Source: Trypanosoma brucei (lineage: Eukaryota). Taken from it: DNA of 64,000 bases. Positions 1 through 64,000 of this stretch are shown here, one piece after another. The stretch is from NCBI GenBank assembly GCA_000002445.1, contig CP000066.1, positions 160,001-224,000 of the forward strand. The letters are read 5' to 3'. A model generated the notes under the pieces. That model saw only the letters and a program-made list of their open reading frames with translations, did no database searches and was not told the origin of the DNA. Both the position numbers and the translations under genes were made by a program. Numbering within the stretch: the first letter of the stretch is position 1; each line of letters opens with the position of its first letter.

Positions 1-147
1 TTCAGTTAAAAGTTTGCGTCCTTCTTCTCGCTGTCGCATGTTATAAATTTTTATACCGACTAAAAATACACCCAAAATGACAAATGCAACCCAACTCTGA
101 TCGAGAAGGAATGAGAACCAGTCGTTCTCTGCGGGTGAAATCGACAT
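1..147 (-). CDS. Partial ORF, N-terminal 49 codons of a putative membrane protein. ATG at 147..145; the ORF runs off the window edge.
   Basis: Reverse-strand ATG at 145-147 (cat on + strand). Open frame continues to position 1 and encodes a hydrophobic helix (SWVAFVILGVFLVGIKIY). Same orientation as the surrounding gene array. No other support. Confidence 0.25.
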   Translation of the reverse strand, partial: MSISPAENDWFSFLLDQSWVAFVILGVFLVGIKIYNMRQREEGRKLLTE

Positions 148-523
148 TTGCACGTCCTATAGAGCCAACTTGTGAAGTTGCTTGTAATTAAATGGGCAAA
201 AGTTGTTGCACCACTTACTATGCCGGTTGTGTCTCCTTCACAAACTCGAACACGCAGGAAAGCGGCAACGCGTGAAGAGAAACAGTAAAGAAAAAAAAAT
301 TGGGAACGAATAAGTGCTACCTGAAAATTACAAATACAAAAGGTAGAGAGTATCCAAGGCGATTACACGTGAAGTTAAGATGATGGGACAAACAAAGGTT
401 TTAGAGACAACCATTTGACACACCTACGGAGAGCTTAAGCCAACGATCCTGGCGGTTTAGTTGTTGTGTAATTCGGTACGTGTGGGCTGATGTGGGAGAA
501 GAGCATGGAGAGATGACTCTCCT

Positions 524-1414
524 TCACCTCGCTGCACTTGACTCTCTGCGGTAAGATTTGAAGGCTTGGACGATACGGAACACGAACATGGCAACACCAA
601 AAAAGATACTCATGCTGTACTGTTCATAAAACCCCTTCTCCGGTGGTTTCCTCCGTGTTAATCCAATAATAATACTTCCTTCATACGCCCTCTGATCTGT
701 TGCACCTTGTGGATTATTTCCTGCACCTACACCGCGACTGACACGATGTCCCCTCCTCCTCCTTCCTGCATTACGCCGGTTGGTTGAGCCTTGTGAACCC
801 TCATCCTCAGTGACGTCTTTCTTATGTACACACGAAGCCGTTAAACTGTTAGCAACGAACTCAAGTTCGACGTACTGAAGCGTTTGCTTCGCCCTCCAGC
901 TGTCACTTTTCAGGCCTCGTGCATCGCTTCCAATTGCACGAATAAATACGCTTGGTTGAATTGTACCGCACTCACTTGCTGCATTTCCGGGTTTCGAGAA
1001 GTGCCCCACATATTCCACCAGCTGCGTCATTCGCATTTCTCCTTCAAAACCTGGACGGTATTCTGTTGGAAGCGCATTGAGCCGCTCACCACAAATGATG
1101 TAATGTTTCACCGCCTCCTCATCCGCTCCGGCAGCAAATGCCCTGAGACCACTCGCATCATGTTCAACAGTTCCTTCGAGGGCTCCTGTGAAGTTAACAT
1201 TTACGGATTGCATATAAGCGGTACCGTCAGTGAAGGTCACCGTTTCACCAATAATAAATGGGCGACATGGAGTTTGTACCACAATACCCCATTCCCCACT
1301 CATACGCGAGGTAATTTGATGAGGAAGTTGCACATTCACTGCTCTGCCACCAGTGGTGAAGAAGGCGTAAAAGAGCAGTGGGACTAAGAGAAACCCCCTC
1401 ATCATCGTTAGCAT
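524..1414 (-). CDS. Hypothetical protein with N-terminal signal-peptide-like segment and a C-terminal hydrophobic segment
   Basis: Long non-repetitive ORF in the array orientation. The caller's start at 1423 is GTG; the first ATG is at 1414 (MLTMMRGFLLVPLLFYAFFTTGG..., signal-peptide-like). C-terminal IFFGVAMFVFRIV is a hydrophobic stretch. No recognisable catalytic motif. Confidence 0.6.
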   Translation of the reverse strand: MLTMMRGFLLVPLLFYAFFTTGGRAVNVQLPHQITSRMSGEWGIVVQTPCRPFIIGETVTFTDGTAYMQSVNVNFTGALEGTVEHDASGLRAFAAGADEEAVKHYIICGERLNALPTEYRPGFEGEMRMTQLVEYVGHFSKPGNAASECGTIQPSVFIRAIGSDARGLKSDSWRAKQTLQYVELEFVANSLTASCVHKKDVTEDEGSQGSTNRRNAGRRRRGHRVSRGVGAGNNPQGATDQRAYEGSIIIGLTRRKPPEKGFYEQYSMSIFFGVAMFVFRIVQAFKSYRRESSAAR

Positions 1415-1753
1415 CTCATTCACAAGACGAAAGGGAAGAAAAATATTGGTGATAACGAAGCTGCTTGCGTGCTCACATAATGATGTTAGTTCGCCACAAA
1501 CAAAGGGGAGAGGAAAAGTAAAAATAAAAATAAATGTGACTGATGTATATTAAACGGATGAATTGAAATAACATGTCGATGAAACGCAAGCAAGCAAAGA
1601 AGAAAGTGTGTGGAGAAGTGTAATGAAAAGGCTAAGCGACGCCTCATATCCTCACAGTACTGTGGCATATACACACACACATAATCATTCCACATCACAC
1701 ATAACTTGTGTGGCACTGAATGAAAAGAAGAAAAAACAAAGCCATGTCGACTG

Positions 1754-1942
1754 TTACAAGTCGTCATCGTAGTTGGGTCGTAGGAAGTCGTTCCAGGCCA
1801 TACTAAACAGATCAACACCATGATTCGATTTGACAACAATATAAACTGCTGTAAACGCGGCAAGTAACAGAGCGATGTTTAACACGCCGGAGACCATCGT
1901 ACCGACGGGGTTCACCATTTCGGGCCGCTGGTGGTTCATCAT
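1754..1942 (-). CDS. Candidate small (62 aa) single-pass membrane protein
   Basis: Non-low-complexity, GC-balanced stretch inside an otherwise low-complexity spacer. Tandem ATG ATG at 1942..1937 (MMNHQRPEMVNPVGTMVSGVLNIALLLAAFTAVYIVVKSNHG...YDDDL) with one clear TM helix. The caller extended it upstream through a purine-rich, low-complexity tract to an ATG at 2023. Confidence 0.3.
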   Translation of the reverse strand: MMNHQRPEMVNPVGTMVSGVLNIALLLAAFTAVYIVVKSNHGVDLFSMAWNDFLRPNYDDDL

Positions 1943-2236
1943 CTCCCCTTTCCCTTTTGTTTTTGTTTTGTTATCGCCTTTTCTTTTTTCGTAAGGGGTG
2001 CGACTATTCATGTGACAGTGCAATCAAGAAAAAAAAGGGGGAAAAGAAGTTGTTGGTGCTGGAAAAATGAGTCCTGTCACAGAAGATCACATGTGTATCT
2101 GGTTAGGTTATCCTAGACAGAATTTCAACAAGAAAATAATAATAATAATAATAAACACACTATGGAATGTAACGCTGGCTGTTTTACGTGTAATAACGAA
2201 GGGATGTAAGGAAGAGAAATAGTACAAGGGTTAAGT

Positions 2237-3373
2237 TTACTCGTCAGGTTTGTGGTTGTACAAACCCTTCTCCATCATCTCAACAGATACGGCAAAAAAC
2301 GCTTCTTCATCCATTTTGGCGTTTCTGGCGGGACCGCTGTCGCGCGGAGCCGAACCCTCCATTGGTTCCTTGACAAAAGCGGCATTCGTGAAACTGGGCA
2401 TTAACGCAGCGAAATAAGAGCGCTTGACGTTATTGCGGAAGTTCCGCCTCCCGGTACCCTTCTCTGCACCACCTGCACGTCTGGAGGGTCGAAGTCGGTG
2501 CTCCACAGCAGCCGGATACTCTGCAACTTTCCTGCAACCTAAACAATATATATATTCCCCATCCACACAACGCCTCGATACCTGAAAGCCCCAGGTTAGA
2601 CATTTCATGAGTCTCAGGAAACTTCCTTTTTCTCGGGACACCATGCAGAGAGGAAACCTTAACAACAAGGCACCTGACGGTTTAAGAAGATACGAACTTA
2701 GCGTCATCGCATCTCTGACATCCTGCAGTACGCTTACGGTAGAAACCGAGTTTTGTGGAAACATCCCCATTTCATGAGGCCCACTGAAGTCAAGTGCCAC
2801 AACGTCTGCCGCGCAGCTGTGAAATAACTCCCGCAAAAAAACGACAGGAGTACACACGACAGCACTTTTGTCAGATAAACCGCCTTCCAACAGATGCGGC
2901 TCAACGGATGAGGGAAAACGATCCGACATGGACTGGTGTGCGGTGTGCCGCCTGACATGCGCAGCCGCCTCATTTACTGTAAGAGGAAGTTCGCAAGCTT
3001 TTGAAAAATTATTACCAACTGGCTCTTGGACCCCAATGTTGCAGCAGGAGCCAGAGAATAAATAAAAAAGGGGATCAGCCGAAACATTGAAATCCGCTTC
3101 ATCGAACAGCGACTGGAGAAAACGCTCCTTGCGACTGTACTCATCCTCTAATCGAAGGGGATGCAGAACATTTCCCACATGTTCATGTTGCACCAGCGGT
3201 CGCTTCAGCTCCCGACAGCGTGACAAGTGTTCCACTATCAACGATTGCACTGTGCCATGCCACTGGCCACCAATGTAAAAAAGACGAGCATCATTTATGA
3301 GCCACTGATGCTTTCTTTGCAATGTATTCAATACTTTTCTCACTCCACCGACGCTTACCACCGCTTCATTCAT
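2237..3373 (-). CDS. Hypothetical protein (379 aa from first ATG), possibly a degenerate metallophosphatase-like fold
   Basis: Caller start at 3421 is TTG; first in-frame ATG at 3373 (MNEAVVSVGG...). Segment LFYIGGQWHGTVQSLIVEHL is spaced like the GDxHG...L metal-binding motif of PPP phosphatases but lacks the Asp. No confident family assignment. Confidence 0.55.
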   Translation of the reverse strand: MNEAVVSVGGVRKVLNTLQRKHQWLINDARLFYIGGQWHGTVQSLIVEHLSRCRELKRPLVQHEHVGNVLHPLRLEDEYSRKERFLQSLFDEADFNVSADPLFYLFSGSCCNIGVQEPVGNNFSKACELPLTVNEAAAHVRRHTAHQSMSDRFPSSVEPHLLEGGLSDKSAVVCTPVVFLRELFHSCAADVVALDFSGPHEMGMFPQNSVSTVSVLQDVRDAMTLSSYLLKPSGALLLRFPLCMVSREKGSFLRLMKCLTWGFQVSRRCVDGEYIYCLGCRKVAEYPAAVEHRLRPSRRAGGAEKGTGRRNFRNNVKRSYFAALMPSFTNAAFVKEPMEGSAPRDSGPARNAKMDEEAFFAVSVEMMEKGLYNHKPDE

Positions 3374-3699
3374 CAGGTGAAACAGCGTAAAAACATGTAC
3401 CAAACGAAAACAAACAAACAAACAAACACAGCTGAAACGGTTATGTTTGATAATCCTTTATACGCAAATGGGATAGAGACACATACAAAGAGAAGTAAAA
3501 GGAGAGGAGCGGAGTACTGGGAAATGTCAGCGGAGATGAAAGCAAAGCAAATGATCCGATTTTACAGAAAAAAAAATGAAAAATATCCACCAGTGGGAAG
3601 GAGTGCATGTCACAAAATTAACTACTCCAGCGCAAGACATTACTTCAAATCAACAGAGACTGTGATGTGCAACGAAAATTATACAGCAGGGAAACATCG

Positions 3700-5148
3700 T
3701 TAGGTGATGGGAACACCACAACTACGGGTGGTCGGAGTTGTAGGCGCCTGCGTGAAGCAGCTTCCAAGGAGCCGATCCTTTTTGAAAAGATAATCCTGCT
3801 CCAAAAGACTACAGACCCTTATAAAATTTTCCATTTCTTTTTGCATCAGCATCATGCGCAATTCATTGGCTGCAGTGCATTGGTTGCCAAGTTGGGAAAT
3901 GAAAAGTGTCTGGCGCCTTGATCGTAGCAATTCATTCGCCAGTTCATGCAACGGCACCTGCGCGATCAAGTTGCAAACGCAGTCTTGAGTTTGGGACTCT
4001 CTGGAGGCGATTGACGAATTAAGTGAACTTTCAGGAGTTGAACGACCACCACTACGATACACAACGGGGGGCAAATAAGGATCAGACGCGTTGCTGCTGC
4101 CAGAAGTTTTGGTGCCTTTTTGAACCTCCCCAAATATTTTGGCTGGCTGCTCAGCAACAGCCACTGCAGCGGAATCGCTCCCATTCCCAGACGGACCGAC
4201 TTCCGTGGAAGTTATTTGGGAAGTTAAACTTGAATCGGCACAGCAATTTGATTGCAGGAGAATGTTTTTTAGTGCCGCCCGCTCATTTCTGAGTTGCCTT
4301 GCGGCGTCAGCCAACGCCTCACGCTTCGCGTCGACACAAACCTCAACTTCTTCTGTAAGTTGTTTAACGCGTATTTCATGAAGTTGAGCTCTCGACACCA
4401 TCGCGTCCGATACCGTGTTGTAGGCGTCCAAGTTTGTCTCAGAATCATATGCAGCTATGCAAATCTTCGATACAGTCCCGCCAATGTTGCGCAAGACGTC
4501 AGCAATTTCTATCCGTTCGTTGTCATCAAAAATAGCACCATCATCATCTAACAAGGCGCGGCATAGTTTATCGTAATTTTTTGCCATTTCTCTCGCAAAC
4601 ATTTTCATGCTAACGGGAAAAGTAACGCGAGAAGGTGGTGAACTAATTCCATCACTAACTAGAGTTTTGTTTTCGGAAAGTGTACCGGCCTCACTGCCAC
4701 TACGCCGTTGTTGGGGACCCCTTTCATCAACTTCAACTCCCTCAGTTTCCCTCAATGCAGAATTTGTTAAATACTGTAAGAAGGAAGACCCAGGAAGGCG
4801 AGGCATGGGAGAACTTTTACATGCCTTTTGTTGTCCAATACACCCTTTTTCACTATCAGAGTTATGTTCTCTATCATATGGTTTAGGGGGTGGCCGACGT
4901 GGCCGAGTTACGGACTCTCGAGTATTGGAAAAAGAGGGACTATTATTTTTTATCAAAGGTTCACCCGGTTTCAACCCTTCAGGATTCCGCGGAAAAAGAG
5001 ATGGCCACGACATACCCCATGAATTATCACCAGATACTCCTTGTGTTGAACCATTAACCGCTTCAGCGCATTTGCGCGCTCGCGACTCGGGTTTCACTAC
5101 ATTACATGTATCGCTCTTCTCCCTAAAAGGACAGGGCGTTGATAGCAT
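3700..5148 (-). CDS. Hypothetical protein, Ser/Pro-rich with a central coiled-coil-like segment
   Basis: ATG-initiated 482-aa ORF in array orientation. Heptad-like segment LHEIRVKQLTEEVEVCVDAKREALADAARQLRNERAALKNILL. No catalytic motifs. Confidence 0.6.
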   Translation of the reverse strand: MLSTPCPFREKSDTCNVVKPESRARKCAEAVNGSTQGVSGDNSWGMSWPSLFPRNPEGLKPGEPLIKNNSPSFSNTRESVTRPRRPPPKPYDREHNSDSEKGCIGQQKACKSSPMPRLPGSSFLQYLTNSALRETEGVEVDERGPQQRRSGSEAGTLSENKTLVSDGISSPPSRVTFPVSMKMFAREMAKNYDKLCRALLDDDGAIFDDNERIEIADVLRNIGGTVSKICIAAYDSETNLDAYNTVSDAMVSRAQLHEIRVKQLTEEVEVCVDAKREALADAARQLRNERAALKNILLQSNCCADSSLTSQITSTEVGPSGNGSDSAAVAVAEQPAKIFGEVQKGTKTSGSSNASDPYLPPVVYRSGGRSTPESSLNSSIASRESQTQDCVCNLIAQVPLHELANELLRSRRQTLFISQLGNQCTAANELRMMLMQKEMENFIRVCSLLEQDYLFKKDRLLGSCFTQAPTTPTTRSCGVPIT

Positions 5149-5708
5149 AATCCTCCTACCTACTTTTGAGTAGTGAAAAATAATAATAATTATTATTATT
5201 ATAAGGAAAGGTAGTGCAACAGAGCACGCAATTAAATCATGATTTTATTTGTGTTTATCTCCCCCTCCGCAATCAACGGTAAAAAAAGGGCCCAGCACCA
5301 CCGTACGTACCGTCAAGTAGCAGAGTTAGTAACTTCAATGAAAATTGCTGCATCGCTGCTGCTCCCACAAACAACGTAATGCCAAGAAACAAATAAAGGA
5401 GGCAACCCTTCGAGTGGTCTTCGTGAGGCATCAAAATGTGAAGCTTCATGCAACCAAACCAAAATTATAGACACGCATATGTACATGTACATGTATATAT
5501 TATATTATATATATATATATATATATATACTTATTTGCTTATGTGCAAAAGCAGCACCTAATAATGATACAGCTTACTCGCACTACTCCACCCCCCCTCC
5601 TCCTCGAAAGAACTTTGAAAATTGCTTACCGGCAGCACGTTTCAATTGCGGTATCGCCACCACTCGGACGCAACGGTTGGGTCATACAAAAGGGTTTCAA
5701 TGGAAATG

Positions 5709-7463
5709 TTAATAACGAGGTCGCGGATGGCCCACCACCTTTAGACCATTACCAGGTACAATCGGTATAAGAAACTTATGCGGCCGTCCCACTTCCTGCT
5801 GAAGTTCCTTGTTGATTTCGGTATCACTTTGAGAGACGGCGCCATGCAACTGCAGATCCCAGTTGAGAAATAAATAAGCCAGGGCAACTTGGGTTTCCAT
5901 CATGGAAAGATGCTGCCCGAGGCAGTTACGGGGACCGTTGATGAAAGGAATAAACGCATACGGGTCGATGCGTTTCTCGTACTTTTCACCAGTTGGTGGT
6001 GAATTTGTGTCATTCGGTATGGCGACATCGAGAAATCGTTCTGGATTGAATGATCCAGGATCTTCCCAGATATCTGGCCGCTGATGAACGCCCTCAATTC
6101 CCACGGCTACCGAACAGCCGGCAGGAATAACAACATCTTTATCGAGGCCTGTTTCAGAAGCAGGCCACTTATCGTTATTGACAGCCACCCGCATTACCAA
6201 CGGAACAACGCTATGTTTACGCAATGTTTCACGCAGAACAGCAGGCGTCCAGCGCAGTGAGCTCCGTACAGCAGATGCGGATGGAATGCCCCACACACCT
6301 TCTGGTGTTTCCATAGTTCTGTCGCAATGCGCCGGATCAAAAAGTGCCTTCGCCTCCTCCACCACCTTGTCCCGTATTTCTGGATGGCATATAACTTCGT
6401 AAGTGGCCCATGTGAGCAACGCTGCAGATGTCTCATGACCAGCAAGAAGTAACGTCTTCACATCGTCTCGAAGCTGGAGGAGCATATTATTATCGAGAGC
6501 ATCAACTTGCGACAAACAAAGGGACATGACATCTTTCTGAGAACCTTCATTTCGTTGCCTCCAGCGCTCCTGAATGATGTCGCAGATGACTGCATTAAGT
6601 CGCTTCAAACACCTGCGCCGCTCTCGAAAGCCATCGGAAAAGAACATGAAGGCGCGCCACGGCTCCCAAACTCGGCGGTTACACTCGTGTACAATTGGCA
6701 AATAGAGGGTTGGAAAAATGCGATCCGTTTCCTCAGCGCTCAGGGACAACACCGTCTCTCCAATCACCTGTAACGTCAGGTGCCGAAATTCTTCGTTAAG
6801 GTCTAAAAACGGAACCCCACTGCCGACAGTTCGCAATTTCTCCATTATTCTTCCAACAGCCCTCATAGTCATTTCAGGCATATCCTCAAGAATATCAATT
6901 CGCAGTGAATGTGAAAGCATGAGTCGTCCCTTTCTCCATTTATGCCCCTCAGCTGTAACTAGACCATTCCCAAGGAGACACATGAAGTGTTTGTATGACG
7001 ATGCGATATCTTTCGTATAATTCCGCTGGTTGCTGAGCAGCACACGCTTGATGAGAGCTGGTTCATTAATGTACACCACGCGCTGACTAAAAACAGTAAA
7101 TGCCACGATTCGATTAGTTCCTGCTTTGGTTACTGCCACCGTATTTTCTCTCTTTGCCTTCCATGGCCTAAGACTCCATGAGGCCATTTTAGAAGACGGA
7201 GAACCTTCCAAAAGTTCTAAAGCGTGACCCAACACCGGAAGCCCGCCAGGAGCGCGTGGAATATTCGCCAAGTAACGGTCCATACGAATAGCCGGCACCA
7301 CAACGTTGGACAACCACAACATTATAATGAACATCAACATTGACATGAAACCCACCCAAATAAGGTCACTCGTTGAATAGTATAAAAAAATATCGTTAAG
7401 AAACATAAATGACCCCGAAACGAACCCTCCATTAAGACTTGAGGTATTCGTTATTACAGCCAT
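5709..7463 (-). CDS. Cytochrome P450 monooxygenase, N-terminally membrane-anchored
   Basis: Heme-binding signature FIPFINGPRNCLGQHL (FxxGxRxCxG). I-helix AGHETS (LLLAGHETSAALLTW). K-helix ETLR (VLRETLRKH). N-terminal TM segment. Caller start at 7481 is GTG; first ATG at 7463 (MAVITNTSS...). Does not match the CYP51 sequence I remember, so this is a different CYP family. Confidence 0.85.
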   Translation of the reverse strand: MAVITNTSSLNGGFVSGSFMFLNDIFLYYSTSDLIWVGFMSMLMFIIMLWLSNVVVPAIRMDRYLANIPRAPGGLPVLGHALELLEGSPSSKMASWSLRPWKAKRENTVAVTKAGTNRIVAFTVFSQRVVYINEPALIKRVLLSNQRNYTKDIASSYKHFMCLLGNGLVTAEGHKWRKGRLMLSHSLRIDILEDMPEMTMRAVGRIMEKLRTVGSGVPFLDLNEEFRHLTLQVIGETVLSLSAEETDRIFPTLYLPIVHECNRRVWEPWRAFMFFSDGFRERRRCLKRLNAVICDIIQERWRQRNEGSQKDVMSLCLSQVDALDNNMLLQLRDDVKTLLLAGHETSAALLTWATYEVICHPEIRDKVVEEAKALFDPAHCDRTMETPEGVWGIPSASAVRSSLRWTPAVLRETLRKHSVVPLVMRVAVNNDKWPASETGLDKDVVIPAGCSVAVGIEGVHQRPDIWEDPGSFNPERFLDVAIPNDTNSPPTGEKYEKRIDPYAFIPFINGPRNCLGQHLSMMETQVALAYLFLNWDLQLHGAVSQSDTEINKELQQEVGRPHKFLIPIVPGNGLKVVGHPRPRY

Positions 7464-7865
7464 CGACTGCAATTGCTTCACTATATATAAATAAATAAAT
7501 ATTTATATTAATATTTATATTTAAAAAAATTTTACTGCTCCACCGATGCTGAAGGCACAGACAGACAGACAGACACACACACACCAACTGATATAAGACG
7601 AGAAAAAACAAACAAAAAACAAACTAACAAACTAACAAATATAATTTTTAACGGTAAATGTAACTTACAGACTAAACTACCAGTCACTTGGCGATGTAAC
7701 GTCCTACCTTGATAACTCTCTCTCTCTCTCTCGAAAAAAAAAGGCTCGTCAAACGGTAGAGGGGAAGACAAAAAAAAAAGATAAACGCTAAAATAATAAT
7801 GATAATGATTGAACTTGCTTGATTTTTTTAAAAAAAAATGCAGAAAGAAAGAAAAGGTAAGTATA

Positions 7866-8294
7866 AAAATACAAATAAATGCACAGACAAAAAAAATAAT
7901 AAACAAACAAATGTATATTTAGTTAAGCAAAGAAGGTGCAGATACTGGATAAATTTTGCAACTCCTGTAGAATACAGTCTCCACTCCACTCATCACCACA
8001 AGGGGAGGAGAAAAAAAAATGGAGAAGAAAACACGCACTCGCATGCCGAATGACTCACAACATACACACATACTTTGCAACCCAATGTCTACTGGCCTTA
8101 ATAAGCACATTCACATCAGAAATATATCGGCACATCAGGAGGCAACAAATGTTTTGGATGGTGTAAAAGAAATATTTCCGCATGTTTGTCTAGTGGAATC
8201 ATCCACTTGTCAGCTCAGTCATATTATAAGTTTATTATTGCGTGTAACTTCTTCACACATTCATATTTTTTCCCCTTTCCTTTTAGAGTTGCCC
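7866..8294 (-). repeat. Dispersed intergenic repeat, copy 1 (full-length, about 429 bp)
   Basis: Near-identical to 35025-35459 over about 430 bp (a handful of substitutions, one 11-bp indel near the right end). Contains all of copy 2. Lies between the P450 and kinase genes. Confidence 0.9.
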
Positions 8295-8910
8295 TTTCGA
8301 AGGTGTTTTTTTTTTTTCACGATATCCGGTCAGTGCACGTTAGTGGTGTTGAAAGGTAAAATAAAAAGCATAAAACGCTTTCTTGTACGCAATCAACGCA
8401 ACAGCTATCATGATGATAACACGTGTTTCCACCGTAACTTGAACCTAAAGAGTTGCGAAAACCAAAAAAAAAAAAAGAAGGAGGAGGAACAATTAAAAAG
8501 CGGGAGTTGCAGTCTTTCACAGCGTAGACAAACGAATATGCACAAAAACAAACATTGTGCTAAACGTAAAAGGCAGTCAGTCACATTTAGGTGGAACACA
8601 AATATCGAAGCATATAAATAGATACTTAATGAACATCGTACAACCCCGAACAACGGTTGCAGTATTCTATGTCAGCTGCGCTAATCATGACAATAGCCTC
8701 CACGTACCAAAGAAGGAGCAAAGGTAAAAACAACAGAGAAAAGGGAGAAAGAAACAAATGAAGAAAGAAGAGGAAGACAAAAAAAGAAAAAGAAAAGAAA
8801 AGAAGAACGATGCCTCTGCGTGGGTGCCATCGCCTTACGAAAGTTCATGCAGCATTGCATATGTAAATATATGTATCTGTATATCAATTTATTTCTTGTG
8901 TGTTCTTTCT

Positions 8911-10662
8911 CTAACTGTTGGAACCTTGGTTGTGCTCCCGGTGCTTCGCTAACAATGCTTTGATAGATGGGGAAACCGCTTGGGACCCGACGGAAGGTCC
9001 TACGCTGGCGAGTGTAGCGGGTGAGTTGCCCTGCGGGTGTGCCTTACCGAGAGAATTGGTATAAGTTTTATTCTCCGACGACTGAAAAGACGAAAGTTTA
9101 TATCGTGTTGAGTTGAGAAGTGTTGCCACCATGCCACCTTCCATTGGTGGGGGTTTGGCAAAATCGACCCCGCTCTTGCGTTGACTACCGGATGATCCAC
9201 AATTGGTAATATCTTTCCCCGGAGTCGCATTGCTTTGAAGTGAAGTGGAGCCGTGCTGCTTCTGCTGAGGATGGAGGCCCAACGTCTTCAACTCCCCGGC
9301 AAAATCGTCTATAAGTCCGTCTAAGTCTAACTCATCATTGTTAGAAGCGGGAGGAGGTTGCGCAACCGTCCTAGAAGGGATTTCTTTGTTATTTGAAGGA
9401 GAAAACTTTCCTGGCTTTGCCTCCGGTGGGAGAGGAGACGTCTTCATATTTGCAAGGGTCGTTTTTACATTTGAACCAAACTTCGGCTGAACGTCGGGTT
9501 TTCGATCGGAGGATTCGTTACTGGGACTGTACGAGTTCTGCTGCGGTACCACCGGTGGACTATTCGATGGACCTCCCGCCTTCGGTACCGCAGTTGTGGC
9601 CCCAACAGGTGGGCGATCCCCTTTTGTATCGGAATTCGGAACAACTGCACCTGACGGGGCGCTTTGCGGTCCGCTAGTGTGTTTCTTCAGTGCCTCTGCC
9701 ATCTGTTTTGGAACATTCGTTGGAGCGAAATTCTCTTCATCAACCCCAACATTAAAGTACGGATGTTGTAAACACTGCTGAGCAGTCGGCCGCCTCTTTG
9801 GGTCGTAATTCAACATTTGCTTCATCAAGTCCATGGCATGCGGTGGTACATGGGGCGGCATGACACGCTCTAAGCCCACACCATTGATGGAAGGAAAATT
9901 GTAACGAATCTTCTTTGCAAGAACCATACCATTGGGCCACACGCTTTCATTGGGTGATCCCAAAACGGCCATTATTTTATGCAGTTGGTCCACCTCGTTG
10001 CTACCCGCAAAGAGCGGGCGGGTGGTTATCATTTCCGCTATTATACAACCCACCGCCCATATGTCTACGGGGGAGCTGTAACATCTGTCTTGCAAAAGTA
10101 ATTCCGGTGCTCGATACCACCGTGTTGAAACATAATCCGTGTAGGGCGGCCGCGCTCGTATTTCCTTAACGAGACCAAAGTCAGCAAGCTTAACTATTTC
10201 CTGTGCGCTAGTGGATGGGTCCTTTCGTACCAGTAAATTTTCCGGTTTCATGTCTCTATGAAAGTACCCAGCGCGGTGTAAATACGCGAGCGACTGCAAA
10301 ATTTGAAATGTATAACTTTTGATTTTGGGGTATGCTAACGCAGGACCACTGGTTCCGGAGCCATAGCTCTGCATCTGTTTGGCTCTCCGAATAACACCCA
10401 GCAAATCCCCATCCATGAATTCAAAAACAAAAAACAATTCATTTTTCTCCCGAATCACCTCCCTCATTTTCACAATGTTGGGGTGGCCGTGCACACGACG
10501 CACAACAACAACCTCCGGGAGTTTCATGCATTCATCCCAGCTGTAATACTTTTGTTTCATTTTTTTAATAGCAACGAACTGACCTGATGACTTGTGCAAT
10601 GCCTTCACTACACACCCGAAGGTTCCATCTCCTAACTGATTGAGAAGTTGGTAGTTCTCCAT
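8911..10662 (-). CDS. CMGC-group Ser/Thr protein kinase (MAPK/CDK/RCK-like) with TDY activation loop and a ~280-aa low-complexity C-terminal extension
   Basis: Glycine loop GDGTFGCV, VAIK, HRDMKPENLL, DFG, activation loop PPYTDYVSTRWYRAPE, CMGC insert region. ATG start verified. C-terminal half is S/P/Q/N-rich. The architecture (ERK/CDK-like domain plus autoregulatory-type tail) resembles what has been described for T. brucei ECK1. That identity is from memory and not verified. Confidence 0.9.
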   Translation of the reverse strand: MENYQLLNQLGDGTFGCVVKALHKSSGQFVAIKKMKQKYYSWDECMKLPEVVVVRRVHGHPNIVKMREVIREKNELFFVFEFMDGDLLGVIRRAKQMQSYGSGTSGPALAYPKIKSYTFQILQSLAYLHRAGYFHRDMKPENLLVRKDPSTSAQEIVKLADFGLVKEIRARPPYTDYVSTRWYRAPELLLQDRCYSSPVDIWAVGCIIAEMITTRPLFAGSNEVDQLHKIMAVLGSPNESVWPNGMVLAKKIRYNFPSINGVGLERVMPPHVPPHAMDLMKQMLNYDPKRRPTAQQCLQHPYFNVGVDEENFAPTNVPKQMAEALKKHTSGPQSAPSGAVVPNSDTKGDRPPVGATTAVPKAGGPSNSPPVVPQQNSYSPSNESSDRKPDVQPKFGSNVKTTLANMKTSPLPPEAKPGKFSPSNNKEIPSRTVAQPPPASNNDELDLDGLIDDFAGELKTLGLHPQQKQHGSTSLQSNATPGKDITNCGSSGSQRKSGVDFAKPPPMEGGMVATLLNSTRYKLSSFQSSENKTYTNSLGKAHPQGNSPATLASVGPSVGSQAVSPSIKALLAKHREHNQGSNS

Positions 10663-11423
10663 GCTATTTATTTATGTGTATGGAAAAGTGAGGTGAGTTA
10701 TTTTTGCTTTTGTTCTTTTTGTTCCTTCCCTACTTCCTTCTCCTCCCTCTCTCTCTTTCTTCTCTTTGTTTTTTTTGTTTCTCTCCCTCACACACTTTCT
10801 ATTATTACTTTTTTCTTCCCCCTTCTTTTCTGGTATTCCTCTCCGTATGTGTATGAATAATATAAAGATATAATTATATCGGCGTTTCAAAAGAATTCCT
10901 TTTGCCACACCTTCTTTTTGGCGTCACGGAATGCTATGAAACACACGGCAAATAATATAATTGGCAACCCCCAGTTAATTTTCGCTCCAAGCGATTGTTT
11001 GAGGGATTCCTTAGAGAAAAAAAAAGAAAAAGGAAAAAAGAAAATAAAAATCAGTGCAGGAATATGTATCAGTTGTAAAAAAAAAGTAGAAAATGCATGA
11101 ACGTCACTATCACACAAAACAATAGGTTCTCAACCATATACATAATTATATATGTATATTTTGTTAGCATTTATATGTTTGTTTATGTTTTGAATTAATT
11201 TTTTTTCCACTATATTCTGTTTGGCTCTAAAAATAAAACATTTCCTCATGAATACGCCACACAGAAAAGATAAGAATTTCACCCAAGTAGAAACAAAGAA
11301 GAGAAGAGAAAAGAGGAAAGAGGAGGAGGGACACACACACACACACACAATCATTCCTATAGATGTACATGCAACCCTGTAGCTTAATAAATGTTTCTGA
11401 AACTAAACACACTTGCACATACG

Positions 11424-11460
<37 letters not shown>

Positions 11461-11634
11461 AGAATTGGAAAAAAATAACCAGGTAAATAAAGATAATAAT
11501 AATAATAATCATCATCATCGTCACTGAAAAAACAAACAAACAAACAACAAACAACACCGAATTCAACCACCTACGTATCGATCCTCCTACTAATCTAAAT
11601 AATAATAATAATAAATCAAATGCACTCCATAGTT

Positions 11635-11892
11635 TTATGGATGAAGCGAATGCGGATCCGGGGGCCATGCGCCTGCCAAACCTCCATGAGCGCCTGCAAT
11701 CAGTAAAGCACCAAATATAAAATTAGGAATCATATTGCTGATAGTCCACATCCCAAGTACATTAAATTGTGTTACAAAACTCTTTGGTTGATACACGGGT
11801 TTGGGGCCACTGAAATTCAAGGGGACAACACGTCCTTTTCCAATAGGTGCCACAATAGTGGAATATAAAGACGGTACGCTACGGCGTAACAT
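11635..11892 (-). CDS. Candidate small (85 aa) protein with mitochondrial-presequence-like N-terminus and a C-terminal TM helix
   Basis: ATG-initiated ORF of normal composition inside a 1.7-kb low-complexity spacer. MLRRSVPSLYSTIVAPIGKGR... is Arg/Ser-rich and amphipathic-looking. C-terminal IPNFIFGALLIAGAHGGLAGAW is a Gly-zipper-like helix. Same orientation as the array. Confidence 0.45.
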   Translation of the reverse strand: MLRRSVPSLYSTIVAPIGKGRVVPLNFSGPKPVYQPKSFVTQFNVLGMWTISNMIPNFIFGALLIAGAHGGLAGAWPPDPHSLHP

Positions 11893-12361
11893 ATCACGCA
11901 GCAGAGAGTAGTTCCTTAGAGATTATATTATAATAATATATATTTTTCTTCTCTTTTTTTTTGCTTCTTTTCTTATGCCAACAGATGCATTGCAAAACAA
12001 TAAACAAATAAATAAATGGACAGAAGATAGAAATAGATAAAAATAAAAATAAAAGTAACAAAAAAAAGAGGGGAAAGAAGGAAAAGAAAAGAGATGTAAA
12101 AGTAGTAGAAGCAGCAGAAGGGAGGGAAACTGACTAAGGTGAGTAATTTCTATCACCAATTAACAAATTTTATGTATATTATTGCGAGCGGACCGATCAC
12201 TACCAAATTTGCACATGCATACAGAAAGAGTTCAACCAACAAAGAAAAAAGAACCAAAATGAAAAAAAAATGAAAAAAAAAGAAGAAGAGATGTCAAACT
12301 ATGCGTAACGGAGTTATATGTAAACCCACGCATAATAATTTTCATATCTTTACACAATATA

Positions 12362-14359
12362 CTACACGATGTCGGCGTTACGTGGAGCTACGACTTCTCT
12401 CACTCCCAAAAGTGACTCCATGCCTTCATAAACTGAAGGAAGCACTTGGGAGTAAAATAATGATGCCGTAAGAATCCCAACACCATATGAAACCTCCAAC
12501 TGTACATCCGTACTGCAGAGCATCAATACGAAGAATTGACCCACATAATTTAGCGGTATCTCCACTACACCGACAGAAATGAGAAGAATCAACAACTGCT
12601 GCCAAGCTTTAGGAAAGTCTCGAAGGACATATTCCAAACCAATTAAATTAACACAGAAGGCAATAACAAAATAAAGTCCAAGTACCCAATGATAGAAATG
12701 ATGGAAACTCCACAGAATACCTCCATCAAAGCCTGTAGCAATATACATACAAACTTTGAGGTAATATCCACCAAGACAAAACACAACTAAAATTAAAAAT
12801 AGGCGCATCACGTAAGAAAGAAGAATGCAACAAGTGGGTACGCAAACGGGGTGACGCGCACTGCCATACGGCGACAAGGGAACACACTCAAGTACTAAAG
12901 TATATGGAGTTTTGCACTCAGCGCAAACTCGTCTATGTTCCACATTCGTTGTGGTGTTTCTCCACTTTTCTAAGCATTGCCTGTGGACATACTTTGATGT
13001 GCCATCGCAAGCGCAAGGAGAAAACAAATCCTCAACAGGATCGGTGCACCGGCATATTCGGCACAAATCACCGCTCTCACCATCATCACCATCATCATCA
13101 TCGTCATCAACACTATTATTATTATTATTATTGTTATTCCCATCAGTCCCTTGCGCCAAAGTGCCGCGCGTTCCTCCCTCACGTGTATTACCAGCGCCAA
13201 GTGTTTCCTCATCAGCAGAAATCAAAATAACACCTTCATCTTCTCGAGATCTACGGAACAAACGACGGATACGTTCAAGAAGCGTGCGTAATGTCGGTAA
13301 CAACAACTCAGTCCAAACTTCAACACCGGCTCGACGCAACGCTGCAAGAATTCGAAGAATTGGGAAACACGGGAGGTCATCACCTTCAACTTCCTCAAAA
13401 AGAACGGTACGTTGCCGTCCCTCCAATGGTACAGCCCGCCAAAGTCGCACACCCAACTCTTTTGTACCAATAACAAATGAAAAAAATATACATAAACATC
13501 CACCAAGCAGAAACAGAGATCCGGTAACTGACCCCGTCAACCACATGCGGAAATGAAACGCATCGGCAGGCGTACGTAACACAACCAAAATATCAACTTC
13601 ACATGCCGAGTCGGGTGGTAATGCAGCGGAAATCCGCAGGAGCCATGGCGTATTCCATGAAAGTGGATTATGCGGGTGATGAATAATCCTTCCACTAAAA
13701 CTTTCCAGCGGTATGTTTTTATAACTATCCGTATAGCGGAAACTGCTGGCCTGGACGCATTCATCAATTAATTCATTACAACTTTGAACAGCGTCGTGGC
13801 GCGGTCCTCCACCAAAAAAGGGCAAGTTTGATGATGCCGTACCTTCAATTGGAAATGGAAAGGTTAAATTGCTATTATTACCACCACTACCACCAGTTAC
13901 TGAAATGAAGCGTCGCACAGCTTCTTTATTTGTTGGCCCCAAAACGGAGTCTTTCCGCAATAAAGAAACGAAATGACTTTCCCATCCGCCACGAAATCGT
14001 AGCAGAATCGTGCCACCAAAATGAAGTAAAGAACACGAATCCACTTTGGGTGCTGCATCAGAGGAACTATTAAAAGGTGTGCAGAAGGGAATAAGAAATA
14101 GAAACTTTTTCACCTTCAAAACACGTTTCTCCTCAGTCCCGTAGTTGCTAAAATTAACAATTGCATGCAACGCAAATAAGCGCGCAGGATTCGGTCCCGC
14201 ATAAATGGTGCTACGCAAACCCAAATCTACATTACGCCACGTCGTAATGGAGAGAGTTTCGTTAAGTTTCGCATCGAAAAGAGCTAAAGACGGTTGAAAA
14301 GCAGCATCCGCAACACCTGCAACCGCACATACGGCAACAACAATAAAATATAAGAGCAT
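12362..14359 (-). CDS. RING-CH (RINGv/MARCH-type) E3 ubiquitin ligase-like polytopic membrane protein with a large N-terminal lumenal/extracellular domain
   Basis: C4HC3 RING-variant CRICRCTDPVEDLFSPCACDGTSKYVHRQCLEKWRN...CAECKTPY, followed by several TM helices. Caller start at 14425 is GTG; the first ATG at 14359 gives MLLYFIVVAVCAVAGVADA, a signal peptide. Contains an N8 and D-rich run (GNNNNNNNNSVDDDDDDGDDGE) just before the RING. Confidence 0.8.
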   Translation of the reverse strand: MLLYFIVVAVCAVAGVADAAFQPSLALFDAKLNETLSITTWRNVDLGLRSTIYAGPNPARLFALHAIVNFSNYGTEEKRVLKVKKFLFLIPFCTPFNSSSDAAPKVDSCSLLHFGGTILLRFRGGWESHFVSLLRKDSVLGPTNKEAVRRFISVTGGSGGNNSNLTFPFPIEGTASSNLPFFGGGPRHDAVQSCNELIDECVQASSFRYTDSYKNIPLESFSGRIIHHPHNPLSWNTPWLLRISAALPPDSACEVDILVVLRTPADAFHFRMWLTGSVTGSLFLLGGCLCIFFSFVIGTKELGVRLWRAVPLEGRQRTVLFEEVEGDDLPCFPILRILAALRRAGVEVWTELLLPTLRTLLERIRRLFRRSREDEGVILISADEETLGAGNTREGGTRGTLAQGTDGNNNNNNNNSVDDDDDDGDDGESGDLCRICRCTDPVEDLFSPCACDGTSKYVHRQCLEKWRNTTTNVEHRRVCAECKTPYTLVLECVPLSPYGSARHPVCVPTCCILLSYVMRLFLILVVFCLGGYYLKVCMYIATGFDGGILWSFHHFYHWVLGLYFVIAFCVNLIGLEYVLRDFPKAWQQLLILLISVGVVEIPLNYVGQFFVLMLCSTDVQLEVSYGVGILTASLFYSQVLPSVYEGMESLLGVREVVAPRNADIV

Positions 14360-14513
14360 TTCCCACAGGATGGGAGGGAGGAGAAAAAAAAAAACGATTG
14401 TTGAAATCCTTGCGAATTCGTACACAAATTTGTAAATGTAGAGATATGAGAAGTTTGAAGGAGAGAAAAAATAAAATAGAGAAAATAAAATGCACGAGAT
14501 ATGTAATCCAAAG

Positions 14514-14545
14514 CACAGACACAGACAGACAGACAGACAGACACA

Positions 14546-14578
<33 letters not shown>
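14514..14578. repeat. (ACAG)n followed by (TA)n microsatellite
   Basis: cacagacacagacagacagacagacagacagacacatatatgtatatatatatatatatatatatatat read directly. Confidence 0.9.
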
Positions 14579-16778
14579 GTTTGAGGGTATAAATATATAT
14601 ATTATTTTCCTTAAAGAAAAAGAAAAGAAAAATGCAAGTCAGCTGCACCCAACACGGGAGTTTACGCAGAAGCCACAAAAAAAAAATTGTTTGATTCACC
14701 TCCAGAAGAGAAAGGAAGAGAGACAAATAAAATTAAAATAAAGAAGAACTGCAGCGCGCATCCCTCCTATGGGTTTCAAACACATGAAATAACTAATAAA
14801 ATCAACACCCATGACCGCAATTTCCATCCTTTTGAGAATAAATACCGCCATGAGTTGATGTAAAGTCGCATTTGCCCGCCAGATTCAACAGGAAGTCGCA
14901 AAATATTGGGGGAAAAAGGCAAAAAAAAAGAGAAGAAACCTGCGCCAAAAAGTCGCGTCAACATCTTCAACTTTTTTTTTTGACATCATCTTCTCCCACA
15001 TTTCCTCCCTTTCCTTTTGGTTTTTTTTTTTCAGGCACACAAATGCGTGAGGTACGCGGCGTCACCGTGTGAGCGGGAGTAATAAAAATAAAAATAAATT
15101 CATTTCCCTTTAATTTTGACATGCAAATGTAAATAATACCTTCAGTACTGTATGAGAGATATTCCCAGCTACCAATTCATCATGTTCTACCAATACGGTA
15201 GTTGATGATAATTAATATCCATTTCATAAACTAAAGCTTGAAATAATTAAGAGGAGGGCCAAATTCTCCCTTCCTTCCTTCCTTCCTTCCCCACCCTCTT
15301 ATTCTTATTATTCTTCTTCTTCTCATCCTCCTCCCCCTTCTTCATTAATCAAAAAAAAAGAAAAAGGTAGGAAAAAAAGAAGAAAAAAAGAAAAGAAGAA
15401 AAATAAAACCAGAAATGCTGCAGAAGTTATGGTACAAGAAGTGCAAACAAACACAAATTGTATGAAGACAAGGGAGAGAGAGAGAGGGGGGGGGAGGGGG
15501 GTGATAATTAGAAAAAAAAGAGGGGAAGAAGAAGAAGAAAAAAAAAAGCAACAGAAGGAGTGAAATAGGAACACTCATCAGCATGCATTCATCGACATGT
15601 TCTTCAGTACGAACCACCAGGGAAATCTTGCTTTTTTTCTTTTTTTTTTGTGTTCGTGTTCGTGTTCGTGTTTGTGTGTGTTTGTTTTTTTTTTAAATCT
15701 TTTTTTGTTTTTTTTGTCTTCTTTTTCTTGTTGATTATGGTCCCTAAATATATATATGAAAATATATACTAATAATAATAATGATGGTGATAATGATAAT
15801 AATAATAATAGTAACAAAAACAAATATACGACAAAAAGAGGGGGGAAATAAAAAGAAAAGAAAAAAAACATGAAACTGTTCTCCTGCAGGCACACTCACA
15901 TACACAAACACACTAACAAACTTTTTTTATTCTTTTTTTTTTTTTAAAAGTCGTTTCAGTCGTTTCATCCTTTCTCCCTTTTTTTCCCCTTAAAACAAAA
16001 AACAAAAAATTTAACATTGTTTAATTCTTTTTCTTTTTCTTGTGATTTTCTTGTGAATTTGTTTTGTTTTTTTTGTGTGTTTTCCCTCATTTTATATTTT
16101 AAGTAACATTTCATTGAATTTGGAAAAAAAAAAATTCCCTTTTCCCCATCATCTCCGTTTCCTCACCTCTCATTATTATTATTATTATTTTCTTTTTTTT
16201 TTTCCTTCCCTCCCTCCCTCCTTCCCTCCCTTTTTCTTCCTCTTCCTCTTCTTTTTTTTTAAAAAAAATTTCTCTCTTTTGTTTTCATGTTTCGAGGGGC
16301 ATACGTGCCCACACTTTTCTCCTCTTTTTTTTTTCCACTTAACTTTCCTCTCCCATTTTTTTTTCTTTTTTTTTCTTTCCTTTTTTTTTCACTTTTTTCT
16401 CCCTGTACTTTTTTCTTTTCTTCTTTTTTTTTTCTTCTCAAAATCGTATATCTTTGTTGTTGTTGATGAAAGAAGGAGGAAGCATCACACAAAAAACAAA
16501 AAAAAAACAAAAAAATTTCAAGAATGAAAGAGGAAAAAAAAAGTAAAAGTAAAAGTAAAAGTAAAAAAAACAAAGAAAAGAAAGAACAACTTTCGGTGTT
16601 TCTAAAACTGAACTTCCCACAACGACAACCCGCCATTTATTTTTCTCTTTTTTTTTTTTTGCTTCTCTCTTTCTTTCTTTCTTTCTTTCTTTCTTTTCTT
16701 TCTTTCTTTTTTTTCCTTCAAGTGTATTTCTTCCCAAGTCGTACGGAACAGTTGTAAGAGCTCAAAAATAACGTTGCA

Positions 16779-17171
16779 TTATGCCATGGGCGGAACATCA
16801 TGTCCCACCTGTTGCATTTGCGAAGAATCCGGTCCGACAGAAGCCCGTAATTCACCAGGCCCATGCGCAAAAGCACATCTGTCACCCCAACTGCATTCTC
16901 CATTCTTTTCCCAATAAATACACATTTTAGTTTTGCGTTTCCCCTGATCAATACCATTACGACCACCACGGCCACCACGACCGCCACGATTCCCACCAGC
17001 TACCATCACCGGATCATAATATCCGCCAAACGAATAGCCGACAGTTTCTGGTAAATTCCAATGCGTTGTCTTAGTATTATGATCCAAATAATAAGGCTGT
17101 CCATTTGCGGTGTATGCTATTTGCCAACCTGCTGGAAGAAGAGGCGGATTTACTGCAAAATAGCCCTGCAT
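16779..17171 (-). CDS. ZFP3: Small RNA-binding protein with a WW domain, an RGG box and a CCCH zinc finger (ZFP3-like)
   Basis: WW domain LPAGWQIAYTANGQPYYLDHNTKTTHWNLP. RGG repeats GNRGGRGGRGGRNG. C-x8-C-x5-C-x3-H finger CIYWEKNGECSWGDRCAFAH. 130 aa. ATG and stop verified on sequence. The domain order matches the T. brucei ZFP family. The ZFP3 name is from memory. Confidence 0.8.
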   Translation of the reverse strand: MQGYFAVNPPLLPAGWQIAYTANGQPYYLDHNTKTTHWNLPETVGYSFGGYYDPVMVAGGNRGGRGGRGGRNGIDQGKRKTKMCIYWEKNGECSWGDRCAFAHGPGELRASVGPDSSQMQQVGHDVPPMA

Positions 17172-18110
17172 GTCTTATTATTATTATTATTGTTGTTGTT
17201 GTTGTTGTTGTTTTTTGTTTTGTTTTGTTTTTTGTTTTCCTCCGATGTGGTTTTATATATCGTGTGCGTGTGGTGCGTTTTCGTGTATTACAAGTGGCGT
17301 GGCGGGCTCCGTGCTGTTAATGAATAGAACAACAAAAAAAAAAAAGAGAGACAAAACAAACCAAAACAAAAACAAAATGAAAACTAAACAAAAAAATCCC
17401 TAGTGTTTAACACTTTTTCCCTTCACCCTTTATAGCTTATAATTTAGTAGTTAGTTCTTATATTAAAGAGGCGAGAGGAGCTCTAAAAATAAAATAAAAT
17501 GTTAACGGCAGCAGAGCAAAAGACAAAAGAAGAGAGAATAAAATAAAAGAAAAAAAACAGTAAGCGTAGAAATAGCACAAATTTACACATAAATGAGGGA
17601 AAAGGAAAGGAAAGGAAAGGAAATGCAAGAAAGAAAGAAAGAAATCAAAACAACAAAGTAATTTTTTTTAAAAAAAGCAAAGAAAAAAAAAAAAGAAAGG
17701 TCAATGAAAGGAAAAGAGAGGAAAGGAAAGAAATCTACAGGCCGAGTAAAGCAAATCCATAAAAATTACATACATCCACAAGAAGGAATATGTATCACAA
17801 CTTCACTCCCCCCCCTCCCTAAATGCACATGCACACAAACATACACAACTTATGTATACATCAAGTTCAACACTCCAACAAAACCGCTCAATAGACAAAC
17901 ATCTGAGGTTTATTAAACTTCTTAGATATCTTCTTCTTTTTATTTTTTGTTTTTGTTTTTGATGTTGATGTCGCTGTTGATGTTGTTTTCGCTTTCCCCC
18001 TTCATTCACTTACTCAGGCTACCAATACAAACACACACATAACCTCCTCCTCCCTCCCTCCCCTGTAAACATATACGAGCCGCGGATGCGTAACGTACGC
18101 ATCTCATCAA

Positions 18111-19022
18111 TTAAACTTGAAAAGAGTAGATGCCCAGCGCGGGACGTTGGTATCGCATCGTTTCTACAAAAACTAATAAAGGATCTTGCGTTAATGCAGA
18201 TTGCGGCATCGAGAGATCTTTCTTCCCTGGTCTGAGTCGCCGCCTCTTATGTGCATTAATGTCACCAAGCACATAAGGTTTCACCGTACCAACAGTAGCA
18301 TCGAAAAGCAGTTTTTTTTCCATTATTTTATAAGGAACGGGAACCTCCGCCTGTATTGCCTGTTTAGCTTTATCCGCCACTTCCCTCGGATCCTCCTCCA
18401 ATGCTCGCACTACCAAAGGCAAATTTGTCGGCCCTCGTGTTGGCAGTGCAATTTTTGTTGGACGGTAAGCTTTTGAATCATTGGCCCGCCTTCTTGCCAT
18501 TTCCTCCAAAGTATTGAAACGGTGTTCCTCATTTGGATCACGCGGTGGCATCATTCTGGAAGCCACATTATACCGATGCACAGCACCATTTGCATAAGGC
18601 CTCCAACGACTAGAAAGTGTTACTTTTCCTTTACGTCTGCATTGCTCCTGTACTGTGGGTGAAGGAGTATATGGCATTGCACATCGCAAATAAGGACGAT
18701 CTGGGCTACTGGCTTGAGATACGGGTTGTTGTTCCTCCATTCCAACTTGCATTAAAGAATTTACAGGAAGACGTCTCTCGGATTGCGGTTCCTTATCTTT
18801 ACATGACGACTCACAACGAAGAGGTGATGCTTTATTGTACTCATTGTAAGTTGTCGTTGTTGTTGTTGCTGCTGCTGCGCCATAAACAGTAGGAATACAA
18901 CTGCGTTGTGTGGTATTTGTTATGCAATTAATAATAGTGCTTCGTGGGAAAGGAGCCGCATATAAACTGTCCCCTGCACTGCTCGATCTACTGCTCACAC
19001 GTGTTTCCTCTTCCTCTTCCAT
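18111..19022 (-). CDS. Hypothetical protein (303 aa)
   Basis: ATG-initiated (MEEEEETRVSS...). Ordinary composition apart from a poly-T/A run. Array orientation. No recognisable domain. Confidence 0.55.
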   Translation of the reverse strand: MEEEEETRVSSRSSSAGDSLYAAPFPRSTIINCITNTTQRSCIPTVYGAAAATTTTTTYNEYNKASPLRCESSCKDKEPQSERRLPVNSLMQVGMEEQQPVSQASSPDRPYLRCAMPYTPSPTVQEQCRRKGKVTLSSRWRPYANGAVHRYNVASRMMPPRDPNEEHRFNTLEEMARRRANDSKAYRPTKIALPTRGPTNLPLVVRALEEDPREVADKAKQAIQAEVPVPYKIMEKKLLFDATVGTVKPYVLGDINAHKRRRLRPGKKDLSMPQSALTQDPLLVFVETMRYQRPALGIYSFQV

Positions 19023-19068
19023 ATGTATATATATATATATATATATTTATATATTTATATATATATAT
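19021..19068. repeat. (TA)n / (TATATT)n microsatellite
   Basis: atatgtatatatatatatatatatatttatatatttatatatatatat read directly. Confidence 0.9.
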
Positions 19069-20736
19069 GTGGATAAAACTACGTATCGTTCTCTAGTGTT
19101 CTACTACCTTATGCAAGGAGAAGCAGATAAATTAAGCAAAACAAAAGTTTCATTTTTTGATGTTTTTTTTTGGGGGGGGTGAAAAGGAGAAGAAAAACAA
19201 CAAAAAAAAAGAAGGGAAAGGAAATAAAAGAGAAAAAGATCCAATTCTTCTTTTTCTTTTTTTAGGAAAGAGACACACGGGAGCGTGTGTCGCAGGATCA
19301 ATAAATCGGTGCTTTTCGTAGTAGTGAAAAACAGAAAAAGTAAAAGAAGGAAAAAAAAAGTTTTTTTCACTCGAAAGGGTAAAGTGTAAATAACAGAAGA
19401 AAGGGAAACTGTGAATTGGTGCGGAGGAGAGGAAGGTAGTCGCAATAATAAAGAGGATGCCAAAGGGAAATCAATGGTTAACATGGAAAGAAGAAGGAAG
19501 ATCATATGAAAAAGGAAAATACAGGACAAAAACAAACAAACAAACGAACAAAGAAAAATGGTGGAAAGTAGATAACGGAAACAAAAACAACAACAACAAC
19601 ATGGAAATGAGTTAAGCAAACATAACAATAACCCAACAAACGCAAAAGTATAATTATAATGATAATTATATGTCCGCCAACCTTTTGCCTCCTTATCATT
19701 CTTCCTAGAGGCACAGATACGCACACACGCATGCAAATATACATATAAATATTAACTGCCCTCTTTTTCTTACTATTTACCCTCATTTTATCTTTTTGCA
19801 AGCGGAACGATCCGGCAACGGCATATAATTTATTTGGTAGCCGATATTTCTTCCTTTTAACAAAATTCTATTTTGTTTTGTTAGCTTATTATTATTATTA
19901 TTTTCCTTTTCAAGTTTTCCTGCTGCATCTCCTCCCCTCCTCCTCCACCTCTCCATCCTCTGACGTGACTACTTCTGCCCTCCACACCAATTCGTTCTGC
20001 TAATGTTAGGTGATGATTGATTGTTTTTTGTTTTTTTTAAATCTTCTTCTTCCTCCTCCTCCTCCCTCCATCTTTTTCTTTTTTTAAAAAAAAAGTTAAG
20101 TGAAATAAAGAAATGCGCCCGCCTTTACGTGGTGAAATTAATTGAAGGTGGGCAACGCGTCTCCTCTTTCTCATACCAGCTTATAACTCATCATTACCGC
20201 TTGTTTACTTGTTTGCCCCTGACTCTCTCTCTCTCCCTTTCTCTCTCTTTTTTTTTTCCTTTCCCCTCCCCCACCCTTTGGTATTTTGCATGACTTTTTT
20301 TTTTAAAAAAACTTTCTTTGCTTGCTTGTCACATATTTTACTTCACTTTTCTTTTTCTTTTTTTTAATTTGGTGGTGTCTTTTGCGTTTTGCTTTTTTTT
20401 TTTCTTTCTTTCCTCTCTTTTATTTGTAAACCCCTCCCCCTGCTCTCCCCTCTCCTCTCCTCTTTGTTTTCATTTCCCTCCTTTCAATTTATATCTTCTT
20501 CACGTCTCGTCTCTCGAGTGACGGAAGCTTTCATTAAGGCGAAATGTTAAATTTACCTTCACGACACATGCATCAGACGCCCCCCTCCCCTCCCCTCCCC
20601 CACACTTCATTTCATTTTCTTTGCTCTCTCATTTCATTTCATTTTAATTATATTTCCTCTCAGTTCCCTCACACCTGTAGATGCGACTGCGTGCATAGGT
20701 ACATTTATGCATACAAATAAATAAAAATATAAATAT

Positions 20737-20768
20737 ATCATATCATATCATATCATATCATATCATAT
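20737..20768. repeat. (TCATA)6 pentanucleotide repeat
   Basis: atatcatatcatatcatatcatatcatatcatat read directly. Confidence 0.9.
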
Positions 20769-20969
20769 ATACACGACATTTAAATACGAGGATATGAAAA
20801 TTCACCTTTCTCTCCTCCCCACACCCTCCATTCTCCTCTCCTTCTCCCTTCCGGTATGTATTGGGGAGGGGAGAGGAGAGAAAGGTGATATATTTTCCCC
20901 GTCACTAAAAATAAAATAAAATGAAATAAGAAAGCTGCACAAAGCGAATTTACTTTCTTATTCCTACAT

Positions 20970-21710
20970 TCAATGTAACCCAGTTTGTAGAATGGCACAT
21001 GTGAGTTGACGGGCCACATCCTCCGGTGAGGTTTTCAATGGAAGCGCTAATGTCGGTGGCAAGTTATACTCTAAAAACGGTTCCGGTGGCCTGTACTTTG
21101 GTGGTGAGGCTTTCGCAGTTGTCGTGGGAATTTGGTACGGCACACCCACCATAAGATGAGCTTGTGTTTTGCCCTTCGAACTAATTATTTGCCTATTACC
21201 TCCTGGTGTGAGGCCTACCAGTAGCGAAGATGTTGTGGTTGCCGCCCCACCATTCACCTGCACTGTTCCTGTTGTATTGTTGCTCGCTGCTAGAGGTATT
21301 GTTTTCTGGGCATTATGTACGTTGGGATTGAGGATGTAGCCGTAGCCATTTACATCTAAGTGGCGTTCGTCGGGTAACTCATGGAGATATTGGCACTGCG
21401 CCCCGCGGAGACACCCACCATTAACATAATATTTGCATAGTTCTTGCGACCGCTCATGCGTAGAAGCGGTGGTTGGCATTGGTACGGTAGTTGCACCGCC
21501 CATACCATTTGTGCTGCCTGAAAGCAACACTGAAGGTGATCCAGAAGCCAAATAAGGGTAGCTATTAGTACCTGCAGTTGCAGTTGCAGGTGAAGCGCCT
21601 CCAGTAAGTGTGGCAGCACCGCGCCCATTAGGATTTGTGCTACCTGTTTGTGTTCCCCCGCCGGGAGTAAGTACATTGGGACTCCACAAGGCGGTATCCC
21701 GTTGCATCAT
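20970..21710 (-). CDS. CCCH-type zinc-finger protein, low-complexity G/T/A/S-rich
   Basis: Single C-x8-C-x5-C-x3-H finger CKYYVNGGCLRGAQCQYLH. Remainder G/S/T/A/P-rich. Tandem ATG start verified. Confidence 0.7.
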   Translation of the reverse strand: MMQRDTALWSPNVLTPGGGTQTGSTNPNGRGAATLTGGASPATATAGTNSYPYLASGSPSVLLSGSTNGMGGATTVPMPTTASTHERSQELCKYYVNGGCLRGAQCQYLHELPDERHLDVNGYGYILNPNVHNAQKTIPLAASNNTTGTVQVNGGAATTTSSLLVGLTPGGNRQIISSKGKTQAHLMVGVPYQIPTTTAKASPPKYRPPEPFLEYNLPPTLALPLKTSPEDVARQLTCAILQTGLH

Positions 21711-22418
21711 TGCGTACTAGTCCCGCAGTATACTTTTTATGTTCCCACTTCTTACTTATATCCCTTCCTCCAACAACACCAACAAAAAAAAATATCTCGT
21801 CTCCTCCTCCCCCTCTTTTTCCACACTCCTTTTATTCCCTTCCCTTCCCTTTTGGTCTTGTTTTTTTTTTATTTCCTCTTCTTCCTCCTCTGCACTCTGA
21901 CTGCGTTCGCACTCCCCCGTCCCTTCCACTGCAAACTCCAGCCGAGTGCAATTCCGTCAATTCAATCCAACCTATTTTTAATTCCTCCTCTTCACTTTAC
22001 TTCCCCTCTTTACACGCCTATCAAAGGCACACGTCACCTTCGACCTAATTCGGCTCACTTTTTTTTGTTTTCAGAATTAAAAAAGGAAAAAGAAAGGAAG
22101 GAACCAAAGGCGAATACCAGATTTTAAAATAACGCAACTCAAATAAGGCGCGGTGTGCGAACCTGGACAGTCTGTGGGAGAAATAAAAGAAGGGAGGGGG
22201 GAAATAACCCGGAAACGGTGTCGGGTGTCCAAAGCATCAATTGAGGCGATATCCAAATGGCCAACAACAACAGCAGCACATACACACGACCCGTTAGAGA
22301 CAGATAGACAAATTATAAGAAAAGAAAAAAAACAAAGAAGGGGATCACGAAACGATAACTGAACATATGTGTAACAGAACCCACAAGAAGCAGGGAGATA
22401 ATGAAAGTAAGCGGCATC

Positions 22419-23423
22419 TCATACGCCACGCTGCTTGTTCTGCACGCGACGCACATTGACAGAGCGGAGGTACGCCACCATTGGTATCAGTACTACAACG
22501 AAAAGAAACATCACAGCGCCGATCCCCCGACTCTTGCATCTAACGCAAGTGCACTCAAAACCCCACCGCTTTTTCATAGCTAACGCCAACCGCGAGAGTG
22601 GCATTGTATTACCCGGCATATAGTCGATAAAAAGTTCCTCACCTTCACGTACTGGTCTAATTGTACGGGCGCTCAAGTAAAAGTTAGACTTTAGGTTATT
22701 ATACGTGATGGTGACCTCCACATTGGGTTGACACTGATGATTGAAATACTGTGCCTCTGGGAACAGACAAATGCCACGACGCCCTCTGTACTCCACATCG
22801 TACCTATTGAACTCAACTATCAGAGGTAACTTCTGTAAATCATAAGAGGAGAATTCACCACTGAGAAGGTAACTCGCTCCATTTTTCAACACGCCCTCAG
22901 GCCCAGGCACACGAACCTCTTCAGCGAATTCAAACACATCCCTCTCACGTGTAAAATATGAATAACCCCCCGACATGAGTGTTGCTACTCGGTGCTTAAT
23001 GTAATGCTGCTCCTCCGGCGTCCCCAGCACAAGCTTGGAAAAAATCTGTTTAGTAACGACAAGTACTTGATCTCGAAGGGACTGATTGCTGCTGTCGGAA
23101 ATGTACATGACAAATGCGGGGATATTCATAATTTCGCGACCATACCCAATTTCACGGCGAGCAAATACGCCTCGTGCATAGGCACCACCAATGTTGGGAT
23201 TGATGTCAATTTTAACATCCTTCGTCACAAAACCGTCATTGGGGGAGTCAATTGTTCCTTGAATGGGCGAGACCCGCGCAAAGAAACGCGCCGCCGTGGA
23301 AAGAGGCGATGTGACTAATGGAACCTTCGGAGAGAATGTTACATGTACGCAGCGAAGCGCAGCCGAGCATTGCCCGCCCACAGCAGGGGAAAAGAGGAAC
23401 TGTTGTTGACCCCGCAGCCGCAT
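22419..23423 (-). CDS. SET-domain protein (putative lysine methyltransferase) with a C-terminal transmembrane anchor
   Basis: SET core motifs FNHQCQPNVEV (NHxCxPN), GEELFIDY (ELxxDY) and a Cys-rich post-SET-like CTCVRC. Followed by the hydrophobic AVMFLFVVVLIPMVAYL near the C-terminus. ATG verified. Confidence 0.75.
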   Translation of the reverse strand: MRLRGQQQFLFSPAVGGQCSAALRCVHVTFSPKVPLVTSPLSTAARFFARVSPIQGTIDSPNDGFVTKDVKIDINPNIGGAYARGVFARREIGYGREIMNIPAFVMYISDSSNQSLRDQVLVVTKQIFSKLVLGTPEEQHYIKHRVATLMSGGYSYFTRERDVFEFAEEVRVPGPEGVLKNGASYLLSGEFSSYDLQKLPLIVEFNRYDVEYRGRRGICLFPEAQYFNHQCQPNVEVTITYNNLKSNFYLSARTIRPVREGEELFIDYMPGNTMPLSRLALAMKKRWGFECTCVRCKSRGIGAVMFLFVVVLIPMVAYLRSVNVRRVQNKQRGV

Positions 23424-23810
23424 GCTTTATGAAAAACAGCCAGTTCTTACTAGTTTATACACGCCCAAATACACGCACGCACATACGCAAAGAGAGATAT
23501 ATAGAGGAAGAAAATAAGTGGAGACCATAATTGCAATAGAGGAAAAAGGTAATGCCACGAAGCAGTAATAAAAACAGAGCAGTTTTGATGCATGACCAAC
23601 AGTCAGCTATATCATCTTAGTGTCTGACTGGATGAACAGAGCCAGTCACACCGGTTAAGTAGTTGAGTGGTCGAAGTTTAGTACTTTTAATCAGCAATTC
23701 ACAGGCATTGAAATTTTATCGTCGAAGGGTCGCGCCCCCGTAAGCCCCCCCCCCAAAAGAAAAGGTTGGAGCATCTCTTCCCTCTTTTCCCCTATGGGTT
23801 GTGTACGAAC

Positions 23811-25463
23811 TTAAGAGGCTCGGAGAATGACAGCAGTATTGTGCTCCAGTATGCACATTGTAAGGGGTCTATCCTTCGGCCTAAGAAGAAAACTGCATTC
23901 TCTGGAATTTCCGCTCCGTTTGTCATTGCTGCCACCATCTGCACCACTCGTAGCCCTCCTTGTTACCTTGGATGGAAAGAGTCTACTGAGCTGCCGCTGG
24001 TACAGTATTTCCACAGTAGTACCATCTAGTATAAGCAGTGCGCCGCTCTCCAGAAGCACGCATAGTGTGTGAGGAAGAAGACAATCAAATATGGCAATGT
24101 CACCAATAGGAATGTCCTCACTGCAGTGTGTTTGAGGCCCGGGTTCCAGCGTTAACGTTGGAGAGTCCATTTCACCTTGGGATGGAGATTCAACCTTCTG
24201 TGTCTTCAGTGGTGGTTCCTCAGAACTCGTTGGTTCGTTCTTATGCAGCGATGAGTGCACGGCGAATTGCACAATAATGTTCTCATCCACAACCACGGCA
24301 AGAAGACCTGTTGGGCGTGAACAGTTTGACGTCCCCGATGTGACAGTTGCAGAAACGGCGGAAGGAGTCGAAGTGGAAGTTCGCGACGCGGGAGCTCCCT
24401 GGAAAGAAGGAGGAGATGCAACCGCTTTCACCACTCGTCCTGGACGCAGGTCTTCAGCACTACTAAACATAACCGATTGAGCAATAGTTGACAGCGCTAC
24501 ATCCATTAAACACACAGTACCGTCCGACCACACGACAAGAATAACACTTTCTTCATCATCCCACCAAGTTACACATAATAACTCCGTTGTTGTATCGCCA
24601 TTTGGGGGTAGTACTTTGGTCCATTGCTTCTCAACAGCATAAACACCGTTTGCGTCGTTCTCTTGACGCTTCAGCACGCACAGGAACGTGGTGTATATCA
24701 ACCCCGCTCTCGAGCCAGCTGTGTTGCTGAACGCTGTCGGGTTGCGAGTGGGGGGACCTGTTGAAGTTGCTAACACGATGATGCGTGAACCCTGTTGGCT
24801 GAACCTTATGCTGAAGGTTTTCCACGAGCCTCTGTCAGACAGGTCCGTATCTGCGGGAAGTTTGATGGCCCGGCATACATTAGAAGCCTTCAAACTGTGG
24901 GAACGTGCACGACTTATTGTGACAGCGTCTATGGTAAATGTACACACAAAGCCATCCACCACAGTACACAGTAACGAAATCACCTCACTGTCTGCCACAG
25001 TTGGTTGCCCCGCCACCTGTTTTGTTGCCGTAACCTCCCTCTTTGGTTTTTGTTGCAGAGGAAAACAGTCGATAGCAACCAACCTGTCCCGCTGCGTGTC
25101 ATGCTGCGGTGTAGTTTCCTTCCGGCCTGCCCTCTCCTTCTCGCGGCGATGCAAAGAGTCATCTTCGAATAAGTATGTTTTTGCGAAATTCGATGTATTG
25201 ATAACACAAACAACACCATCTTCTAGCGCGCAAAAAAGATACGGTGCCAGTGCGGTGGTGACGGAAGGCGTTGTATCGCACGGGCACTGGCCCCGTGACC
25301 AACAGCAATCTACAACCGCAATGCTTGAAGAGACAGACGACGAAGTCACACGGCGCTGGACGTCCTCACGCAGGTTACGTTGAAGAGCGTTTTTTGTTAG
25401 GCGCTGCCGGTGTGCATGAGCTTCTGTGGTCCACTCCCGCCTCCATTCGCTTAAAACTGACAT
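23811..25463 (-). CDS. Hypothetical protein (550 aa), possibly beta-propeller-like
   Basis: ATG verified. Long ORF with ordinary composition. Recurrent strand-like hydrophobic/Trp-Asp-containing segments (VVWSDGTVCLMDV, WTKVLPPNGDTT) but no confident WD40 call. Confidence 0.55.
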   Translation of the reverse strand: MSVLSEWRREWTTEAHAHRQRLTKNALQRNLREDVQRRVTSSSVSSSIAVVDCCWSRGQCPCDTTPSVTTALAPYLFCALEDGVVCVINTSNFAKTYLFEDDSLHRREKERAGRKETTPQHDTQRDRLVAIDCFPLQQKPKREVTATKQVAGQPTVADSEVISLLCTVVDGFVCTFTIDAVTISRARSHSLKASNVCRAIKLPADTDLSDRGSWKTFSIRFSQQGSRIIVLATSTGPPTRNPTAFSNTAGSRAGLIYTTFLCVLKRQENDANGVYAVEKQWTKVLPPNGDTTTELLCVTWWDDEESVILVVWSDGTVCLMDVALSTIAQSVMFSSAEDLRPGRVVKAVASPPSFQGAPASRTSTSTPSAVSATVTSGTSNCSRPTGLLAVVVDENIIVQFAVHSSLHKNEPTSSEEPPLKTQKVESPSQGEMDSPTLTLEPGPQTHCSEDIPIGDIAIFDCLLPHTLCVLLESGALLILDGTTVEILYQRQLSRLFPSKVTRRATSGADGGSNDKRSGNSRECSFLLRPKDRPLTMCILEHNTAVILRAS

Positions 25464-25885
25464 GACGTGTTCCGACAGAAAAATACCCTCCTAAAGAAAG
25501 ATAACCACGTGGCAAGAAAGTGAAGTTGAAAAAGCCGTGACAACCTCGTTACATGGGATGTGTGTGTGGGGGGGGGGGAGGAAGGAGAGAAAAGGGATAC
25601 CGACTGTCCGGTCCAAGGGAAGACTTTGCGAGGTGCAACACAAAATTTGAGTAGCACAAGACATACCCAAAAGATAGGGAGGCGACGAAATGGGCAAACG
25701 ATCGCAGCACCACTGAAGTTACCCCAACTCTGAGTTGCAGGGCACTTTTCCACACAACAAACTTTTGTAAAGCCCCTCCCCCCCCAGAAATTTCGTACAT
25801 TTCAAGCATCGGAGAGGCATAAACACACAACCAACATATAATTTCTCTCAGACACACCAACGCACACCACAGCGGACCGTTCCTA

Positions 25886-26431
25886 CTAATCCTCCTCCTC
25901 CTCCGTTGCATCGGGAATAGGCTCCCATCCAGACGGTGGGTTCTTTGCTCCAGAGGAACACAACACCTTAAAACGGTTGCCCGATAGCTTTCTGTCGTTA
26001 CGCTGAGCCTTGTTGATATCCTTATGCATCCTGTAGGTAGACGGTAGTGATGTCCCATGCACAGTCATATCGTAGAGATATTTTCCATACATAGCATTGT
26101 CCTCGTTGGGAATGTCACGACGGGCAAACAGTTCATAGTGAGTGTTATTAGGAAGCCGCTTTTTCATGATATAATCCGGAAGGTTCTGCCCATATCCCGG
26201 CCGCATGTCCCTCATCGGGTACCCTGTGAAGGTTTTAAACTCTGGCGACATGGAGCGTTCATCCTCTAACTGCCACGCGCCGGGTGCCTTCTCCTCAATA
26301 TATTCCTGAAAGATACGGGCGCGTGCGAGCCGCAGATCCCATCGTTGCGCACATGGGACAGGAAGCGTACTCGGGTGAGTATAGCCAACACGGTGCACGC
26401 CAAGTAGCGGGAACCACCTGCGCAACACCAT
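25886..26431 (-). CDS. Hypothetical small protein (181 aa) with mitochondrial-presequence-like N-terminus and an acidic C-terminus
   Basis: ATG verified (MVLRRWFPLLGVHRVGY...). Globular-looking composition. Ends EEEED. The overlapping 25549..26058 ORF looks spurious. Confidence 0.5.
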   Translation of the reverse strand: MVLRRWFPLLGVHRVGYTHPSTLPVPCAQRWDLRLARARIFQEYIEEKAPGAWQLEDERSMSPEFKTFTGYPMRDMRPGYGQNLPDYIMKKRLPNNTHYELFARRDIPNEDNAMYGKYLYDMTVHGTSLPSTYRMHKDINKAQRNDRKLSGNRFKVLCSSGAKNPPSGWEPIPDATEEEED

Positions 26432-27244
26432 CTATATCTACTCTGCTAGCCTCCGCTGACTGCAACGGAGGTGCAGGTACGCTTACTGCTCCACGTGCAG
26501 CACCAATACGACAAAAAAGAAAAGAAATGCATGTGAAAAGAGGGGAAAACGACGGCGGCATCCACCGCGACAAACGGAAAGAAGGGAGAATGGCAAGTTC
26601 CTTGTACAGGTGCGGGATTGCAGGGTTCAACTCAAATCTACATCTTTCTACTCGGTCATGAAACAGCAGTTTACACACTCACACCGCAAGGATGGGGGCC
26701 AAGAGACCGAACGTTTGTCGCTGTATCAGATTTGATAAACTTAACAAATGGCTAGTAATCTCACGACAATCCGTGACATATCCCGTGCCCTTAGTTGTCG
26801 AACCTCTAAGAAACCCCCGTCAATTCAGGCGGGGTCTCCAGTAAGACCCAACAAGTTTGAAACCAGGGAAAACTTCATCTCACCACTACCACTGAACTTG
26901 TGTAAAAACATATATCTTCCTGAAAGTAAACAAAATGAAGCGAAAGCTGTTTCAGGAACACAATTGACGACTGTGGTACTACAATAGTGTCAAATGAGAT
27001 TAAAGTAGAAACAGACCAACGTTGCTCTCACGTATGTCAACTGCATGACGTGCAGGTAACAAAAAATAGTAAGAAAAATATACCTCCCTTAACACAAACA
27101 TAAACACACAAAACGCGAATGGGCGGAAAGAAGAAAAACGAGCAATGTCCTGACTAAATTCCGTGCAAGAGCATGGAGTCATTCACAACCCTCTGCACGC
27201 GATTTCCTTTACCATTTCACAGTTGCATTTCTCACCTTTCCACA

Positions 27245-27958
27245 CTATGATGCGGGGGTTGGATGCGGTACCATTTCCTTCGGCACATGCACGAAGGTGC
27301 GATCGGACTTGTCGCACACCCATGCCACCTCCACCTCATAAATTTTATCTTTCGACTTGTCATGCACCTCATGGAGGATGTTGGTTAGCTTTTCCACCGC
27401 CTCACTGCATGTCAGAGTCGCAAAGTCCAGCTTCTCCAACTCGGTTTTGGCCACCGTTTTGCCCTTCCCCAACGCTATTCCATAGTACCCCGCAACTGCC
27501 CCGCTCGGGTCGGCGACATAAAGCTGCGGGCCATCGTCAGCATAAGAGGCAATGATGACCGAACAGCCGAAGGGGCGATAGGCGTAGTGAGTCGTGTAAA
27601 CATGCATAAACTCGCCGATTCGAGACGCAAGCAAGGAGCCTAGTATCGGTGTGGAAAAAATATCTCGACTGTTCTCTGCTTCACCACGAGCGCGTGAAAC
27701 AACAGCAAGACCATCGGGGAGCACTCCACAAACACAAATTCCGGCCTGCCGATCTACCGCATGAATACGGTTATTGGACCCTTCCTCCAGCATGCGGCTT
27801 GTGAGGATTTTCTCCACAGCAACGACAACACCGTCCTTGCAACAGGCAGCAACGGCGGTGCTGCCATTGTCGACAGCCTTGCAGGCGTACTCTACCTGAA
27901 ACACACGCCCGTCAGCAGAAAATATATCTGTTGACTGGTCATGACCAGAGCCAGACAT
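27245..27958 (-). CDS. 20S proteasome alpha subunit, alpha-1 (PSMA6/SCL1-like)
   Basis: N-terminal alpha-subunit signature TDIFSADGRVFQVEYA. The block RPFGCSVIIASYADDGPQLYVADPSGAVAGYYGIALG aligns with the human PSMA6 block [38 protein letters not shown]. ATG verified. Confidence 0.9.
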   Translation of the reverse strand: MSGSGHDQSTDIFSADGRVFQVEYACKAVDNGSTAVAACCKDGVVVAVEKILTSRMLEEGSNNRIHAVDRQAGICVCGVLPDGLAVVSRARGEAENSRDIFSTPILGSLLASRIGEFMHVYTTHYAYRPFGCSVIIASYADDGPQLYVADPSGAVAGYYGIALGKGKTVAKTELEKLDFATLTCSEAVEKLTNILHEVHDKSKDKIYEVEVAWVCDKSDRTFVHVPKEMVPHPTPAS

Positions 27959-28228
27959 TGTCCTCCCTTATATCTCCTCTTGCCTTGATTTACTTTCTCC
28001 TTTTCTTGTGGATGACCTCGATACCTATATCGTCCTTTCCTTCAGTATTTTTCTTCTAAGCAACGAAAGTTAGGCGTTTCGAAATTACATACGAAAGGAA
28101 GGGGATACAGGCAATGAAGTAGGGACGCTACACAGCTTTGCGTGGGAAAAGAAAAGTAGATATCAGTCGCCCTCAGCCTCCTTGGCACACGTACAGGCTA
28201 CAAACCATCACATTATACTGTCGAGCCG

Positions 28229-29299
28229 CTAGCGCTTCCATAACCGCAGAGCGCACACGCTCGCCGCAACTAATGCTACAGGAATCACGGTAATCATGAG
28301 TGACTTACGCAACATCCCACCATCATCACTGACCTCCTTCCTCGACGCTTTCCCCGGCCGGCACTTCTCTAGGTTCAAACGCAGTGTGTGTTCCCCCAGC
28401 TCCTCAGGGTTCTTCCACGACGCACCAGCTTTTGGAGGCGCCGGTAACTTGTTTAAACCTCCCCCTACGGCAAACACGTCCACAATTCGCTCATGGAGGT
28501 TGGCATTGGTATCAGGAGCCCCAGATGTCATCGGGGTGTGCGAAAACATGCACATATCACCATCAGGACACGTCCCCAAAACATGTGGAACACAGTAGAT
28601 AATCTTCTTGTGTTTAGCCCTAATTATGCTTCGAATTCTATGTCTAATACGCGCAACTTCAGCGGTCCCCCCTGGATCAACCACGCCTCCGTTGGCTTCA
28701 AAGTTACTCTGATTGAACTGACATGCTACATCAATCTCGTCTAATACCTCTTCAGCAACAAGTGTATCGTCCAAAATGATCGTCCGCACGTACGGGTTTA
28801 CATGTGCAAGTGCTGCAAGTGAGTGACCGGCTTCACTCTCTAAGGGAGTGTTGGAAAGGTCAATGAAACTAACCCGGGACTTGGTCAGCGCTTCGCAAAG
28901 CATAGAAACGGCATCATCACTCACATTCACAGCATTTATCGTTATTGCCTCCAATGACATATTGTATTGCACAACAACAGAGATTAGGTACATCTCAACA
29001 TCACCAAAGCTAGAGCCAAACTCACCAAACACCATGACCGCACGGGTATTGTTATTTAAAATTTCCGACGCAAGAATGTGCAAGTCATCCACACCAGCCC
29101 TGATGTACCCGCTGTTATGCCGCGCAAAATAAGAAAGAACACGCTCCAGCTCCCCCAACGTGGGTGTACTGTCAACTGCTCCGCCTACGCAGCGATCGAT
29201 TAGCAGGCGAATGTCTGATATGTCAACTGGCTTGGGGCCAAGCACTTCCGACACCGTCCGCTGAGCGCCAAGCACCCGGGGCTGCCGCCGCTCGGCCAT
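28229..29299 (-). CDS. Leucine-rich-repeat (RNI-like) protein with a CCCH zinc finger and a C-terminal transmembrane helix
   Basis: Repeated L-rich units with Asn/Cys positions (LxxLxLxxN/T-like: AITINAVNVSDDAVSMLCEAL...VSFIDLSNTPL). C-x7-C-x5-C-x3-H finger CVPHVLGTCPDGDMCMFSH. C-terminal MITVIPVALVAASVCALRLW. ATG verified. Confidence 0.7.
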   Translation of the reverse strand: MAERRQPRVLGAQRTVSEVLGPKPVDISDIRLLIDRCVGGAVDSTPTLGELERVLSYFARHNSGYIRAGVDDLHILASEILNNNTRAVMVFGEFGSSFGDVEMYLISVVVQYNMSLEAITINAVNVSDDAVSMLCEALTKSRVSFIDLSNTPLESEAGHSLAALAHVNPYVRTIILDDTLVAEEVLDEIDVACQFNQSNFEANGGVVDPGGTAEVARIRHRIRSIIRAKHKKIIYCVPHVLGTCPDGDMCMFSHTPMTSGAPDTNANLHERIVDVFAVGGGLNKLPAPPKAGASWKNPEELGEHTLRLNLEKCRPGKASRKEVSDDGGMLRKSLMITVIPVALVAASVCALRLWKR

Positions 29300-29805
29300 C
29301 CTGGCAGCAAATACACAAATCCCCTAATCCTTCCAGTTACTTACCGGAAGGGATATCAGAAGGTGCGAAATGGAAACAAAAATGTAAAGGAAAGTGAGGC
29401 ATGGAAAGACAAGGACGTTTAAACGAGGATCCAACGGGTGCAGCTTTCTCCTCACACCATACGCGGTTAGCGCCTCCTCCCCTTCCCCGTACAAAATCGA
29501 AAGAGATATGGGAAGACAACCAAACCGGTACGACCAAATGCCCAAAACATACGGACTCACAAGCACCCACTCAACAAAGATGTGCAACGGCCAACGCGCA
29601 AAGAACACCAAACAAACAGGAAAGAGAAGAATGATCATATCTCAAATGCACTCTCAGAAGAACAACACAGTCATTCTACTTGAGAGAAATTTGCAGTTTG
29701 GCGAATTGTGACGGCAAACGCCCGTAGAAACTGAAGTGGCACAAGTAACCTGCCTCGTGATCCGCCAAAACCGGAACGCATTTTGGGGTAATAAGTTACA
29801 CTTCA

Positions 29806-29829
29806 TCCACACACACACACACACACACC
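29806..29829. repeat. (CA)12 dinucleotide repeat abutting repeat copy 2
   Basis: cacacacacacacacacacacacc read directly. Confidence 0.9.
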
Positions 29830-29847
29830 AAAACAGTTTGTCCACCA

Positions 29848-30122
29848 TACAGTCTCCACTCCACTCATCACCACAAGAGGAGGGAAAAAATGGAGAAGAA
29901 AACACGCACTCGCATGCCGAATGACTCACAACATACACACACACTTTGCAACCCAATGTCTACTAGCCTTAATAAGCACATTCACATCAGAAATATATCG
30001 GCACATCAGGAGGCAACAAATGTTTTGGATGGTGTAAAAGGAATATTTCCGCATGTTTGTCTAGCGGGATCATCCACTTGTCAGCTCAGTCATATTATAA
30101 GTTTATTATTGCGTGTAACTTC
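29848..30122 (-). repeat. Dispersed intergenic repeat, copy 2 (truncated at both ends, about 275 bp), preceded by a (CA)n tract
   Basis: atacagtctccactccactcatcaccacaa...gcgtgtaacttc aligns to the internal part of copies 1 and 3 with few mismatches. Lies between the LRR-CCCH gene and the VIT gene. Confidence 0.9.
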
Positions 30123-30448
30123 CCGTCCACGTGGTGCCGCTTTGGTGGAGCAAGAAATTTTGTAAAAGGTATGTGTGGTCGAAGGGCGTATAAATTTTAA
30201 AAGAACAAAGGGAATACGCGGTACAGGGAAGAGGTCCATCCATCAACCCCCTCATCCCCTTTGCGGTGCCGCGCTTGGAAGAATCTCGCTTCTAGCGTTG
30301 GATAACGCTTTAAAGTTCTGTCGATGAGTAAAAGAACAATTACGTACTATGAGCAGGCTATATCGCTCCGGGAGCAAACATGCTGCTATACATCCCTGGA
30401 GAACGACCTTTCCGCTGGGGAAACTCCCGCCGTCCAAGTTTTCTACGT

Positions 30449-31294
30449 TCACACTTCGATGCTAGATCGCAGCGCGTGCTCCACAAGTGATCCCACCGTG
30501 AAGCTGAACAGGCCGCTTACAACTCCATTAAAAACCATTAGAGCTGCGGAACGTAACATGCTTACACCCGACAGATACCCCCTTAACATCCCAAGTACGA
30601 TGAGCGCACAAGTGGCCAGGAAGCAGGACAACGCAAAAACGCCATCAATCCCTTTTCCCTTCCCGGGAAGGTACGCCAACAGTGGGACGGCACCGAAGAA
30701 CATAAAGGACAAGAACATGACCAGGCCTTGCTTTTTGGGCCCGTGCGTGTCTTCTGTATCAATAATAATCCCCAGTTCTTCGGTCATCATAAAGTCCACA
30801 AAAAGTTTTGGGTCTTTCGATATGATGTTCACTATGGTTGTGGCATCTTCGTGGGAGAGACCCTTCATCTCATAAATTTGCACCATTTCGTCCACCTCCA
30901 TATCAAAAGCATTTTCGACTTCCCATTCCTCGCGTCGCCTCTCACTTAGAGCATTATCTCGTTCAGCTTCACCCGAAACATATTCACCGAATCCCATGGC
31001 AAAACCATCTGCAATGACATTCGAGAAACCAAATATCAGGACGGAGGCAACGCTGCTGTTGCTACCAACAGCAGCGGAAACGACTGTAAAACTCGTTATA
31101 ATTCCGTCCAGTCCCCCAAATACCACGGACTTCACGTAATCCGATGCAGAGGGGTTGTGGACCTCTTTGTAAATGTGCTTTTGATGTTCCATTCGGGACA
31201 TTTCGATGTCACCGGTTTCAAAGGCCTTTCGGGCGGCCGATATGCTCTTATAATTCCTTGCCCCACTTACATCAATTTTTTCTGATTCGGACAT
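30449..31294 (-). CDS. Vacuolar iron transporter (VIT1/CCC1) family membrane protein
   Basis: Family signature GGLDGIITSFTVVSAAVG. Helices separated by an acidic metal-binding loop (EAERDNALSERRREEWEVENAFDMEVDEM). Three further C-terminal TM helices. Caller start at 31303 is TTG; first ATG at 31294. Confidence 0.85.
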   Translation of the reverse strand: MSESEKIDVSGARNYKSISAARKAFETGDIEMSRMEHQKHIYKEVHNPSASDYVKSVVFGGLDGIITSFTVVSAAVGSNSSVASVLIFGFSNVIADGFAMGFGEYVSGEAERDNALSERRREEWEVENAFDMEVDEMVQIYEMKGLSHEDATTIVNIISKDPKLFVDFMMTEELGIIIDTEDTHGPKKQGLVMFLSFMFFGAVPLLAYLPGKGKGIDGVFALSCFLATCALIVLGMLRGYLSGVSMLRSAALMVFNGVVSGLFSFTVGSLVEHALRSSIEV

Positions 31295-31583
31295 GTCAGT
31301 CAAGAAGATGTTTCACTGGACCAAAATTAATGCAAGGGGCTTTATTTCCCTATTTCACGTTGTTACAAGAAAAAAAAGGGTGGGTTCAATAAGACCAAGG
31401 TGAAGCAACAAAAAAGGTCGGCATCCTTTCCCCTCTCCAATGGACGCGAACAGCTGCAACGATGTGTATTACCTCACGTATTTTCTATTCTCTCGCTTCG
31501 GTCTTTCAACCAATCAACAGTACGCAAGAAAGAAAAAGTACATGACAACGTGTGACAGTGTTCTCCCTATCCGATTCATCGTA

Positions 31584-32588
31584 TCAAGAACCGTAGCTGA
31601 GAAACAGCTCCTCACCAACCTTTATCTCCTTTGTGGAGCAAACCACAACGCGTCGATTTGACAACGGCTCTGTTTCGAGCAACACGCGTCGCCGCGTTCC
31701 CGGTGAAATGAAGTCAGACTGTACACAAGTGTGCAATGAACAGTTAGCCGCGTTAGATTCATCGCCCGCGATGGGTGTGCCTGAAGAATTTCCAGCCACA
31801 CTCGTAACTGGTGGATAACCAGTGGGGCTCCGAATAATGTCAATACCCGGCACTAGTGAGGGGAGAACATCGATACCTTGTTTTTCCTCCAACAGGTCAG
31901 CCAAATCTCCAGGAGAGGATGGCACACAGTCAACAGGTAACATGACACTGCGTTGGAGAACTGTACGATACGCCGCGCATAATTCGTCAACAGTGGGCAA
32001 CAGTGTTAATGGAATGCGGGAGGGATGTCGGCGCTGATTAAACCGAAGTATCGCATGTGTCGCGCGCAGCTGAGATCTCACCTGCGTTTCGAAATCCTTC
32101 AGATACGCCCGCCGTACCGGCTCATCCGCCACACCCGCTAACGCATCCGAAATGGCGGGATAACCACCAACATACGCCTCAACAAACGGGGAAGGCAGCT
32201 TTGGCAACAACGAGGAGGAGAGAAGTGGGGCAAATCCAACCTCGTGGCCCTGAGCCACGAGCCGAGTAGCACACGCCAAGCAGCTCGCCAACCACAAAGC
32301 CCGTGCAGTGGATATGTCAACACCACGACGCTGCAGGAACCTACACATTACGCGAATAGATGGCACTGCCACAGGTCGTAAGTCACCCCTCACCGTCTGT
32401 GCATTAAGCGTTGACAGGTACGGGACGGAAAGCACCACATCTCCAGCGCCAATTGGCTGATCTGCATGAAGAGAAAGTAACGGCATCAAACCTTGCATGC
32501 TTTGCCGAATGAACAATTTCTTGCTTACGATCCCATTTTGCGCGCACCACTCCCAGAAACCGGAAAAGGCTCCACCAGCATTCAACAT
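31584..32588 (-). CDS. SET-domain protein, RuBisCO-LSMT/SETD6-like class
   Basis: N-terminal SET-like segment (GAGDVVLSVPYLSTLN). C-terminal ...RRVVVCSTKEIKVGEELFLSYGS matches the conserved (K/R)xGEE(L/I)xxSYG end of the split SET domain of LSMT-like methyltransferases. ATG verified. Confidence 0.7.
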   Translation of the reverse strand: MLNAGGAFSGFWEWCAQNGIVSKKLFIRQSMQGLMPLLSLHADQPIGAGDVVLSVPYLSTLNAQTVRGDLRPVAVPSIRVMCRFLQRRGVDISTARALWLASCLACATRLVAQGHEVGFAPLLSSSLLPKLPSPFVEAYVGGYPAISDALAGVADEPVRRAYLKDFETQVRSQLRATHAILRFNQRRHPSRIPLTLLPTVDELCAAYRTVLQRSVMLPVDCVPSSPGDLADLLEEKQGIDVLPSLVPGIDIIRSPTGYPPVTSVAGNSSGTPIAGDESNAANCSLHTCVQSDFISPGTRRRVLLETEPLSNRRVVVCSTKEIKVGEELFLSYGS

Positions 32589-32820
32589 ACAAACTTACCC
32601 TACCAAAGGATTTGCGGCGCTCGATACCTTTTCTTCAACGAGCCCTTCTTCGTGCGGGTAACCGCAGTAACCCCAACTGCTCCATTACAATGGAAACACA
32701 AGGAAAAAATAAGAATGCAATGAAGGAAATTTGTGAACACCAGTCAAAGCAACCTGAAAAAAAATCAAAGAAAACAATTGCAATGGTAACAGATGGCCCC
32801 AGTCCTTCAGCGATAATGAG

Positions 32821-33387
32821 CTAGTAGTCGCTCGCTTGTACAGCGAACGGATCCTCGACACGTGTTATTCCACCCAGTTCCCGGTGCCTACGCCACCGCG
32901 GTTTTGGCACAACGTGGTTGACGCTAGGGTGCTGCCAGTAGTTTGGCCACGAGTTTGCCACATCCTGGTAACGGTGCGGAGCAAAATAGGCGTTGGAATC
33001 CGGAGTGGTGAAGCAAAGCATGGACGCCGCAGCCTTCTTACCATACTTGACCTCCATATTTTCGACTACTTTGGCATTGATTTCACGCTGCTGCTTGATC
33101 CGGTGCATCCAAATGGACCTACGGCGGATGGATTCCATGAGTTCTCGCATATGATAGTTCTCGCGCCGGTTTGGCACAAATTTAAATAAACCATTGGCGA
33201 GTGCATTCCCCGGGAACTTATTGTCAAATATCTTATCACGAACATAGAAGTGGCGAATTACCTCCCGATGCGCCTTGTGGAGCTGAATCAATTCATATGC
33301 AGAGGGATAAAACGTCATACGTCTAGGTACATTTTGCGTCCCAGCTACAACTGATCGGTACGAACCGCAACCGAACGCCCCCGACAT
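32821..33387 (-). CDS. Hypothetical protein (188 aa)
   Basis: Caller start is TTG; first ATG at 33387 (MSGAFGCGSYRSVVAGTQNV...). Basic, Trp/His-rich. No domain recognised. Confidence 0.5.
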   Translation of the reverse strand: MSGAFGCGSYRSVVAGTQNVPRRMTFYPSAYELIQLHKAHREVIRHFYVRDKIFDNKFPGNALANGLFKFVPNRRENYHMRELMESIRRRSIWMHRIKQQREINAKVVENMEVKYGKKAAASMLCFTTPDSNAYFAPHRYQDVANSWPNYWQHPSVNHVVPKPRWRRHRELGGITRVEDPFAVQASDY

Positions 33388-33728
33388 TACTAACAATGTG
33401 TGCTCGTTACACTCCTTTCCTTATCACTGCTTTTCACTGATATTCCTTTGGAATGGCACCTCCTTTGGCTACGAGGCACAGAATGAAGGAATAAACACAA
33501 ATTTGGCGAGGCACCTGTGCAGGAAGATACCGAAATACAAGAATCAGACGCGTCTCGCGAATTCATTTAAACGTTTTGTAAATAACCCCGTCTTCCTCCA
33601 TTCGTAGTGTCGCAAAAGAAATAGCCACACAAAAAGATTTGTCTCGATCCCCACAAAAACATCAGAGAAAACACGAAAGAGAGGGAAAGTTAGGCGTACA
33701 ATGCGCCCTCTGTGTGACACCCCAGATC

Positions 33729-34910
33729 CTACTTTTTGACAGCCTTTTTGTGTCCGGACGACGACTTCCGCTGCAATACGCCAGGCAACGCTACGGCACC
33801 GCGGTTCCTCTTCGTTCCCGCAGTAGATGCCTCCGAATTCACCTGCTTTTGTGGCTTCGTTATGGTAAAAAATTGGTCCAAGCGACCTTGGGTTTTCTTC
33901 GTAAGTGCGTCACGAAGCCGCTGAATACCCTTCAAAACGCGTTCCTTACTGAACAACTTTTCGTCGACAAGAAACTTTATCAGTCCCTCTTCGTCCGGCT
34001 CACGGAACTGGATATCGATCTCCTCACCCGGTGTTACCTCTGGTTCCAAGAAGAAGTTCCGCGCATCCTTGTAGTTGAACTCCTCTGGGACAACGTACCT
34101 CGTTCCGTCAAGTGACTCGATAAATGCCTCTAAACTCCCATACTTCTTGATACCCTCCCAGGCTTTATGGGGTCCAATTCCTGAAATTCTGGGGACGTAA
34201 TCACAACCAAGAAGAATACATAAATCTATGAACTGCTGCATTGAAAAACCGGAGGCTTCCAATATCTCATCGAGATGATACTCGGCAATGGGCCGCTTCT
34301 TCGCTTCACCATACGTTAAATGCCGCAACATCACCCGGGACCCAAACGCCAGGGCATCCATATCCTCTGTTCCTACCGCCCATGCCTTATTCTTTTTCAC
34401 CAGCTCAGCGCACTGGGCTTCTGCCTCAGAGGGTGCTTGAACAACAGGAATGCCCATTAAACGAAGTAGTGTCTTCACCTCCTCCATCTGATCCCTTCCC
34501 ACACGAACCATTCGCTTGCTCATCTTTTCCATGGCCTCATCATCTCCCTCCTCCTTTGCCTTTTCAAACTCATGCTTTGCATCCTCTGCCCTCTGACGCC
34601 GACTCTCAAGTTCAGAAGCCTTAAGGGTGGGCGGCTTACCATCAAACACGTATATAGGACGAAGTCCTTCATCTATCATTCTTAATGTACGAAAAAAAAT
34701 TCCACTTAAATGAGACGTAACATCCCCAGCTTCATTGGTCAACTCAACGCTCTGACCCTCTTGAAAGCCTTTCATGGCGATGACGAACTGATATACGGCC
34801 ATGGAGGCATCGATTGCGATGCGTCGACCGAAATAAACTTTCAGCTCTTGTTCCTTAATGGCGCCAGGAGTTCTGTCGTACAGAAGCTTCGAAAGGCCAA
34901 GAACACCCAT
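33729..34910 (-). CDS. FEN1: Flap endonuclease 1 (FEN1)
   Basis: N-terminus MGVLGLSKLLYDRTPGAIKEQELKVYFGRRIAIDASMAVYQFVIAMKG closely matches human FEN1 [46 protein letters not shown]. I-domain with GIPVVQAPSEAEAQCA. H3TH region. Basic C-terminal tail (KKAVKK) typical of the PCNA-binding/NLS end. ATG verified. Confidence 0.9.
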   Translation of the reverse strand: MGVLGLSKLLYDRTPGAIKEQELKVYFGRRIAIDASMAVYQFVIAMKGFQEGQSVELTNEAGDVTSHLSGIFFRTLRMIDEGLRPIYVFDGKPPTLKASELESRRQRAEDAKHEFEKAKEEGDDEAMEKMSKRMVRVGRDQMEEVKTLLRLMGIPVVQAPSEAEAQCAELVKKNKAWAVGTEDMDALAFGSRVMLRHLTYGEAKKRPIAEYHLDEILEASGFSMQQFIDLCILLGCDYVPRISGIGPHKAWEGIKKYGSLEAFIESLDGTRYVVPEEFNYKDARNFFLEPEVTPGEEIDIQFREPDEEGLIKFLVDEKLFSKERVLKGIQRLRDALTKKTQGRLDQFFTITKPQKQVNSEASTAGTKRNRGAVALPGVLQRKSSSGHKKAVKK

Positions 34911-35024
34911 TATCCTCGCCGGACTCGAGAATCAACGAAACACTTTCCGGAAAGAATTGTGAGGAAAGGCAGTAGCAAAAAGTGTGACATTTACTATGCA
35001 CAGCAGTAGAACGAGTTCGGGTTG

Positions 35025-35459
35025 AAAATACAAATAAATGCACAGACAAAAAAAATAATAAACAAACAAATGTATATTTAGTTAAGCAAAGAAGGTGCAG
35101 ATACTGGATAATTTTGCAACTCCTGTAGAATACAGTCTCCACTCCACTCATCACTACAAGGGGAGAAAAAAAATGGAGAAGAAAACACGCACTCGCATGC
35201 CGAATGACTCACAACATACACACATACTTTGCAACCCAATGTCTACTGGCCTTAATAAGCACATTCACATCAGAAATATATCGGCACATCAGGAGGCAAC
35301 AAATGTTTTGGATGGTGTAAAAGAAATATTTCCTCATGTTTGTCTAGTGGAATCATCCTCTTGTCAGCTCAGTCATATTATAAGTTTATTATTGCGTGTA
35401 ACTTCTTCACACATTCATATTTTTCCCCCTTTCCTTTTGGAAGTGCTTTAGAGTTGACC
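35025..35459 (-). repeat. Dispersed intergenic repeat, copy 3 (full-length, about 435 bp)
   Basis: Occupies 435 of the 574 bp between the stop of the 35485-36651 gene and the FEN1 start codon. Same orientation as copies 1 and 2. Confidence 0.9.
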
Positions 35460-35484
35460 GATGCTGCGTCGTCTCCTCTCTTCC

Positions 35485-36651
35485 TTAAGGGGTTTGCAAC
35501 AACCAAGATAGCACTCCTATCGCGCATGAAATCAAAACCAATACGGCTACGTGAAGCGAATAGTCACCCTTATTCCTCCGTCCGTCACCGTCAGTGACGT
35601 TTCCAGGGCCAGCAGCTGCTAGCAGCTGTTGCTCACCGCTAGTTTTATCCACCGACATTTTCGTTGAGGTGAAATGAGGCTCTAGAAGAACTCGAGACGA
35701 TGATAGTCTCTCCCCTGCACCGTCCTCAATCAACTCCCTCACTTGTCTCCACTGCTCCCGAGTGTGACCGGTCGCATCGCCAGTAGTGTGAATATATGCC
35801 CATTGGTAAATCAATGCAGGATTCCTCAGAGAACAAACACGAAGAATCCTTACCTGTGGTTGCTCACCAATTTTATCAATAAAACTAACGATGCTACGGT
35901 AAATATCTAACCCACAGGTATGCTGTGGGGCGAATGTTACATGTACGCAAATCAGCTCATCGTCCAAGTCTCTCTTTGCACCCAACTGCACAGCGTAAAT
36001 ATCCTTATATAGGTTCCAAATGTCACAATCCGCAAGCAAACGGCTACTGCGCAAGTCAACTATAGGGGAACTCGTCGTCGCACGGCCCCTTGCCCTTAGA
36101 ACAAGTGGCAATTTATCTAGTGGAGACACCAAATAACAGGGTAACGACACGAACGTTATTTCCGCTGTTGTAACCTTAAGTTCTACCCTACCACCAGGTT
36201 GAAGCAACTCGCATTTCTTCACCGCGCTATCTCCCCATATCACTGCGAAGAGTAAATTCACGCGAGGATTTTCTTTCAACAAACTTCGCAACTGAATAGT
36301 TGAGTATCCGCCGGTGTCTGAAAGCATAACGCCTAAAAAAAGAACACCACAGGGTAAAATCTGTTCAAGACAGTCTACCTGTTCAGAGATGACCTCAAGA
36401 TCCAGGCAAGGAATAGCGTCAAAGACGGTGCATACAGCATGAGCGTTGCTCGAGCCGTTCCTACAGACGCTACGCTGTCCCACCAAAATGGAGGGATTAA
36501 ACGACTCGCCAGTGGGAAGGGCACTCGGTGGAAGCACCACAGAAACATTCATGCCCCCAACAAACACCCTAGTAAAGACTTCTTTTGCTTCGTTGGTTTG
36601 GACAGGTAGAGAAGTGAGAAATTCAGTGGCGCCAACTAACCAGGCAAACAT
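35485..36651 (-). CDS. Hypothetical protein with N-terminal signal peptide and C-terminal TM helix (type I membrane topology predicted)
   Basis: Caller start at 36657 is GTG; first ATG at 36651 (MFAWLVGATEFLTSLPV...). C-terminal YSLHVAVLVLISCAIGVLSWLL is hydrophobic. No catalytic motif recognised. Confidence 0.55.
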   Translation of the reverse strand: MFAWLVGATEFLTSLPVQTNEAKEVFTRVFVGGMNVSVVLPPSALPTGESFNPSILVGQRSVCRNGSSNAHAVCTVFDAIPCLDLEVISEQVDCLEQILPCGVLFLGVMLSDTGGYSTIQLRSLLKENPRVNLLFAVIWGDSAVKKCELLQPGGRVELKVTTAEITFVSLPCYLVSPLDKLPLVLRARGRATTSSPIVDLRSSRLLADCDIWNLYKDIYAVQLGAKRDLDDELICVHVTFAPQHTCGLDIYRSIVSFIDKIGEQPQVRILRVCSLRNPALIYQWAYIHTTGDATGHTREQWRQVRELIEDGAGERLSSSRVLLEPHFTSTKMSVDKTSGEQQLLAAAGPGNVTDGDGRRNKGDYSLHVAVLVLISCAIGVLSWLLQTP

Positions 36652-38107
36652 GCACACTACCTTGTGATCGTCAGCAATGCGGTGACTTCCATGGGGTTAA
36701 AGTTGGTTACAGTTGCACCACAAGCTATTAAGGCAACGAGCGGTAGCCTTTAAATGAATAAAAACAATGATCTCAACACACAGCCGAAGTACTTGGCAGC
36801 ACTCCAGGTAGAATGGTTACTTCGCCACAACTTCATTCGATGCACATATTTCTAAGTGTATAGACAGTTCTTTCCTCTCTTTTCCCCTCCCAGAGTGGGT
36901 GGAGTGTGCTGTTACAGCTCCAGCCACTTTCCTACACCCGCCATTATACAGTGGCCATACAAGCCATTCGCTGAAGCGGGTCGCTTTCAAAATGTGGACC
37001 GCGGGAGAATGCAATGACGGTCCGTCACAAATAATGAAGGTCGCAACAAATGATAATAATAAAAATAATAGACGGGTACTGCGGAAGAATACAAAAATAG
37101 CACTAAAAGAACAGAGGGTTGCACACAGAGGCTAAAGTAACGACCAAGGCGGGTCAAACAAATGGGAAGAGTAACGGGTGAACGAGCAACTTACATACAT
37201 TTGCCACCTGACTAATATGAAGGACTAATGTAAGTAGATTCACTTTCTGTGGAAAGTACTTGCGATCTTCGGTGCCCTTTAACTCCTGTCCTACTACTGG
37301 AGTTTGGTACAAACTTGGGGTTATTTACTTCTTTGTTTGTTCTTTTTTTTTTTAATATGATCACTAACACAAAAGCAGGAAACGGCATGGATATCGAACA
37401 TCGTACATTTACAAGATGATTTTTACTATTAGCATACGGGTCGTTCTGTGTTACCCAATGCAACAACTTTTCTCGTTGCATGACCCAATTTCCCCAACTT
37501 ACCCATTCCTCTTTCGCACCCTAGGCATCGTGTCCGTGACACACAGCAATAACCACCACCTTTTCTCCGGACTGAGTTAAAGCAAAAAATAATTATGACA
37601 GCAAAACCCATTTTTTTTTTTTACAAATAATCACATATGATGCAGGGGATAGAATTAGCTAAACCCCCTTTAAAAAAAAAAATAGCATTAAAAAAAACTG
37701 TCGGCCAACACCTGGAAACATGAAGAACATGGGAATACAGTGCCCATACGTATTTAGAAAAGTTATTGAAGAACAACCTTCTGTTGCTTAACGATACCAA
37801 TATCATGTACAAAAAATAAAATAAGCAAATACAATTGCTGAGTATAGGGATAACACTTACGTTGACAATGTGCGCTAATGCCGCCTTTCCGAATTTAAGA
37901 GATTGCTGTGATTACATCGCCTATACGTTGGCTGTCGCCTCGCACGTCCGAACAAGCTTCAGCAAGAAAAGAAAGTTCTCCTGTACTCCACCTTGCAATC
38001 AACCTCCCCATCAGTCATTCACAGCGATAAGTGAATTACAGTTTTTTCCCCCGTGTCTTGACTTTTTCCATATTGAATCGACGACAGTCGAAGGGAACCA
38101 ACAATGG

Positions 38108-40372
38108 TCACGCACGTTCCCCTACGCTTTTTGTTGTATCCACACCATCCACTACGGTGTCTGGGAGCTCGCTACCTACCACTTCAGGCAGTCTTGTTAG
38201 ATTAATCGATCGATTTAGCACGCGCCTCGGCTCCACACAATGCTTGCTGCGACCGGTGGAAGATATTTCAGGTAGTACGAGGGAGCCGGAGCGATTCATC
38301 AGCCGACGGCCACTACTTGCGCTACCTTCATAAATTACTCCGCCTTTTGCTGAAGGAGTAGCGTCTTCCCCAACTAACCCTGATTCGCTATCCAACTCAA
38401 ATATTTCAATCATTGCTTCATCCGGCACAAACGAGTACTTCAACTGACGCGACATACGAAGTCCATCAGGGCGGTGTCGTCTTCTCTTTTTCTCTGAAGA
38501 GGCAACCGCAGAATGATTGAGTGAAGTACTATAATACTTGTCCCCAATTTCCATCGAACCACCGAGAACGCCAACATACACAGAATCTTTTGATGCATCT
38601 CCATGTCCTTTGCACGGTGTTGTTCTAGTCGGATATACCTTGTAGACGATGTCCCTCTTTTCAATCTCCCCAGCGAACTCGCCAGGAACTTCCAGCAACG
38701 AAAAACTTGAGCGAGACACTCCTTTCTTTGAGCGACGGCTTTGTCCTTGTCTGTCTTTTCGTGGGGTTTTGGTGGCGTTTCTTGTGCCTAATGAAGGTAT
38801 GATCTTTATGTCTTCTGCCGTTTCGGGAATTTCACAACCTTCATTAACTTCAAGATCTGAGAATGTAATCGAACGCTCGTTGACTTTGTGTGCGCGACGC
38901 CTTTTGGAAGGATAGAGAGTCTTCTTGTCACACGATTCATGTCGAATCACGGACAGGCTGAGCGAATCCAACTCACTTGCCACAACATCATCAAGAAGTG
39001 ATATATTACGGTTCGGTGGATGCTTCCGCCGTTTTTTCCTCGAACACTTCTCAGCAGGTTGGTTGGGGTGTTCATTCAATGCGACGCCACCGCTTCGGTG
39101 GCGCCGCATTTCGGACGTCTCTTCCTCCACAATCTCACCTGCAAAGTCATCAAAAATAACATCCACAAGTTGTGAAACATGGTTTTTATTCACACGCTTC
39201 CTACGGATGTGTCTTGGAGACTCTGCCAGCGTTGTTACCATTACCGATGCATAGCTCCTATTTTCTGATGGCAAAACCTTTGTGCGGCTTTCCACCATCC
39301 TGATCTGCGGCATAGTCAACACCGACTCTTTAACGTCGCCGGGACAGCCTTCCCTACAAAACAAGTCACCAGCTGGCTTACTGACAACAGTACAGGTGCC
39401 CCCGATCCACTCATTTACAGCAATTGGTATAGTGATTCCTCTCATTACGCAATGCTTCCTCACGACAGTCCCTGCGTCCCCATCGTGTTTCGACACCGCG
39501 TTTGATATTGTTATCTCTGGAATCTTATTGACAGCCTCTTTGATTTGTTTATCGATACACTCCAGAGCCTCCATCTCGTCATTCCCAGCTGTTTTCAGCT
39601 TCATTTCCCTCGCTTCAATATAAGCTGCCACCTGTTTTAGATGATATAACTGCTCCTTAAAGCTAGGGTTATCCCAATCAACATCTTCAAACTCCTCCGG
39701 AGTAACCTCCACATCGGGATCCCGCAAACGCTTTATCAATTTTTTTATGCATGTGGTTTGAAGTGGATCTTCCGGCGGCGTGGTACCGGGGATTCGCTCC
39801 CCTGACTCAACAGCTTCATATACCTTCTCTTGAAAACAGCCTTGGGCGGGGTGAGCACGACCACGGCATATGCTAATATTAAAGTAATCGTCAGATACGC
39901 TTGTCCCTTCGTAGCTGTCACCATCTTCGTCAGTATGATAAACTACTGCTTCCGGTTGAGCTGATACAGCGCGACCGGTTCTCACCACAAGTGAAAAATG
40001 AAGTGGCTGAAAGTCTGCGCTATTATCTGATGAGTAGTATGAGCTGGTTTCCTCCTCTTCTTCCTCACCGATCGTAGCTGAGTAGATTCTCTCTGGAATA
40101 TAGCCGATGCCCCTATTATCCCTCCCCCGAAATTGACTAGCACGAAGCGGGGAGACATCGCTTTCTCCAAAAGAACCCGAGTCAGTACTGTCAACAGATG
40201 AAGTCTCGAAGTCAGCCCCGCCCCGTCGAGATATACTGGACAACGAGTAGCGCGAAAACTTTGCTTCACAATGATCTTTTACAGAACGCTGTTTACAAAT
40301 TCCGCTACATGGTAACCCGTCCCACTCGGACTTCAGGATTCCAGATAAGCTAGCTTCGCTCGCCAACGTCAT
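38108..40372 (-). CDS. Hypothetical protein (754 aa), Ser/Glu/Arg-rich and largely low-complexity or disordered
   Basis: ATG verified. Long ORF in array orientation. Many S/E/R/K-rich stretches. No recognised domain. Confidence 0.6.
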   Translation of the reverse strand: MTLASEASLSGILKSEWDGLPCSGICKQRSVKDHCEAKFSRYSLSSISRRGGADFETSSVDSTDSGSFGESDVSPLRASQFRGRDNRGIGYIPERIYSATIGEEEEEETSSYYSSDNSADFQPLHFSLVVRTGRAVSAQPEAVVYHTDEDGDSYEGTSVSDDYFNISICRGRAHPAQGCFQEKVYEAVESGERIPGTTPPEDPLQTTCIKKLIKRLRDPDVEVTPEEFEDVDWDNPSFKEQLYHLKQVAAYIEAREMKLKTAGNDEMEALECIDKQIKEAVNKIPEITISNAVSKHDGDAGTVVRKHCVMRGITIPIAVNEWIGGTCTVVSKPAGDLFCREGCPGDVKESVLTMPQIRMVESRTKVLPSENRSYASVMVTTLAESPRHIRRKRVNKNHVSQLVDVIFDDFAGEIVEEETSEMRRHRSGGVALNEHPNQPAEKCSRKKRRKHPPNRNISLLDDVVASELDSLSLSVIRHESCDKKTLYPSKRRRAHKVNERSITFSDLEVNEGCEIPETAEDIKIIPSLGTRNATKTPRKDRQGQSRRSKKGVSRSSFSLLEVPGEFAGEIEKRDIVYKVYPTRTTPCKGHGDASKDSVYVGVLGGSMEIGDKYYSTSLNHSAVASSEKKRRRHRPDGLRMSRQLKYSFVPDEAMIEIFELDSESGLVGEDATPSAKGGVIYEGSASSGRRLMNRSGSLVLPEISSTGRSKHCVEPRRVLNRSINLTRLPEVVGSELPDTVVDGVDTTKSVGERA

Positions 40373-41448
40373 GACGAAAAAGTCCCAATGTGCAAAAAAA
40401 AAGGTTATATATGTACAGATATATACTTTTCCCTACTGTGAACCTGACTCGCTAAACCTTGGTGCAAGAAAAGAAGGAACACGACTGTGTGAGCCACTTC
40501 GGTCAACGGGTAAGAGAATTGAGTATTTTTTTTCCATCATTTTCTTCGAGGAGCAAAGTTACGGTAGGGTGCCAACGCCAAAACAACCATCCTTCACAAA
40601 ATGCTAACGGTAAACGCCTGCTAACTACAGTTGGCTGATGCTGCAAAAATGTCTTCTCGCCCTTCATGAAATGTTGGAGTTTCACTGACGCGCGAACCCC
40701 CCCCCCCCTCCTCCTCAGGCATGTAGAACTTGGCAACTACCATCAGCCAGTGGTGACCTCCCAAACAATATAACCAATATCGTGCGCAGCACTACAATCA
40801 CAAAGAAAACTTCTCCAAACATCCGGAATGCATAAAGCATGGTAAGATCTGCAGCTCTGATAGCTAACTCTCAACCAGGTTTCCCCCAGGAGCTGCCCGT
40901 AACAGTTGTTTTGCTCAGCGAAGAAAAAGGTGCTCAAACAATTCACACGCAAAAAACATAATAACACTCATCGATGTGATCAATCACCATAGCATATGTC
41001 TGTGGAGTTCTTATGGGGAACAAACACACCTTCACACATTTGATTTTTTCGCTAAGGAAGGAGCACTAAGAGAATAGCGATACGACGGTAAATATTTCTA
41101 GGGAATGAGCCCACAAGAAAGTATTGGTGGAACTCCTCCAAGAACATCGTACAGTTTCTCAAGAAATAGATAACCCGAACACCAGGGGGGAAAACGTTCA
41201 CAAAAAAAAAGACCTCTTCACCCAACGTACGACGTTTGCATGATCCTACCCCCTTCATTTCCTTAAGTTAGTGATGTGCACGGTAATATTTACTGCCGAA
41301 GTGATAATCATTCATCCACCATAAATTACTTTCTGCAATCACTCACAACCAACGTTTACACCCTTCATTACAACCTTTTCCTCCATGTTGTTATGGGCGC
41401 GCGTTTAGCGCCTATTACGACATCCCTAACTAGTATCATGAACAGCTC

Positions 41449-41895
41449 TTACTTGGCCATTGGGTTCTGAGAAATGTACTCCACTGCATCGGTAATAGAC
41501 TGAATTTTCTCGGCATCATGATCTGGGATGTCTAAAATAAACTCTTGCTCGATAGCAAAAACAACTTCAACAACGTCCAGTGAGTTCAATCCAAGATCAT
41601 TGACGAAGTGTGACTGCGGTGTTACCTTTGAGGCATCGACTTTCTCAAAGTTTTTGACGACTTCAAGTACACGTGTCAGAACGTCATCTTTGTTTAGGAG
41701 GTACTGCCCAGTTCGACCGGCTTCCTCCCCCGCTGCGTGACCTTCAGAGTGAAACCGAACAGGAAGGTACATCGGAATAGTAACAGCTTGAGTAGCCATA
41801 ACCTTCCATGTCGACACTGCGTGGCACCGGCCACGGAGTAGAGAATAAGCGCCAACCTGTGTGGCAAACTTCCTTGCAAGTTGAGACCGCTGCAT
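41449..41895 (-). CDS. ACP: Mitochondrial acyl carrier protein (ACP)
   Basis: Phosphopantetheine-attachment region DLGLNSLDVVEVVFAIEQEFILDIPDHDAEKIQSITDAVEYI (DLGxDSLDxVE...EFxxxIPDxxAEKI pattern of type II ACPs). Caller start at 41961 is GTG; first ATG at 41895 gives MQRSQLARKFATQ..., a presequence-like N-terminus. Stop verified. Confidence 0.85.
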   Translation of the reverse strand: MQRSQLARKFATQVGAYSLLRGRCHAVSTWKVMATQAVTIPMYLPVRFHSEGHAAGEEAGRTGQYLLNKDDVLTRVLEVVKNFEKVDASKVTPQSHFVNDLGLNSLDVVEVVFAIEQEFILDIPDHDAEKIQSITDAVEYISQNPMAK

Positions 41896-41961
41896 CGTCG
41901 AGCACCTTCTTACAAAAACGATTTTGTAAACAATAAAAAAGCAGGAAAAGTGTAACAACAC

Positions 41962-44900
41962 AGAAGCAATCGCTATAGCAGAGAAAGTTCACTCATCACA
42001 CAACCACGCTGAATGAGGGGATCAATTACAACTTACAAACAAAAGATGGAATCCGAAACGACAGTCGTCAAAATGTCTTGCAACAAACCGTACAGTACGG
42101 TTATCATAGGACTTTCGTTAATGTAGTGGTGTGCAGACATGTTCGAAAACAAAGAAGTAACCGAGTGACAGGTGGACGATAAAACAAAAAGTACTTAACA
42201 TTCATATGTTTAATTTTTCAACGTACTAGACACCCGATCCTCCTTTTCCCTGACACGGAAATACGCCCCACCTCCAACTCCTACGCATAGCCGAGCAACA
42301 CAACTCATTACAATACGAGAACCGAAGATCAGACGTTAACACAACGTATAGGTAAACGCTGCATAAAAATTTAACCTCACAATTGCCTTCCACCATTGGG
42401 AAGATAGGGAAGATGAGAGGGTAAACTTGAGAAAAGAGAGAAAGTTTTCAGAACCATACAGCGAGGAGCACATTTAGAACAAGCTGCAGAAACAGAATTA
42501 TTATCATCAGCACGCGGAACAGTGGCTAGAATTCCCCTTTGTTCATTTCCAAATAAACTGTAATGACAAAAATGAACCACGTATATCACGTTTCCATTAG
42601 AAGTATCACGGTGTTGAATAGTCGACCGCAACACCAAAATAATAACGATATTGATAAGAAGTGTTATAAAATCGAGCAAAGGATAAAAGAACACCCCAAG
42701 TGATTCACTCAGGGACAATTCGCCAAAGCAGCCGCGCTGCAAACCAAAGCCCTTCGCCGGCACCTGATATTCATCCTATCATGTACCACACCTACCCCCA
42801 AAAAGGTAAAGAAGCAAACTCTAGTAAAGAAGCAGGCAGCTATCCACCAAAACAGATTAAAGCCAACCGCGGCAATCAATTCAACGAAGTGACGGCAAAA
42901 ATACCACCCTCAGGTTCCATAATGCGCTCACCCCAAAACCTGATAACACCTCAAATGTAATTTAACAATTGCCACAGCACAACAACAATGCTCTTTCAAC
43001 ATACGTTCCGAAGACTCCTCCCTTCGGTTTCAACTGACAGGCACTGAAGGACATTCACAACTCTGCTTGTGTTGTGCATATTATCGGCGAAAACATAATT
43101 GTTTACATCAACGCTAACAAGAAGAGAATATGAGAACAAAAGTCAGCCAATACAACACGGTTAATAAGAAGAACATAACATGTTATAGCTTCATTACGGC
43201 ATATCCCCTTACTAATCACTACAATAGCAGAGAGCTCGGTAGCTGTGACAGAGTGGAAACGAAAATGAAAAAGAAAATCAATTTGAAAACAAACAAAATT
43301 CCAAAGTGTGCCCCGACGAGGAATCGTATGAAACGCATCCGCCCCATGCTGAGGGGGATATCTCTCTTTGCACGAAAAAAGGTTAATACTGATCCGGTTT
43401 CGGAGAAGGACAACAAGGCATTTGTGTGGCACGTGACAGCAATATGGAAAAAAGAGAACGGATAACATCAAATACAAACGGTGTTCTGTTGTGAGCATTG
43501 ACAGCCCTCTTCAAAAGTTTTTGTTGCAGTGGACGGGCGACCGGTCCGCACATGAAGTGGCAAAACGTTGGAACACGATTACCTGGTCGTGATGCAGTGT
43601 TGTACTTCGTGACGGAACCGCAGCGGCTGGTTGCGCGACGGAAAATCTTCAATCTTGGAGGGAATGCGCCAAATCATTTTGCGTAAGGAACTCCATCCAA
43701 GGATCGCGGACATACAAGAAACCCCACACACCCCAGCTGTCACATGCCCCGCAAAATATTTGGGGAGGTGGAGCACTGTCGGGTCGCAAACTTTCGCATC
43801 GACCGGAGCGACCGCCGCCCGTTCGTTTACTCTTCAAGGAAACCGGAGCAGCATTTGCAGGGAAACGGGGTGATATTCAAACCCCTTTTACCCAGAGCGT
43901 AATAACAAGTTGGGCGGCTCGGGTAAAGCACGGAGGCACACCGATAGAAAAGACACCCTGCGACAAACAGTAGTGCATCAAAGCACAAGAGAATTAAAAT
44001 GTAAAACGGGATCCGAATAGCTCAAGCGAATGGGTTGCCGGCATGGCATGGCCGCCAACAGCTGGGGATACTCGAAATTGGAGACCACGCACCGACGGCT
44101 GCGGTCTCGAAACTTTACCGTCCTGGTGCTTTACGGGCCGTAGCCTCCTTTGGATGATTTCGGAACCACAAAGGAAACAAATTGCCCCAGTGGTCAAAAA
44201 AAAAAAAAGTAGTACTTGACAAGCTGTGGAGCGCACTAGGGGAGCGACGGAGCTTCGCCTTCCCCCCGTATCAAAATGTTTGAAGGGAGGAAGCGGACAG
44301 GAGGGGTACAGGAATCGTAAGAGCCGTATGCCCCAACAGGTAGTAAGTGTTTTTGCAACAGTGTATTACGGAATGGGTTTTAATATAATTGCGGCTGGGG
44401 CGGTTGAATGTATACTCATTTTGCTGAGAGGAAAGCTTCACAGTGAGGTAGGTGTAGGGAGAAGGGCGTGCCAAAGGCAGCTGGTTATTGTAGAGCGCTT
44501 CTGGTAGCGGAGCTGGTTCCAGAGCCTATCTATTGCCAACGCCGCCTCAGGAAACCTGAGGAGTAAATAGCGTCTCCAAAAATGCAAAAAGGGGGAAATG
44601 TTTGCAAAACAGGAATGTGAGATGGCACACCAAGTGCCATGTACGGGGTCCTTCTTTTTTTTTTTTTGGGGGGGGGGGGGCAGCGCTACTTTTCTGAACT
44701 GAAAGATCTACGGACACCGTGTGTGGCAATGTTAGGGTGCGGCGGCTCCCCGGTAAGGTTGACGCTCCCCAAAATGAGAGGCGTGGTTGCTGCTCCAGCT
44801 CCTAACATGGGGAAGAAGGAATTTGACATGTAAATTTCTGACCTACCGCAGTTTGTTGTATGCTTCAGGTGTGGGGAGTTAAGTAAGCACTGGTGCAAAC

Positions 44901-46218
44901 TTGTGCCTTACCGGTGTTGCTGCTGCATCGACGCTAGTAGTGGTAGTGGACTGTGGAGCATTCGAGCAACCGGGTGGGGGGTAGCGGTGGTAGGAGTTTT
45001 GTTTCTTCTGTGGTTCGGACCCGACGGTGTGTCGTTGCCTCGTTCAAATGTGTGGCGGGTTGTGGTTCATAATAGGAATATGCGGGCTGAGTGGGCGGCG
45101 GAACTGGATGCAGCGGTGGCCGCCGCATTGGCCGTGGTGCGTGCAGTTGTGGTAGTTCAGTGGGCTGTGTATCAGATTTGGTGTTTTAGTGGACAGGGTA
45201 TGTTGCGCCAGTGGTACCGGACGGTGGAGGCGTTTTTTTTTTGTCACTCTGCAATTGTTTTGCAGTACAGCTGGAAATGGCACTCTCGCATCTGCGCTTT
45301 TGTATTTTATTTCTGGACTTTTTTTGATGCATCAACTCTGCGCGAAGGGAGGTTTGTGGAATTGCGTTTTTTTGTGTGTGTATTCTTTCTTGCTTGTGCC
45401 ACTGTTTGCTTTATTGGGCTGATATAGAAAATACGAATATACGTAGTGTTGGTCGGTGCCGCATTGACCAACGTTCCTTTGATGATATTATCACTCTGCC
45501 GCTGCCTCCTGAAAGCGTGCTACCATGCAACTGTGCGATTGCTTTTATATTCAAGGGCGGAAAAGGCTTTAATGATAAAACAAATCAGTGATGCTGAGCA
45601 GCGTTGTTTTTAGAAGCGAGATGAAACATGGTGTATATGTGTAAGTGACTATGAGAAGGGAGAAGTTGGTGCGTACCAAATTTTATTATATTACTCTCAC
45701 TTCGACCCGATATATTTTGTCTATTTGTTTAATATATATATATATATAATGCTCTCACAGTTCGATACATTTGTCGCACCTCCTAAATGGTTTCTAAGAG
45801 GCGGTGCTTCCGAGGGGTCAAGGCTGATGTCGATTACCTAGCAGCTGGTGTTATTGATGGTGATTTCTTTGTATGTGTCGAGCACTTACTTAAAGCTGCG
45901 CCTCAGTTATCAACTTCAGTAAATAAATGTTATAAAGCAGTGATCATTTTAAAGGTGCTCCTGTCTTTGGTGGACGAAATTTGTGTGGGTTTTATTTTGG
46001 GAGTTGCAAGTTGGGTATATGTGGTTATTTCGTGTCATATTTTTTTTTTAAAACTTAAGGAATAGTTAGTTTTTTTGTTTCCCTTTCGTCTCGTGGTTTC
46101 GATACGTCGCAGTACATATCTCTACTCCTTTTATCATCTTTTGTTTCTCCTAAGAATTAAGAAAGAACCTTTTTTCACTGCGTGTGTGTTCACATTTCCC
46201 CTCTAAGAAGCACAAGAC
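41962..46218. promoter_or_regulatory. Divergent strand-switch region between the minus-strand and plus-strand gene arrays; expected bidirectional Pol II transcription start zone
   Basis: All supported genes left of 41961 are on the minus strand; all right of 46219 are on the plus strand. The 4.3 kb between them holds no convincing ORF. Strand composition flips: C/A-rich on the + strand around 42.7-43.1 kb, G/T-rich on the + strand around 44.2-45.45 kb. Confidence 0.65.
44655..44680 (+). repeat. T13 G13 homopolymer pair inside the strand-switch region
   Basis: Direct reading: cttc tttttttttttttt gggggggggggggg cagcg at 44651-44685. Confidence 0.9.
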
Positions 46219-47517
46219 ATGCAAACTCCGCTACGTCCAACAATTTTCCCGGAGGGCATAGAAGGGTCTCAGACCGCGGATTCCAGTATAAAGGTAGCAT
46301 GCGGCCGCGATTCAAGCGGTAGAGCAAGCGGATCACCCCCTGATCGTGAGCGCCGGCTTCATCAACGGGAGAAGCAATTGTCTTTTGGGTATGCGACCGA
46401 AGGGTACAACAATATGATTAAGTTGGTGGAGCACGATCCCTTATTAAAAAGTGGTGGAATTATCCCCCTCTCACCCCCTGACGTCAACAAGGGAAGTAAA
46501 AGAGTTTGGGATGTTTCGTTACGGAAGTGGCGTCGGGCGCTGCATATGTTTGATTGCGTATTTATTGAGGGGGAGGATGAAAACAAGAAGACACTTGAGA
46601 GTGTAATAGAAGATCAACGATTGCAGTGGGTGAGTACCGCATATTCCGGCAGGCGGAAAGAAGATCGCGTAAAGGTTTCTGCCAGTACGATCACAAATGC
46701 TCAGAATTCTCCTCACGTTTGCAAGAAGCTGCATGTTGAGGAGTGCCTGAAAGTAATTCTTCGTGAGGAAAGTTGCTATGAACCTGTTGGCAACGTCGTT
46801 CCAGTATCTGCTTCATCATTACTTAAAGGTGCTGATATATCCCCTGCAGATGCAGGCATCAAGATTTTTGTCGCGCCGTCTCCACAGAATCAGTGCAAAC
46901 AAACTCCTGTTCGATCCGGTGCAGTTTGTTCGCGTGTGGCTCCTCGGTGTCTCAATTTTGACTCATCTACGCCTATGCAGAGTAAAGTGCCCCTGAATGG
47001 TGTACAGGAAGTTAAACACCTTCAAAGTTGTGTTCCGCCGCAGCCGAAAGAAAATAAAAACATATGGGTAACGCCAACGATGTGGGTGGACGATGGCGCG
47101 CGCACTTCACCTTTTACATCAATTTACCAACCACCAGTGTTGGAGCAAGTGAGTGAGGTTCAGCAAACTCCTCTAAACTGGAATCTTTTTATTCCTCCTC
47201 AGACATATGTGTGTACGCCCCAACCAGCAACTGCACCGGGAATCGTTTTCGACAAATTTACTCCGAACACTGCTCCGAGGCGGCTTACGATCCTCAGGGA
47301 TAGTAATACAAAGTCACGAGGTGGCGAAGTGGACGTGCTGAAGAGAAATCTTTTCCCTAACAGTGTAATGTCACCATCCCACACTGATTCACTGGAAAAG
47401 GTATTTCACCCCAACACACCGTTAACCCGTTCGTGTGTACGTGGCGAAGTGCCTGAAATAGAAGCAAACAAACCAACGGGTGCTGATTGTGCCCAACAGA
47501 TATTATTCACAGAGTAA
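46219..47517 (+). CDS. Hypothetical protein (432 aa); first gene of the plus-strand array
   Basis: ATG verified at 46219. Preceded by polypyrimidine tracts and AG dinucleotides (46060-46215). No recognised domain. Confidence 0.55.
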   Translation: MQTPLRPTIFPEGIEGSQTADSSIKVACGRDSSGRASGSPPDRERRLHQREKQLSFGYATEGYNNMIKLVEHDPLLKSGGIIPLSPPDVNKGSKRVWDVSLRKWRRALHMFDCVFIEGEDENKKTLESVIEDQRLQWVSTAYSGRRKEDRVKVSASTITNAQNSPHVCKKLHVEECLKVILREESCYEPVGNVVPVSASSLLKGADISPADAGIKIFVAPSPQNQCKQTPVRSGAVCSRVAPRCLNFDSSTPMQSKVPLNGVQEVKHLQSCVPPQPKENKNIWVTPTMWVDDGARTSPFTSIYQPPVLEQVSEVQQTPLNWNLFIPPQTYVCTPQPATAPGIVFDKFTPNTAPRRLTILRDSNTKSRGGEVDVLKRNLFPNSVMSPSHTDSLEKVFHPNTPLTRSCVRGEVPEIEANKPTGADCAQQILFTE

Positions 47518-47828
47518 TATCGGATATAGAAAAAAAAAGAAATGATATTCCTGGAACGCAGGATCCACATATTTTTTCTTTTCGGTTTAAAGGAAAAAAA
47601 ACATAGATCTCCTTTGTCTTTGGTTTAGGTGGGGGAGAAAGAAGATGATTCATAATTACTTCTTTAATTAGGATAGTTTCCTGAAGTCGCATTGGTTGCT
47701 AAATGTGTGCGTTAATAAGTATGATGAAACAAACTGTATATATTTTGGTTACTAGTTTTATCTTGGACAGTTCATGATTTTTTTGTTTTCCTGCCTCCCA
47801 AAGAGTGCTGAAGGACAATCGTTAAAAA

Positions 47829-48563
47829 ATGTTAGGGTTGACAATCAGTCGGTTTGATGAACTCCAGTCTGCGGTTTCGAACGGTGATGTTGTGGCTGTT
47901 GGAAGGTTGCTAACGTCGTACAATGTAAATATGGCGGATAACGAGAGGCGGATGACGTTACTAATGTGGGCGGTGTGCTTTCAACAACACGAGGTAGCAG
48001 AGATGTTAATTCGGCTTGGTGCGTCACTTTATCCTCGGGATATGTTCTCCTATAATGTTATTCACCACGCAGCGTGGCAAGGGGATGTAAGGATGATGAA
48101 GATTTTACTTTGTTCTATGAGCACTTCTTCTTCAAGTGAGGATGAAACTTCCGAGTCCACATCATCGCGAACTGACACATTTCGCTTTAGACCAGGGGTA
48201 CGATCGTTGGTTGACCTACCGCATCCTTACAACGGAAGAACACCGCTAATGTTTGCTGCCCTTAAGGGGAACGTAGAGATGGTAAATTTTCTTATTACGC
48301 AAGCTGGTGCCGCCATTGGTGCAAAAGACCTTGAAGGGAATTCGGTCATGGATATAGCTGCTCGCATTGGACAAAAGGCTGTTGTGACTCTACTACTTTC
48401 GAAGTGCAATGACGACGAGGATATGTGTTTCAACAAGGCTAGACGAAGTGCTGAGGATAACTGTGAAAATGCGTCGACTTTACAACAGTTGAATGAGTTT
48501 AATGACCTTAAAACCACCCTATGCCAGGATTGGCTTCCTCAATCGTTGGTTTCTTTATCATGA
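47829..48563 (+). CDS. Ankyrin-repeat protein
   Basis: Tandem ANK units: TLLMWAVCFQQHEVAEMLIRLGASL, NVIHHAAWQGDVRMMKILL, TPLMFAALKGNVEMVNFLITQAGAAIGAKDLEGNSVMDIAARIGQKAVVTLLL. ATG verified. Confidence 0.75.
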   Translation: MLGLTISRFDELQSAVSNGDVVAVGRLLTSYNVNMADNERRMTLLMWAVCFQQHEVAEMLIRLGASLYPRDMFSYNVIHHAAWQGDVRMMKILLCSMSTSSSSEDETSESTSSRTDTFRFRPGVRSLVDLPHPYNGRTPLMFAALKGNVEMVNFLITQAGAAIGAKDLEGNSVMDIAARIGQKAVVTLLLSKCNDDEDMCFNKARRSAEDNCENASTLQQLNEFNDLKTTLCQDWLPQSLVSLS

Positions 48564-48790
48564 TACCTATATACATAAACTTTTGTTTTTATGTGTCGAA
48601 GAGAAATTAGCGGAACACAAATACAGTGTTAGAGTCCTCATGGTGATAGATCCCTGTTGCTGTGCGTTTCCTGATTGTTGCCGAAACTGTATGTACATAT
48701 TTTTTTTTTTGAAAAAAGCAAGTCTTTACAGTGCTTTTCTCCTTCCCGATGCTTGGTATTTTCAGTATGTACGGGTATTTAAAGTTGTAG

Positions 48791-49708
48791 ATGAGCGATG
48801 ATGGAGAGGAAAATAATAGGGGTAAGCGTGAAAACGTTAGTTTTCCACATGCCCAATCAAATGTGGTTTCTAATTTGGATGGCAACACCCTGCTCAACGA
48901 TTCCTTGGTTCAGCAGAGTTGTTCGCCCACTGAGAGTAAGGAGGATGTGAAAACTGAGTACGATAGTTTTGTGGATGCCCCCGTGATTCCTCTGACAGAA
49001 AAGTTTGACGATAACTATTCCCAACCGGTTAGTACAGTAAACCCGCGTGATGATAGTATAAAGTGTGAAATGGATGTGTTGCCTGCGTCTTCCCTCACCT
49101 CTGTTTGTAACAGGAAGGTGATACACGGTGAAAAAGTCGATAACGATCGAGTCAAAATAGTGCGAGACTGGCTTTTAATGCCAGTTTTATCCCAAGATTC
49201 CGACTTCGAAGGCGATGGTGACGATTTTATTGATACTCTTTTACATATTGCTGAGGACAAGATGTACCTTTATGGCTTCTACGAACGTTTGGGGCAAACC
49301 GAGTTAGTAACGACTAGGCGGATAAATAATAGAAAACGTTCTAGGGGATCCAACGGCATTTCTCACGCTACGGGGAACCAAGGCGCTCAAGCACCCGTCA
49401 TGGCAACATCACCCCCGCAAGTTTTGCCTTTCTCTTTCGTCAATTGGTTGCCAAACAGTGGCAAAGGGCGTTGTGATCCCGAAAGAGTGCATCAACAAAC
49501 CATCTCATCGGACGCTATTTTGTGTTCTGGGGAGAAGTACACGCTCTGTAGGTACGCGCTAAGCAGTGGGAAATTGCGAAAGGAATGTGCTGATCCTTAT
49601 CAGTTTCTTACTGCGAAGTTGCAAGAGATACGACATTGCATGGAAGAGGAGTTGATGGGCGATGCTAAAAATTCCAATGAGAAAAAAACAGGGGTCACCG
49701 ACTATTGA
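48791..49708 (+). CDS. Hypothetical protein (305 aa)
   Basis: ATG verified. Polypyrimidine tract plus AG at 48690-48766 just upstream. Acidic central region. No recognised domain. Confidence 0.55.
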   Translation: MSDDGEENNRGKRENVSFPHAQSNVVSNLDGNTLLNDSLVQQSCSPTESKEDVKTEYDSFVDAPVIPLTEKFDDNYSQPVSTVNPRDDSIKCEMDVLPASSLTSVCNRKVIHGEKVDNDRVKIVRDWLLMPVLSQDSDFEGDGDDFIDTLLHIAEDKMYLYGFYERLGQTELVTTRRINNRKRSRGSNGISHATGNQGAQAPVMATSPPQVLPFSFVNWLPNSGKGRCDPERVHQQTISSDAILCSGEKYTLCRYALSSGKLRKECADPYQFLTAKLQEIRHCMEEELMGDAKNSNEKKTGVTDY

Positions 49709-49897
49709 GGGACGCTACCAGCCTTTGGTGAGTAAAATCCGTATTAATGCAACTTTCATCACCCTGCAATATTATTTCATTAGGTTTATCATCAATGTGT
49801 GAGTTATGCCATTACCACTTCCATTCTTGTCTTTGGACCGGTTCTGTTTTGCTGGAGGGGGCTCTCGCTTGAGTTACAGACGGGAGGACACTGAACT

Positions 49898-50968
49898 ATG
49901 AAAACCTTACACCTGTTGCTTGGACTCATGCATTGCGACGCTCCGCTTAATCACCGCGTAAAAGGCCTCACTATACTCAAAAGAATGCTTAGTAATGTTG
50001 TCAACTACCCCACGGAGTGCAAGTACAGGAGTATCAATATCGCATCTTCGACGTGGATAAATTCTATTACTCCAGCATTTCATGTATTTCAGTTGATTGA
50101 ATGGCTTTTGGGATTGGGATTTGAGCAGTCCGTCGGCGACTCTTTCCTCATTTTTAAAGGATCTTCCCTTGATTGTATGGCTAACGCATGCCGTGATGTT
50201 TCACTATTGCTTTATGCTTGTGAGGTTGATGCACCAAGCAACACTAGTGGGAGTAAACGGTGTGTGGATGATTTAGTGCCACTTCTTCGGGTTGTGTCCG
50301 GTCACAATGATCAGTGCGGATCAAATACCGTTGACACGTCCCAAGCGATTTATACTGCTCTTCAACCAAGCGTCTCTGACGAAACATGGAAAGTGTTGAA
50401 GAACCGCTTACGTTTGATCGTCTTGGAGTGCGAGTGTGAGCGCCAGAATCAACCTCGTCTCAAAGAAAAACTTTGTCCACCAACCCTGGCAGCGCGTAAC
50501 TTGGAGGCATGGACCTCATTGTGCGAGTTAGTGCGCTTCATCAACCTTCGGCATCTGGAAGAAGGTTTAGCTGCGGTGAACATGGAGAGGTTTGAGAGCC
50601 GTGGGGTGCGTAAGGTGGATACCCGAGGCGGAGAAAAGGGTAATATAAACAATCTAAGTAATCTTGTTGCGGCAAGGCAAAAAGACAAGTTGAGTCTCCA
50701 GAACAGCGGACGTGCAAGTATTGACCAGGAAGTGCAAGCCGTAGGCACTCGGTTAATAGTAGACATAGCTTCCTGTATAGAGCAAATATCTGTCCTTGAG
50801 GGAGATCAGGGGTTAGTGCGGAAGGATCGGCTTGAAGCCAAGAGACTCCTCGAAAAATTCGGTGAAGATGGCGATGTGAGGTATTTACACTTGCTGAGGG
50901 AAGAGTGGTCGCAACGGCTTGAAGAAAAGAAAAAAATTCAAGGGAATAGCTTTGTTTATTTTAAGTGA
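49898..50968 (+). CDS. PUB (PNGase/UBA-or-UBX)-domain-containing protein with C-terminal coiled-coil region
   Basis: N-terminal LTILKRMLSNVVNYPTECKYRSINIASSTWINSITPAFHVFQLIEWLLGLGFEQ fits the PUB-domain pattern (hxxhxxNhxxxPxxxKYRxIxxxNxxFxxxIxxxxGxxxhLxxhGFE). ATG verified. Confidence 0.55.
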   Translation: MKTLHLLLGLMHCDAPLNHRVKGLTILKRMLSNVVNYPTECKYRSINIASSTWINSITPAFHVFQLIEWLLGLGFEQSVGDSFLIFKGSSLDCMANACRDVSLLLYACEVDAPSNTSGSKRCVDDLVPLLRVVSGHNDQCGSNTVDTSQAIYTALQPSVSDETWKVLKNRLRLIVLECECERQNQPRLKEKLCPPTLAARNLEAWTSLCELVRFINLRHLEEGLAAVNMERFESRGVRKVDTRGGEKGNINNLSNLVAARQKDKLSLQNSGRASIDQEVQAVGTRLIVDIASCIEQISVLEGDQGLVRKDRLEAKRLLEKFGEDGDVRYLHLLREEWSQRLEEKKKIQGNSFVYFK

Positions 50969-51339
50969 CCCCCGCCTTGCCACACTTATTCACTTAATTC
51001 TGTTGTAAACACTGCAGATGTTTTTAAAAAAGTTGTATTTCATTTTCTTGCATCATTGTTTGTTTGCTGATGCTTTATCACGTTTTTTTTTTTACTGGAT
51101 ATCTTCTTTACTTTTGTTTTTGTTCTTTTTAACCTGTGGGGTGCTGTTAGGAACGCCAGAGTACTTGCCAGGAGGCGAAAGGCAGGTTGTTTCTACCATA
51201 AGAAAAGAGGGGGATTAGGATTCTAGCGGAGCATCCGCTGTTGTGGAGTGAACTAAAGTCGTAACTTTGTTGCGGCATTATCGCGGGAAGGAGGGAACAT
51301 CGAATTCGAAGGAGAATCGGTGGGCAAAAAAGAGGAAGT

Positions 51340-52683
51340 ATGCCACGGGAAATCATCACACTGCAGGTTGGTCAGTGCGGCAACCAAGTTGGATCTGAAT
51401 TTTGGAGGCAACTTTGCGCAGAGCATGGTATCCGTCACGATGGTGTAGTAGAATCGTTTGCTAGTGGCGGGGATGACCGCAAAGATGTTTTTTTCTACCA
51501 GGCTGACGACGACCACTACATTCCCCGGGCGTTGTTAGTTGATTTGGAGCCGCGAGTCATCAACGCTATTCAACGTGGCAGCATGCAAAGGCTTTTTAAC
51601 CCTGAAAATGTGTACATTCATTCCGAAGGTGGTGGAGCAGGCAACAACTGGGCACACGGCTACGAGATGGGGGACACAGTCCAGGAAACGCTGTTTGATA
51701 TGATAGAGCGAGAGGCGGAGAACAGCGACAGTCTGGAGGGGTTCGTGCTTACGCACAGTATCGCTGGAGGAACGGGAAGTGGAATGGGGAGCTACCTTCT
51801 CGAGAATCTGAATGATCGCTTTCCAAAGAAACTTATTCAAACTTATAGCGTCTTCCCCAATCAGTCCCGTGGTGGTGACAGTGACGTCATTGTGCAACCC
51901 TATAACAGTCTTTTGGCTATTAAGCGCTTGACGCTGCACGCAGATTGCGTTGTTGTACTGGACAACACGGCGTTGAACCGCATTGCCACAGACAACCTTC
52001 ACATATCTTCACCAACTGTCGAACAAATGAATGGTCTTGTGAGCACCGTCATGGCAGCCTCAACAGCGACGCTGCGTTATCCGGGGTACATGAATAACGA
52101 CCTCATGAGCATGCTCGCGTCGTTGATCCCTACGCCACGATGTCATTTTGTCTGTACAGGTTACACACCCACGACACTTGATACATCAAATATACAGTCT
52201 TCTGTGCAGAAAACTTCAGTTCACGATGTGATGCGGCGGCTTCTGATGCCAAAAAACATGATGGTTTCAACGTCCATGAAGAGTGGTTGTTATATTTCCT
52301 TGCTGAACCTTATTCAAGGTGATGTGGACCCCGCACAGGTGCATCGGTCACTTGAACGTATTCGGGAGCGCTCACCGAACTTTATCCCGTGGGGCCCTGC
52401 ATCCATTCAAGTTATATTGTCCAAGAAATCACCGTATTTGGACACAAGGCACCGTGTAAGTGGGCTCGTAATGGCCAACCACACAAGCATCAGCTCCCTC
52501 TTTCAGCGAACACTCAAACAGTTTGACCTACTGTTCAACCGTGGTGTTTTCCTTGAGCAATATAAAAGATATGGCCCCATTAAGGACAACTTGGATGAGT
52601 TCAAACATTCTAGGGATGTGGTGGAGAGCTTAGTTTCTGAGTACAAGGCATGTGAGAGCTCCGATTATATACGAAACTTTTGA
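51340..52683 (+). CDS. Gamma-tubulin
   Basis: [31 protein letters not shown] is nearly identical to the metazoan gamma-tubulin N-terminus [31 protein letters not shown]. Tubulin GTP-binding GGTGSGMG loop. 447 aa. ATG and stop verified. Confidence 0.95.
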
Positions 52684-52944
52684 TGGGAGGTAGAGAAACA
52701 CAACACGTGGGACCTCAGGGAAATTTTATGTCTGTGTCAAATTTTCCTATGCATGAACACATAGAATAACCACTAACTTAAGGATTACCGTCGTTTTGTT
52801 GGGAAAAGGACCTTGTATAATCCTCAGTTCTATTGTCCTTTTTCCCCCCAGTGAGCTGTGTATCCCCCGGGTGTAGCGACTTTGAGGGTAGGCGCAGAGC
52901 AGCGCGGTGGAGGGGAACGTGAGTGACATTTCTCTCTTTGTAAG

Positions 52945-55900
52945 ATGTTACTTCCACTTAGCTTGCTACAGAGCCACAGCCACGCCACCCGCAACTGTAC
53001 ATACGAAAGGCAGAATGTGGAGGGTGTTGTGGACACGAACCTCCTGCGTGACGTTGGTGGTTGTGTGGTGAATGGTGTGGCGTTTTGTGAAGCACCTAAT
53101 TCTGTGCAACTTCCTACCCTCTTTTTCCCTCGACTGTGTGCAAAGGGGAGTAATAGAATGAGGCGTAAGTTAAAGTTGCGGATCATCTCCACCTTCGAAT
53201 TTGGTTTCTGTCGCCCATCTTTGCGCTATCTTTCTTGTGTTTGGAACATTATTGCTGTAGTATTTCCCCGCAGGTTGTATGTCTTGATGATTCACCGAGA
53301 GTTAGCAGATTCTATTGCACAACTAGAAAGGGATCTACGCATAGCCGATGTTAACGGATCTGGTTTCGTGTCAAATGCCGGTTTTGAGAAGGCACTGTTG
53401 CTTAACGGTGGTTCGATAGGACATATTGAGGCTCTAATAAAACAGTACGGGTCCGAGGAACACGGCGAAGTTCACTATGCGCGATTTCTCAAAAATATGA
53501 AATGCCTTGCCAGTGGCTCTGCAGGGCCTTCGTCAATTACTTGTGGTGGGGGTGATATGCCCAACTCTGTTGCTAGTCAGCAGTGTCAGGAAACAGGGCT
53601 GGCATCGCCATGTGCGGGGCAAGCGGTGCCTCCACTAAAGCGCTGCCCGACTCCGCATCGATGCCCAATGGATATGGTTTGTTGTCGTGAGAGGATTTGT
53701 GATAGATGCGATGAAAATATCCTTACTAGTACCCCCAGTGGTCAAAATGTTTGCATAGAAACTCATAAAGGTGCTGTGTGCACATATGAACTTTGCCCGA
53801 ATTGTGCGCATCCCCTTCCAGTCGAGATGCGCGAGATAGTGGCGGATAGAAAATGCTGCGTTGCGAAGCCAACGATTACGGACACGCCCAACACTTTCAC
53901 GACGAGCACGTGGTCATGTTCTGTTATGGAAGGGAAAGGGGACAAAGCGAAACCGATGTCATTTTTTTCCACCACTACAGCTGGCTGCACAGATGCTGTG
54001 GTTGTGGAACCGGTGCAAAACAATAGAGCCTCACTAAATCAGGGCGAACGTCAGAAGTCGTTGGTAGAATACGGGAAGACATCATGTGCTGTGGGTGCGG
54101 TGGAGGTTGTGGTTTCTCCTGATGCATGGTCAGCTGGATCGGACAGACTTATCCCCCTCCGCGAAGTGTTTCTCGTTATCAGTCACGAGTATTGTGGTGA
54201 AGTTACACTTCAAAGTGTGTGGGAAGCATTTAAGTGCCGCGGAATCGACGTCCCATTTGTAGAATTAGAAATACTCGCGGATTCACTGGGCTTACGTGCT
54301 TCGCGTACTGAGGTTGAGTGTTGCACCTCAGGCACATGCGTTAGCGGTGCTAGAACACTTGGTGTTGTAGATTTCTGTCTTCTGGTTGCGCGGATGCGCT
54401 CTACCCTGATCGAGCGTATTCGCCGGTCCTCCCTGTGGGGATCGGTGAGAACAAAGCTGCTATCGAATCAAATCCCTCGGATAGGAGTGGCGAATGCCAG
54501 CGTTGCGGCGCAAAAACAAATAGGGAACGATGACCGTGACCCCAATACTGCTGGAAGGACAGACGGAATGCATATGGAGCAGCCGGTGGCACTCGATGCT
54601 TGTTCCTCTTCATTACCTGCGCCATCCCGTTCGTCGCCGGCGAGTGAGGCACCAGGGGACTGCAAGCAAGATGGGTTTCCGCCCGCGTGCTTGTCGACAA
54701 TGGCGGTTGAAAGCAAAGCGACTTTTGAGAGGACCCTGGGTGGATCCCAAAAGGCGAAAGACGGCTGTGGCACTTCAGTGGCTGTGGCATCATCGGTAGC
54801 AGAGGGTGTCGAACCGACGGCGTGTGCCAATGGTGAATCCATCGCAACGCAAGGGTGCTGGCCGTCGTCTTCCAACTTGAAATTTGCGCCACCGCGCCCC
54901 GAGAGCAACGGATACGTCTACACGAATGTTCAACAGATGCACCTGCAGCCAACAGAAGGCCATTTCATGACACCTGTCAAACAAACAAGCGGCTCGTATA
55001 GTTTATATTGTTGCCACAGCCGCTGTGGCTGCCCAAATCTAGCCTGCCATAATCTTCCGCAATCCGAATTGGATTTGGTGGCGGGGGGAAATCAATCCAA
55101 GGAGTGTACGGACATTTTGGGGAATCTGGTCGCCGGTGGCCGGGGGCTCTACAACCGGTGTGGGAGCCAGCCCACGGTAGGAATTCGTAAGTACACGTCA
55201 CCCGACGGCAATGGGCAATGCGATGGCGCAGCTTTAGGATGTTTGGCCAGCGAAGGCACCCCATATACGTCATGTAGGTCGGTGCCAGAGGCAGCATCAA
55301 TGCAGCTGTATGTGCCAACAAACCCCTTAAGGCCTCCCTGTGAGTGTGACGACCATGAAGGGCAGCAAGGCGCCGCTGGACCGAGGGGGGACCCCGAAGT
55401 AGCAGCCTCAGCATGCGCTGCTGAAGAAGGTACCAGAATATCGAACCATTCGGCTGTGTGCCCAACACCGGATCATTGTGTTCACCACACAGGCGGAGAA
55501 AATGACGAGGTTGCAAGTGTGGCTGCTCCCCCAGCCGTTGTTCCTCCGGTGGTAGCCCCTACTGTTGAGACTAGGGTAGGGCCGTCCACCTCGTCACAAC
55601 CTAACGGTAACCGGAAGGAGCAAAGAGAGCTTGTGTCCGCTACCTCCGGTACTCGGACTTGTCCAGTATCTCGCGATGAAGGTGTGGGGCAGAAGAGTGC
55701 GAAGGGGCCTAGGTCAGCATCGGCGGACAAAAAAATTTCACCCTATTCGTACCTTTACAAGGCCTGCTCTGACTCGGGGACCAGGGGTAGGTCCTGTGCA
55801 GCATGCGATGCGCGGCATGTTCCGGGTCCGTCGACGCAGTCATCCGCTCCTAAGGGTCTTCGAGAGCGGAAAAGGGCGACGTCAATTGGCCCGGTGCAAC

Positions 55901-56754
55901 AACCCGTTACACAGCCAAAGTTGTTCAAGGAGGGAGACCAGCGGGTTGGCAAAGCGTCGCCCGAACCGATATCGAAAGATGCCTTACCAAAGCTCCGGGG
56001 GAGGTATCCTAACCTGCTTTCGCATTGCAGCCGCTTAGACCCGACACATAGCGGGTGCGTTTCGCGGGAGCAGCTCAGAGAGGCACTTCACCTGGCCGTT
56101 CCAAGCCTGGCAGCAGAGGAAGTCGAGGCGCTCGTACGTGCAAGTGCGGAAGGAGGAGAATGCGAAGAGAGGTGCAACTATGTTTCGCTCACCAACCGCC
56201 TTCTCGACATGGAGCAAACTGCCCAACAAAATGGGCAGGGCTGCAGTTCAGACAAGCGCTGTGACGGGATGCAGGGATCGATCGAATCGTCTGCAGGCGT
56301 TGGTGGCGGCACGGACAAATTGACTACAGGAAATGTCGCGAATGGGGGCCGGTCAAGGATACATCGACTGCTACAGAACGAGTTAGTCAATGCTTCTGGT
56401 GGGGACCGGCAGCATCTTCTGAATATATTCTTTGCCCAAGATGATACCCGCACGGGGTACTTGGAGGAAAGTGTCTTCCGCAAATGCCTTGTACAGCTAT
56501 TTCAGAGAGGTCGGCGGGAGCTCTCCACATGTTTACTGGATCAATACGTGCGACTCTGCCGTACCCCTTTTGAACGGAAAACCGTCAGAGTTCAAACTGC
56601 TCCAGCGTGTGGGAAGCAAGCGACTCACGAAATAGTCTCGCCTCCGAGTTCTTCTGAAGAGAGGGCTGCTCGACAACGGGTGCGTAGCATTCCCAAACCA
56701 CTCTGGGCTGTTCTTTGTGATTACCGATATATGATTGAAGAGTTGAAAGTATAG
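52945..56754 (+). CDS. Large hypothetical protein (up to 1269 aa), Cys-rich N-terminal third, Ser/Pro/Ala/Gly-rich centre; true start probably downstream of the caller's
   Basis: Single uninterrupted frame. The called ATG at 52945 is only 260 nt after the gamma-tubulin stop. A polypyrimidine tract plus AG at 53113-53150 and in-frame ATGs at 53158 (MRRKLKL) and 53287 (MIHRELADS) suggest the functional start is one of those. EF-hand/DPY30-like flavour in ADVNGSGFVSNAGFEKALLLNGGS but no confident domain. Confidence 0.6.
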   Translation: MLLPLSLLQSHSHATRNCTYERQNVEGVVDTNLLRDVGGCVVNGVAFCEAPNSVQLPTLFFPRLCAKGSNRMRRKLKLRIISTFEFGFCRPSLRYLSCVWNIIAVVFPRRLYVLMIHRELADSIAQLERDLRIADVNGSGFVSNAGFEKALLLNGGSIGHIEALIKQYGSEEHGEVHYARFLKNMKCLASGSAGPSSITCGGGDMPNSVASQQCQETGLASPCAGQAVPPLKRCPTPHRCPMDMVCCRERICDRCDENILTSTPSGQNVCIETHKGAVCTYELCPNCAHPLPVEMREIVADRKCCVAKPTITDTPNTFTTSTWSCSVMEGKGDKAKPMSFFSTTTAGCTDAVVVEPVQNNRASLNQGERQKSLVEYGKTSCAVGAVEVVVSPDAWSAGSDRLIPLREVFLVISHEYCGEVTLQSVWEAFKCRGIDVPFVELEILADSLGLRASRTEVECCTSGTCVSGARTLGVVDFCLLVARMRSTLIERIRRSSLWGSVRTKLLSNQIPRIGVANASVAAQKQIGNDDRDPNTAGRTDGMHMEQPVALDACSSSLPAPSRSSPASEAPGDCKQDGFPPACLSTMAVESKATFERTLGGSQKAKDGCGTSVAVASSVAEGVEPTACANGESIATQGCWPSSSNLKFAPPRPESNGYVYTNVQQMHLQPTEGHFMTPVKQTSGSYSLYCCHSRCGCPNLACHNLPQSELDLVAGGNQSKECTDILGNLVAGGRGLYNRCGSQPTVGIRKYTSPDGNGQCDGAALGCLASEGTPYTSCRSVPEAASMQLYVPTNPLRPPCECDDHEGQQGAAGPRGDPEVAASACAAEEGTRISNHSAVCPTPDHCVHHTGGENDEVASVAAPPAVVPPVVAPTVETRVGPSTSSQPNGNRKEQRELVSATSGTRTCPVSRDEGVGQKSAKGPRSASADKKISPYSYLYKACSDSGTRGRSCAACDARHVPGPSTQSSAPKGLRERKRATSIGPVQQPVTQPKLFKEGDQRVGKASPEPISKDALPKLRGRYPNLLSHCSRLDPTHSGCVSREQLREALHLAVPSLAAEEVEALVRASAEGGECEERCNYVSLTNRLLDMEQTAQQNGQGCSSDKRCDGMQGSIESSAGVGGGTDKLTTGNVANGGRSRIHRLLQNELVNASGGDRQHLLNIFFAQDDTRTGYLEESVFRKCLVQLFQRGRRELSTCLLDQYVRLCRTPFERKTVRVQTAPACGKQATHEIVSPPSSSEERAARQRVRSIPKPLWAVLCDYRYMIEELKV

Positions 56755-57341
56755 AGGTGTTGCGGTCGCCGCTCAAATGACCGGTGAACAAGTGTGGGGT
56801 TTGCCACTTTTTTTTTCTCATTTAGTAAGCTTGCTTTTGTCCGTTATGGCTAAGGTCATTGCCCTGATATCTAACGGGCCGCTGGAATACTCCAAACTTG
56901 TGCCGTTTTCGGCGATGTTTACGACCAATAGTTGGTTTGCACTGAGCGAGACCGATTTTATAACTGCAATGACAATGACTCTTTCCTGCTTCTACTGCTG
57001 AACTGTCATTCTTACCGCGTTTGCTCACCGCACCTTCTTTTTCCTCGAATGTAATCTTAGAAAAATACAAAGCGGAGAGCGCTACAGCATATTTGCGTAA
57101 ATAGGTGTAAGAAGGAATTAGACACACAACACTCTGCCCCTGCTTGTTTTTTTTATTTTTCCATTTCATATTTATCTTGTGTATTATTTCCTACGCGTTT
57201 GTTAAGGTTGTTTGTGACTCAAATTGTTCGTAAGCCCAGTTGTGCTTTGACAGTTTCCCGCTGGTTGTTCGAGCTGACTTGGATTAGGGGCACCCGCAGC
57301 TTGGAGTGTTCCTGTTTTTTTGATTTTGTTAGCCTGCTGCT

Positions 57342-60300
57342 ATGAAGGCAGTTCAGAGGGTGTGCTCTGATGCGCGGCACTTGTACGTGTTTGGACGCGT
57401 TAAAGACTTTTTTGCCTGCGGTGATGCTGAGGTCACGGAACGTCTGACTATTCAACTCGATCAAAATTTCTCTGATGGCTCCCCCAACTTTATGGTTGTG
57501 CACGACATGCTCGAGGGGTGCGGGGCTAACACGCTGCTCTTCACCTTTCAGCCAAATCCTGACGACCCGGGGATTCCCGATGATGTCCTTTGTGTTGTGA
57601 ATCCGCAGAAAGGGAAGTTGCCGTACCTCACCGGCCGTGTGGTGTATTTGGTGCGGCCAGACAATGGCAAACCTATCAACGCAAAGGAGGCATCTCAGGT
57701 TGTTCAGGATATCACGATGGGTTCTCTCGATGGCAACCTATTGCAAAGCTTCGAACACCTCCTGATGGAAGTGTATACACCTATGTTCAACAAGCTGAGC
57801 AAATGGGGGAAGAATACTTTGGCGGAGCGGAATAGGTTTATTGTGCACCTCCTCCGATATGCGGATCGCATTTCAGAGTTACAACAACTACAGGGTGAGC
57901 GTTATGAACTGCGACCTGTTAATGCGGAGACGTGGAGGCTGCTACAAACAGGGGGCCTGAACAAGCGCGGTGGAATCAACGACCCTGGTGTTGTGCACTG
58001 CCTGACGACAACCGTGGAGGAATGGATTAAGGCTGTCTATGACGTGGTGCAGGAGGTGCCAAACTATGAAAATGAACTGAGTGAAGAGAAGGCAGGTCCA
58101 AAGACGGAGATTCAGCTTTGGAAAAGCCGCCTGGCGAAGTTGCGCCTGGTAGAAGAACAACTTGAAGCTGTTGAGGCGCCGCGAGCCGTGCAATACCTGC
58201 GTGAGGTTAAGAGCCCACTGCTACAACGATGGGTGGAGGTGGATGCCGCGCTTAATGATGCATTGTCGGAAGCTCAGGAGAACGTGAAGTACCTGCGTTC
58301 CCTCAGCAAATACTTTGATGTATTATACTCATCGGACATTGCCCAGATCATTAACATGCTTCCTTCGCTCATCAGCAACATACGGATGATGCACACGATA
58401 GCACGCTATTACTCGCGGCGGGAATGCATGACAGCACTCTTTTTTAAGGTCACCAACGCCATGGTTCTTTCTTGTAAATCAGCCATCAACCCATCGGGTG
58501 TGCGCAGTCGTATCTGGGAGTGCGGGCAGAGCCCCGAGTCCCTCAAAGAGTTGTTACACCAACTACACCTCAGTGCCGAGTGTAATAAGGCCTACAACAA
58601 AGAGTACAAGAAGGCGCAGGAAATCCTCGCAAGCAAGGATGGAAAACAGTTTGACTTTGATGAGTTGAAGTTTATGGGGCACTTCAATCTTTTCACAAAG
58701 CGTGTGGACAAACTGATCAGCGTGTTTAGTACAGTGCAGCAATTTGTAGAGCTCAAGGCATACAATATTGAACAAATGGAGGGCCTTATCCCACGGTTTG
58801 AAGAATACCTTGGCCATCTCCGCGGAAAGACTACCGACATCCTTGACATCCACGACAACAACAAGTTCGACGTGGAGTTTAAAATATTCGAAACACGAAT
58901 TGCCGAACTAGAGACATCGATGCAGGTGGCAATCAACTCCTCATTTGAGAACATCACCTCGACCGACAACGCTCTGCAGTTACTGGCCAAGTATCAGCGT
59001 ATTCTCAAGAATGAAGCTTTCGCCGCCGATTTGGAGTCCAAGTACCTCGTCATTTTCCACAGCTACGGTATGGAACTTGAGAATGACCAAAAGACCTATG
59101 AGCGATACAAGACCGACCCACCAGTCGCACGAAACATGACACCAGTTGCTGGAGCCATCAGTTGGGCACGGCAACTACTCCACCACATCAAGTCGCCTAT
59201 GGACAAATTTAAGACCAATCGCACAATCATGGCGAACACGAAAGATAGCAAGAAGGTGATTCGCACATACAATAGAGTTTCGGTTGCGCTGATTGAATTC
59301 GAGGCTATTTGGGTGGATGCTTGGAAGCGATCGATTGAATCGAGTAAAGCCGGACTTAATGCGACGTTGTTGGTGAGACACGAGGGGCGTTTGTACGTAA
59401 ACTTTGATTTGGAGATAATGCAGCTCATTAAGGAGACAAGAGAGTTGATGTTACTCGGTGGTATAGAAGTACCTGCGGCAGCGAGGATGGTGCTAATGCA
59501 GGAGCAGCGACTGAAGACATTTTACAATGAGTTAACTCACCTTGTTAAAGAGTACGAACGTGTTGTTGGTCGCGCTGGAAGTACGCGCAGCAAGATCGTT
59601 GGTGTCACTCGCCCGTTGCTTCAACCAAACCTCGACGCGCTTGATGCAGTGTTTCTTCCTGGTGAAACCACTCTCACGTGGTCTTCGTTAAATGTTGATA
59701 CGTACCTGGAACGAGTCCAAAAGGCAATTGAAGATCTTGACATTCTCGTCACGAAGGTGAATGACATCATTCAGCACCGAATCCAAGTTAACCTCAAGCT
59801 TATTGCTTCTACGCTGCTTGTTAACCTCTTTGACGACCATTTCTCACTTGATCAGTTCGTGCAAGTGCAGGAAAAGCATATTCGGCAGCAATGCGAAGTG
59901 ATGGATGTAAAGAACCGGGAGGTTGAGGGTGCGGTCGAGGATGTCGTGATATGCATTCTCGCTAGTCAGGGCGTTACTTACAGTACCGATAAGCTTGACA
60001 ATGTCCAGCGTGATCGCATTGCGACGCTCAAAGGGCACTTCAATCGTCTAATGTTCAAAGCGATCCTCACGAGCACCACCCGATCGTTGAACTTACTCAA
60101 GAAACGTGTGGGCACACGTAATCGTGTGTCCTTCCTTTTTGTTGAAAAGCCCTTCTTCGACGTTGATGTGCAACTTATTAATGCGGAGCCGTACGTGTTT
60201 TTAAGCCCTTCCCTTGATGAGGTGCAAAAGGCTATCAACCAGTGTGCAACGGCGGTACTTTCGTGCAGCAAATACATGACCCTTTGGGAGGGACTGGGCG

Positions 60301-63300
60301 ATGATGCGCTTTCGTTCTTTGAGGAGATTGCGAAAAACAAAGAGATTGTGAAGGTTGTTCTACTGCTTACTGGTGGCATCCACGGCTTAAAGAAGCAGGT
60401 AATGGAGTACCTTAACCACTTCCACAAGTACGAGTATCTGTGGAAGTTGGACATGAACGAAGCTTATGATGAATTCAACTCAAACGACCCAACACTTGAC
60501 GACTACGAGCAACGTTTACAAGGTTACGTGGCGTTGCATGATGAAATTGAGGGGCTCACGTCTGTGTTCAACATCGGCAGTCTGGCACTGCACAACAAGC
60601 CCCTTAAGGCCGATCTTCTTCGGAAAGTCATCGAGTGGAAGGAGCTCTTTTCCAACAAGTTGCACGCCAAAGCACAATTGGAACTAGACAGCTTAACACA
60701 CAAAATGGATGAGGAGGCGCATCAGCTCTCGTTACCCATCCCTGATCAGGAGAAGCTGGAGGACTTGCGCGTTCTGATGAACACTCTGCAGGACATCCGT
60801 GATAGGGAGTCACTGGTGGAGTTCCAGTTTTACCCCGTGCAACAGGCATATGCATTGTTGCAGCGCTTCAACGTTCCTATTTTCAAGGAGGAAATCGACC
60901 GTGTGGAGGATATTCGGTTCAAGTGGCGCAAACTACATGCGCTGGCAGAGCGACGCTCAGACGAGATCAACAATCTTCAGTACGGTTTTAAGAAAGGTCT
61001 TACGCAGGAGGTGCAGAAATTTGGTGCCGAAGTCATTGCTTTCCGTAACGATTATGACTCCCATGGACCGATGGTAGAGGGTTTGAAACCTCAAGAAGCT
61101 ATGGAGCGTCTAAAGCGTTACCAACGCCAGTTTGATGACAAGTACCGTAAGTGGATTACCCTTATGGCAGGTGAGGAACTCTTCGGTCTTCCCCTGCACA
61201 AATACCCGGAATTAGTTAAAACAAAGAAGGAGCTTGAGCTCCTCGACAAGTTATACACGTTGTACATTAATGTGCTTCATAAGGTTGACGGGTACAATGA
61301 TATTTTGTGGTGTGAGTTAGATTTCGATGCCATCGCGGAGGAAGTGAGTGTATTTGTGAGCCAGTGTAAGCGTTTGCCCAAGTCGTTGCGGGATTGGGAC
61401 GCGTATGTCGAACTTAAGAAAATTCTTGACGACTTCATGGAACTCCAGCCTGTGATTCAGGAGTTGAAGAATCCCGCAGTGGTTGAGCGGCACTGGCAGG
61501 AGATCATGCGTGTAACGGGACATAAGTGGCGAACCGATCCTGATCTGTTTAAACTTCAGAACCTTGTGGACGCGAACTTACTTCGCGTGGTGGATGAAGT
61601 CGTTGATATTGCGAGTTCATCCGTACGCGAGTCTGAAGTCGAGGCGAAATTTCGGGCGCAAGAGGTGTTGTGGAAGGATCAGGAACTGAAGTTCTCAGAG
61701 TTTAAGCATCGTGGACCTATCATATTAAAGGGTGATGATACAACGTCTAAGCGCGAGGCCTTGGATGAGTCATCGCTGGCCATTAACTCCATGCTATCGT
61801 CTCGTTATTGTGCTTTCATGCGCGATACCATACAAGGTTTCCTTCAAAAGTTAGTGAAGGTGAGTGAGATCATAGCCCTGTGGGTTGAGGTGCAGTTTAC
61901 ATGGCAGTACCTTGAAGCGGTGTTTGCAGGTGGTGACATCATGAAGCAGTTGCCCCAGGAGGCCAAACGGTTTGCGATGATCGATAAGGCATGGCAGAAA
62001 ATTATGAACAAGGCCAATGAGACACCCAATGTTCTTGAGTTCTGCTACGAAAACGAGCTACTCCAGAACCTTCCAAACCTGAAGGAGCAGTTGGATGAGT
62101 GTCAGCGGAAACTCTCTCTGTATCTGGAGCAGAAGCGTAATTTGTTTCCACGATTCTACTTTGTTTCTGATACGGTGCTGTTGGAAATCCTGTCTCAGGC
62201 GAGCGACCCGCAATCCATTCAGCCACATTTGGCATCGATCTTTGACGGTCTCTCATCTGTGCGGTTCGAGCGTGTGAAACCCAAGGAAGCAGGGGCGCAG
62301 CCGTACTTCCAAATTGTTGAGATGATTTCTGGTGAGGGAGAGTCACTCATGATGCGAGAACCTACACCGTGCGTAGGTAATGTGGAGGATTGGCTAAACC
62401 GTCTGTGTAGTGGTATGACTGACACTGTGAGAGAAGTGGTGAAGGCGAGTGTTATGGAGTTGGGTACACTGTTGGGAAATACGAATTACTTGGGAAGCAT
62501 TATCGAGCGTTACCCGGCACAGGTTTCCCTTCTCATGCTGCAGTTTTTCTGGACGGCCGACGTGACGGAGTGTATTACAAAGGGTATTATGAGATCCCGT
62601 GGGCGCGAAGCAGCAACATCACGAGCTAAGTGCGATGCAGTGAAGAACTTTCTTGTTAGTCTAACGACGTCACCTGAACTTGAGCGGCAGCCTAAGCGTA
62701 TGCGTACCAATGTGGAGACTCTCATTACGATTCAAGTGCATCAGCAGGAGGTGTTTATTGATTTGCAGAAGGCCTCCATTAAGGAGCTCACACATTTCGA
62801 TTGGCTGAAACAAGCCCGTTTCTACTACAAGCCAGAGCGTGACCTTACCATTATTTCAATTGCTGATTCTGACACAGAGTACTGCAACGAGTACTTGGGA
62901 GTTAAGGAGCGTTTGGTCATCACCCCGCTGACAGATCGCTGCTACATCACGTTGTCGCAGGCGCTCGCTATGTACATGGGCGGTGCCCCGGCTGGACCTG
63001 CAGGTACAGGTAAAACCGAAACTACAAAGGATCTCGCCCGTACATATGGCAAGTTTTGCGTCGTCTTCAATTGCTCAGATCAGCTGGACAGGCATGCGAT
63101 GGGGAAAATTATACGCGGTCTTTCCCAGGCTAATGCGTGGGGTTGTTTTGATGAGTTCAACCGTATCGACCTTCCCGTCCTCTCCGTCGTTGCGCAGCAA
63201 GTTTCTTGTGTGCTTCAGGCACTTAAGCAGCACAAAGACAAGTTCATCTTTATCGATGGGCAGGTCACCGACCTGATGCCCGGGGTTGGATTCTTCATTA

Positions 63301-64000
63301 CCATGAACCCTGGTTACGCAGGACGACAGGAGCTGCCGGAGAACCTGAAAATTCTTTTCCGTGGTGTTACGATGATGATCCCTGACCGTCAGACCATTAT
63401 GAAGGTCAAGTTGGCCTCACAAGGGTACAGTCTCGATGACCTGTTGAGTAAAAAGTTTTTCACATTGTATAAGCTCTGCGAAGAGCAGTTGTCGAAACAG
63501 CGGCACTACGACTTTGGTCTCCGTAACATTTTATCTGTGCTGCGTACAGCCGGTGCGGTGCTGCGTCGCAATCCAGGTAAGGATGAGGAGGATCTTTTCA
63601 TGCGCACGCTGCGCGACATGAACCTCTCCAAATTGGTGTTTGAAGATATAGAGTTGTTTGACTCGTTATTACGCGATATGTTCCCTGGACGACAGTTTGT
63701 TAAGGGCTCGCATCCTGAGATTGAGGGAGAGTTAGCGAAGGTGATCGAGGGAAAAGGTTTGCAGCTATGGGGACCATGGATAAGCAAGGTGTTGCAGTTG
63801 TACGAAACAAAGTTGGTGCGTCACGGTATTATGGTAGTTGGGCCTGCTATGTGTGGCAAAACACAGTGTTACGACGTCATGACGGAAACGCTTAGTCGCA
63901 CGACGGTGCCTCATCAGCAGTTGCGTATGAATCCGAAGGCCATTACGGCACCGCAGATGTTTGGTCGCATCGATGTCTCGGGAGACTGGCATGATGGCGT
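57342..64000 (+). CDS. Axonemal dynein heavy chain (5' roughly 2200 codons; continues past window end)
   Basis: ATG at 57342. Uninterrupted frame to the window end. N-terminal DHC tail regions. AAA1 Walker [15 protein letters not shown] at about 62992-63030, followed by VFNCSDQLD...[23 protein letters not shown]. This matches axonemal heavy chains (TETTKDL / VFNCSEQMD / RI..VLSVVA.QV) better than cytoplasmic dynein-1. AAA2 P-loop GPAMCGKT near 63841. About 1880 aa precede AAA1, consistent with an outer-arm-type chain. Confidence 0.9.

What the first reader, a model, noticed from the sequence alone, without database searches (positions are those of the whole stretch)
7866..8294. Roughly 430-bp dispersed repeat family: three same-orientation copies confined to intergenic spacers of the minus-strand gene array
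Copies sit at 7866-8294, 29848-30122 (internal 275 bp only) and 35025-35459, tens of kb apart, between unrelated genes. They are nearly identical, with only a few substitutions and one 11-bp indel. All three are co-oriented with transcription.

In transcript sense (minus strand) the full-length copies end in a long polypyrimidine tract (...tttgtttgtttattattttttttgtctgtgcatttatttgtattttc). That is the signal class trypanosomatids use for trans-splicing and coupled polyadenylation. The element looks like a portable intergenic/UTR module rather than a protein-coding transposon. It has no long ORF, no obvious terminal inverted repeats, and no poly-A tail.

It does not resemble what I remember of RIME/ingi or SLACS. 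Such high identity between dispersed, non-tandem copies implies recent spread or gene conversion. Candidate roles are a shared post-transcriptional regulatory UTR element, a SIDER-like degenerate retroposon, or a small-RNA source.
Basis: seen in the sequence. Interest (0 to 1): 0.7.

Follow-up and report, generated by a model that had tools for sequence, protein, structure and literature searches.

The report
Low-copy intergenic repeat in T. brucei
Three near-identical copies of a ~435-bp non-coding sequence lie between unrelated genes on Trypanosoma brucei chromosome 3 and are transcribed as 3'-UTR or "novel transcript" RNA, but they look like recently duplicated, neutrally evolving spacer DNA, not a transposon, RNA gene or proven regulatory element.

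Summary
The window is T. b. brucei TREU927 chr3, 160001-224000. It holds two full copies (7866-8297, 35025-35462; ~97.6% identical) and one 275-bp internal fragment (29848-30122; ~96%). All have the same orientation, in three spacers of one minus-strand polycistron, between unrelated genes. All three are present at the same sites in T. b. gambiense and T. b. equiperdum, so this is not an assembly artefact. No homologue is detectable in the syntenic spacer of T. congolense, T. vivax or T. cruzi.

The element is non-coding: the antisense ORF is frameshifted in some copies, all its substitutions are non-synonymous, and it has no homologues. It is not detectably structured (z -0.3 to -1.5) and has no Rfam hit. 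It lacks retroposon and transposon hallmarks: no 3' poly(A), TSD or TIR, and copy B is truncated at both ends. Between subspecies it changes as fast as the unique spacer around it.

Published RNA-seq (Kolev 2010) places copy A inside the trans-spliced, polyadenylated transcript Tb3.NT.9, which is also an alternative 3'UTR of kinase Tb927.3.690. The main splice-acceptor sites of the downstream genes lie outside the element.

Best reading: a Trypanozoon-specific low-copy spacer duplication, spread at the DNA level and passively expressed as 3'UTR. Genome-wide copy number could not be determined. Interest is modest.

The parts
7866..8297 (-). [quoted passage not shown]
   Evidence: genes
29848..30122 (-). 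Copy B, a 275-bp internal fragment (sense positions ~47-326 of the full element), in the spacer between VIT1 Tb927.3.800 (stop 30449) and ZC3H6 Tb927.3.790 (ATG 29299). It is truncated at both ends with sharp edges.
35025..35462 (-). Copy C, full length (438 bp). It fills 76% of the 574-nt spacer between Tb927.3.840 (stop 35485) and FEN1 Tb927.3.830 (ATG 34910).
35439..35449 (-). 11-bp insertion (GGAAGTGCTTT on the + strand) present in copy C relative to copy A, near the sense-5' end
8000..8031 (-). Internal 32-nt polypyrimidine tract of copy A, followed by AG at 7990. This is a splice-acceptor-like signal present in all three copies.
29875..29902 (-). Internal 28-nt polypyrimidine tract of copy B, followed by AG at 29865
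35158..35185 (-). Internal 28-nt polypyrimidine tract of copy C, followed by AG at 35155
7866..7912 (-). Terminal T-rich tract of copy A (74% pyrimidine). It is part of a 127-nt AG-free stretch (7946 to 7819) that ends at the predominant P450 splice-acceptor AG (7819/7818; exon starts at 7817).
35025..35071 (-). Terminal T-rich tract of copy C. The first AG downstream (34995) is not the predominant FEN1 site (34942).
7860..8444 (-). Published transcript Tb3.NT.9 (chr3 v4 168444->167860, 584 nt, trans-spliced and polyadenylated, 1.72 RNAs/cell in procyclics). It contains all of copy A and ends 6 nt past it. Poly(A) sites are heterogeneous (predominant 8360, mean 8128).
   Evidence: Kolev et al. 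2010, PMC2936537, Tables S7, S12, S13

Best explanation
This is a Trypanozoon-specific, non-coding, low-copy duplication of spacer DNA. A ~435-bp segment was copied at the DNA level into two or three spacers of the same RNA polymerase II polycistron on chromosome 3. The likely route is ectopic gene conversion or templated break repair. One of the copies is only a 275-bp internal patch. The copying happened shortly before the T. brucei subspecies diverged.

Because trypanosome spacers are transcribed with the whole gene array, the copies are carried passively, in sense, into mature RNAs as 3'-UTR sequence. Copy A forms the bulk of Tb3.NT.9, the long 3'UTR isoform of kinase Tb927.3.690. Copy C forms almost the whole 3'UTR of Tb927.3.840. 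Copy B lies in the middle of the VIT1 3' region. The element carries generic pyrimidine-rich, AG-poor sequence that can contribute to local polyadenylation and trans-splicing choice. It has since drifted neutrally, possibly with occasional exchange between copies.

Shown: the copies, their positions and orientation; their presence in three subspecies; the absence of coding, RNA-structure and transposon hallmarks; the neutral-like substitution rate; and the transcript over copy A. Inferred: 3'UTR membership of B and C, the DNA-level copying mechanism, and the lack of a dedicated function.
For: Three co-oriented copies with sharp edges lie between unrelated genes. The same three sites are occupied in T. 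b. gambiense and T. b. equiperdum. Copies cluster mainly by position: orthologues differ 0.2-1.4%, paralogues 0.7-4%. Baseline subspecies divergence is 0.2-3%, so the duplications only slightly predate the subspecies split. The substitution rate inside the element (0.96%) is not lower than in the unique parts of the same spacers (1.14-1.49%; Fisher p 0.25-0.72). There is no TSD, TIR or poly(A), and copy B is truncated at both ends, which argues against target-primed retroposition. The antisense ORF has no homologues, is frameshifted in two copies, and shows only non-synonymous changes. There is no Rfam family or tRNA, and folding z-scores are -0.47, -0.27 and -1.45. Copy A lies inside Tb3.NT.9, and kinase Tb927.3.690 is flagged 'alt 3UTR'. 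At two sites 100 bp apart, copy A of TREU927 has the C-type state while copy A of the other subspecies has the B-type state, which hints at exchange between paralogues. No further copy occurs in the rest of the 64-kb window or in 9.5 kb beyond its left edge.
Against: Genome-wide copy number is unknown, and many dispersed copies would favour a mobile element. All three copies are in sense orientation in 3' regions of genes. This is what a selected UTR module would show, though with n=3 the chance probability is about 0.125-0.25. The neutrality test has little power (11 substitutions inside the element). No junction microhomology or empty site could be examined, because spacers of other species are not alignable, so the DNA-level copying mechanism is inferred by exclusion. 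Reads in the element are multi-mapping, so published maps cannot exclude use of the strong internal polypyrimidine/AG signal.
Confidence: 0.55

Rival explanations
1. It is a shared cis-acting 3'UTR or RNA-processing module. The element is retained because it sets poly(A) and trans-splice site choice, or binds a common RNA-binding protein, and so couples the expression of Tb927.3.690, .800 and .840 (and/or their downstream neighbours).
For: All copies are in sense orientation downstream of stop codons. All three keep a 28-32-nt polypyrimidine tract followed by AG within 2-9 nt. In copy A, the AG-free T-rich tail runs straight into the predominant P450 acceptor AG, and the Tb3.NT.9 3' end sits 6 nt past the element. 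The copies are retained in three subspecies.
Against: There is no excess conservation relative to unique spacer. The predominant acceptor sites of all three downstream genes lie outside the element, with closer pyrimidine tracts in unique flank. At FEN1 the first AG after the element is skipped. Copy B lacks the terminal tract. There is no significant RNA structure. No paper links the three host genes. Such pyrimidine tracts are generic in trypanosome spacers.
Confidence: 0.2
2. It is a non-autonomous mobile element: a short retroposon of the ingi/RIME/SIDER kind, or a SIRE-like derivative of VIPER termini, mobilised in trans in the T. brucei ancestor.
For: It is a dispersed, co-oriented, ~435-bp non-coding unit with 96-98% identity. 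Its size is almost the same as T. cruzi SIRE (185+30+220 bp), and degenerate VIPER relatives are reported in T. brucei. Short-read assemblies break at it.
Against: There is no A-rich 3' end in either orientation, no 12-bp or other TSD above chance, and no TIR. Copy B is truncated at both ends. The size is unlike RIME (~500 bp) and TbSIDER (558-587 bp), and divergence is 1-4% against 8-18% for TbSIDERs. Only three copies were seen, all within 28 kb of one chromosome arm, with none elsewhere in ~73.5 kb. There is no similarity to T. cruzi, T. congolense or T. vivax loci. No element-encoded or adjacent retroelement protein was found by six-frame search.
Confidence: 0.12
3. It is a small family of non-coding RNA genes (an lncRNA, or a precursor of small RNAs), of which Tb3.NT.9 is the expressed prototype.
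For: Tb3.NT.9 is a discrete trans-spliced, polyadenylated RNA at ~1.7 copies/cell, and 74% of it is the element. It is absent from the lists of novel transcripts with conserved ORFs or peptide evidence.
Against: Only copy A has its own upstream acceptor site, and that site is in unique sequence at 8444. Copies B and C have no separate transcript listed. There is no Rfam hit and no thermodynamic structure signal. Evolution is neutral-like. All copies have the same orientation, so no dsRNA for siRNA production is expected. About 1,100 such 'novel transcripts' arise from trypanosome spacers generally.
Confidence: 0.08
4. It is an assembly artefact or mis-join that duplicated one sequence in the reference.
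For: None beyond the general risk with repeats.
Against: All three copies lie at the same positions, with copy-specific substitutions, in three independent assemblies: TREU927, DAL972 and T. b. equiperdum IVM-t1.
Confidence: 0.01

Closest known systems
Low-copy interspersed or segmental duplications of non-coding DNA, maintained or spread by ectopic gene conversion (general phenomenon; established knowledge that T. brucei has very active homologous recombination)
   Same: A few copies lie close together on one chromosome. Identity is high and edges are sharp. One copy is a partial internal patch. There are no mobility hallmarks, evolution is neutral-like, and there are hints of paralogue exchange.
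   Different: The duplicated unit here contains no gene and lies strictly in spacers of one polycistron, always in sense orientation. The copying event itself is not documented.
'Novel transcripts' and alternative-3'UTR internal transcripts of T. brucei (Kolev et al. 2010, PMC2936537)
   Same: Copy A is literally inside one of them (Tb3.NT.9), and kinase Tb927.3.690 is listed with an alternative 3'UTR. These are spacer-derived, trans-spliced, polyadenylated RNAs with no conserved ORF.
   Different: That catalogue does not describe sequence families. I did not find the repeated nature of the Tb3.NT.9 body, nor its presence in two other 3' regions, mentioned in any searchable paper.
T. cruzi SIRE (short interspersed repetitive element; non-autonomous derivative of VIPER termini)
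   Same: The size is nearly identical (~435 bp). Both are non-coding, located in spacers and co-transcribed with neighbouring genes. From my own recollection of Vazquez et al. 1994, which was not checked here, SIRE can donate a trans-splice acceptor.
   Different: SIRE has ~1,900-2,200 copies genome-wide and is defined by homology to VIPER ends. Here only three local copies were seen. No homology test was possible, and no VIPER-type protein remnant is associated.
TbSIDER1/TbSIDER2 and RIME (short ingi-clade retroposons of T. brucei); Leishmania SIDER2 as the functional analogue
   Same: They are short, non-coding and interspersed.
   Different: Those families carry a 76-79-bp 5' signature, an A-rich 3' end and 12-bp TSDs. 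They are 500-587 bp long, and TbSIDERs are 8-18% diverged and mostly subtelomeric. This element has no A-tail or TSD, is 432-438 bp, is 1-4% diverged, and lies in a core polycistron.

Membership tests
ingi-clade short retroposons (RIME, TbSIDER1/2) | 76-79-bp conserved 5' signature (Pr77/HDV-like ribozyme region) | not testable with these tools
   No reference sequence is printed in the papers read or held by the tools. Indirect only: no Rfam hit of any kind.
ingi-clade short retroposons (RIME, TbSIDER1/2) | Poly(dA) or A-rich stretch at the 3' end | tested here: not met
   The sense-strand 3' end is T-rich. On the opposite strand the A-rich stretch is at the 5' end, and the 3' end (…TAGAGTTGCCC) is not A-rich.
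ingi-clade short retroposons (RIME, TbSIDER1/2) | 12-bp target-site duplication flanking the element | tested here: not met
   The best exact direct repeats in 25-nt flanks are 5 nt (A), 6 nt (B) and none (C). About 30% of random 25-mer pairs from the window share 5 nt or more.
ingi-clade short retroposons (RIME, TbSIDER1/2) | Characteristic size (RIME ~500 bp; TbSIDER 558-587 bp) and truncation, if any, at the 5' end only | tested here: not met
   The full copies are 432 and 438 bp. Copy B lacks both ends (sizes).
T. cruzi SIRE / VIPER termini | Sequence homology to the 5' 185 bp and 3' 220 bp of VIPER | not testable with these tools
   No SIRE or VIPER sequence was available. The 21.7-kb T. 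cruzi loci fetched contain no interspersed repeat and show no similarity to the element.
T. cruzi SIRE / VIPER termini | High copy number dispersed over the genome (~2,000 copies) | tested here: inconclusive
   Three copies were seen in ~73.5 kb, all within 28 kb. The whole genome could not be searched.
MITE / DNA transposon | Terminal inverted repeats plus a short TSD | tested here: not met
   The first 40 nt versus the reverse complement of the last 40 nt match at 11-19 of 40 positions. No TSD was found.
Known structured ncRNA (snoRNA, snRNA, tRNA-derived SINE and others; Rfam 15) | Match to a covariance model at the gathering score, or significant thermodynamic structure | tested here: not met
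   There are 0 gathering-score hits in 64 kb. The best sub-threshold hits are 14-17 bits against cut-offs of 38-106. No tRNA was found. Folding z-scores are -0.47, -0.27 and -1.45.
Protein-coding gene or pseudogene fragment | Conserved ORF with homologues, or synonymous-biased substitution | tested here: not met
   The 118-aa antisense ORF and a six-frame query have no hit among 5.8 billion proteins. The ORF is frameshifted in two equiperdum copies, and all substitutions in it are non-synonymous.
Spacer-derived 'novel transcript' / alternative 3'UTR (Kolev et al. 2010) | Lies within a mapped trans-spliced and polyadenylated RNA not derived from an annotated ORF | tested here: met
   This holds for copy A only. 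Tb3.NT.9 spans window 8444->7860, and Tb927.3.690 is listed as 'alt 3UTR'. No copy-specific RNA end data were found for copies B and C.

The most novel reading that the evidence does not exclude
The element is a recently active, Trypanozoon-specific mobile 'RNA-processing cassette': 3'UTR body, then polypyrimidine/AG acceptor, then a T-rich tail. On this reading it spreads between spacers by a mechanism that leaves no retroposon hallmarks, and it rewires the 3'UTRs and processing sites of essential genes (RCK kinase, VIT1, the FEN1 neighbour). It would be the functional counterpart in T. brucei of T. cruzi SIRE or Leishmania SIDER, with more copies elsewhere in the genome.
Probability: 0.1. 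Interest if true: 0.6.

Novelty: new member of a known kind. Interest (0 to 1): 0.25.

Why it matters
In trypanosomes almost all gene regulation is post-transcriptional and resides in spacers and UTRs. A sequence copied between spacers immediately becomes part of several mRNAs. If this element affected mRNA fate or processing, it would be a rare T. brucei example of UTR rewiring by sequence duplication, as SIDERs do in Leishmania. On present evidence it is more likely a small, neutral by-product of the parasite's active recombination. There are two practical consequences. Short reads in these three 3' regions are multi-mapping, so published splice-site, poly(A) and expression maps are blind there. 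Short-read assemblies also break at the copies.

Tried and rejected
**Finding further copies**
- Protein handles gave nothing: the antisense ORF and a six-frame concatenated query had no hit, so no called ORF overlaps a copy in any public assembly indexed here.
- An exact 30-mer scan of JGI metagenome contigs gave 0 hits.
- The next 9.5 kb of the same transcription unit in T. b. gambiense holds no extra copy.
- Full-text searches for 'Tb3.NT.9' and for six 21-22-mers of the element found no paper.

**Look-ups and supplements that gave nothing**
- Exact-protein look-ups with the P450, the 482-aa and the 378-aa TREU927 proteins failed.
- The supplements of Siegel 2010, Nilsson 2010, Michaeli 2011, Guegan 2022 and the nanopore lncRNA paper were not held or did not list these genes.
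- Kolev Tables S4 and S5 (all SAS and PAS) are cut before chromosome 3, so no copy-specific poly(A) sites for Tb927.3.840 or .800 were available.

**Tests that could not be completed**
- Empty-site test: spacers of T. congolense, T. vivax and T. cruzi are not alignable to T. brucei outside low-complexity tracts, so absence there is uninformative about insertion.
- The retroposon signature and SIRE sequences are not printed in the papers read, and PMC15765 is not held.

**Hypotheses rejected**
- snoRNA. A GUGAUGA C-box-like motif gives only a 17-bit snoZ30 hit with no D box in place.
- Small sense-strand ORF after the internal AG. Copies A and C are frameshifted relative to each other.

Full report
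**1. What is there**

- Copy A is 7866-8297 (432 bp).
- Copy C is 35025-35462 (438 bp). It is 97.6% identical to A over 422 nt, has an 11-bp insertion at 35439-35449, and has small indels in a pyrimidine run.
- Copy B is 29848-30122. It is a 275-bp internal piece, about 96% identical to both.

All three have the same relative orientation. Similarity ends abruptly at the edges, and 400-bp flanks share nothing.

The window has a minus-strand gene array up to about 42 kb and a plus-strand array from about 45 kb. Exact protein look-ups identify it as T. b. brucei TREU927 chromosome 3. Published coordinates for Tb927.3.690 fix the offset: window coordinate = chr3 v4 coordinate - 160000.

In transcript sense, the neighbours of each copy are:
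- A: CMGC/RCK kinase Tb927.3.690, then the element, then cytochrome P450 Tb927.3.680.
- B: VIT1 Tb927.3.800, then the element, then ZC3H6 Tb927.3.790.
- C: Tb927.3.840, then the element, then FEN1 Tb927.3.830.

The flanking proteins are unrelated, so this is not a gene-plus-spacer duplication.

**2. Not an artefact, and recent**

All three copies are present at the same positions in T. b. gambiense DAL972 and in T. b. equiperdum IVM-t1 (L001, L002, L008, L009, L012). A short-read T. equiperdum OVI contig ends 165 nt inside copy A.

- Orthologous copies differ by 0.2-1.4%.
- Paralogous copies differ by 0.7-4%.
- Baseline divergence of this region between the subspecies is 0.2-1.2% in most 500-bp bins and up to about 3% in spacers.

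The copies cluster mostly by position. The three sites were therefore occupied before the subspecies split, but not long before.

At two informative sites 100 bp apart, TREU927 copy A carries the state of the C copies, whereas gambiense and equiperdum copy A carry the state of the B copies. This hints at exchange between paralogues. It is not proof.

The syntenic kinase-to-P450 spacer of T. congolense, T. vivax and T. cruzi shows no similarity to the element. The rest of the spacer is equally unalignable, so no 'empty site' can be demonstrated.

**3. What it is not**

*Not coding.* The longest ORF is antisense (118 aa in copy C). It has no relative among 5.8 billion proteins, and neither does a six-frame query. 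It is frameshifted in two equiperdum copies, and every substitution in it is non-synonymous. Sense-strand mini-ORFs are frameshifted between A and C.

*Not a known or detectably structured RNA.* There are zero Rfam gathering-score hits and no tRNA in the window. Sub-threshold hits reach only 14-17 bits. Folding z-scores are -0.47 (sense), -0.27 (antisense) and -1.45 (275-nt core), which shuffles match easily.

*Not a canonical transposable element.* There is no A-rich 3' end in either orientation, no TSD above chance and no TIR. Copy B lacks both ends, which target-primed reverse transcription does not produce.

The defining features of ingi-clade short retroposons were taken from Bringaud et al.:
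- a 76-79-bp 5' signature;
- a poly(dA) 3' end;
- a 12-bp TSD;
- a size of 500-587 bp;
- 8-18% divergence for TbSIDERs.

The element fails every one that I could test. The signature itself could not be tested because no reference sequence was available.

T. cruzi SIRE is almost the same size (185+30+220 bp). It is a ~2,000-copy family defined by homology to VIPER ends. I could not obtain a SIRE sequence, and the T. cruzi loci I fetched contain none. Membership therefore remains untested, and the resemblance stays a lead.

**4. How it is expressed**

Kolev et al. 2010 (PMC2936537) list the following.
- Tb3.NT.9 is a trans-spliced, polyadenylated 'novel transcript' of 584 nt at window 8444->7860, at 1.72 RNAs/cell.
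- Its acceptor site (8444) is in unique sequence. Its body is 74% copy A. Its annotated 3' end lies 6 nt beyond the element. Its poly(A) sites are heterogeneous (predominant 8360, mean 8128).
- Kinase Tb927.3.690 is listed with an alternative 3'UTR, its short form ending at 8578. Copy A is therefore either a stand-alone spacer RNA or part of a long kinase 3'UTR.

Copy C occupies 76% of a 574-nt spacer. It starts 23 nt after the Tb927.3.840 stop codon, so it must make up nearly all of that 3'UTR. This is an inference.

Copy B lies 327-601 nt after the VIT1 stop, and the next acceptor site is about 510 nt further on. It is therefore inside the VIT1 3' region. This is also an inference.

**5. Processing signals**

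In sense, every copy has a 28-32-nt polypyrimidine tract followed by AG within 2-9 nt. Copies A and C also end in a T-rich tract (74% pyrimidine) lying in a 110-127-nt AG-free stretch.

The predominant SL-addition sites of the downstream genes are all outside the element.
- P450: 7817. This is the first AG after the element, 49 nt beyond it, with a closer pyrimidine tract at 7857-7842 in unique flank.
- FEN1: 34942. This is the second AG after the element. The first, at 34995, is not the predominant site.
- ZC3H6: 29339.

One caveat applies. Short SL or poly(A) tags falling inside the element map to several copies. The published maps therefore cannot exclude use of the internal acceptor.

**6. 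Constraint**

Between TREU927 and the other two subspecies, substitutions inside the element run at 0.96% (11 of about 1,142 sites). In the unique remainder of the same three spacers they run at 1.14-1.49% (Fisher p = 0.72 and 0.25). There is no sign of purifying selection beyond background. Power is low.

**7. Extent**

I could inspect only about 73.5 kb of T. brucei chr3: the window plus 9.5 kb beyond its left edge. That stretch holds three copies, all within 28 kb. No eukaryote-wide DNA search was available. Protein-handle searches, a metagenome scan and literature string searches found nothing. Genome-wide copy number is the main open question.

**8. Verdict**

The best-supported account is a Trypanozoon-specific, low-copy, DNA-level duplication of spacer sequence. 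It is passively transcribed into 3'UTRs and one catalogued spacer transcript, and it evolves neutrally (confidence about 0.55).

The rivals are:
- a selected UTR or processing module (0.2);
- an uncharacterised non-autonomous mobile element (0.12);
- an ncRNA gene family (0.08);
- an assembly artefact (refuted).

I found no description of the repeat as a family, so it is new in that narrow sense. It belongs to an ordinary kind of genome feature, and interest is modest (0.25). It would rise if a genome-wide search or a reporter test showed dispersal or function.

Noticed in passing
window 42000-45000: This is a divergent strand-switch region. GC skew flips sign near 44 kb. Divergence between T. 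brucei subspecies is the highest seen in the window (3.2-3.4% at 42001-42500). The published novel transcripts Tb3.NT.13 (43113->42053, -) and Tb3.NT.14 (45428->46090, +) flank it.
   Followed up: partly
window 35485-36657 (Tb927.3.840): The predominant spliced-leader acceptor site (36587, Kolev Table S12, 5'UTR 'NA') lies inside the annotated ORF. The first in-frame ATG downstream is at 36552, so the annotated start codon is probably wrong and the protein about 35 residues shorter.
   Followed up: partly
window 29808-29827 and the junctions of copy B (29848, 30122): A (CA)10 microsatellite lies 20 nt from one edge of copy B. A 6-nt direct repeat, GTCCAC, occurs just outside both edges. Matches of 6 nt or more occur in about 9% of random flank pairs, so this may be chance or a microhomology footprint.
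   Followed up: partly
L005 (T. equiperdum OVI, CZPT02001595.1) 8357-8521; L003 and L004 (Logan contigs): The short-read T. equiperdum contig ends 165 nt inside copy A. Two Logan contigs end 33-66 nt upstream of the FEN1 ATG, close to copy C. This is consistent with assemblers breaking at or near the repeat.
   Followed up: no
window 32501-33000: There are 11-12 mismatches per 500 bp against gambiense, equiperdum and a Logan contig. This is several-fold above the neighbouring bins, and it lies in or next to the ORF 32821-33396.
   Followed up: no
L009 (copy A) and L001 (copy B) of T. b. equiperdum IVM-t1; alignment column 138: The same 1-nt deletion in an A-run occurs in two paralogous copies of this PacBio assembly only. 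It could be a systematic homopolymer error or a conversion between copies.
   Followed up: no
window 14000-18000: This is a markedly AT-rich stretch (GC 0.34-0.35 against ~0.45 elsewhere) with few long ORFs. It contains the small ZFP2 gene Tb927.3.720 (CDS at window 16779-17171; its transcript runs 17505-15460). Tb3.NT.10 (15339->14537) partly overlaps its low-coordinate edge.
   Followed up: no
window 5485-5545 / 14542-14602: A 61-nt inverted repeat, 70% complementary, with arms 9 kb apart. It is most likely a chance match.
   Followed up: no

What the first reader, a model, noticed from the sequence alone, without database searches (positions are those of the whole stretch)
34911..35484. The FEN1 upstream spacer is built almost entirely from repeat copy 3
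Only 574 bp separate the stop of the upstream gene (35485) from the FEN1 ATG (34910). 435 bp of that is the dispersed repeat. The upstream gene's 3' UTR and polyadenylation site are therefore most likely inside the repeat. FEN1's polypyrimidine tract and splice-acceptor dinucleotide are probably there too. If so, a repeat insertion has taken over mRNA processing for two unrelated genes, one of them an essential replication nuclease.
Basis: partly seen in the sequence, partly recalled or inferred. Interest (0 to 1): 0.5.

Follow-up and report, generated by a model that had tools for sequence, protein, structure and literature searches.

The report
Low-copy repeat fills FEN1 upstream spacer
About three quarters of the 574-bp gap upstream of the Trypanosoma brucei FEN1 gene is one copy of a three-copy intergenic repeat, which forms the upstream gene's 3' UTR, but published mapping puts FEN1's splice acceptor outside the repeat, so this is a fairly ordinary case.

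Summary
The window is T. brucei chromosome 3, 160001-224000. Tb927.3.840 stops at 35485 and FEN1 (Tb927.3.830) starts at 34910, leaving a 574-bp spacer. Positions 35025-35459 are one of three same-orientation copies of a repeat (97.6% identical to copy 1 over 422 bp; 96% to a 276-bp core in copy 2).

Kolev et al. 2010 map one tight FEN1 spliced-leader site at window 34942 (5' UTR 32 nt). The acceptor AG (34944-34943) therefore lies 81 nt outside the repeat. A 31-nt pyrimidine-rich tract in unique sequence sits 16 nt upstream of that AG and is the likelier functional tract. An unused AG at 34995 separates it from the repeat's U-rich tail.

The upstream gene's 3' UTR must run into the repeat. 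Its poly(A) site is probably inside the repeat or at its edge, but this is inferred; I found no direct data.

"Insertion" is not shown. Without the repeat the spacer would be 139 bp, shorter than any intergenic region compared, so copy 3 may be the donor or a replacement. The copies show gene conversion. Copy 1 coincides with the published transcript Tb3.NT.9. I found no transposon, structured-RNA or coding signature. Interest is low.

The parts
35485..36657 (-). Upstream gene Tb927.3.840 (hypothetical, kinetoplastid-specific). Annotated as 35485-36651; the likely true start is the ATG at 36552.
   Evidence: ORF. Vasquez 2014 supplement gives chr3:195485-196651(-). The mapped splice site at 36587 lies inside the annotated ORF. 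Orthologues are 355-362 aa.
34911..35484 (-). The 574-bp intergenic spacer between Tb927.3.840 and FEN1.
35025..35459 (-). Repeat copy 3 (412-435 bp). It forms nearly all of the Tb927.3.840 3' UTR.
35131..35406 (-). The 276-bp core shared by all three copies.
35158..35185 (-). Internal 28-nt polypyrimidine tract within the repeat core. Its length varies between copies and strains. It is a candidate cryptic processing signal.
   Evidence: inference only
35024..35076 (-). U-rich tail at the end of the repeat nearest FEN1. It is the longest pyrimidine stretch within 200 nt of the FEN1 splice site and ends 81 nt from that site.
34959..34989 (-). Proximal 31-nt pyrimidine-rich tract in unique sequence, 16 nt upstream of the acceptor. 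It is the likelier functional tract for FEN1.
   Evidence: The unused AG at 34995-34994 lies upstream of it.
34943..34944 (-). FEN1 trans-splice acceptor AG.
   Evidence: Kolev 2010 Table S12 gives the predominant site at 194942. The AG is verified in the sequence.
34911..34942 (-). FEN1 5' UTR, 32 nt.
33729..34910 (-). FEN1 coding sequence (Tb927.3.830), 393 aa.
7866..8296 (-). Repeat copy 1. It lies between the kinase Tb927.3.690 and the P450 Tb927.3.680, inside the published transcript Tb3.NT.9 (8444->7860).
29847..30122 (-). Repeat copy 2 (core only), between the VIT1-family gene Tb927.3.800 and Tb927.3.790.

Best explanation
The spacer is an ordinary trypanosome intercistronic region whose central 412-435 bp are one copy of a low-copy repeat. 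I found the repeat only in the T. brucei group, and all three copies lie within 27 kb of one polycistronic unit.

Shown: the repeat begins 25-48 nt after the Tb927.3.840 stop codon, so it makes up that mRNA's 3' UTR. FEN1 mRNA is trans-spliced at a single AG 81 nt downstream of the repeat, giving a 32-nt 5' UTR.

Inferred: the pyrimidine tract that drives this splice is the 31-nt tract in unique sequence, 16 nt from the AG. The coupled poly(A) site of Tb927.3.840 falls in the last ~100 nt of the repeat or just past its end. The repeat's U-rich tail is at most an auxiliary element.

The repeat is not a recognisable mobile element, structured RNA or coding sequence. Gene conversion keeps its copies similar. 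Because the spacer without the repeat would be only 139 bp, copy 3 is more likely the original spacer (the donor), or a conversion or replacement product, than a simple insertion.
For: Coordinates. The window offset to Tb927_03_v4 is exactly 160000. Three published splice sites (34942, 7817, 29339) are each preceded by AG, and the Tb927.3.840 CDS coordinates match.

FEN1 splice site. Predominant site 194942, 5' UTR 32 nt, dispersion 0.64.

Processing statistics and tracts. Pyrimidine-tract and poly(A) distance statistics are; the tract calculation is.

Repeat identity and boundaries.

The same three-copy arrangement occurs in T. b. gambiense and T. equiperdum.

Gene conversion. A deletion specific to T. 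equiperdum is present in both its copy 1 and copy 2. T. b. gambiense copy 1 carries copy-2 states where the window's copy 1 carries copy-3 states.

Other species. There are no intra-locus repeats in the syntenic 21 kb of T. vivax, T. cruzi or T. theileri and no similarity to the repeat there. Orthologous spacers are 587, 424 and 333 bp, against 574 bp here.

Negative searches. No Rfam hit. Fold z-score -0.23. No homologue of the longest ORF among 5.8 billion and 1.84 billion proteins. No terminal inverted repeats or target-site duplications.
Against: No poly(A) site for Tb927.3.840 could be retrieved. It is not in the stored part of Kolev Table S13, and other supplements lacked it.

At paralogous copy 1, the annotated 3' end of Tb3.NT.9 (7860) lies 6 nt beyond the repeat and only 43 nt from the next splice site. 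The equivalent site at copy 3 could therefore fall just outside the repeat.

By the published operational definition, the longest pyrimidine stretch upstream of FEN1 is inside the repeat.

The splice data come from procyclic cells of another strain. Reads within a 97%-identical repeat map ambiguously.

The genome-wide copy number is unknown. Whether copy 3 is donor or recipient rests only on spacer-length arithmetic.
Confidence: 0.72

Rival explanations
1. One reading: an inserted repeat supplies both the upstream gene's poly(A) site and FEN1's pyrimidine tract and acceptor AG.
For: The repeat fills 72-76% of the spacer. Its U-rich tail is the longest pyrimidine stretch within 200 nt of the splice site. 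The expected poly(A) position falls in the repeat.
Against: The acceptor AG is mapped 81 nt outside the repeat with dispersion 0.64. The first AG after the U-rich tail (34995) is not used, and a separate tract lies 16 nt from the AG that is used. Removing the repeat leaves a 139-bp spacer, shorter than any of 40 intergenic regions in four species. That argues against a simple insertion.
Confidence: 0.1
2. The unit is a non-autonomous mobile element, such as a T. brucei counterpart of the ~435-bp T. cruzi SIRE derived from VIPER ends, that has landed in three spacers.
For: SIRE as described is about 185+30+220 bp, the same length as this unit. A review table lists SIRE and VIPER among T. brucei elements. 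All three copies are intergenic and share one orientation.
Against: There are no target-site duplications, terminal repeats or A-rich tail. Copy 2 is a 276-bp internal piece with abrupt ends. There is no similarity in 42 kb of T. cruzi sequence. The copies are 96-98% identical and clustered within 27 kb, unlike an extinct, degenerate family. I could obtain no reference SIRE or VIPER sequence, so homology was not tested.
Confidence: 0.1
3. The unit is a small gene family, either a non-coding RNA or a micro-protein, of which Tb3.NT.9 is the expressed member. Copies 2 and 3 would then be embedded paralogues.
For: Tb3.NT.9 is a separately trans-spliced, polyadenylated 584-nt transcript at 1.72 RNAs per cell that covers copy 1. 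Short ORFs of 28 and 42 aa on the transcribed strand are intact in all copies.
Against: The folding energy is no better than shuffled sequence (z=-0.23). There is no Rfam family. ORF preservation is expected at 96-98% identity, and differences between copies are mostly non-synonymous in the long antisense ORF. That ORF has no homologue. No separate splice site is annotated at copies 2 or 3.
Confidence: 0.08
4. The unit is a selected 3'-UTR regulatory module that co-regulates the mRNAs carrying it, with its similarity maintained by selection rather than by recent duplication.
For: Similarity is high across copies and across three subspecies. It sits in or next to the 3' UTRs of Tb927.3.840, Tb927.3.800 and Tb3.NT.9.
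Against: The mosaic sharing of derived states between paralogues points to gene conversion, which explains the similarity without selection. No expression data linking the three host transcripts were found.
Confidence: 0.1

Closest known systems
T. cruzi SIRE (short interspersed repetitive element, built from VIPER ends)
   Same: It is a repeat of about 435 bp found in trypanosome intergenic regions and incorporated into UTRs (for structure and length). From my own recollection of Vazquez et al. 1994, a SIRE copy supplies a trans-splice acceptor for some P2-beta genes.
   Different: Here the mapped acceptor lies outside the repeat. Only three clustered copies were seen. There are no defined element ends, and no sequence similarity was detected in the T. 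cruzi loci examined. Homology to VIPER was not testable.
Leishmania SIDER1/SIDER2 and T. brucei RIME (truncated ingi/L1Tc-type retroposons found in UTRs)
   Same: They are short, dispersed, non-coding units that reside mainly in 3' UTRs and become part of mRNAs (PMC2323293, listed; not read in detail).
   Different: No A-rich 3' tail or target-site duplication. The end nearest FEN1 on the transcribed strand is U-rich. The 79-bp retroposon signature was not tested against a reference sequence. The copy number is apparently tiny.
Ordinary trypanosome intercistronic region with coupled trans-splicing and polyadenylation
   Same: There is an AG acceptor preceded by a pyrimidine tract, and the upstream poly(A) site is expected about 142 nt upstream. 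Spacer length is typical of orthologous loci.
   Different: Most of the region is duplicated at two other spacers of the same transcription unit, and the copies exchange sequence by gene conversion.
Kolev et al. 2010 'novel transcripts' (Tb3.NT.9)
   Same: Copy 1 of the repeat plus 150 nt of unique leader corresponds to Tb3.NT.9, chr3 168444->167860.
   Different: At copy 3 no separate transcript is annotated. There the same sequence serves as the 3' UTR of a protein-coding gene.

Membership tests
FEN1 / XPG-Rad2 nuclease (the downstream gene) | XPG_N and XPG_I domains, and orthology to annotated FEN-1 | tested here: met
   Pfam XPG_N 7e-24 and XPG_I 3e-31. 100% identical to T. b. gambiense FEN-1 and 75-81% identical to other Trypanosoma FEN1 proteins.
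Trypanosome trans-splice acceptor region | AG dinucleotide immediately upstream of the mapped spliced-leader addition site | tested here: met
   The site at 34942 (Kolev Table S12) is preceded by AG at 34944-34943. It lies outside the repeat.
Trypanosome trans-splice acceptor region | Pyrimidine tract within 200 nt upstream of the acceptor | tested here: met
   There are two candidates: a unique-sequence tract at 34989-34959 (31 nt, 16 nt from the site) and the repeat tail at 35076-35024 (53 nt, 81 nt from the site). Which one functions is inferred, not shown.
Trypanosome coupled polyadenylation | Mapped poly(A) site of the upstream gene about 120-180 nt upstream of the splice site | not testable with these tools
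   There is no entry for Tb927.3.840 in the stored parts of Kolev Tables S5 and S13 or in other supplements. The position is predicted only.
SIRE / VIPER-derived element | Sequence homology to the VIPER 5' and 3' ends | not testable with these tools
   No reference sequence was obtainable; PMC15765 is not held. There is no hit in T. cruzi loci L008 and L009, but it is unknown whether those loci contain a SIRE.
   The FEN1 and P450 acceptor AGs lie 81 and 47 nt beyond the repeat ends.
Non-LTR retroposon derivative (RIME / SIDER / NARTc type) | A-rich 3' tail and flanking target-site duplication | tested here: not met
   The flanks of copies 1 and 3 share no duplication, and neither strand ends in an A-run.
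MITE / DNA transposon | Terminal inverted repeats and target-site duplication | tested here: not met
   Only inverted matches of 10 nt, internal to the repeat, were found in copy 3.
snoRNA or other structured RNA | Match to a curated RNA family, or thermodynamic structure beyond chance | tested here: not met
   Rfam at gathering threshold gives nothing in 64 kb. The best sub-threshold hits have E 0.8-1.4. No tRNA was found. Fold z-score -0.23.
Protein-coding gene | An ORF with detectable homologues | tested here: not met
   The 92-aa antisense ORF has no hit in the 5.8-billion-protein word-index search or in the 1.84-billion-protein HMMER search.

The most novel reading that the evidence does not exclude
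The 435-bp unit is a 'processing/3'-UTR cassette' found only in the T. brucei group. It would spread between spacers of one transcription unit by ectopic gene conversion, carrying an internal pyrimidine tract and a U-rich tail. It would thereby set poly(A) site choice, and possibly regulation, for unrelated genes. At copy 1 it would even create an orphan trans-spliced transcript (Tb3.NT.9). This would be a SIRE/SIDER-like exaptation arising without transposition.
Probability: 0.15. Interest if true: 0.45.

Novelty: new member of a known kind. Interest (0 to 1): 0.2.

Why it matters
If the repeat really set the poly(A) sites of unrelated genes, it would be a small T. brucei example of repeats shaping post-transcriptional gene expression, as SIDER does in Leishmania and SIRE does in T. 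cruzi. As the evidence stands, FEN1's own splice site is independent of the repeat.

The practical consequences are modest:
- Short reads in the Tb927.3.840 3' UTR, in Tb3.NT.9 and downstream of Tb927.3.800 map ambiguously.
- Tb3.NT.9 may be partly a mapping shadow of other copies.
- Targeting constructs or RNAi fragments that use this spacer would have three genomic targets.

Tried and rejected
RNA genes. Rfam over the whole window and a sensitive scan of the spacer gave nothing credible. There are no tRNAs. The core folds no better than shuffled sequence. A C-box-like GTGATGA at about 35150 has no D box or terminal stem and lies partly outside the conserved core, so I rejected a snoRNA.

Coding potential. 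The longest ORF (92 aa, antisense) has no homologues. I had also hoped that search would reveal other genomic copies through called ORFs; it did not.

Mobile element. No terminal inverted repeats, target-site duplications or A-tail.

Literature. Six 20-21-mers from the repeat appear in no paper. Tb927.3.830 appears in no main text.

Poly(A) site of Tb927.3.840. I searched the supplements of Nilsson 2010, Siegel 2010 (none held), Kolev 2010, Vasquez 2014, Waithaka 2022 and Mulindwa 2018. Only CDS coordinates and expression values were found.

Contigs for Tb927.3.840. Two protein versions are not on record.

T. congolense, the most useful outgroup. Its FEN1 is in the protein database but has no contig. 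Its 40-aa annotated N-terminal extension shows no resemblance to the translated T. brucei upstream region.

Cross-species alignment of the spacer. There is no similarity, but the control shows that no intergenic region of this locus aligns at these distances, so the test is uninformative.

Full report
WHAT IS THERE

The minus strand of the window carries a 390-codon ORF ending at 35485 and a 393-codon ORF at 33729..34910. The latter has XPG_N and XPG_I domains. It is 100% identical to the annotated FEN-1 of T. brucei gambiense and 75-81% identical to FEN1 of other trypanosomes.

The window is about 99% identical to T. b. gambiense chromosome 3 and to T. equiperdum. Published coordinates show that it is T. 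brucei TREU927 chromosome 3, 160001-224000. Three spliced-leader sites from Kolev et al. 2010 fall on positions preceded by AG once 160000 is subtracted. The CDS of Tb927.3.840 given by Vasquez et al. 2014 (195485-196651, minus strand) matches the upstream ORF. FEN1 is Tb927.3.830.

THE REPEAT IS REAL

BLAST of the spacer against the window finds 7866-8287 (97.6% over 422 bp) and 29847-30122 (96.0% over 276 bp). The repeat finder and a three-way alignment agree.

On the transcribed strand, copy 3 ends sharply at 35025. It begins at 35436, or at about 35459 if a 10-nt match across an 11-nt indel is included. That makes it 412-435 bp, or 72-76% of the spacer. Copy 2 holds only a 276-bp internal core.

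All copies are intergenic, share one orientation, and lie in the single minus-strand transcription unit Tb927.3.860 to Tb927.3.600 (Table S14). A profile built from nine copies finds nothing further in the window.

WHERE THE PROCESSING SITES ARE

Kolev et al. 2010, Table S12, list for Tb927.3.830 an averaged splice site of 194941, a predominant site of 194942, a 5' UTR of 32 nt and a dispersion of 0.64.

In the window this is position 34942. The preceding dinucleotide, at 34944-34943, is AG, and exactly 32 nt separate it from the ATG. The acceptor therefore lies 81 nt beyond the repeat.

The pyrimidine tract is less clear-cut. I applied Kolev's operational rule: the longest pyrimidine stretch interrupted by single purines within 200 nt. 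The longest stretch is the repeat's 53-nt U-rich tail (35076-35024), which ends 81 nt from the site. The second is a 31-nt tract in unique sequence (34989-34959), which ends 16 nt from the site.

An AG at 34995-34994 lies between the two tracts and would be the first AG downstream of the repeat tail. A dispersion of 0.64 means it is essentially unused. Published tracts start a median of 43 nt from the site. I therefore infer that the proximal, unique tract is the functional one (about 70%).

At copy 1 the same logic holds. The P450 gene (Tb927.3.680) is spliced at 7817, after a tract in unique sequence at 7857-7830. The 3' end of the transcript covering the repeat (7860) lies between the repeat tail and that tract.

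For the upstream gene I found no mapped poly(A) site. It is absent from the stored parts of Kolev Tables S5 and S13 and from five other supplements. Two things can still be said.

- The repeat starts 25-48 nt after the stop codon, so essentially any 3' UTR is made of repeat sequence.
- The published distance from a splice site to the upstream poly(A) site has a median of 142 nt and an interquartile range of 123-178. That predicts roughly 35065-35120, inside the repeat. A site outside the repeat would need a distance of 82 nt or less.

One caution applies. At copy 1 the distal 3' end lies 43 nt from the next splice site and 6 nt outside the repeat. I therefore put 'poly(A) site inside the repeat' at about 0.7.

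The repeat core also contains a 28-32-nt pyrimidine tract (35185-35158). It could direct more proximal poly(A) sites. The large poly(A) dispersion of Tb3.NT.9 (232 nt, averaged site 8128) is compatible with that, but this is conjecture.

WHAT THE REPEAT IS

Copy 1 coincides with a published 'novel transcript', Tb3.NT.9. This transcript runs chr3 168444->167860 on the minus strand, is 584 nt long and is present at 1.72 RNAs per cell. Its splice site at 8444 lies in unique sequence, and the repeat fills the rest. The same sequence is thus an orphan mini-cistron at one locus and a 3' UTR at another.

Nothing marks it as a known element class:
- No Rfam family and no tRNA.
- Fold z-score -0.23.
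- No terminal inverted repeats, target-site duplications or A-tail.
- The longest ORF (92 aa, antisense) has no homologue in two very large protein searches.
- Short sense ORFs are intact in all copies, but that is expected at 96-98% identity.

Comparing the three copies in TREU927, T. b. gambiense and T. equiperdum shows mosaic patterns. A one-base deletion specific to T. equiperdum is present in both its copy 1 and its copy 2. T. b. gambiense copy 1 carries copy-2 states at two sites where TREU927 copy 1 carries copy-3 states. T. b. gambiense copies 1 and 2 differ at 2 of 281 core positions, against 7 of 275 in TREU927.

This is the signature of ectopic gene conversion. The counts are small. 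Even so, they mean that the high similarity between copies does not date the duplication.

INSERTION OR NOT

The syntenic 21-kb regions of T. vivax, T. cruzi and T. theileri keep the same gene order. They contain no intra-locus repeat of 80 nt or more and nothing resembling the unit. Among the species I could compare, the duplicated state is therefore found only in the T. brucei group.

As a control, none of the 11 T. brucei intergenic regions in this locus aligns to any of those species.

Spacer lengths are roughly conserved. The Tb927.3.840-to-FEN1 spacer is 576, 587, 424 and 333 bp in the four species (T. brucei measured in the T. b. gambiense locus; 574 bp in the window). Subtracting the repeat leaves 139 bp, shorter than any intergenic region in the four loci (minimum 232 bp).

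A simple insertion is therefore unlikely. Copy 3 is either the original spacer, and so the donor, or the product of replacement by conversion. By contrast, the spacer holding copy 2 (1152 bp) minus 276 bp is close to the T. vivax length (895 bp), which fits an insertion there. This is suggestive only. T. congolense would be decisive, but no contig was available.

COMPARISON WITH KNOWN SYSTEMS

Leishmania SIDER elements in 3' UTRs are another precedent (PMC2323293, listed).

A review table lists SIRE and VIPER among T. brucei elements, and the length coincidence is striking. However, I could not obtain a reference sequence. The defining functional property, supplying the acceptor that is used, was tested and is not met here. 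The structural marks of retroposons and of MITEs are also absent. I therefore do not file the unit under any of these families. In function it resembles an ordinary 3' UTR and intercistronic sequence that has been duplicated.

VERDICT

The finding is a low-copy intergenic repeat with gene conversion, and one copy is already catalogued as a novel transcript. Interest is low (0.2).

Noticed in passing
window 7860-8444 (- strand): The published 'novel transcript' Tb3.NT.9 (Kolev 2010, 584 nt, 1.72 RNAs per cell) is essentially repeat copy 1 plus 150 nt of unique leader. Because the copies are 96-98% identical, part of its read support could come from the 3' UTRs that contain copies 2 and 3.
   Followed up: partly
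window 35131-35406, 7972-8250, 29847-30122; L002, L011, L001, L010: Derived states are shared between paralogous copies within T. b. gambiense and within T. equiperdum. One example is an identical 1-nt deletion in T. equiperdum copies 1 and 2. This indicates ectopic gene conversion between spacers 5-27 kb apart.
   Followed up: partly
window 36552-36657 (- strand): The mapped spliced-leader site of Tb927.3.840 (36587; averaged 36578) lies inside the annotated ORF. The next in-frame ATG, at 36552, gives 355 aa, matching the T. cruzi (355), T. theileri (361) and T. vivax (362) orthologues. The annotated start is therefore probably about 33 codons too far upstream.
   Followed up: partly
L003 1-34 and L004 1 (Logan contigs ERR7929164, ERR7929161): Both contigs lose identity to the genome exactly at the G of the FEN1 acceptor AG. 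L004 starts there. L003 carries 33 nt (GATTGTTGGCTTCCATGTCGTGTTCTTCTTATT) that are neither the spliced leader nor anything in the window or loci. This may be an assembly branch at the splice junction in RNA-derived data; the origin of the 33 nt is unexplained.
   Followed up: partly
window 29808-29828: A (CA)10.5 microsatellite lies 19 nt beyond the end of repeat copy 2 that is nearer the downstream gene.
   Followed up: no
window 29300-30448; L005 16836-18299; L009 15442-16833: T. cruzi and T. theileri have an extra 463-487-aa gene between the VIT1-family gene and the next gene. T. brucei and T. vivax lack it. Repeat copy 2 sits in that spacer.
   Followed up: no
window 8578-8911 and 7860-8444: The kinase Tb927.3.690 is listed by Kolev (Table S3) as having an alternative 3' UTR, with its main transcript end at 8578. 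The Tb3.NT.9 / repeat copy 1 region may be the extended alternative 3' UTR of this kinase rather than an independent gene.
   Followed up: no
window 35158-35185, 8000-8031, 29875-29902: The internal T/C tract of the repeat varies in length between copies and between subspecies (5-nt indels). In TREU927, copy 3 alone has TAG where all other copies have TGG immediately downstream of the tract, which creates a potential cryptic acceptor AG near 35154.
   Followed up: no

What the first reader, a model, noticed from the sequence alone, without database searches (positions are those of the whole stretch)
41962..46218. Divergent strand-switch region with mirrored GT-rich/CA-rich skew and a T13G13 tract: candidate bidirectional transcription start region
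Gene orientation flips here, with minus-strand genes on the left and plus-strand genes on the right. The + strand is C/A-rich around 42.7-43.1 kb, which is GT-rich in the sense of the leftward array. It becomes strongly G/T-rich around 44.2-45.45 kb (for example gtggttcataataggaatatgcgggctgagtgggcggcggaactggatgcagcggtggccgcc...ggtgttttagtggacagggtatgttgcgccagtggtaccggacggtggaggcg). This is GT-rich in the sense of the rightward array. Each diverging array is therefore preceded by GT-rich sequence on its own coding strand.

A T13G13 block (44655-44680) lies between the two arrays. GT-rich tracts have been reported to act as Pol II promoter elements and H2A.Z deposition sites in African trypanosomes. 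G-runs mark divergent strand-switch regions in Leishmania. The region contains no convincing ORF or tRNA.
Basis: partly seen in the sequence, partly recalled or inferred. Interest (0 to 1): 0.55.

Follow-up and report, generated by a model that had tools for sequence, protein, structure and literature searches.

The report
Known trypanosome divergent transcription start region
This is the gap between two back-to-back gene arrays on Trypanosoma brucei chromosome 3, already catalogued as a divergent RNA polymerase II start region, and its GT-rich, G-run-bearing sequence matches the published picture of such promoters, so it is a correct but ordinary finding.

Summary
The window is T. b. brucei TREU927 chromosome 3, 160,001-224,000. 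This offset is exact: 9 of 9 published splice-acceptor coordinates fall right after an AG. The region is the divergent strand-switch between Tb927.3.860 (mitochondrial ACP, minus strand) and Tb927.3.870 (SLBP2, plus strand).

- Gene orientation flips here.
- T13G13 is at 44655-44680.
- The cumulative (G+T)-(A+C) skew of the whole 64 kb has its minimum at 44276.

The mirror is lopsided. The right arm, 44655-45427, is truly GT-rich: sense GT 0.657, 3.4 SD above 22 intergenic regions. The left arm is only modestly T-rich.

Kolev et al. 2010 already list both arrays as 'Divergent' Pol II units. They also map two rare processed transcripts inside the gap, Tb3.NT.13 (42053-43113, minus) and Tb3.NT.14 (45428-46090, plus).

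The strand-biased 10-mers of Wedel et al. 2017 split perfectly by strand in the gap, and T13G13 supplies nine of them. No gene, tRNA or Rfam RNA is present.

Five other Trypanosoma species keep the same gene pair and the same V-shaped skew in gaps 3-5 times shorter.

Verdict: interpretation supported; already known.

The parts
41449..41895 (-). First annotated gene of the leftward array: mitochondrial acyl carrier protein (Tb927.3.860). Its major splice acceptor gives a first transcript base at 41908.
   Evidence: PP-binding domain, E 1.5e-10. The exact protein is on T. b. gambiense chr3 and T. equiperdum. Kolev Table S3 gives the ORF at 201895-201449 and the acceptor at 201908. AG plus polypyrimidine tract verified.
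42053..43113 (-). Tb3.NT.13, a published low-abundance trans-spliced and polyadenylated transcript (0.31 RNA/cell).
   Evidence: Kolev 2010 Table S7, chr3 203113->202053. AG and a 74% pyrimidine tract lie directly upstream on the minus strand. Sense GT 0.607. No Pfam hit for its ORFs.
43114..45427 (.). A 2.3-kb zone without mapped processed RNA. It is the inferred bidirectional initiation zone and contains all three skew switch points.
   Evidence: It is bounded by the two outermost published splice acceptors. Minimum of cumulative G-C is at 43222, keto at 44276, T-A at 44633. No tRNA, no Rfam hit at E<=1, no Pfam hit. Its ORFs are broken by indels in sister taxa.
44196..44208 (-). A13 on the plus strand, which is T13 on the leftward coding strand. 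Together with the T13 at 44655 it brackets a 446-bp core (44209-44654, GC 0.50).
   Evidence: (inverted repeats I2/I7). Length polymorphic: A15 in T. b. gambiense.
44655..44680 (+). T13G13 tract on the rightward coding strand. It is the first plus-strand occurrence of the published start-region 10-mers.
   Evidence: It supplies 9 of the Wedel Dataset EV1 10-mers, including GGGGGGGGGG (132 coding vs 17 non-coding in region 1), TTTTTTTTGG, TTTTGGGGGG and GGGGGGGGGC. It is length-polymorphic: T15AG10 in T. b. gambiense and T13G11 in T. equiperdum. T. melophagium has a parallel T19G11 at the orthologous gap.
44655..45427 (+). GT-rich block and candidate directional promoter element for the rightward array. 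Its 3' end (about 45233-45427) doubles as the polypyrimidine tract and AG of the first splice acceptor.
   Evidence: Sense GT 0.657, GC skew +0.30, TA skew +0.33, which is +3.4 SD against 22 intergenic regions. 17 plus-strand and 0 minus-strand Wedel 10-mers. The 174-aa ORF at 44903-45427 is an artefact of A-poor sequence and is broken by a 13-bp indel in T. b. gambiense.
45428..46090 (+). Tb3.NT.14, a published very low-abundance processed transcript (0.09 RNA/cell) and the first processed RNA of the rightward array.
   Evidence: Kolev Table S7, chr3 205428->206090. AG plus polypyrimidine tract. Its 92-aa ORF (45787-46065) has no Pfam hit and carries a 5-bp or 1-bp indel in sister taxa.
46219..47517 (+). 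First annotated gene of the rightward array: SLBP2 (Tb927.3.870). Its major splice acceptor gives a first transcript base at 46155.
   Evidence: SLBP_RNA_bind domain, E 4.5e-18. 100% identical to the TREU927 protein. Acceptor at 206155, verified.

Best explanation
The region is the divergent strand-switch region of T. brucei chromosome 3 between Tb927.3.860 and Tb927.3.870. It acts as a dispersed, two-sided RNA polymerase II transcription start region.

Initiation most likely occurs within 43114-45427. It proceeds leftwards from around the A13/core (about 43.2-44.6 kb) and rightwards from around T13G13 and the GT-rich block (44.65-45.4 kb).

The proposed mechanism is as follows:
- GT-rich sequence and T and G runs on each coding strand favour open, H2A.Z/H2B.V-containing chromatin and directional initiation.
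- The primary transcripts are trans-spliced at the first acceptors, 43113 on the minus strand and 45428 on the plus strand.
- This yields two rare, probably non-coding RNAs (Tb3.NT.13 and Tb3.NT.14) ahead of the first protein-coding mRNAs.

Shown here or in the cited data: the locus identity, the divergent orientation, the published classification as divergent Pol II units, the processed-transcript map, the skew switch, and the strand-partitioned start-region 10-mers.

Inferred: the exact start sites, the chromatin state, and that this particular GT block has promoter activity.
For: Identity: the ACP and SLBP2 proteins match the T. brucei group exactly, and 9 of 9 published splice acceptors fit at offset 160000.

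Published classification: both arrays are listed as 'Divergent' Pol II units.

Processed transcripts: these bound a 2.3-kb zone without mapped processed RNA.

Skew: the minimum for the whole window lies in that zone, with p<0.0005 by shuffling.

Composition: the right arm is +3.4 SD in sense GT against intergenic regions.

Wedel 10-mers: 27 on the plus strand, all at or right of 44660; 8 on the minus strand, all at or left of 44589.

Published experiments: GT-rich synthetic elements drive directional Pol II transcription and H2A.Z deposition.

Comparative: the same ACP(-)|SLBP(+) gap with a V-shaped skew is present in T. cruzi, T. rangeli, T. conorhini, T. theileri and T. melophagium, even though the sequences cannot be aligned.
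Against: No nascent-RNA, 5'-triphosphate or H2A.Z track for this locus could be read here, so exact start sites are not placed.

The left arm is compositionally weak. Its sense GT is 0.55 upstream of the first acceptor, there is no G run on the minus strand inside the gap, and it has only 8 10-mer hits in 2.7 kb.

G runs of 8 or more also occur elsewhere in the window on both strands, for example T9G8 at 19163 on the non-coding strand. In Leishmania such tracts were judged not sufficient for initiation.

In Wedel et al., GT elements reached only about 1/12 of endogenous Pol II levels and depended on genomic context.

The SPARC paper cites sequence-specific promoters (Cordon-Obras 2022), which may be the real determinant.
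Confidence: 0.85

Rival explanations
1. The skew is a passive by-product and not a promoter. It would come from strand asymmetry that builds up along every polycistronic unit, plus the U- and pyrimidine-rich processing signals and UTR-like sequence of the two rare transcripts. Initiation would be set by chromatin factors or by a discrete sequence-specific core promoter somewhere in 43114-45427.
For: A skew of the same sign runs through both arrays: GC skew -0.092 and +0.091 over 42 kb and 18 kb. Ordinary intergenic regions already have sense GT 0.559. The left-arm values lie within or near that range. The T-rich 45233-45427 is the polypyrimidine tract of a mapped acceptor. G tracts are scattered on both strands. 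T13G13 is length-polymorphic among subspecies. Sequence-specific promoters have been reported.
Against: 44655-45427 exceeds every one of the 22 intergenic regions and is G-rich (GC skew +0.30), which polypyrimidine tracts do not explain. The start-region 10-mers partition perfectly by strand. Synthetic GT-rich elements are sufficient for directional transcription. The steep V-shaped skew is kept in six species despite complete sequence turnover.
Confidence: 0.3
2. The region is mainly a DNA replication origin or ORC1/CDC6 binding site, and the skew switch reflects replication. This is not exclusive of transcription initiation.
For: In T. brucei, ORC1/CDC6 sites and origins lie at the boundaries of transcription units, and 19 of 42 early origins centre on divergent strand-switch regions.
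Against: About 80% of ORC1/CDC6 sites are not active origins. No data for this locus were found. The skew tracks the direction of transcription across whole arrays in these organisms.
Confidence: 0.15
3. A real but unannotated gene (protein-coding, tRNA, snoRNA or pseudogene) occupies the gap and explains its unusual length of 4.3 kb.
For: T. b. gambiense carries a called 131-aa gene here, equivalent to window 43103-43498 on the minus strand. Two processed transcripts exist. The gap is 3-5 times longer than in five other Trypanosoma species.
Against: There is no tRNA, no Rfam hit even at E<=1, no Pfam hit for the ten largest ORFs, and no internal repeats. Indels relative to sister taxa fall inside the ORFs at 43103-43498, 43130-43465, 44903-45427 and 45787-46065. 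About 2% of gap columns carry a substitution among the three taxa, against 0.8% pairwise divergence (T. b. gambiense) in the SLBP2 CDS. The NT transcripts are not in Kolev's lists of homologous, peptide-supported or putative non-coding transcripts.
Confidence: 0.05

Closest known systems
Divergent Pol II transcription start regions of T. brucei with GT-rich promoters (Siegel 2009; Kolev 2010; Wedel 2017)
   Same: Divergent gene arrays. The locus itself is listed as two 'Divergent' Pol II units. It has G/T-rich coding strands, G10 and TnGn 10-mers on the coding strand at the 5' edge, and a G-to-C and T-to-A skew switch.
   Different: Nothing categorical. The left arm is a weak example. The gap is long (4.3 kb) and holds two rare processed transcripts. 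Chromatin marks and promoter activity at this locus were not examined here.
Leishmania major divergent strand-switch regions with G-tracts (chr1 73-bp element; Thomas 2009)
   Same: A G tract of at least 10 nt lies within a divergent strand-switch region that initiates transcription in both directions.
   Different: Different genus, and no sequence homology. In Leishmania the tracts were found in only about half of sites and were judged insufficient. Here there is a single G13, fused to T13 and present on one strand only.
Sequence-specific Pol II promoters of T. brucei (Cordon-Obras 2022)
   Same: They are located in strand-switch regions, are orientation-dependent and drive polycistronic units.
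   Different: The paper is not in the library, so its motif could not be scanned. Staneva 2022 could not find similar motifs under most CRD1/RPB1 peaks.
Dispersed, CpG-island-like bidirectional promoters of metazoa with poly(dA:dT) and G-rich nucleosome-disfavouring tracts
   Same: A broad initiation zone, no TATA or Inr-type motif, H2A.Z-flanked, and outward-facing T tracts around a GC-richer core.
   Different: Trypanosome initiation is strand-biased rather than truly bidirectional at each arm. Transcripts are polycistronic and are resolved by trans-splicing.

Membership tests
T. brucei divergent Pol II transcription start region (dTSR) | Two gene arrays diverging from the region | tested here: met
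   ORF orientation. The gene order ACP(-)|SLBP2(+) is conserved in T. b. gambiense, T. equiperdum and five other Trypanosoma species.
T. brucei divergent Pol II transcription start region (dTSR) | Primary (5'-triphosphate) transcripts arising in the region, so that it is catalogued as a Pol II start | tested here: met
   Met by look-up, not by re-analysis. Kolev 2010 Table S14 lists Tb927.3.860->3.600 (-) and Tb927.3.870->3.1030 (+) as 'Divergent'. The coordinate mapping was verified.
T. brucei divergent Pol II transcription start region (dTSR) | Enrichment of H2A.Z/H2B.V, H4K10ac, SPARC and Pol II | not testable with these tools
   No ChIP-seq tracks are available. The supplements of Staneva 2021 and 2022 hold no entry for this locus.
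GT-rich promoter (Wedel 2017) | Strand-biased G/T-rich 10-mers enriched on the coding strand at the 5' end of the start region | tested here: met
   27 plus-strand and 0 minus-strand hits from 44660 to 46218. 0 plus-strand and 8 minus-strand hits from 41896 to 44589. The right arm is strong and the left arm sparse.
GT-rich promoter (Wedel 2017) | GT content on the coding strand above the local background | tested here: inconclusive
   The right arm, 44655-45427, is 0.657 (+3.4 SD against intergenic regions). The left arm upstream of its first acceptor is 0.550 (background), and only the transcribed Tb3.NT.13 reaches 0.607.
GT-rich promoter (Wedel 2017) | Orientation-dependent reporter expression and H2A.Z deposition | not testable with these tools
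   This needs experiment. The fragments Wedel tested came from chr10 and not from this locus.
G-tract strand-switch element (Leishmania type) | A G tract of at least 10 nt on the coding strand near the initiation site, on both arms | tested here: not met
   G13 is on the plus (rightward coding) strand only. There is no C run of 8 or more inside the gap. The nearest is C12 at 40697, inside the left array.
Sequence-specific Pol II core promoter (Cordon-Obras 2022) | The published core promoter motif | not tested
   The paper is not held, so the motif is unavailable.
Replication origin / ORC1-CDC6 site | ORC1/CDC6 binding and an MFA-seq peak | not testable with these tools
   Only the general association with divergent strand-switch regions could be read.

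The most novel reading that the evidence does not exclude
The fused TnGn tract (T13G13 here) may be a discrete, directional boundary or initiator element rather than a random product of GT bias. It would exclude nucleosomes through the dT run and promote R-loops or G-structures through the dG run, and so mark where sense transcription of the rightward array begins.

Three observations point this way:
- It is the first plus-strand start-region 10-mer cluster after the skew switch.
- T-run-to-G-run junction 10-mers are individually strand-biased at the 5' edges of start regions genome-wide.
- An independent T19G11 sits at the equivalent place in the unalignable orthologous gap of T. melophagium.

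A secondary possibility is that the T. brucei-lineage expansion of this gap, with its two promoter-proximal processed RNAs, has a regulatory role.
Probability: 0.12. Interest if true: 0.4.

Novelty: already known. Interest (0 to 1): 0.15.

Why it matters
It matters little beyond confirmation.

The useful additions are:
- a precise anatomy: a 2.3-kb zone without mapped processed RNA, two promoter-proximal rare transcripts, and asymmetric arms;
- the finding that the compositional V-shape is conserved across six Trypanosoma species while the sequence is not. This supports composition, rather than a motif, as the conserved property of these promoters.

Tried and rejected
- Hidden gene: rejected. 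ARAGORN found nothing. Rfam found nothing at gathering score or at E<=1. Pfam found nothing for the ten largest gap ORFs. A three-taxon alignment shows indels falling inside those ORFs. The 174-aa ORF at 44903-45427 is explained by stop-codon depletion in A-poor sequence.
- Repeats or mobile-element remnants as the cause of the 4.3-kb length: only chance-level short repeats and an (AT)n microsatellite were found.
- Primary-sequence conservation with the T. cruzi, T. theileri and T. rangeli gaps: only low-complexity matches.
- Canonical G-quadruplex motifs (four runs of G3 or more): none in the gap.
- An exact look-up of the window's SLBP2 protein returned nothing, although the same sequence is in the protein database as TREU927. 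The T. congolense protein has no contig on record.
- Logan contig L007 and metagenome scaffold L008 carry SLBP homologues from other kinetoplastids, but without the gap context, so they are uninformative.
- Cordon-Obras 2022 and Siegel 2009 are not held. The Staneva 2021 and 2022 supplements have no entry for this locus.
- The sigma-70 promoter/terminator scanner was not used, because it does not apply to trypanosomes.
Full report
**Locus identity**

The ORF left of the region (41449-41895, minus strand) has a phosphopantetheine-binding domain. The ORF to its right (46219-47517, plus strand) has a histone-hairpin-binding SLBP domain.

The ACP protein is encoded with exactly this sequence on T. 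b. gambiense DAL972 chromosome 3 and on a T. equiperdum scaffold. The SLBP protein is 100% identical to a T. b. brucei TREU927 protein, named SLBP2, Tb927.3.870, in the literature.

Kolev et al. 2010 (PMC2936537) give the Tb927.3.860 ORF as Tb927_03_v4 201895-201449. The window is therefore chr3 160,001-224,000. I checked this offset with nine published splice-acceptor coordinates. After subtracting 160,000, all nine fall directly after an AG preceded by a tract that is 66-74% pyrimidine. The AG frequency in the window is 0.057.

**The observation**

Orientation flips as stated. T13G13 is at 44655-44680, and G13 is the longest G/C run in the window. The quoted GT-rich strings are present.

- 44200-45450 has GT 0.608 and GC skew +0.285. 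42700-43100 has plus-strand GT 0.367.
- The two highest 1251-bp windows for sense-strand GT in the whole 64 kb are the two arms of this gap.
- The cumulative (G+T)-(A+C) curve of the entire window has its global minimum at 44276. The G-C curve has its minimum at 43222 and the T-A curve at 44633.
- The V-shape amplitude of the gap is 789, against about 81 for shuffles.

It is less symmetric than described. Twenty-two ordinary intergenic regions of the same window have sense GT 0.559 +/- 0.029. Against these:

- The right arm, 44655-45427, reaches 0.657 (+3.4 SD), with both G>C and T>A.
- The left arm reaches 0.607 only within 42053-43113.
- The left arm is at background (0.550, with G<C) in 43114-44276.

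A weaker skew of the same sign runs through both gene arrays.

**What is inside the region**

- No tRNA was found.
- No Rfam family matched, at gathering score or at E<=1.
- The ten largest ORFs have no Pfam hit.
- There are no meaningful repeats.

I aligned the gap with T. b. gambiense and T. equiperdum. This gave 89 substitutions and nine indels over 4.3 kb. About 2% of gap columns carry a substitution among the three taxa, against 0.8% pairwise divergence (T. b. gambiense) in the SLBP2 CDS. Indels fall inside the ORFs at 44903-45427 (13 bp), at 43103-43498 and 43130-43465 (1 bp), and at 45787-46065 (5 bp or 1 bp). The 131-aa gene called in T. b. gambiense is therefore most likely spurious.

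The gap is not transcript-free, however. Kolev Table S7 lists two low-abundance processed transcripts within it:

- Tb3.NT.13: chr3 203113->202053, minus strand, 0.31 RNA per cell. In window coordinates, 43113..42053.
- Tb3.NT.14: chr3 205428->206090, plus strand, 0.09 RNA per cell. In window coordinates, 45428..46090.

Both begin right after a proper AG and polypyrimidine tract. This has three consequences:

- Part of the T-richness at 45.23-45.42 kb is the splice signal of Tb3.NT.14.
- The zone without mapped processed RNA, where initiation must occur, is 43114-45427.

**Published status**

Kolev Table S14 derives Pol II units from 5'-triphosphate RNA-seq. It lists Tb927.3.860->Tb927.3.600 (-) and Tb927.3.870->Tb927.3.1030 (+), both as 'Divergent'. 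The region is thus an already catalogued divergent start region.

**Test against the GT-rich promoter description**

Wedel et al. 2017 (PMC5579346) report the following:

- Initiation occurs at the 5' ends of H2A.Z domains, with a 4:1 strand bias.
- Synthetic GT-rich elements drive orientation-dependent transcription and H2A.Z deposition. Expression reached only about 1/12 of endogenous levels and depended on genomic context.

Their Dataset EV1 is headed by GGGGGGGGGG, with 132 coding against 17 non-coding occurrences in region 1. It also includes the T-run-to-G-run junction words TTTTTTTTGG, TTTTTTTGGG, TTTTGGGGGG and TTTGGGGGGG, and GGGGGGGGGC.

I scanned all 157 words across the gap. There are 27 plus-strand hits, all at or right of 44660. 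There are 8 minus-strand hits, all at or left of 44589. No hit is on the 'wrong' strand. T13G13 followed by C supplies nine of the hits and is the first plus-strand cluster.

The right arm is therefore a good match to the published element. The left arm is a sparse match. It has no G run on its coding strand inside the gap; the nearest is C12 at 40697, inside the array.

G runs also occur elsewhere on both strands. In Leishmania, G tracts at strand-switch regions were described as common but not sufficient.

**Comparative evidence**

The ACP(-)|SLBP(+) gene pair and its neighbours are syntenic in T. cruzi, T. theileri, T. rangeli, T. melophagium and T. conorhini.

Their gaps are 806-1378 bp, against 4323 bp in T. 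brucei. They cannot be aligned with it beyond low-complexity matches. Each nevertheless shows a significant V-shaped keto skew. Plus-strand GT is 0.34-0.40 left of the minimum and 0.57-0.71 right of it, with 0 of 2000 shuffles reaching the observed amplitude. Outward-facing A and T runs lie around a GC-richer core.

T. melophagium carries T19G11 on the SLBP-side coding strand about 100 nt beyond its skew minimum. T. theileri has T14 followed by a G-rich run on the ACP-side coding strand. T. brucei has A13 (44196-44208) and T13 (44655-44667) facing outwards around a 446-bp core. What is conserved is composition and architecture, not sequence.

**Mechanism**

The best-supported reading is a dispersed, two-sided Pol II start region.

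- Initiation occurs within 43114-45427.
- It is directional on each side because of GT-, T-run- and G-run-rich coding strands that favour H2A.Z-type open chromatin.
- The first trans-splice acceptors, at 43113 (minus) and 45428 (plus), generate rare, probably non-coding RNAs ahead of the ACP and SLBP2 mRNAs.

The locus identity, published classification, transcript map, skew and 10-mer partition are shown. The exact start sites, the chromatin state and the promoter activity of this particular block are inferred.

**Rival explanations**

1. The skew is a passive consequence of transcription-linked strand asymmetry and processing signals, and a discrete promoter or chromatin factor sets initiation. 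This remains possible, mainly for the left arm.
2. The region has a replication-origin role. This is not exclusive of transcription, and it could not be tested here.
3. A hidden gene occupies the gap. This is rejected on present evidence.

**Verdict**

The feature is an already known kind, and this very locus is already catalogued. Interest is low. The only mildly novel thread is whether fused TnGn tracts are discrete directional elements.

Noticed in passing
window 41896-46218, compared with L004 9195-10000, L005 8623-10000, L006 9076-10000, L009 4737-6000 and L010 4894-6000: The T. brucei ACP|SLBP2 gap is 4323 bp. This is 3-5 times longer than the orthologous gaps of five other Trypanosoma species (806-1378 bp). 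It holds two processed low-abundance transcripts. No repeat or mobile-element remnant explains the extra DNA.
   Followed up: partly
L009 5598-5627 (T. melophagium): A T19G11 tract lies on the SLBP-side coding strand about 100 nt after that gap's skew minimum. It parallels T13G13 in T. brucei, although the flanks cannot be aligned. The sister species T. theileri lacks the G run at that place.
   Followed up: partly
window 44196-44208 and 44655-44667: A13 and T13 face outwards (T13 on each coding strand) around a 446-bp core of GC 0.50. Similar outward A/T runs flank the GC-rich cores of the orthologous gaps.
   Followed up: partly
window 15000-21000 (chr3 about 175-181 kb): A low-GC stretch (0.33-0.37) is packed with T and A runs and pyrimidine microsatellites on both strands. 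It has C-rich G4-type motifs on the minus strand at 16208 and 20580, strong negative GC skew (-0.38) at 16-17 kb and 20-21 kb, and many Wedel 10-mer hits on both strands. It probably consists of long UTRs around Tb927.3.720 (ZFP2).
   Followed up: no
window 19163-19179: A second TnGn tract (T9G8) lies on the plus strand, which is the non-coding strand of the leftward array. Such tracts are therefore not restricted to start regions or to coding strands.
   Followed up: no
L001 8398-8793 (T. b. gambiense), equivalent to window 43103-43498 (-): A 131-aa gene is called in the T. b. gambiense annotation inside the strand-switch region. It has no Pfam hit, and T. equiperdum has a 1-bp indel within it. 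It is probably a spurious call.
   Followed up: yes
window 45731-45750: An (AT)n microsatellite inside Tb3.NT.14 is 8 bp shorter in T. b. gambiense. Other homopolymers in the gap (A13, T13G13, T10) also vary in length among the three T. brucei-group genomes.
   Followed up: yes
L008 (metagenome scaffold, ENA ERZ23486787) 10001-11152: An SLBP-domain homologue with 44% identity sits on a 23.7-kb metagenomic scaffold. Same-strand genes lie upstream, so there is no strand switch and no adjacent ACP. It is presumably from a free-living or other kinetoplastid in which this gene is not at an array start.
   Followed up: no
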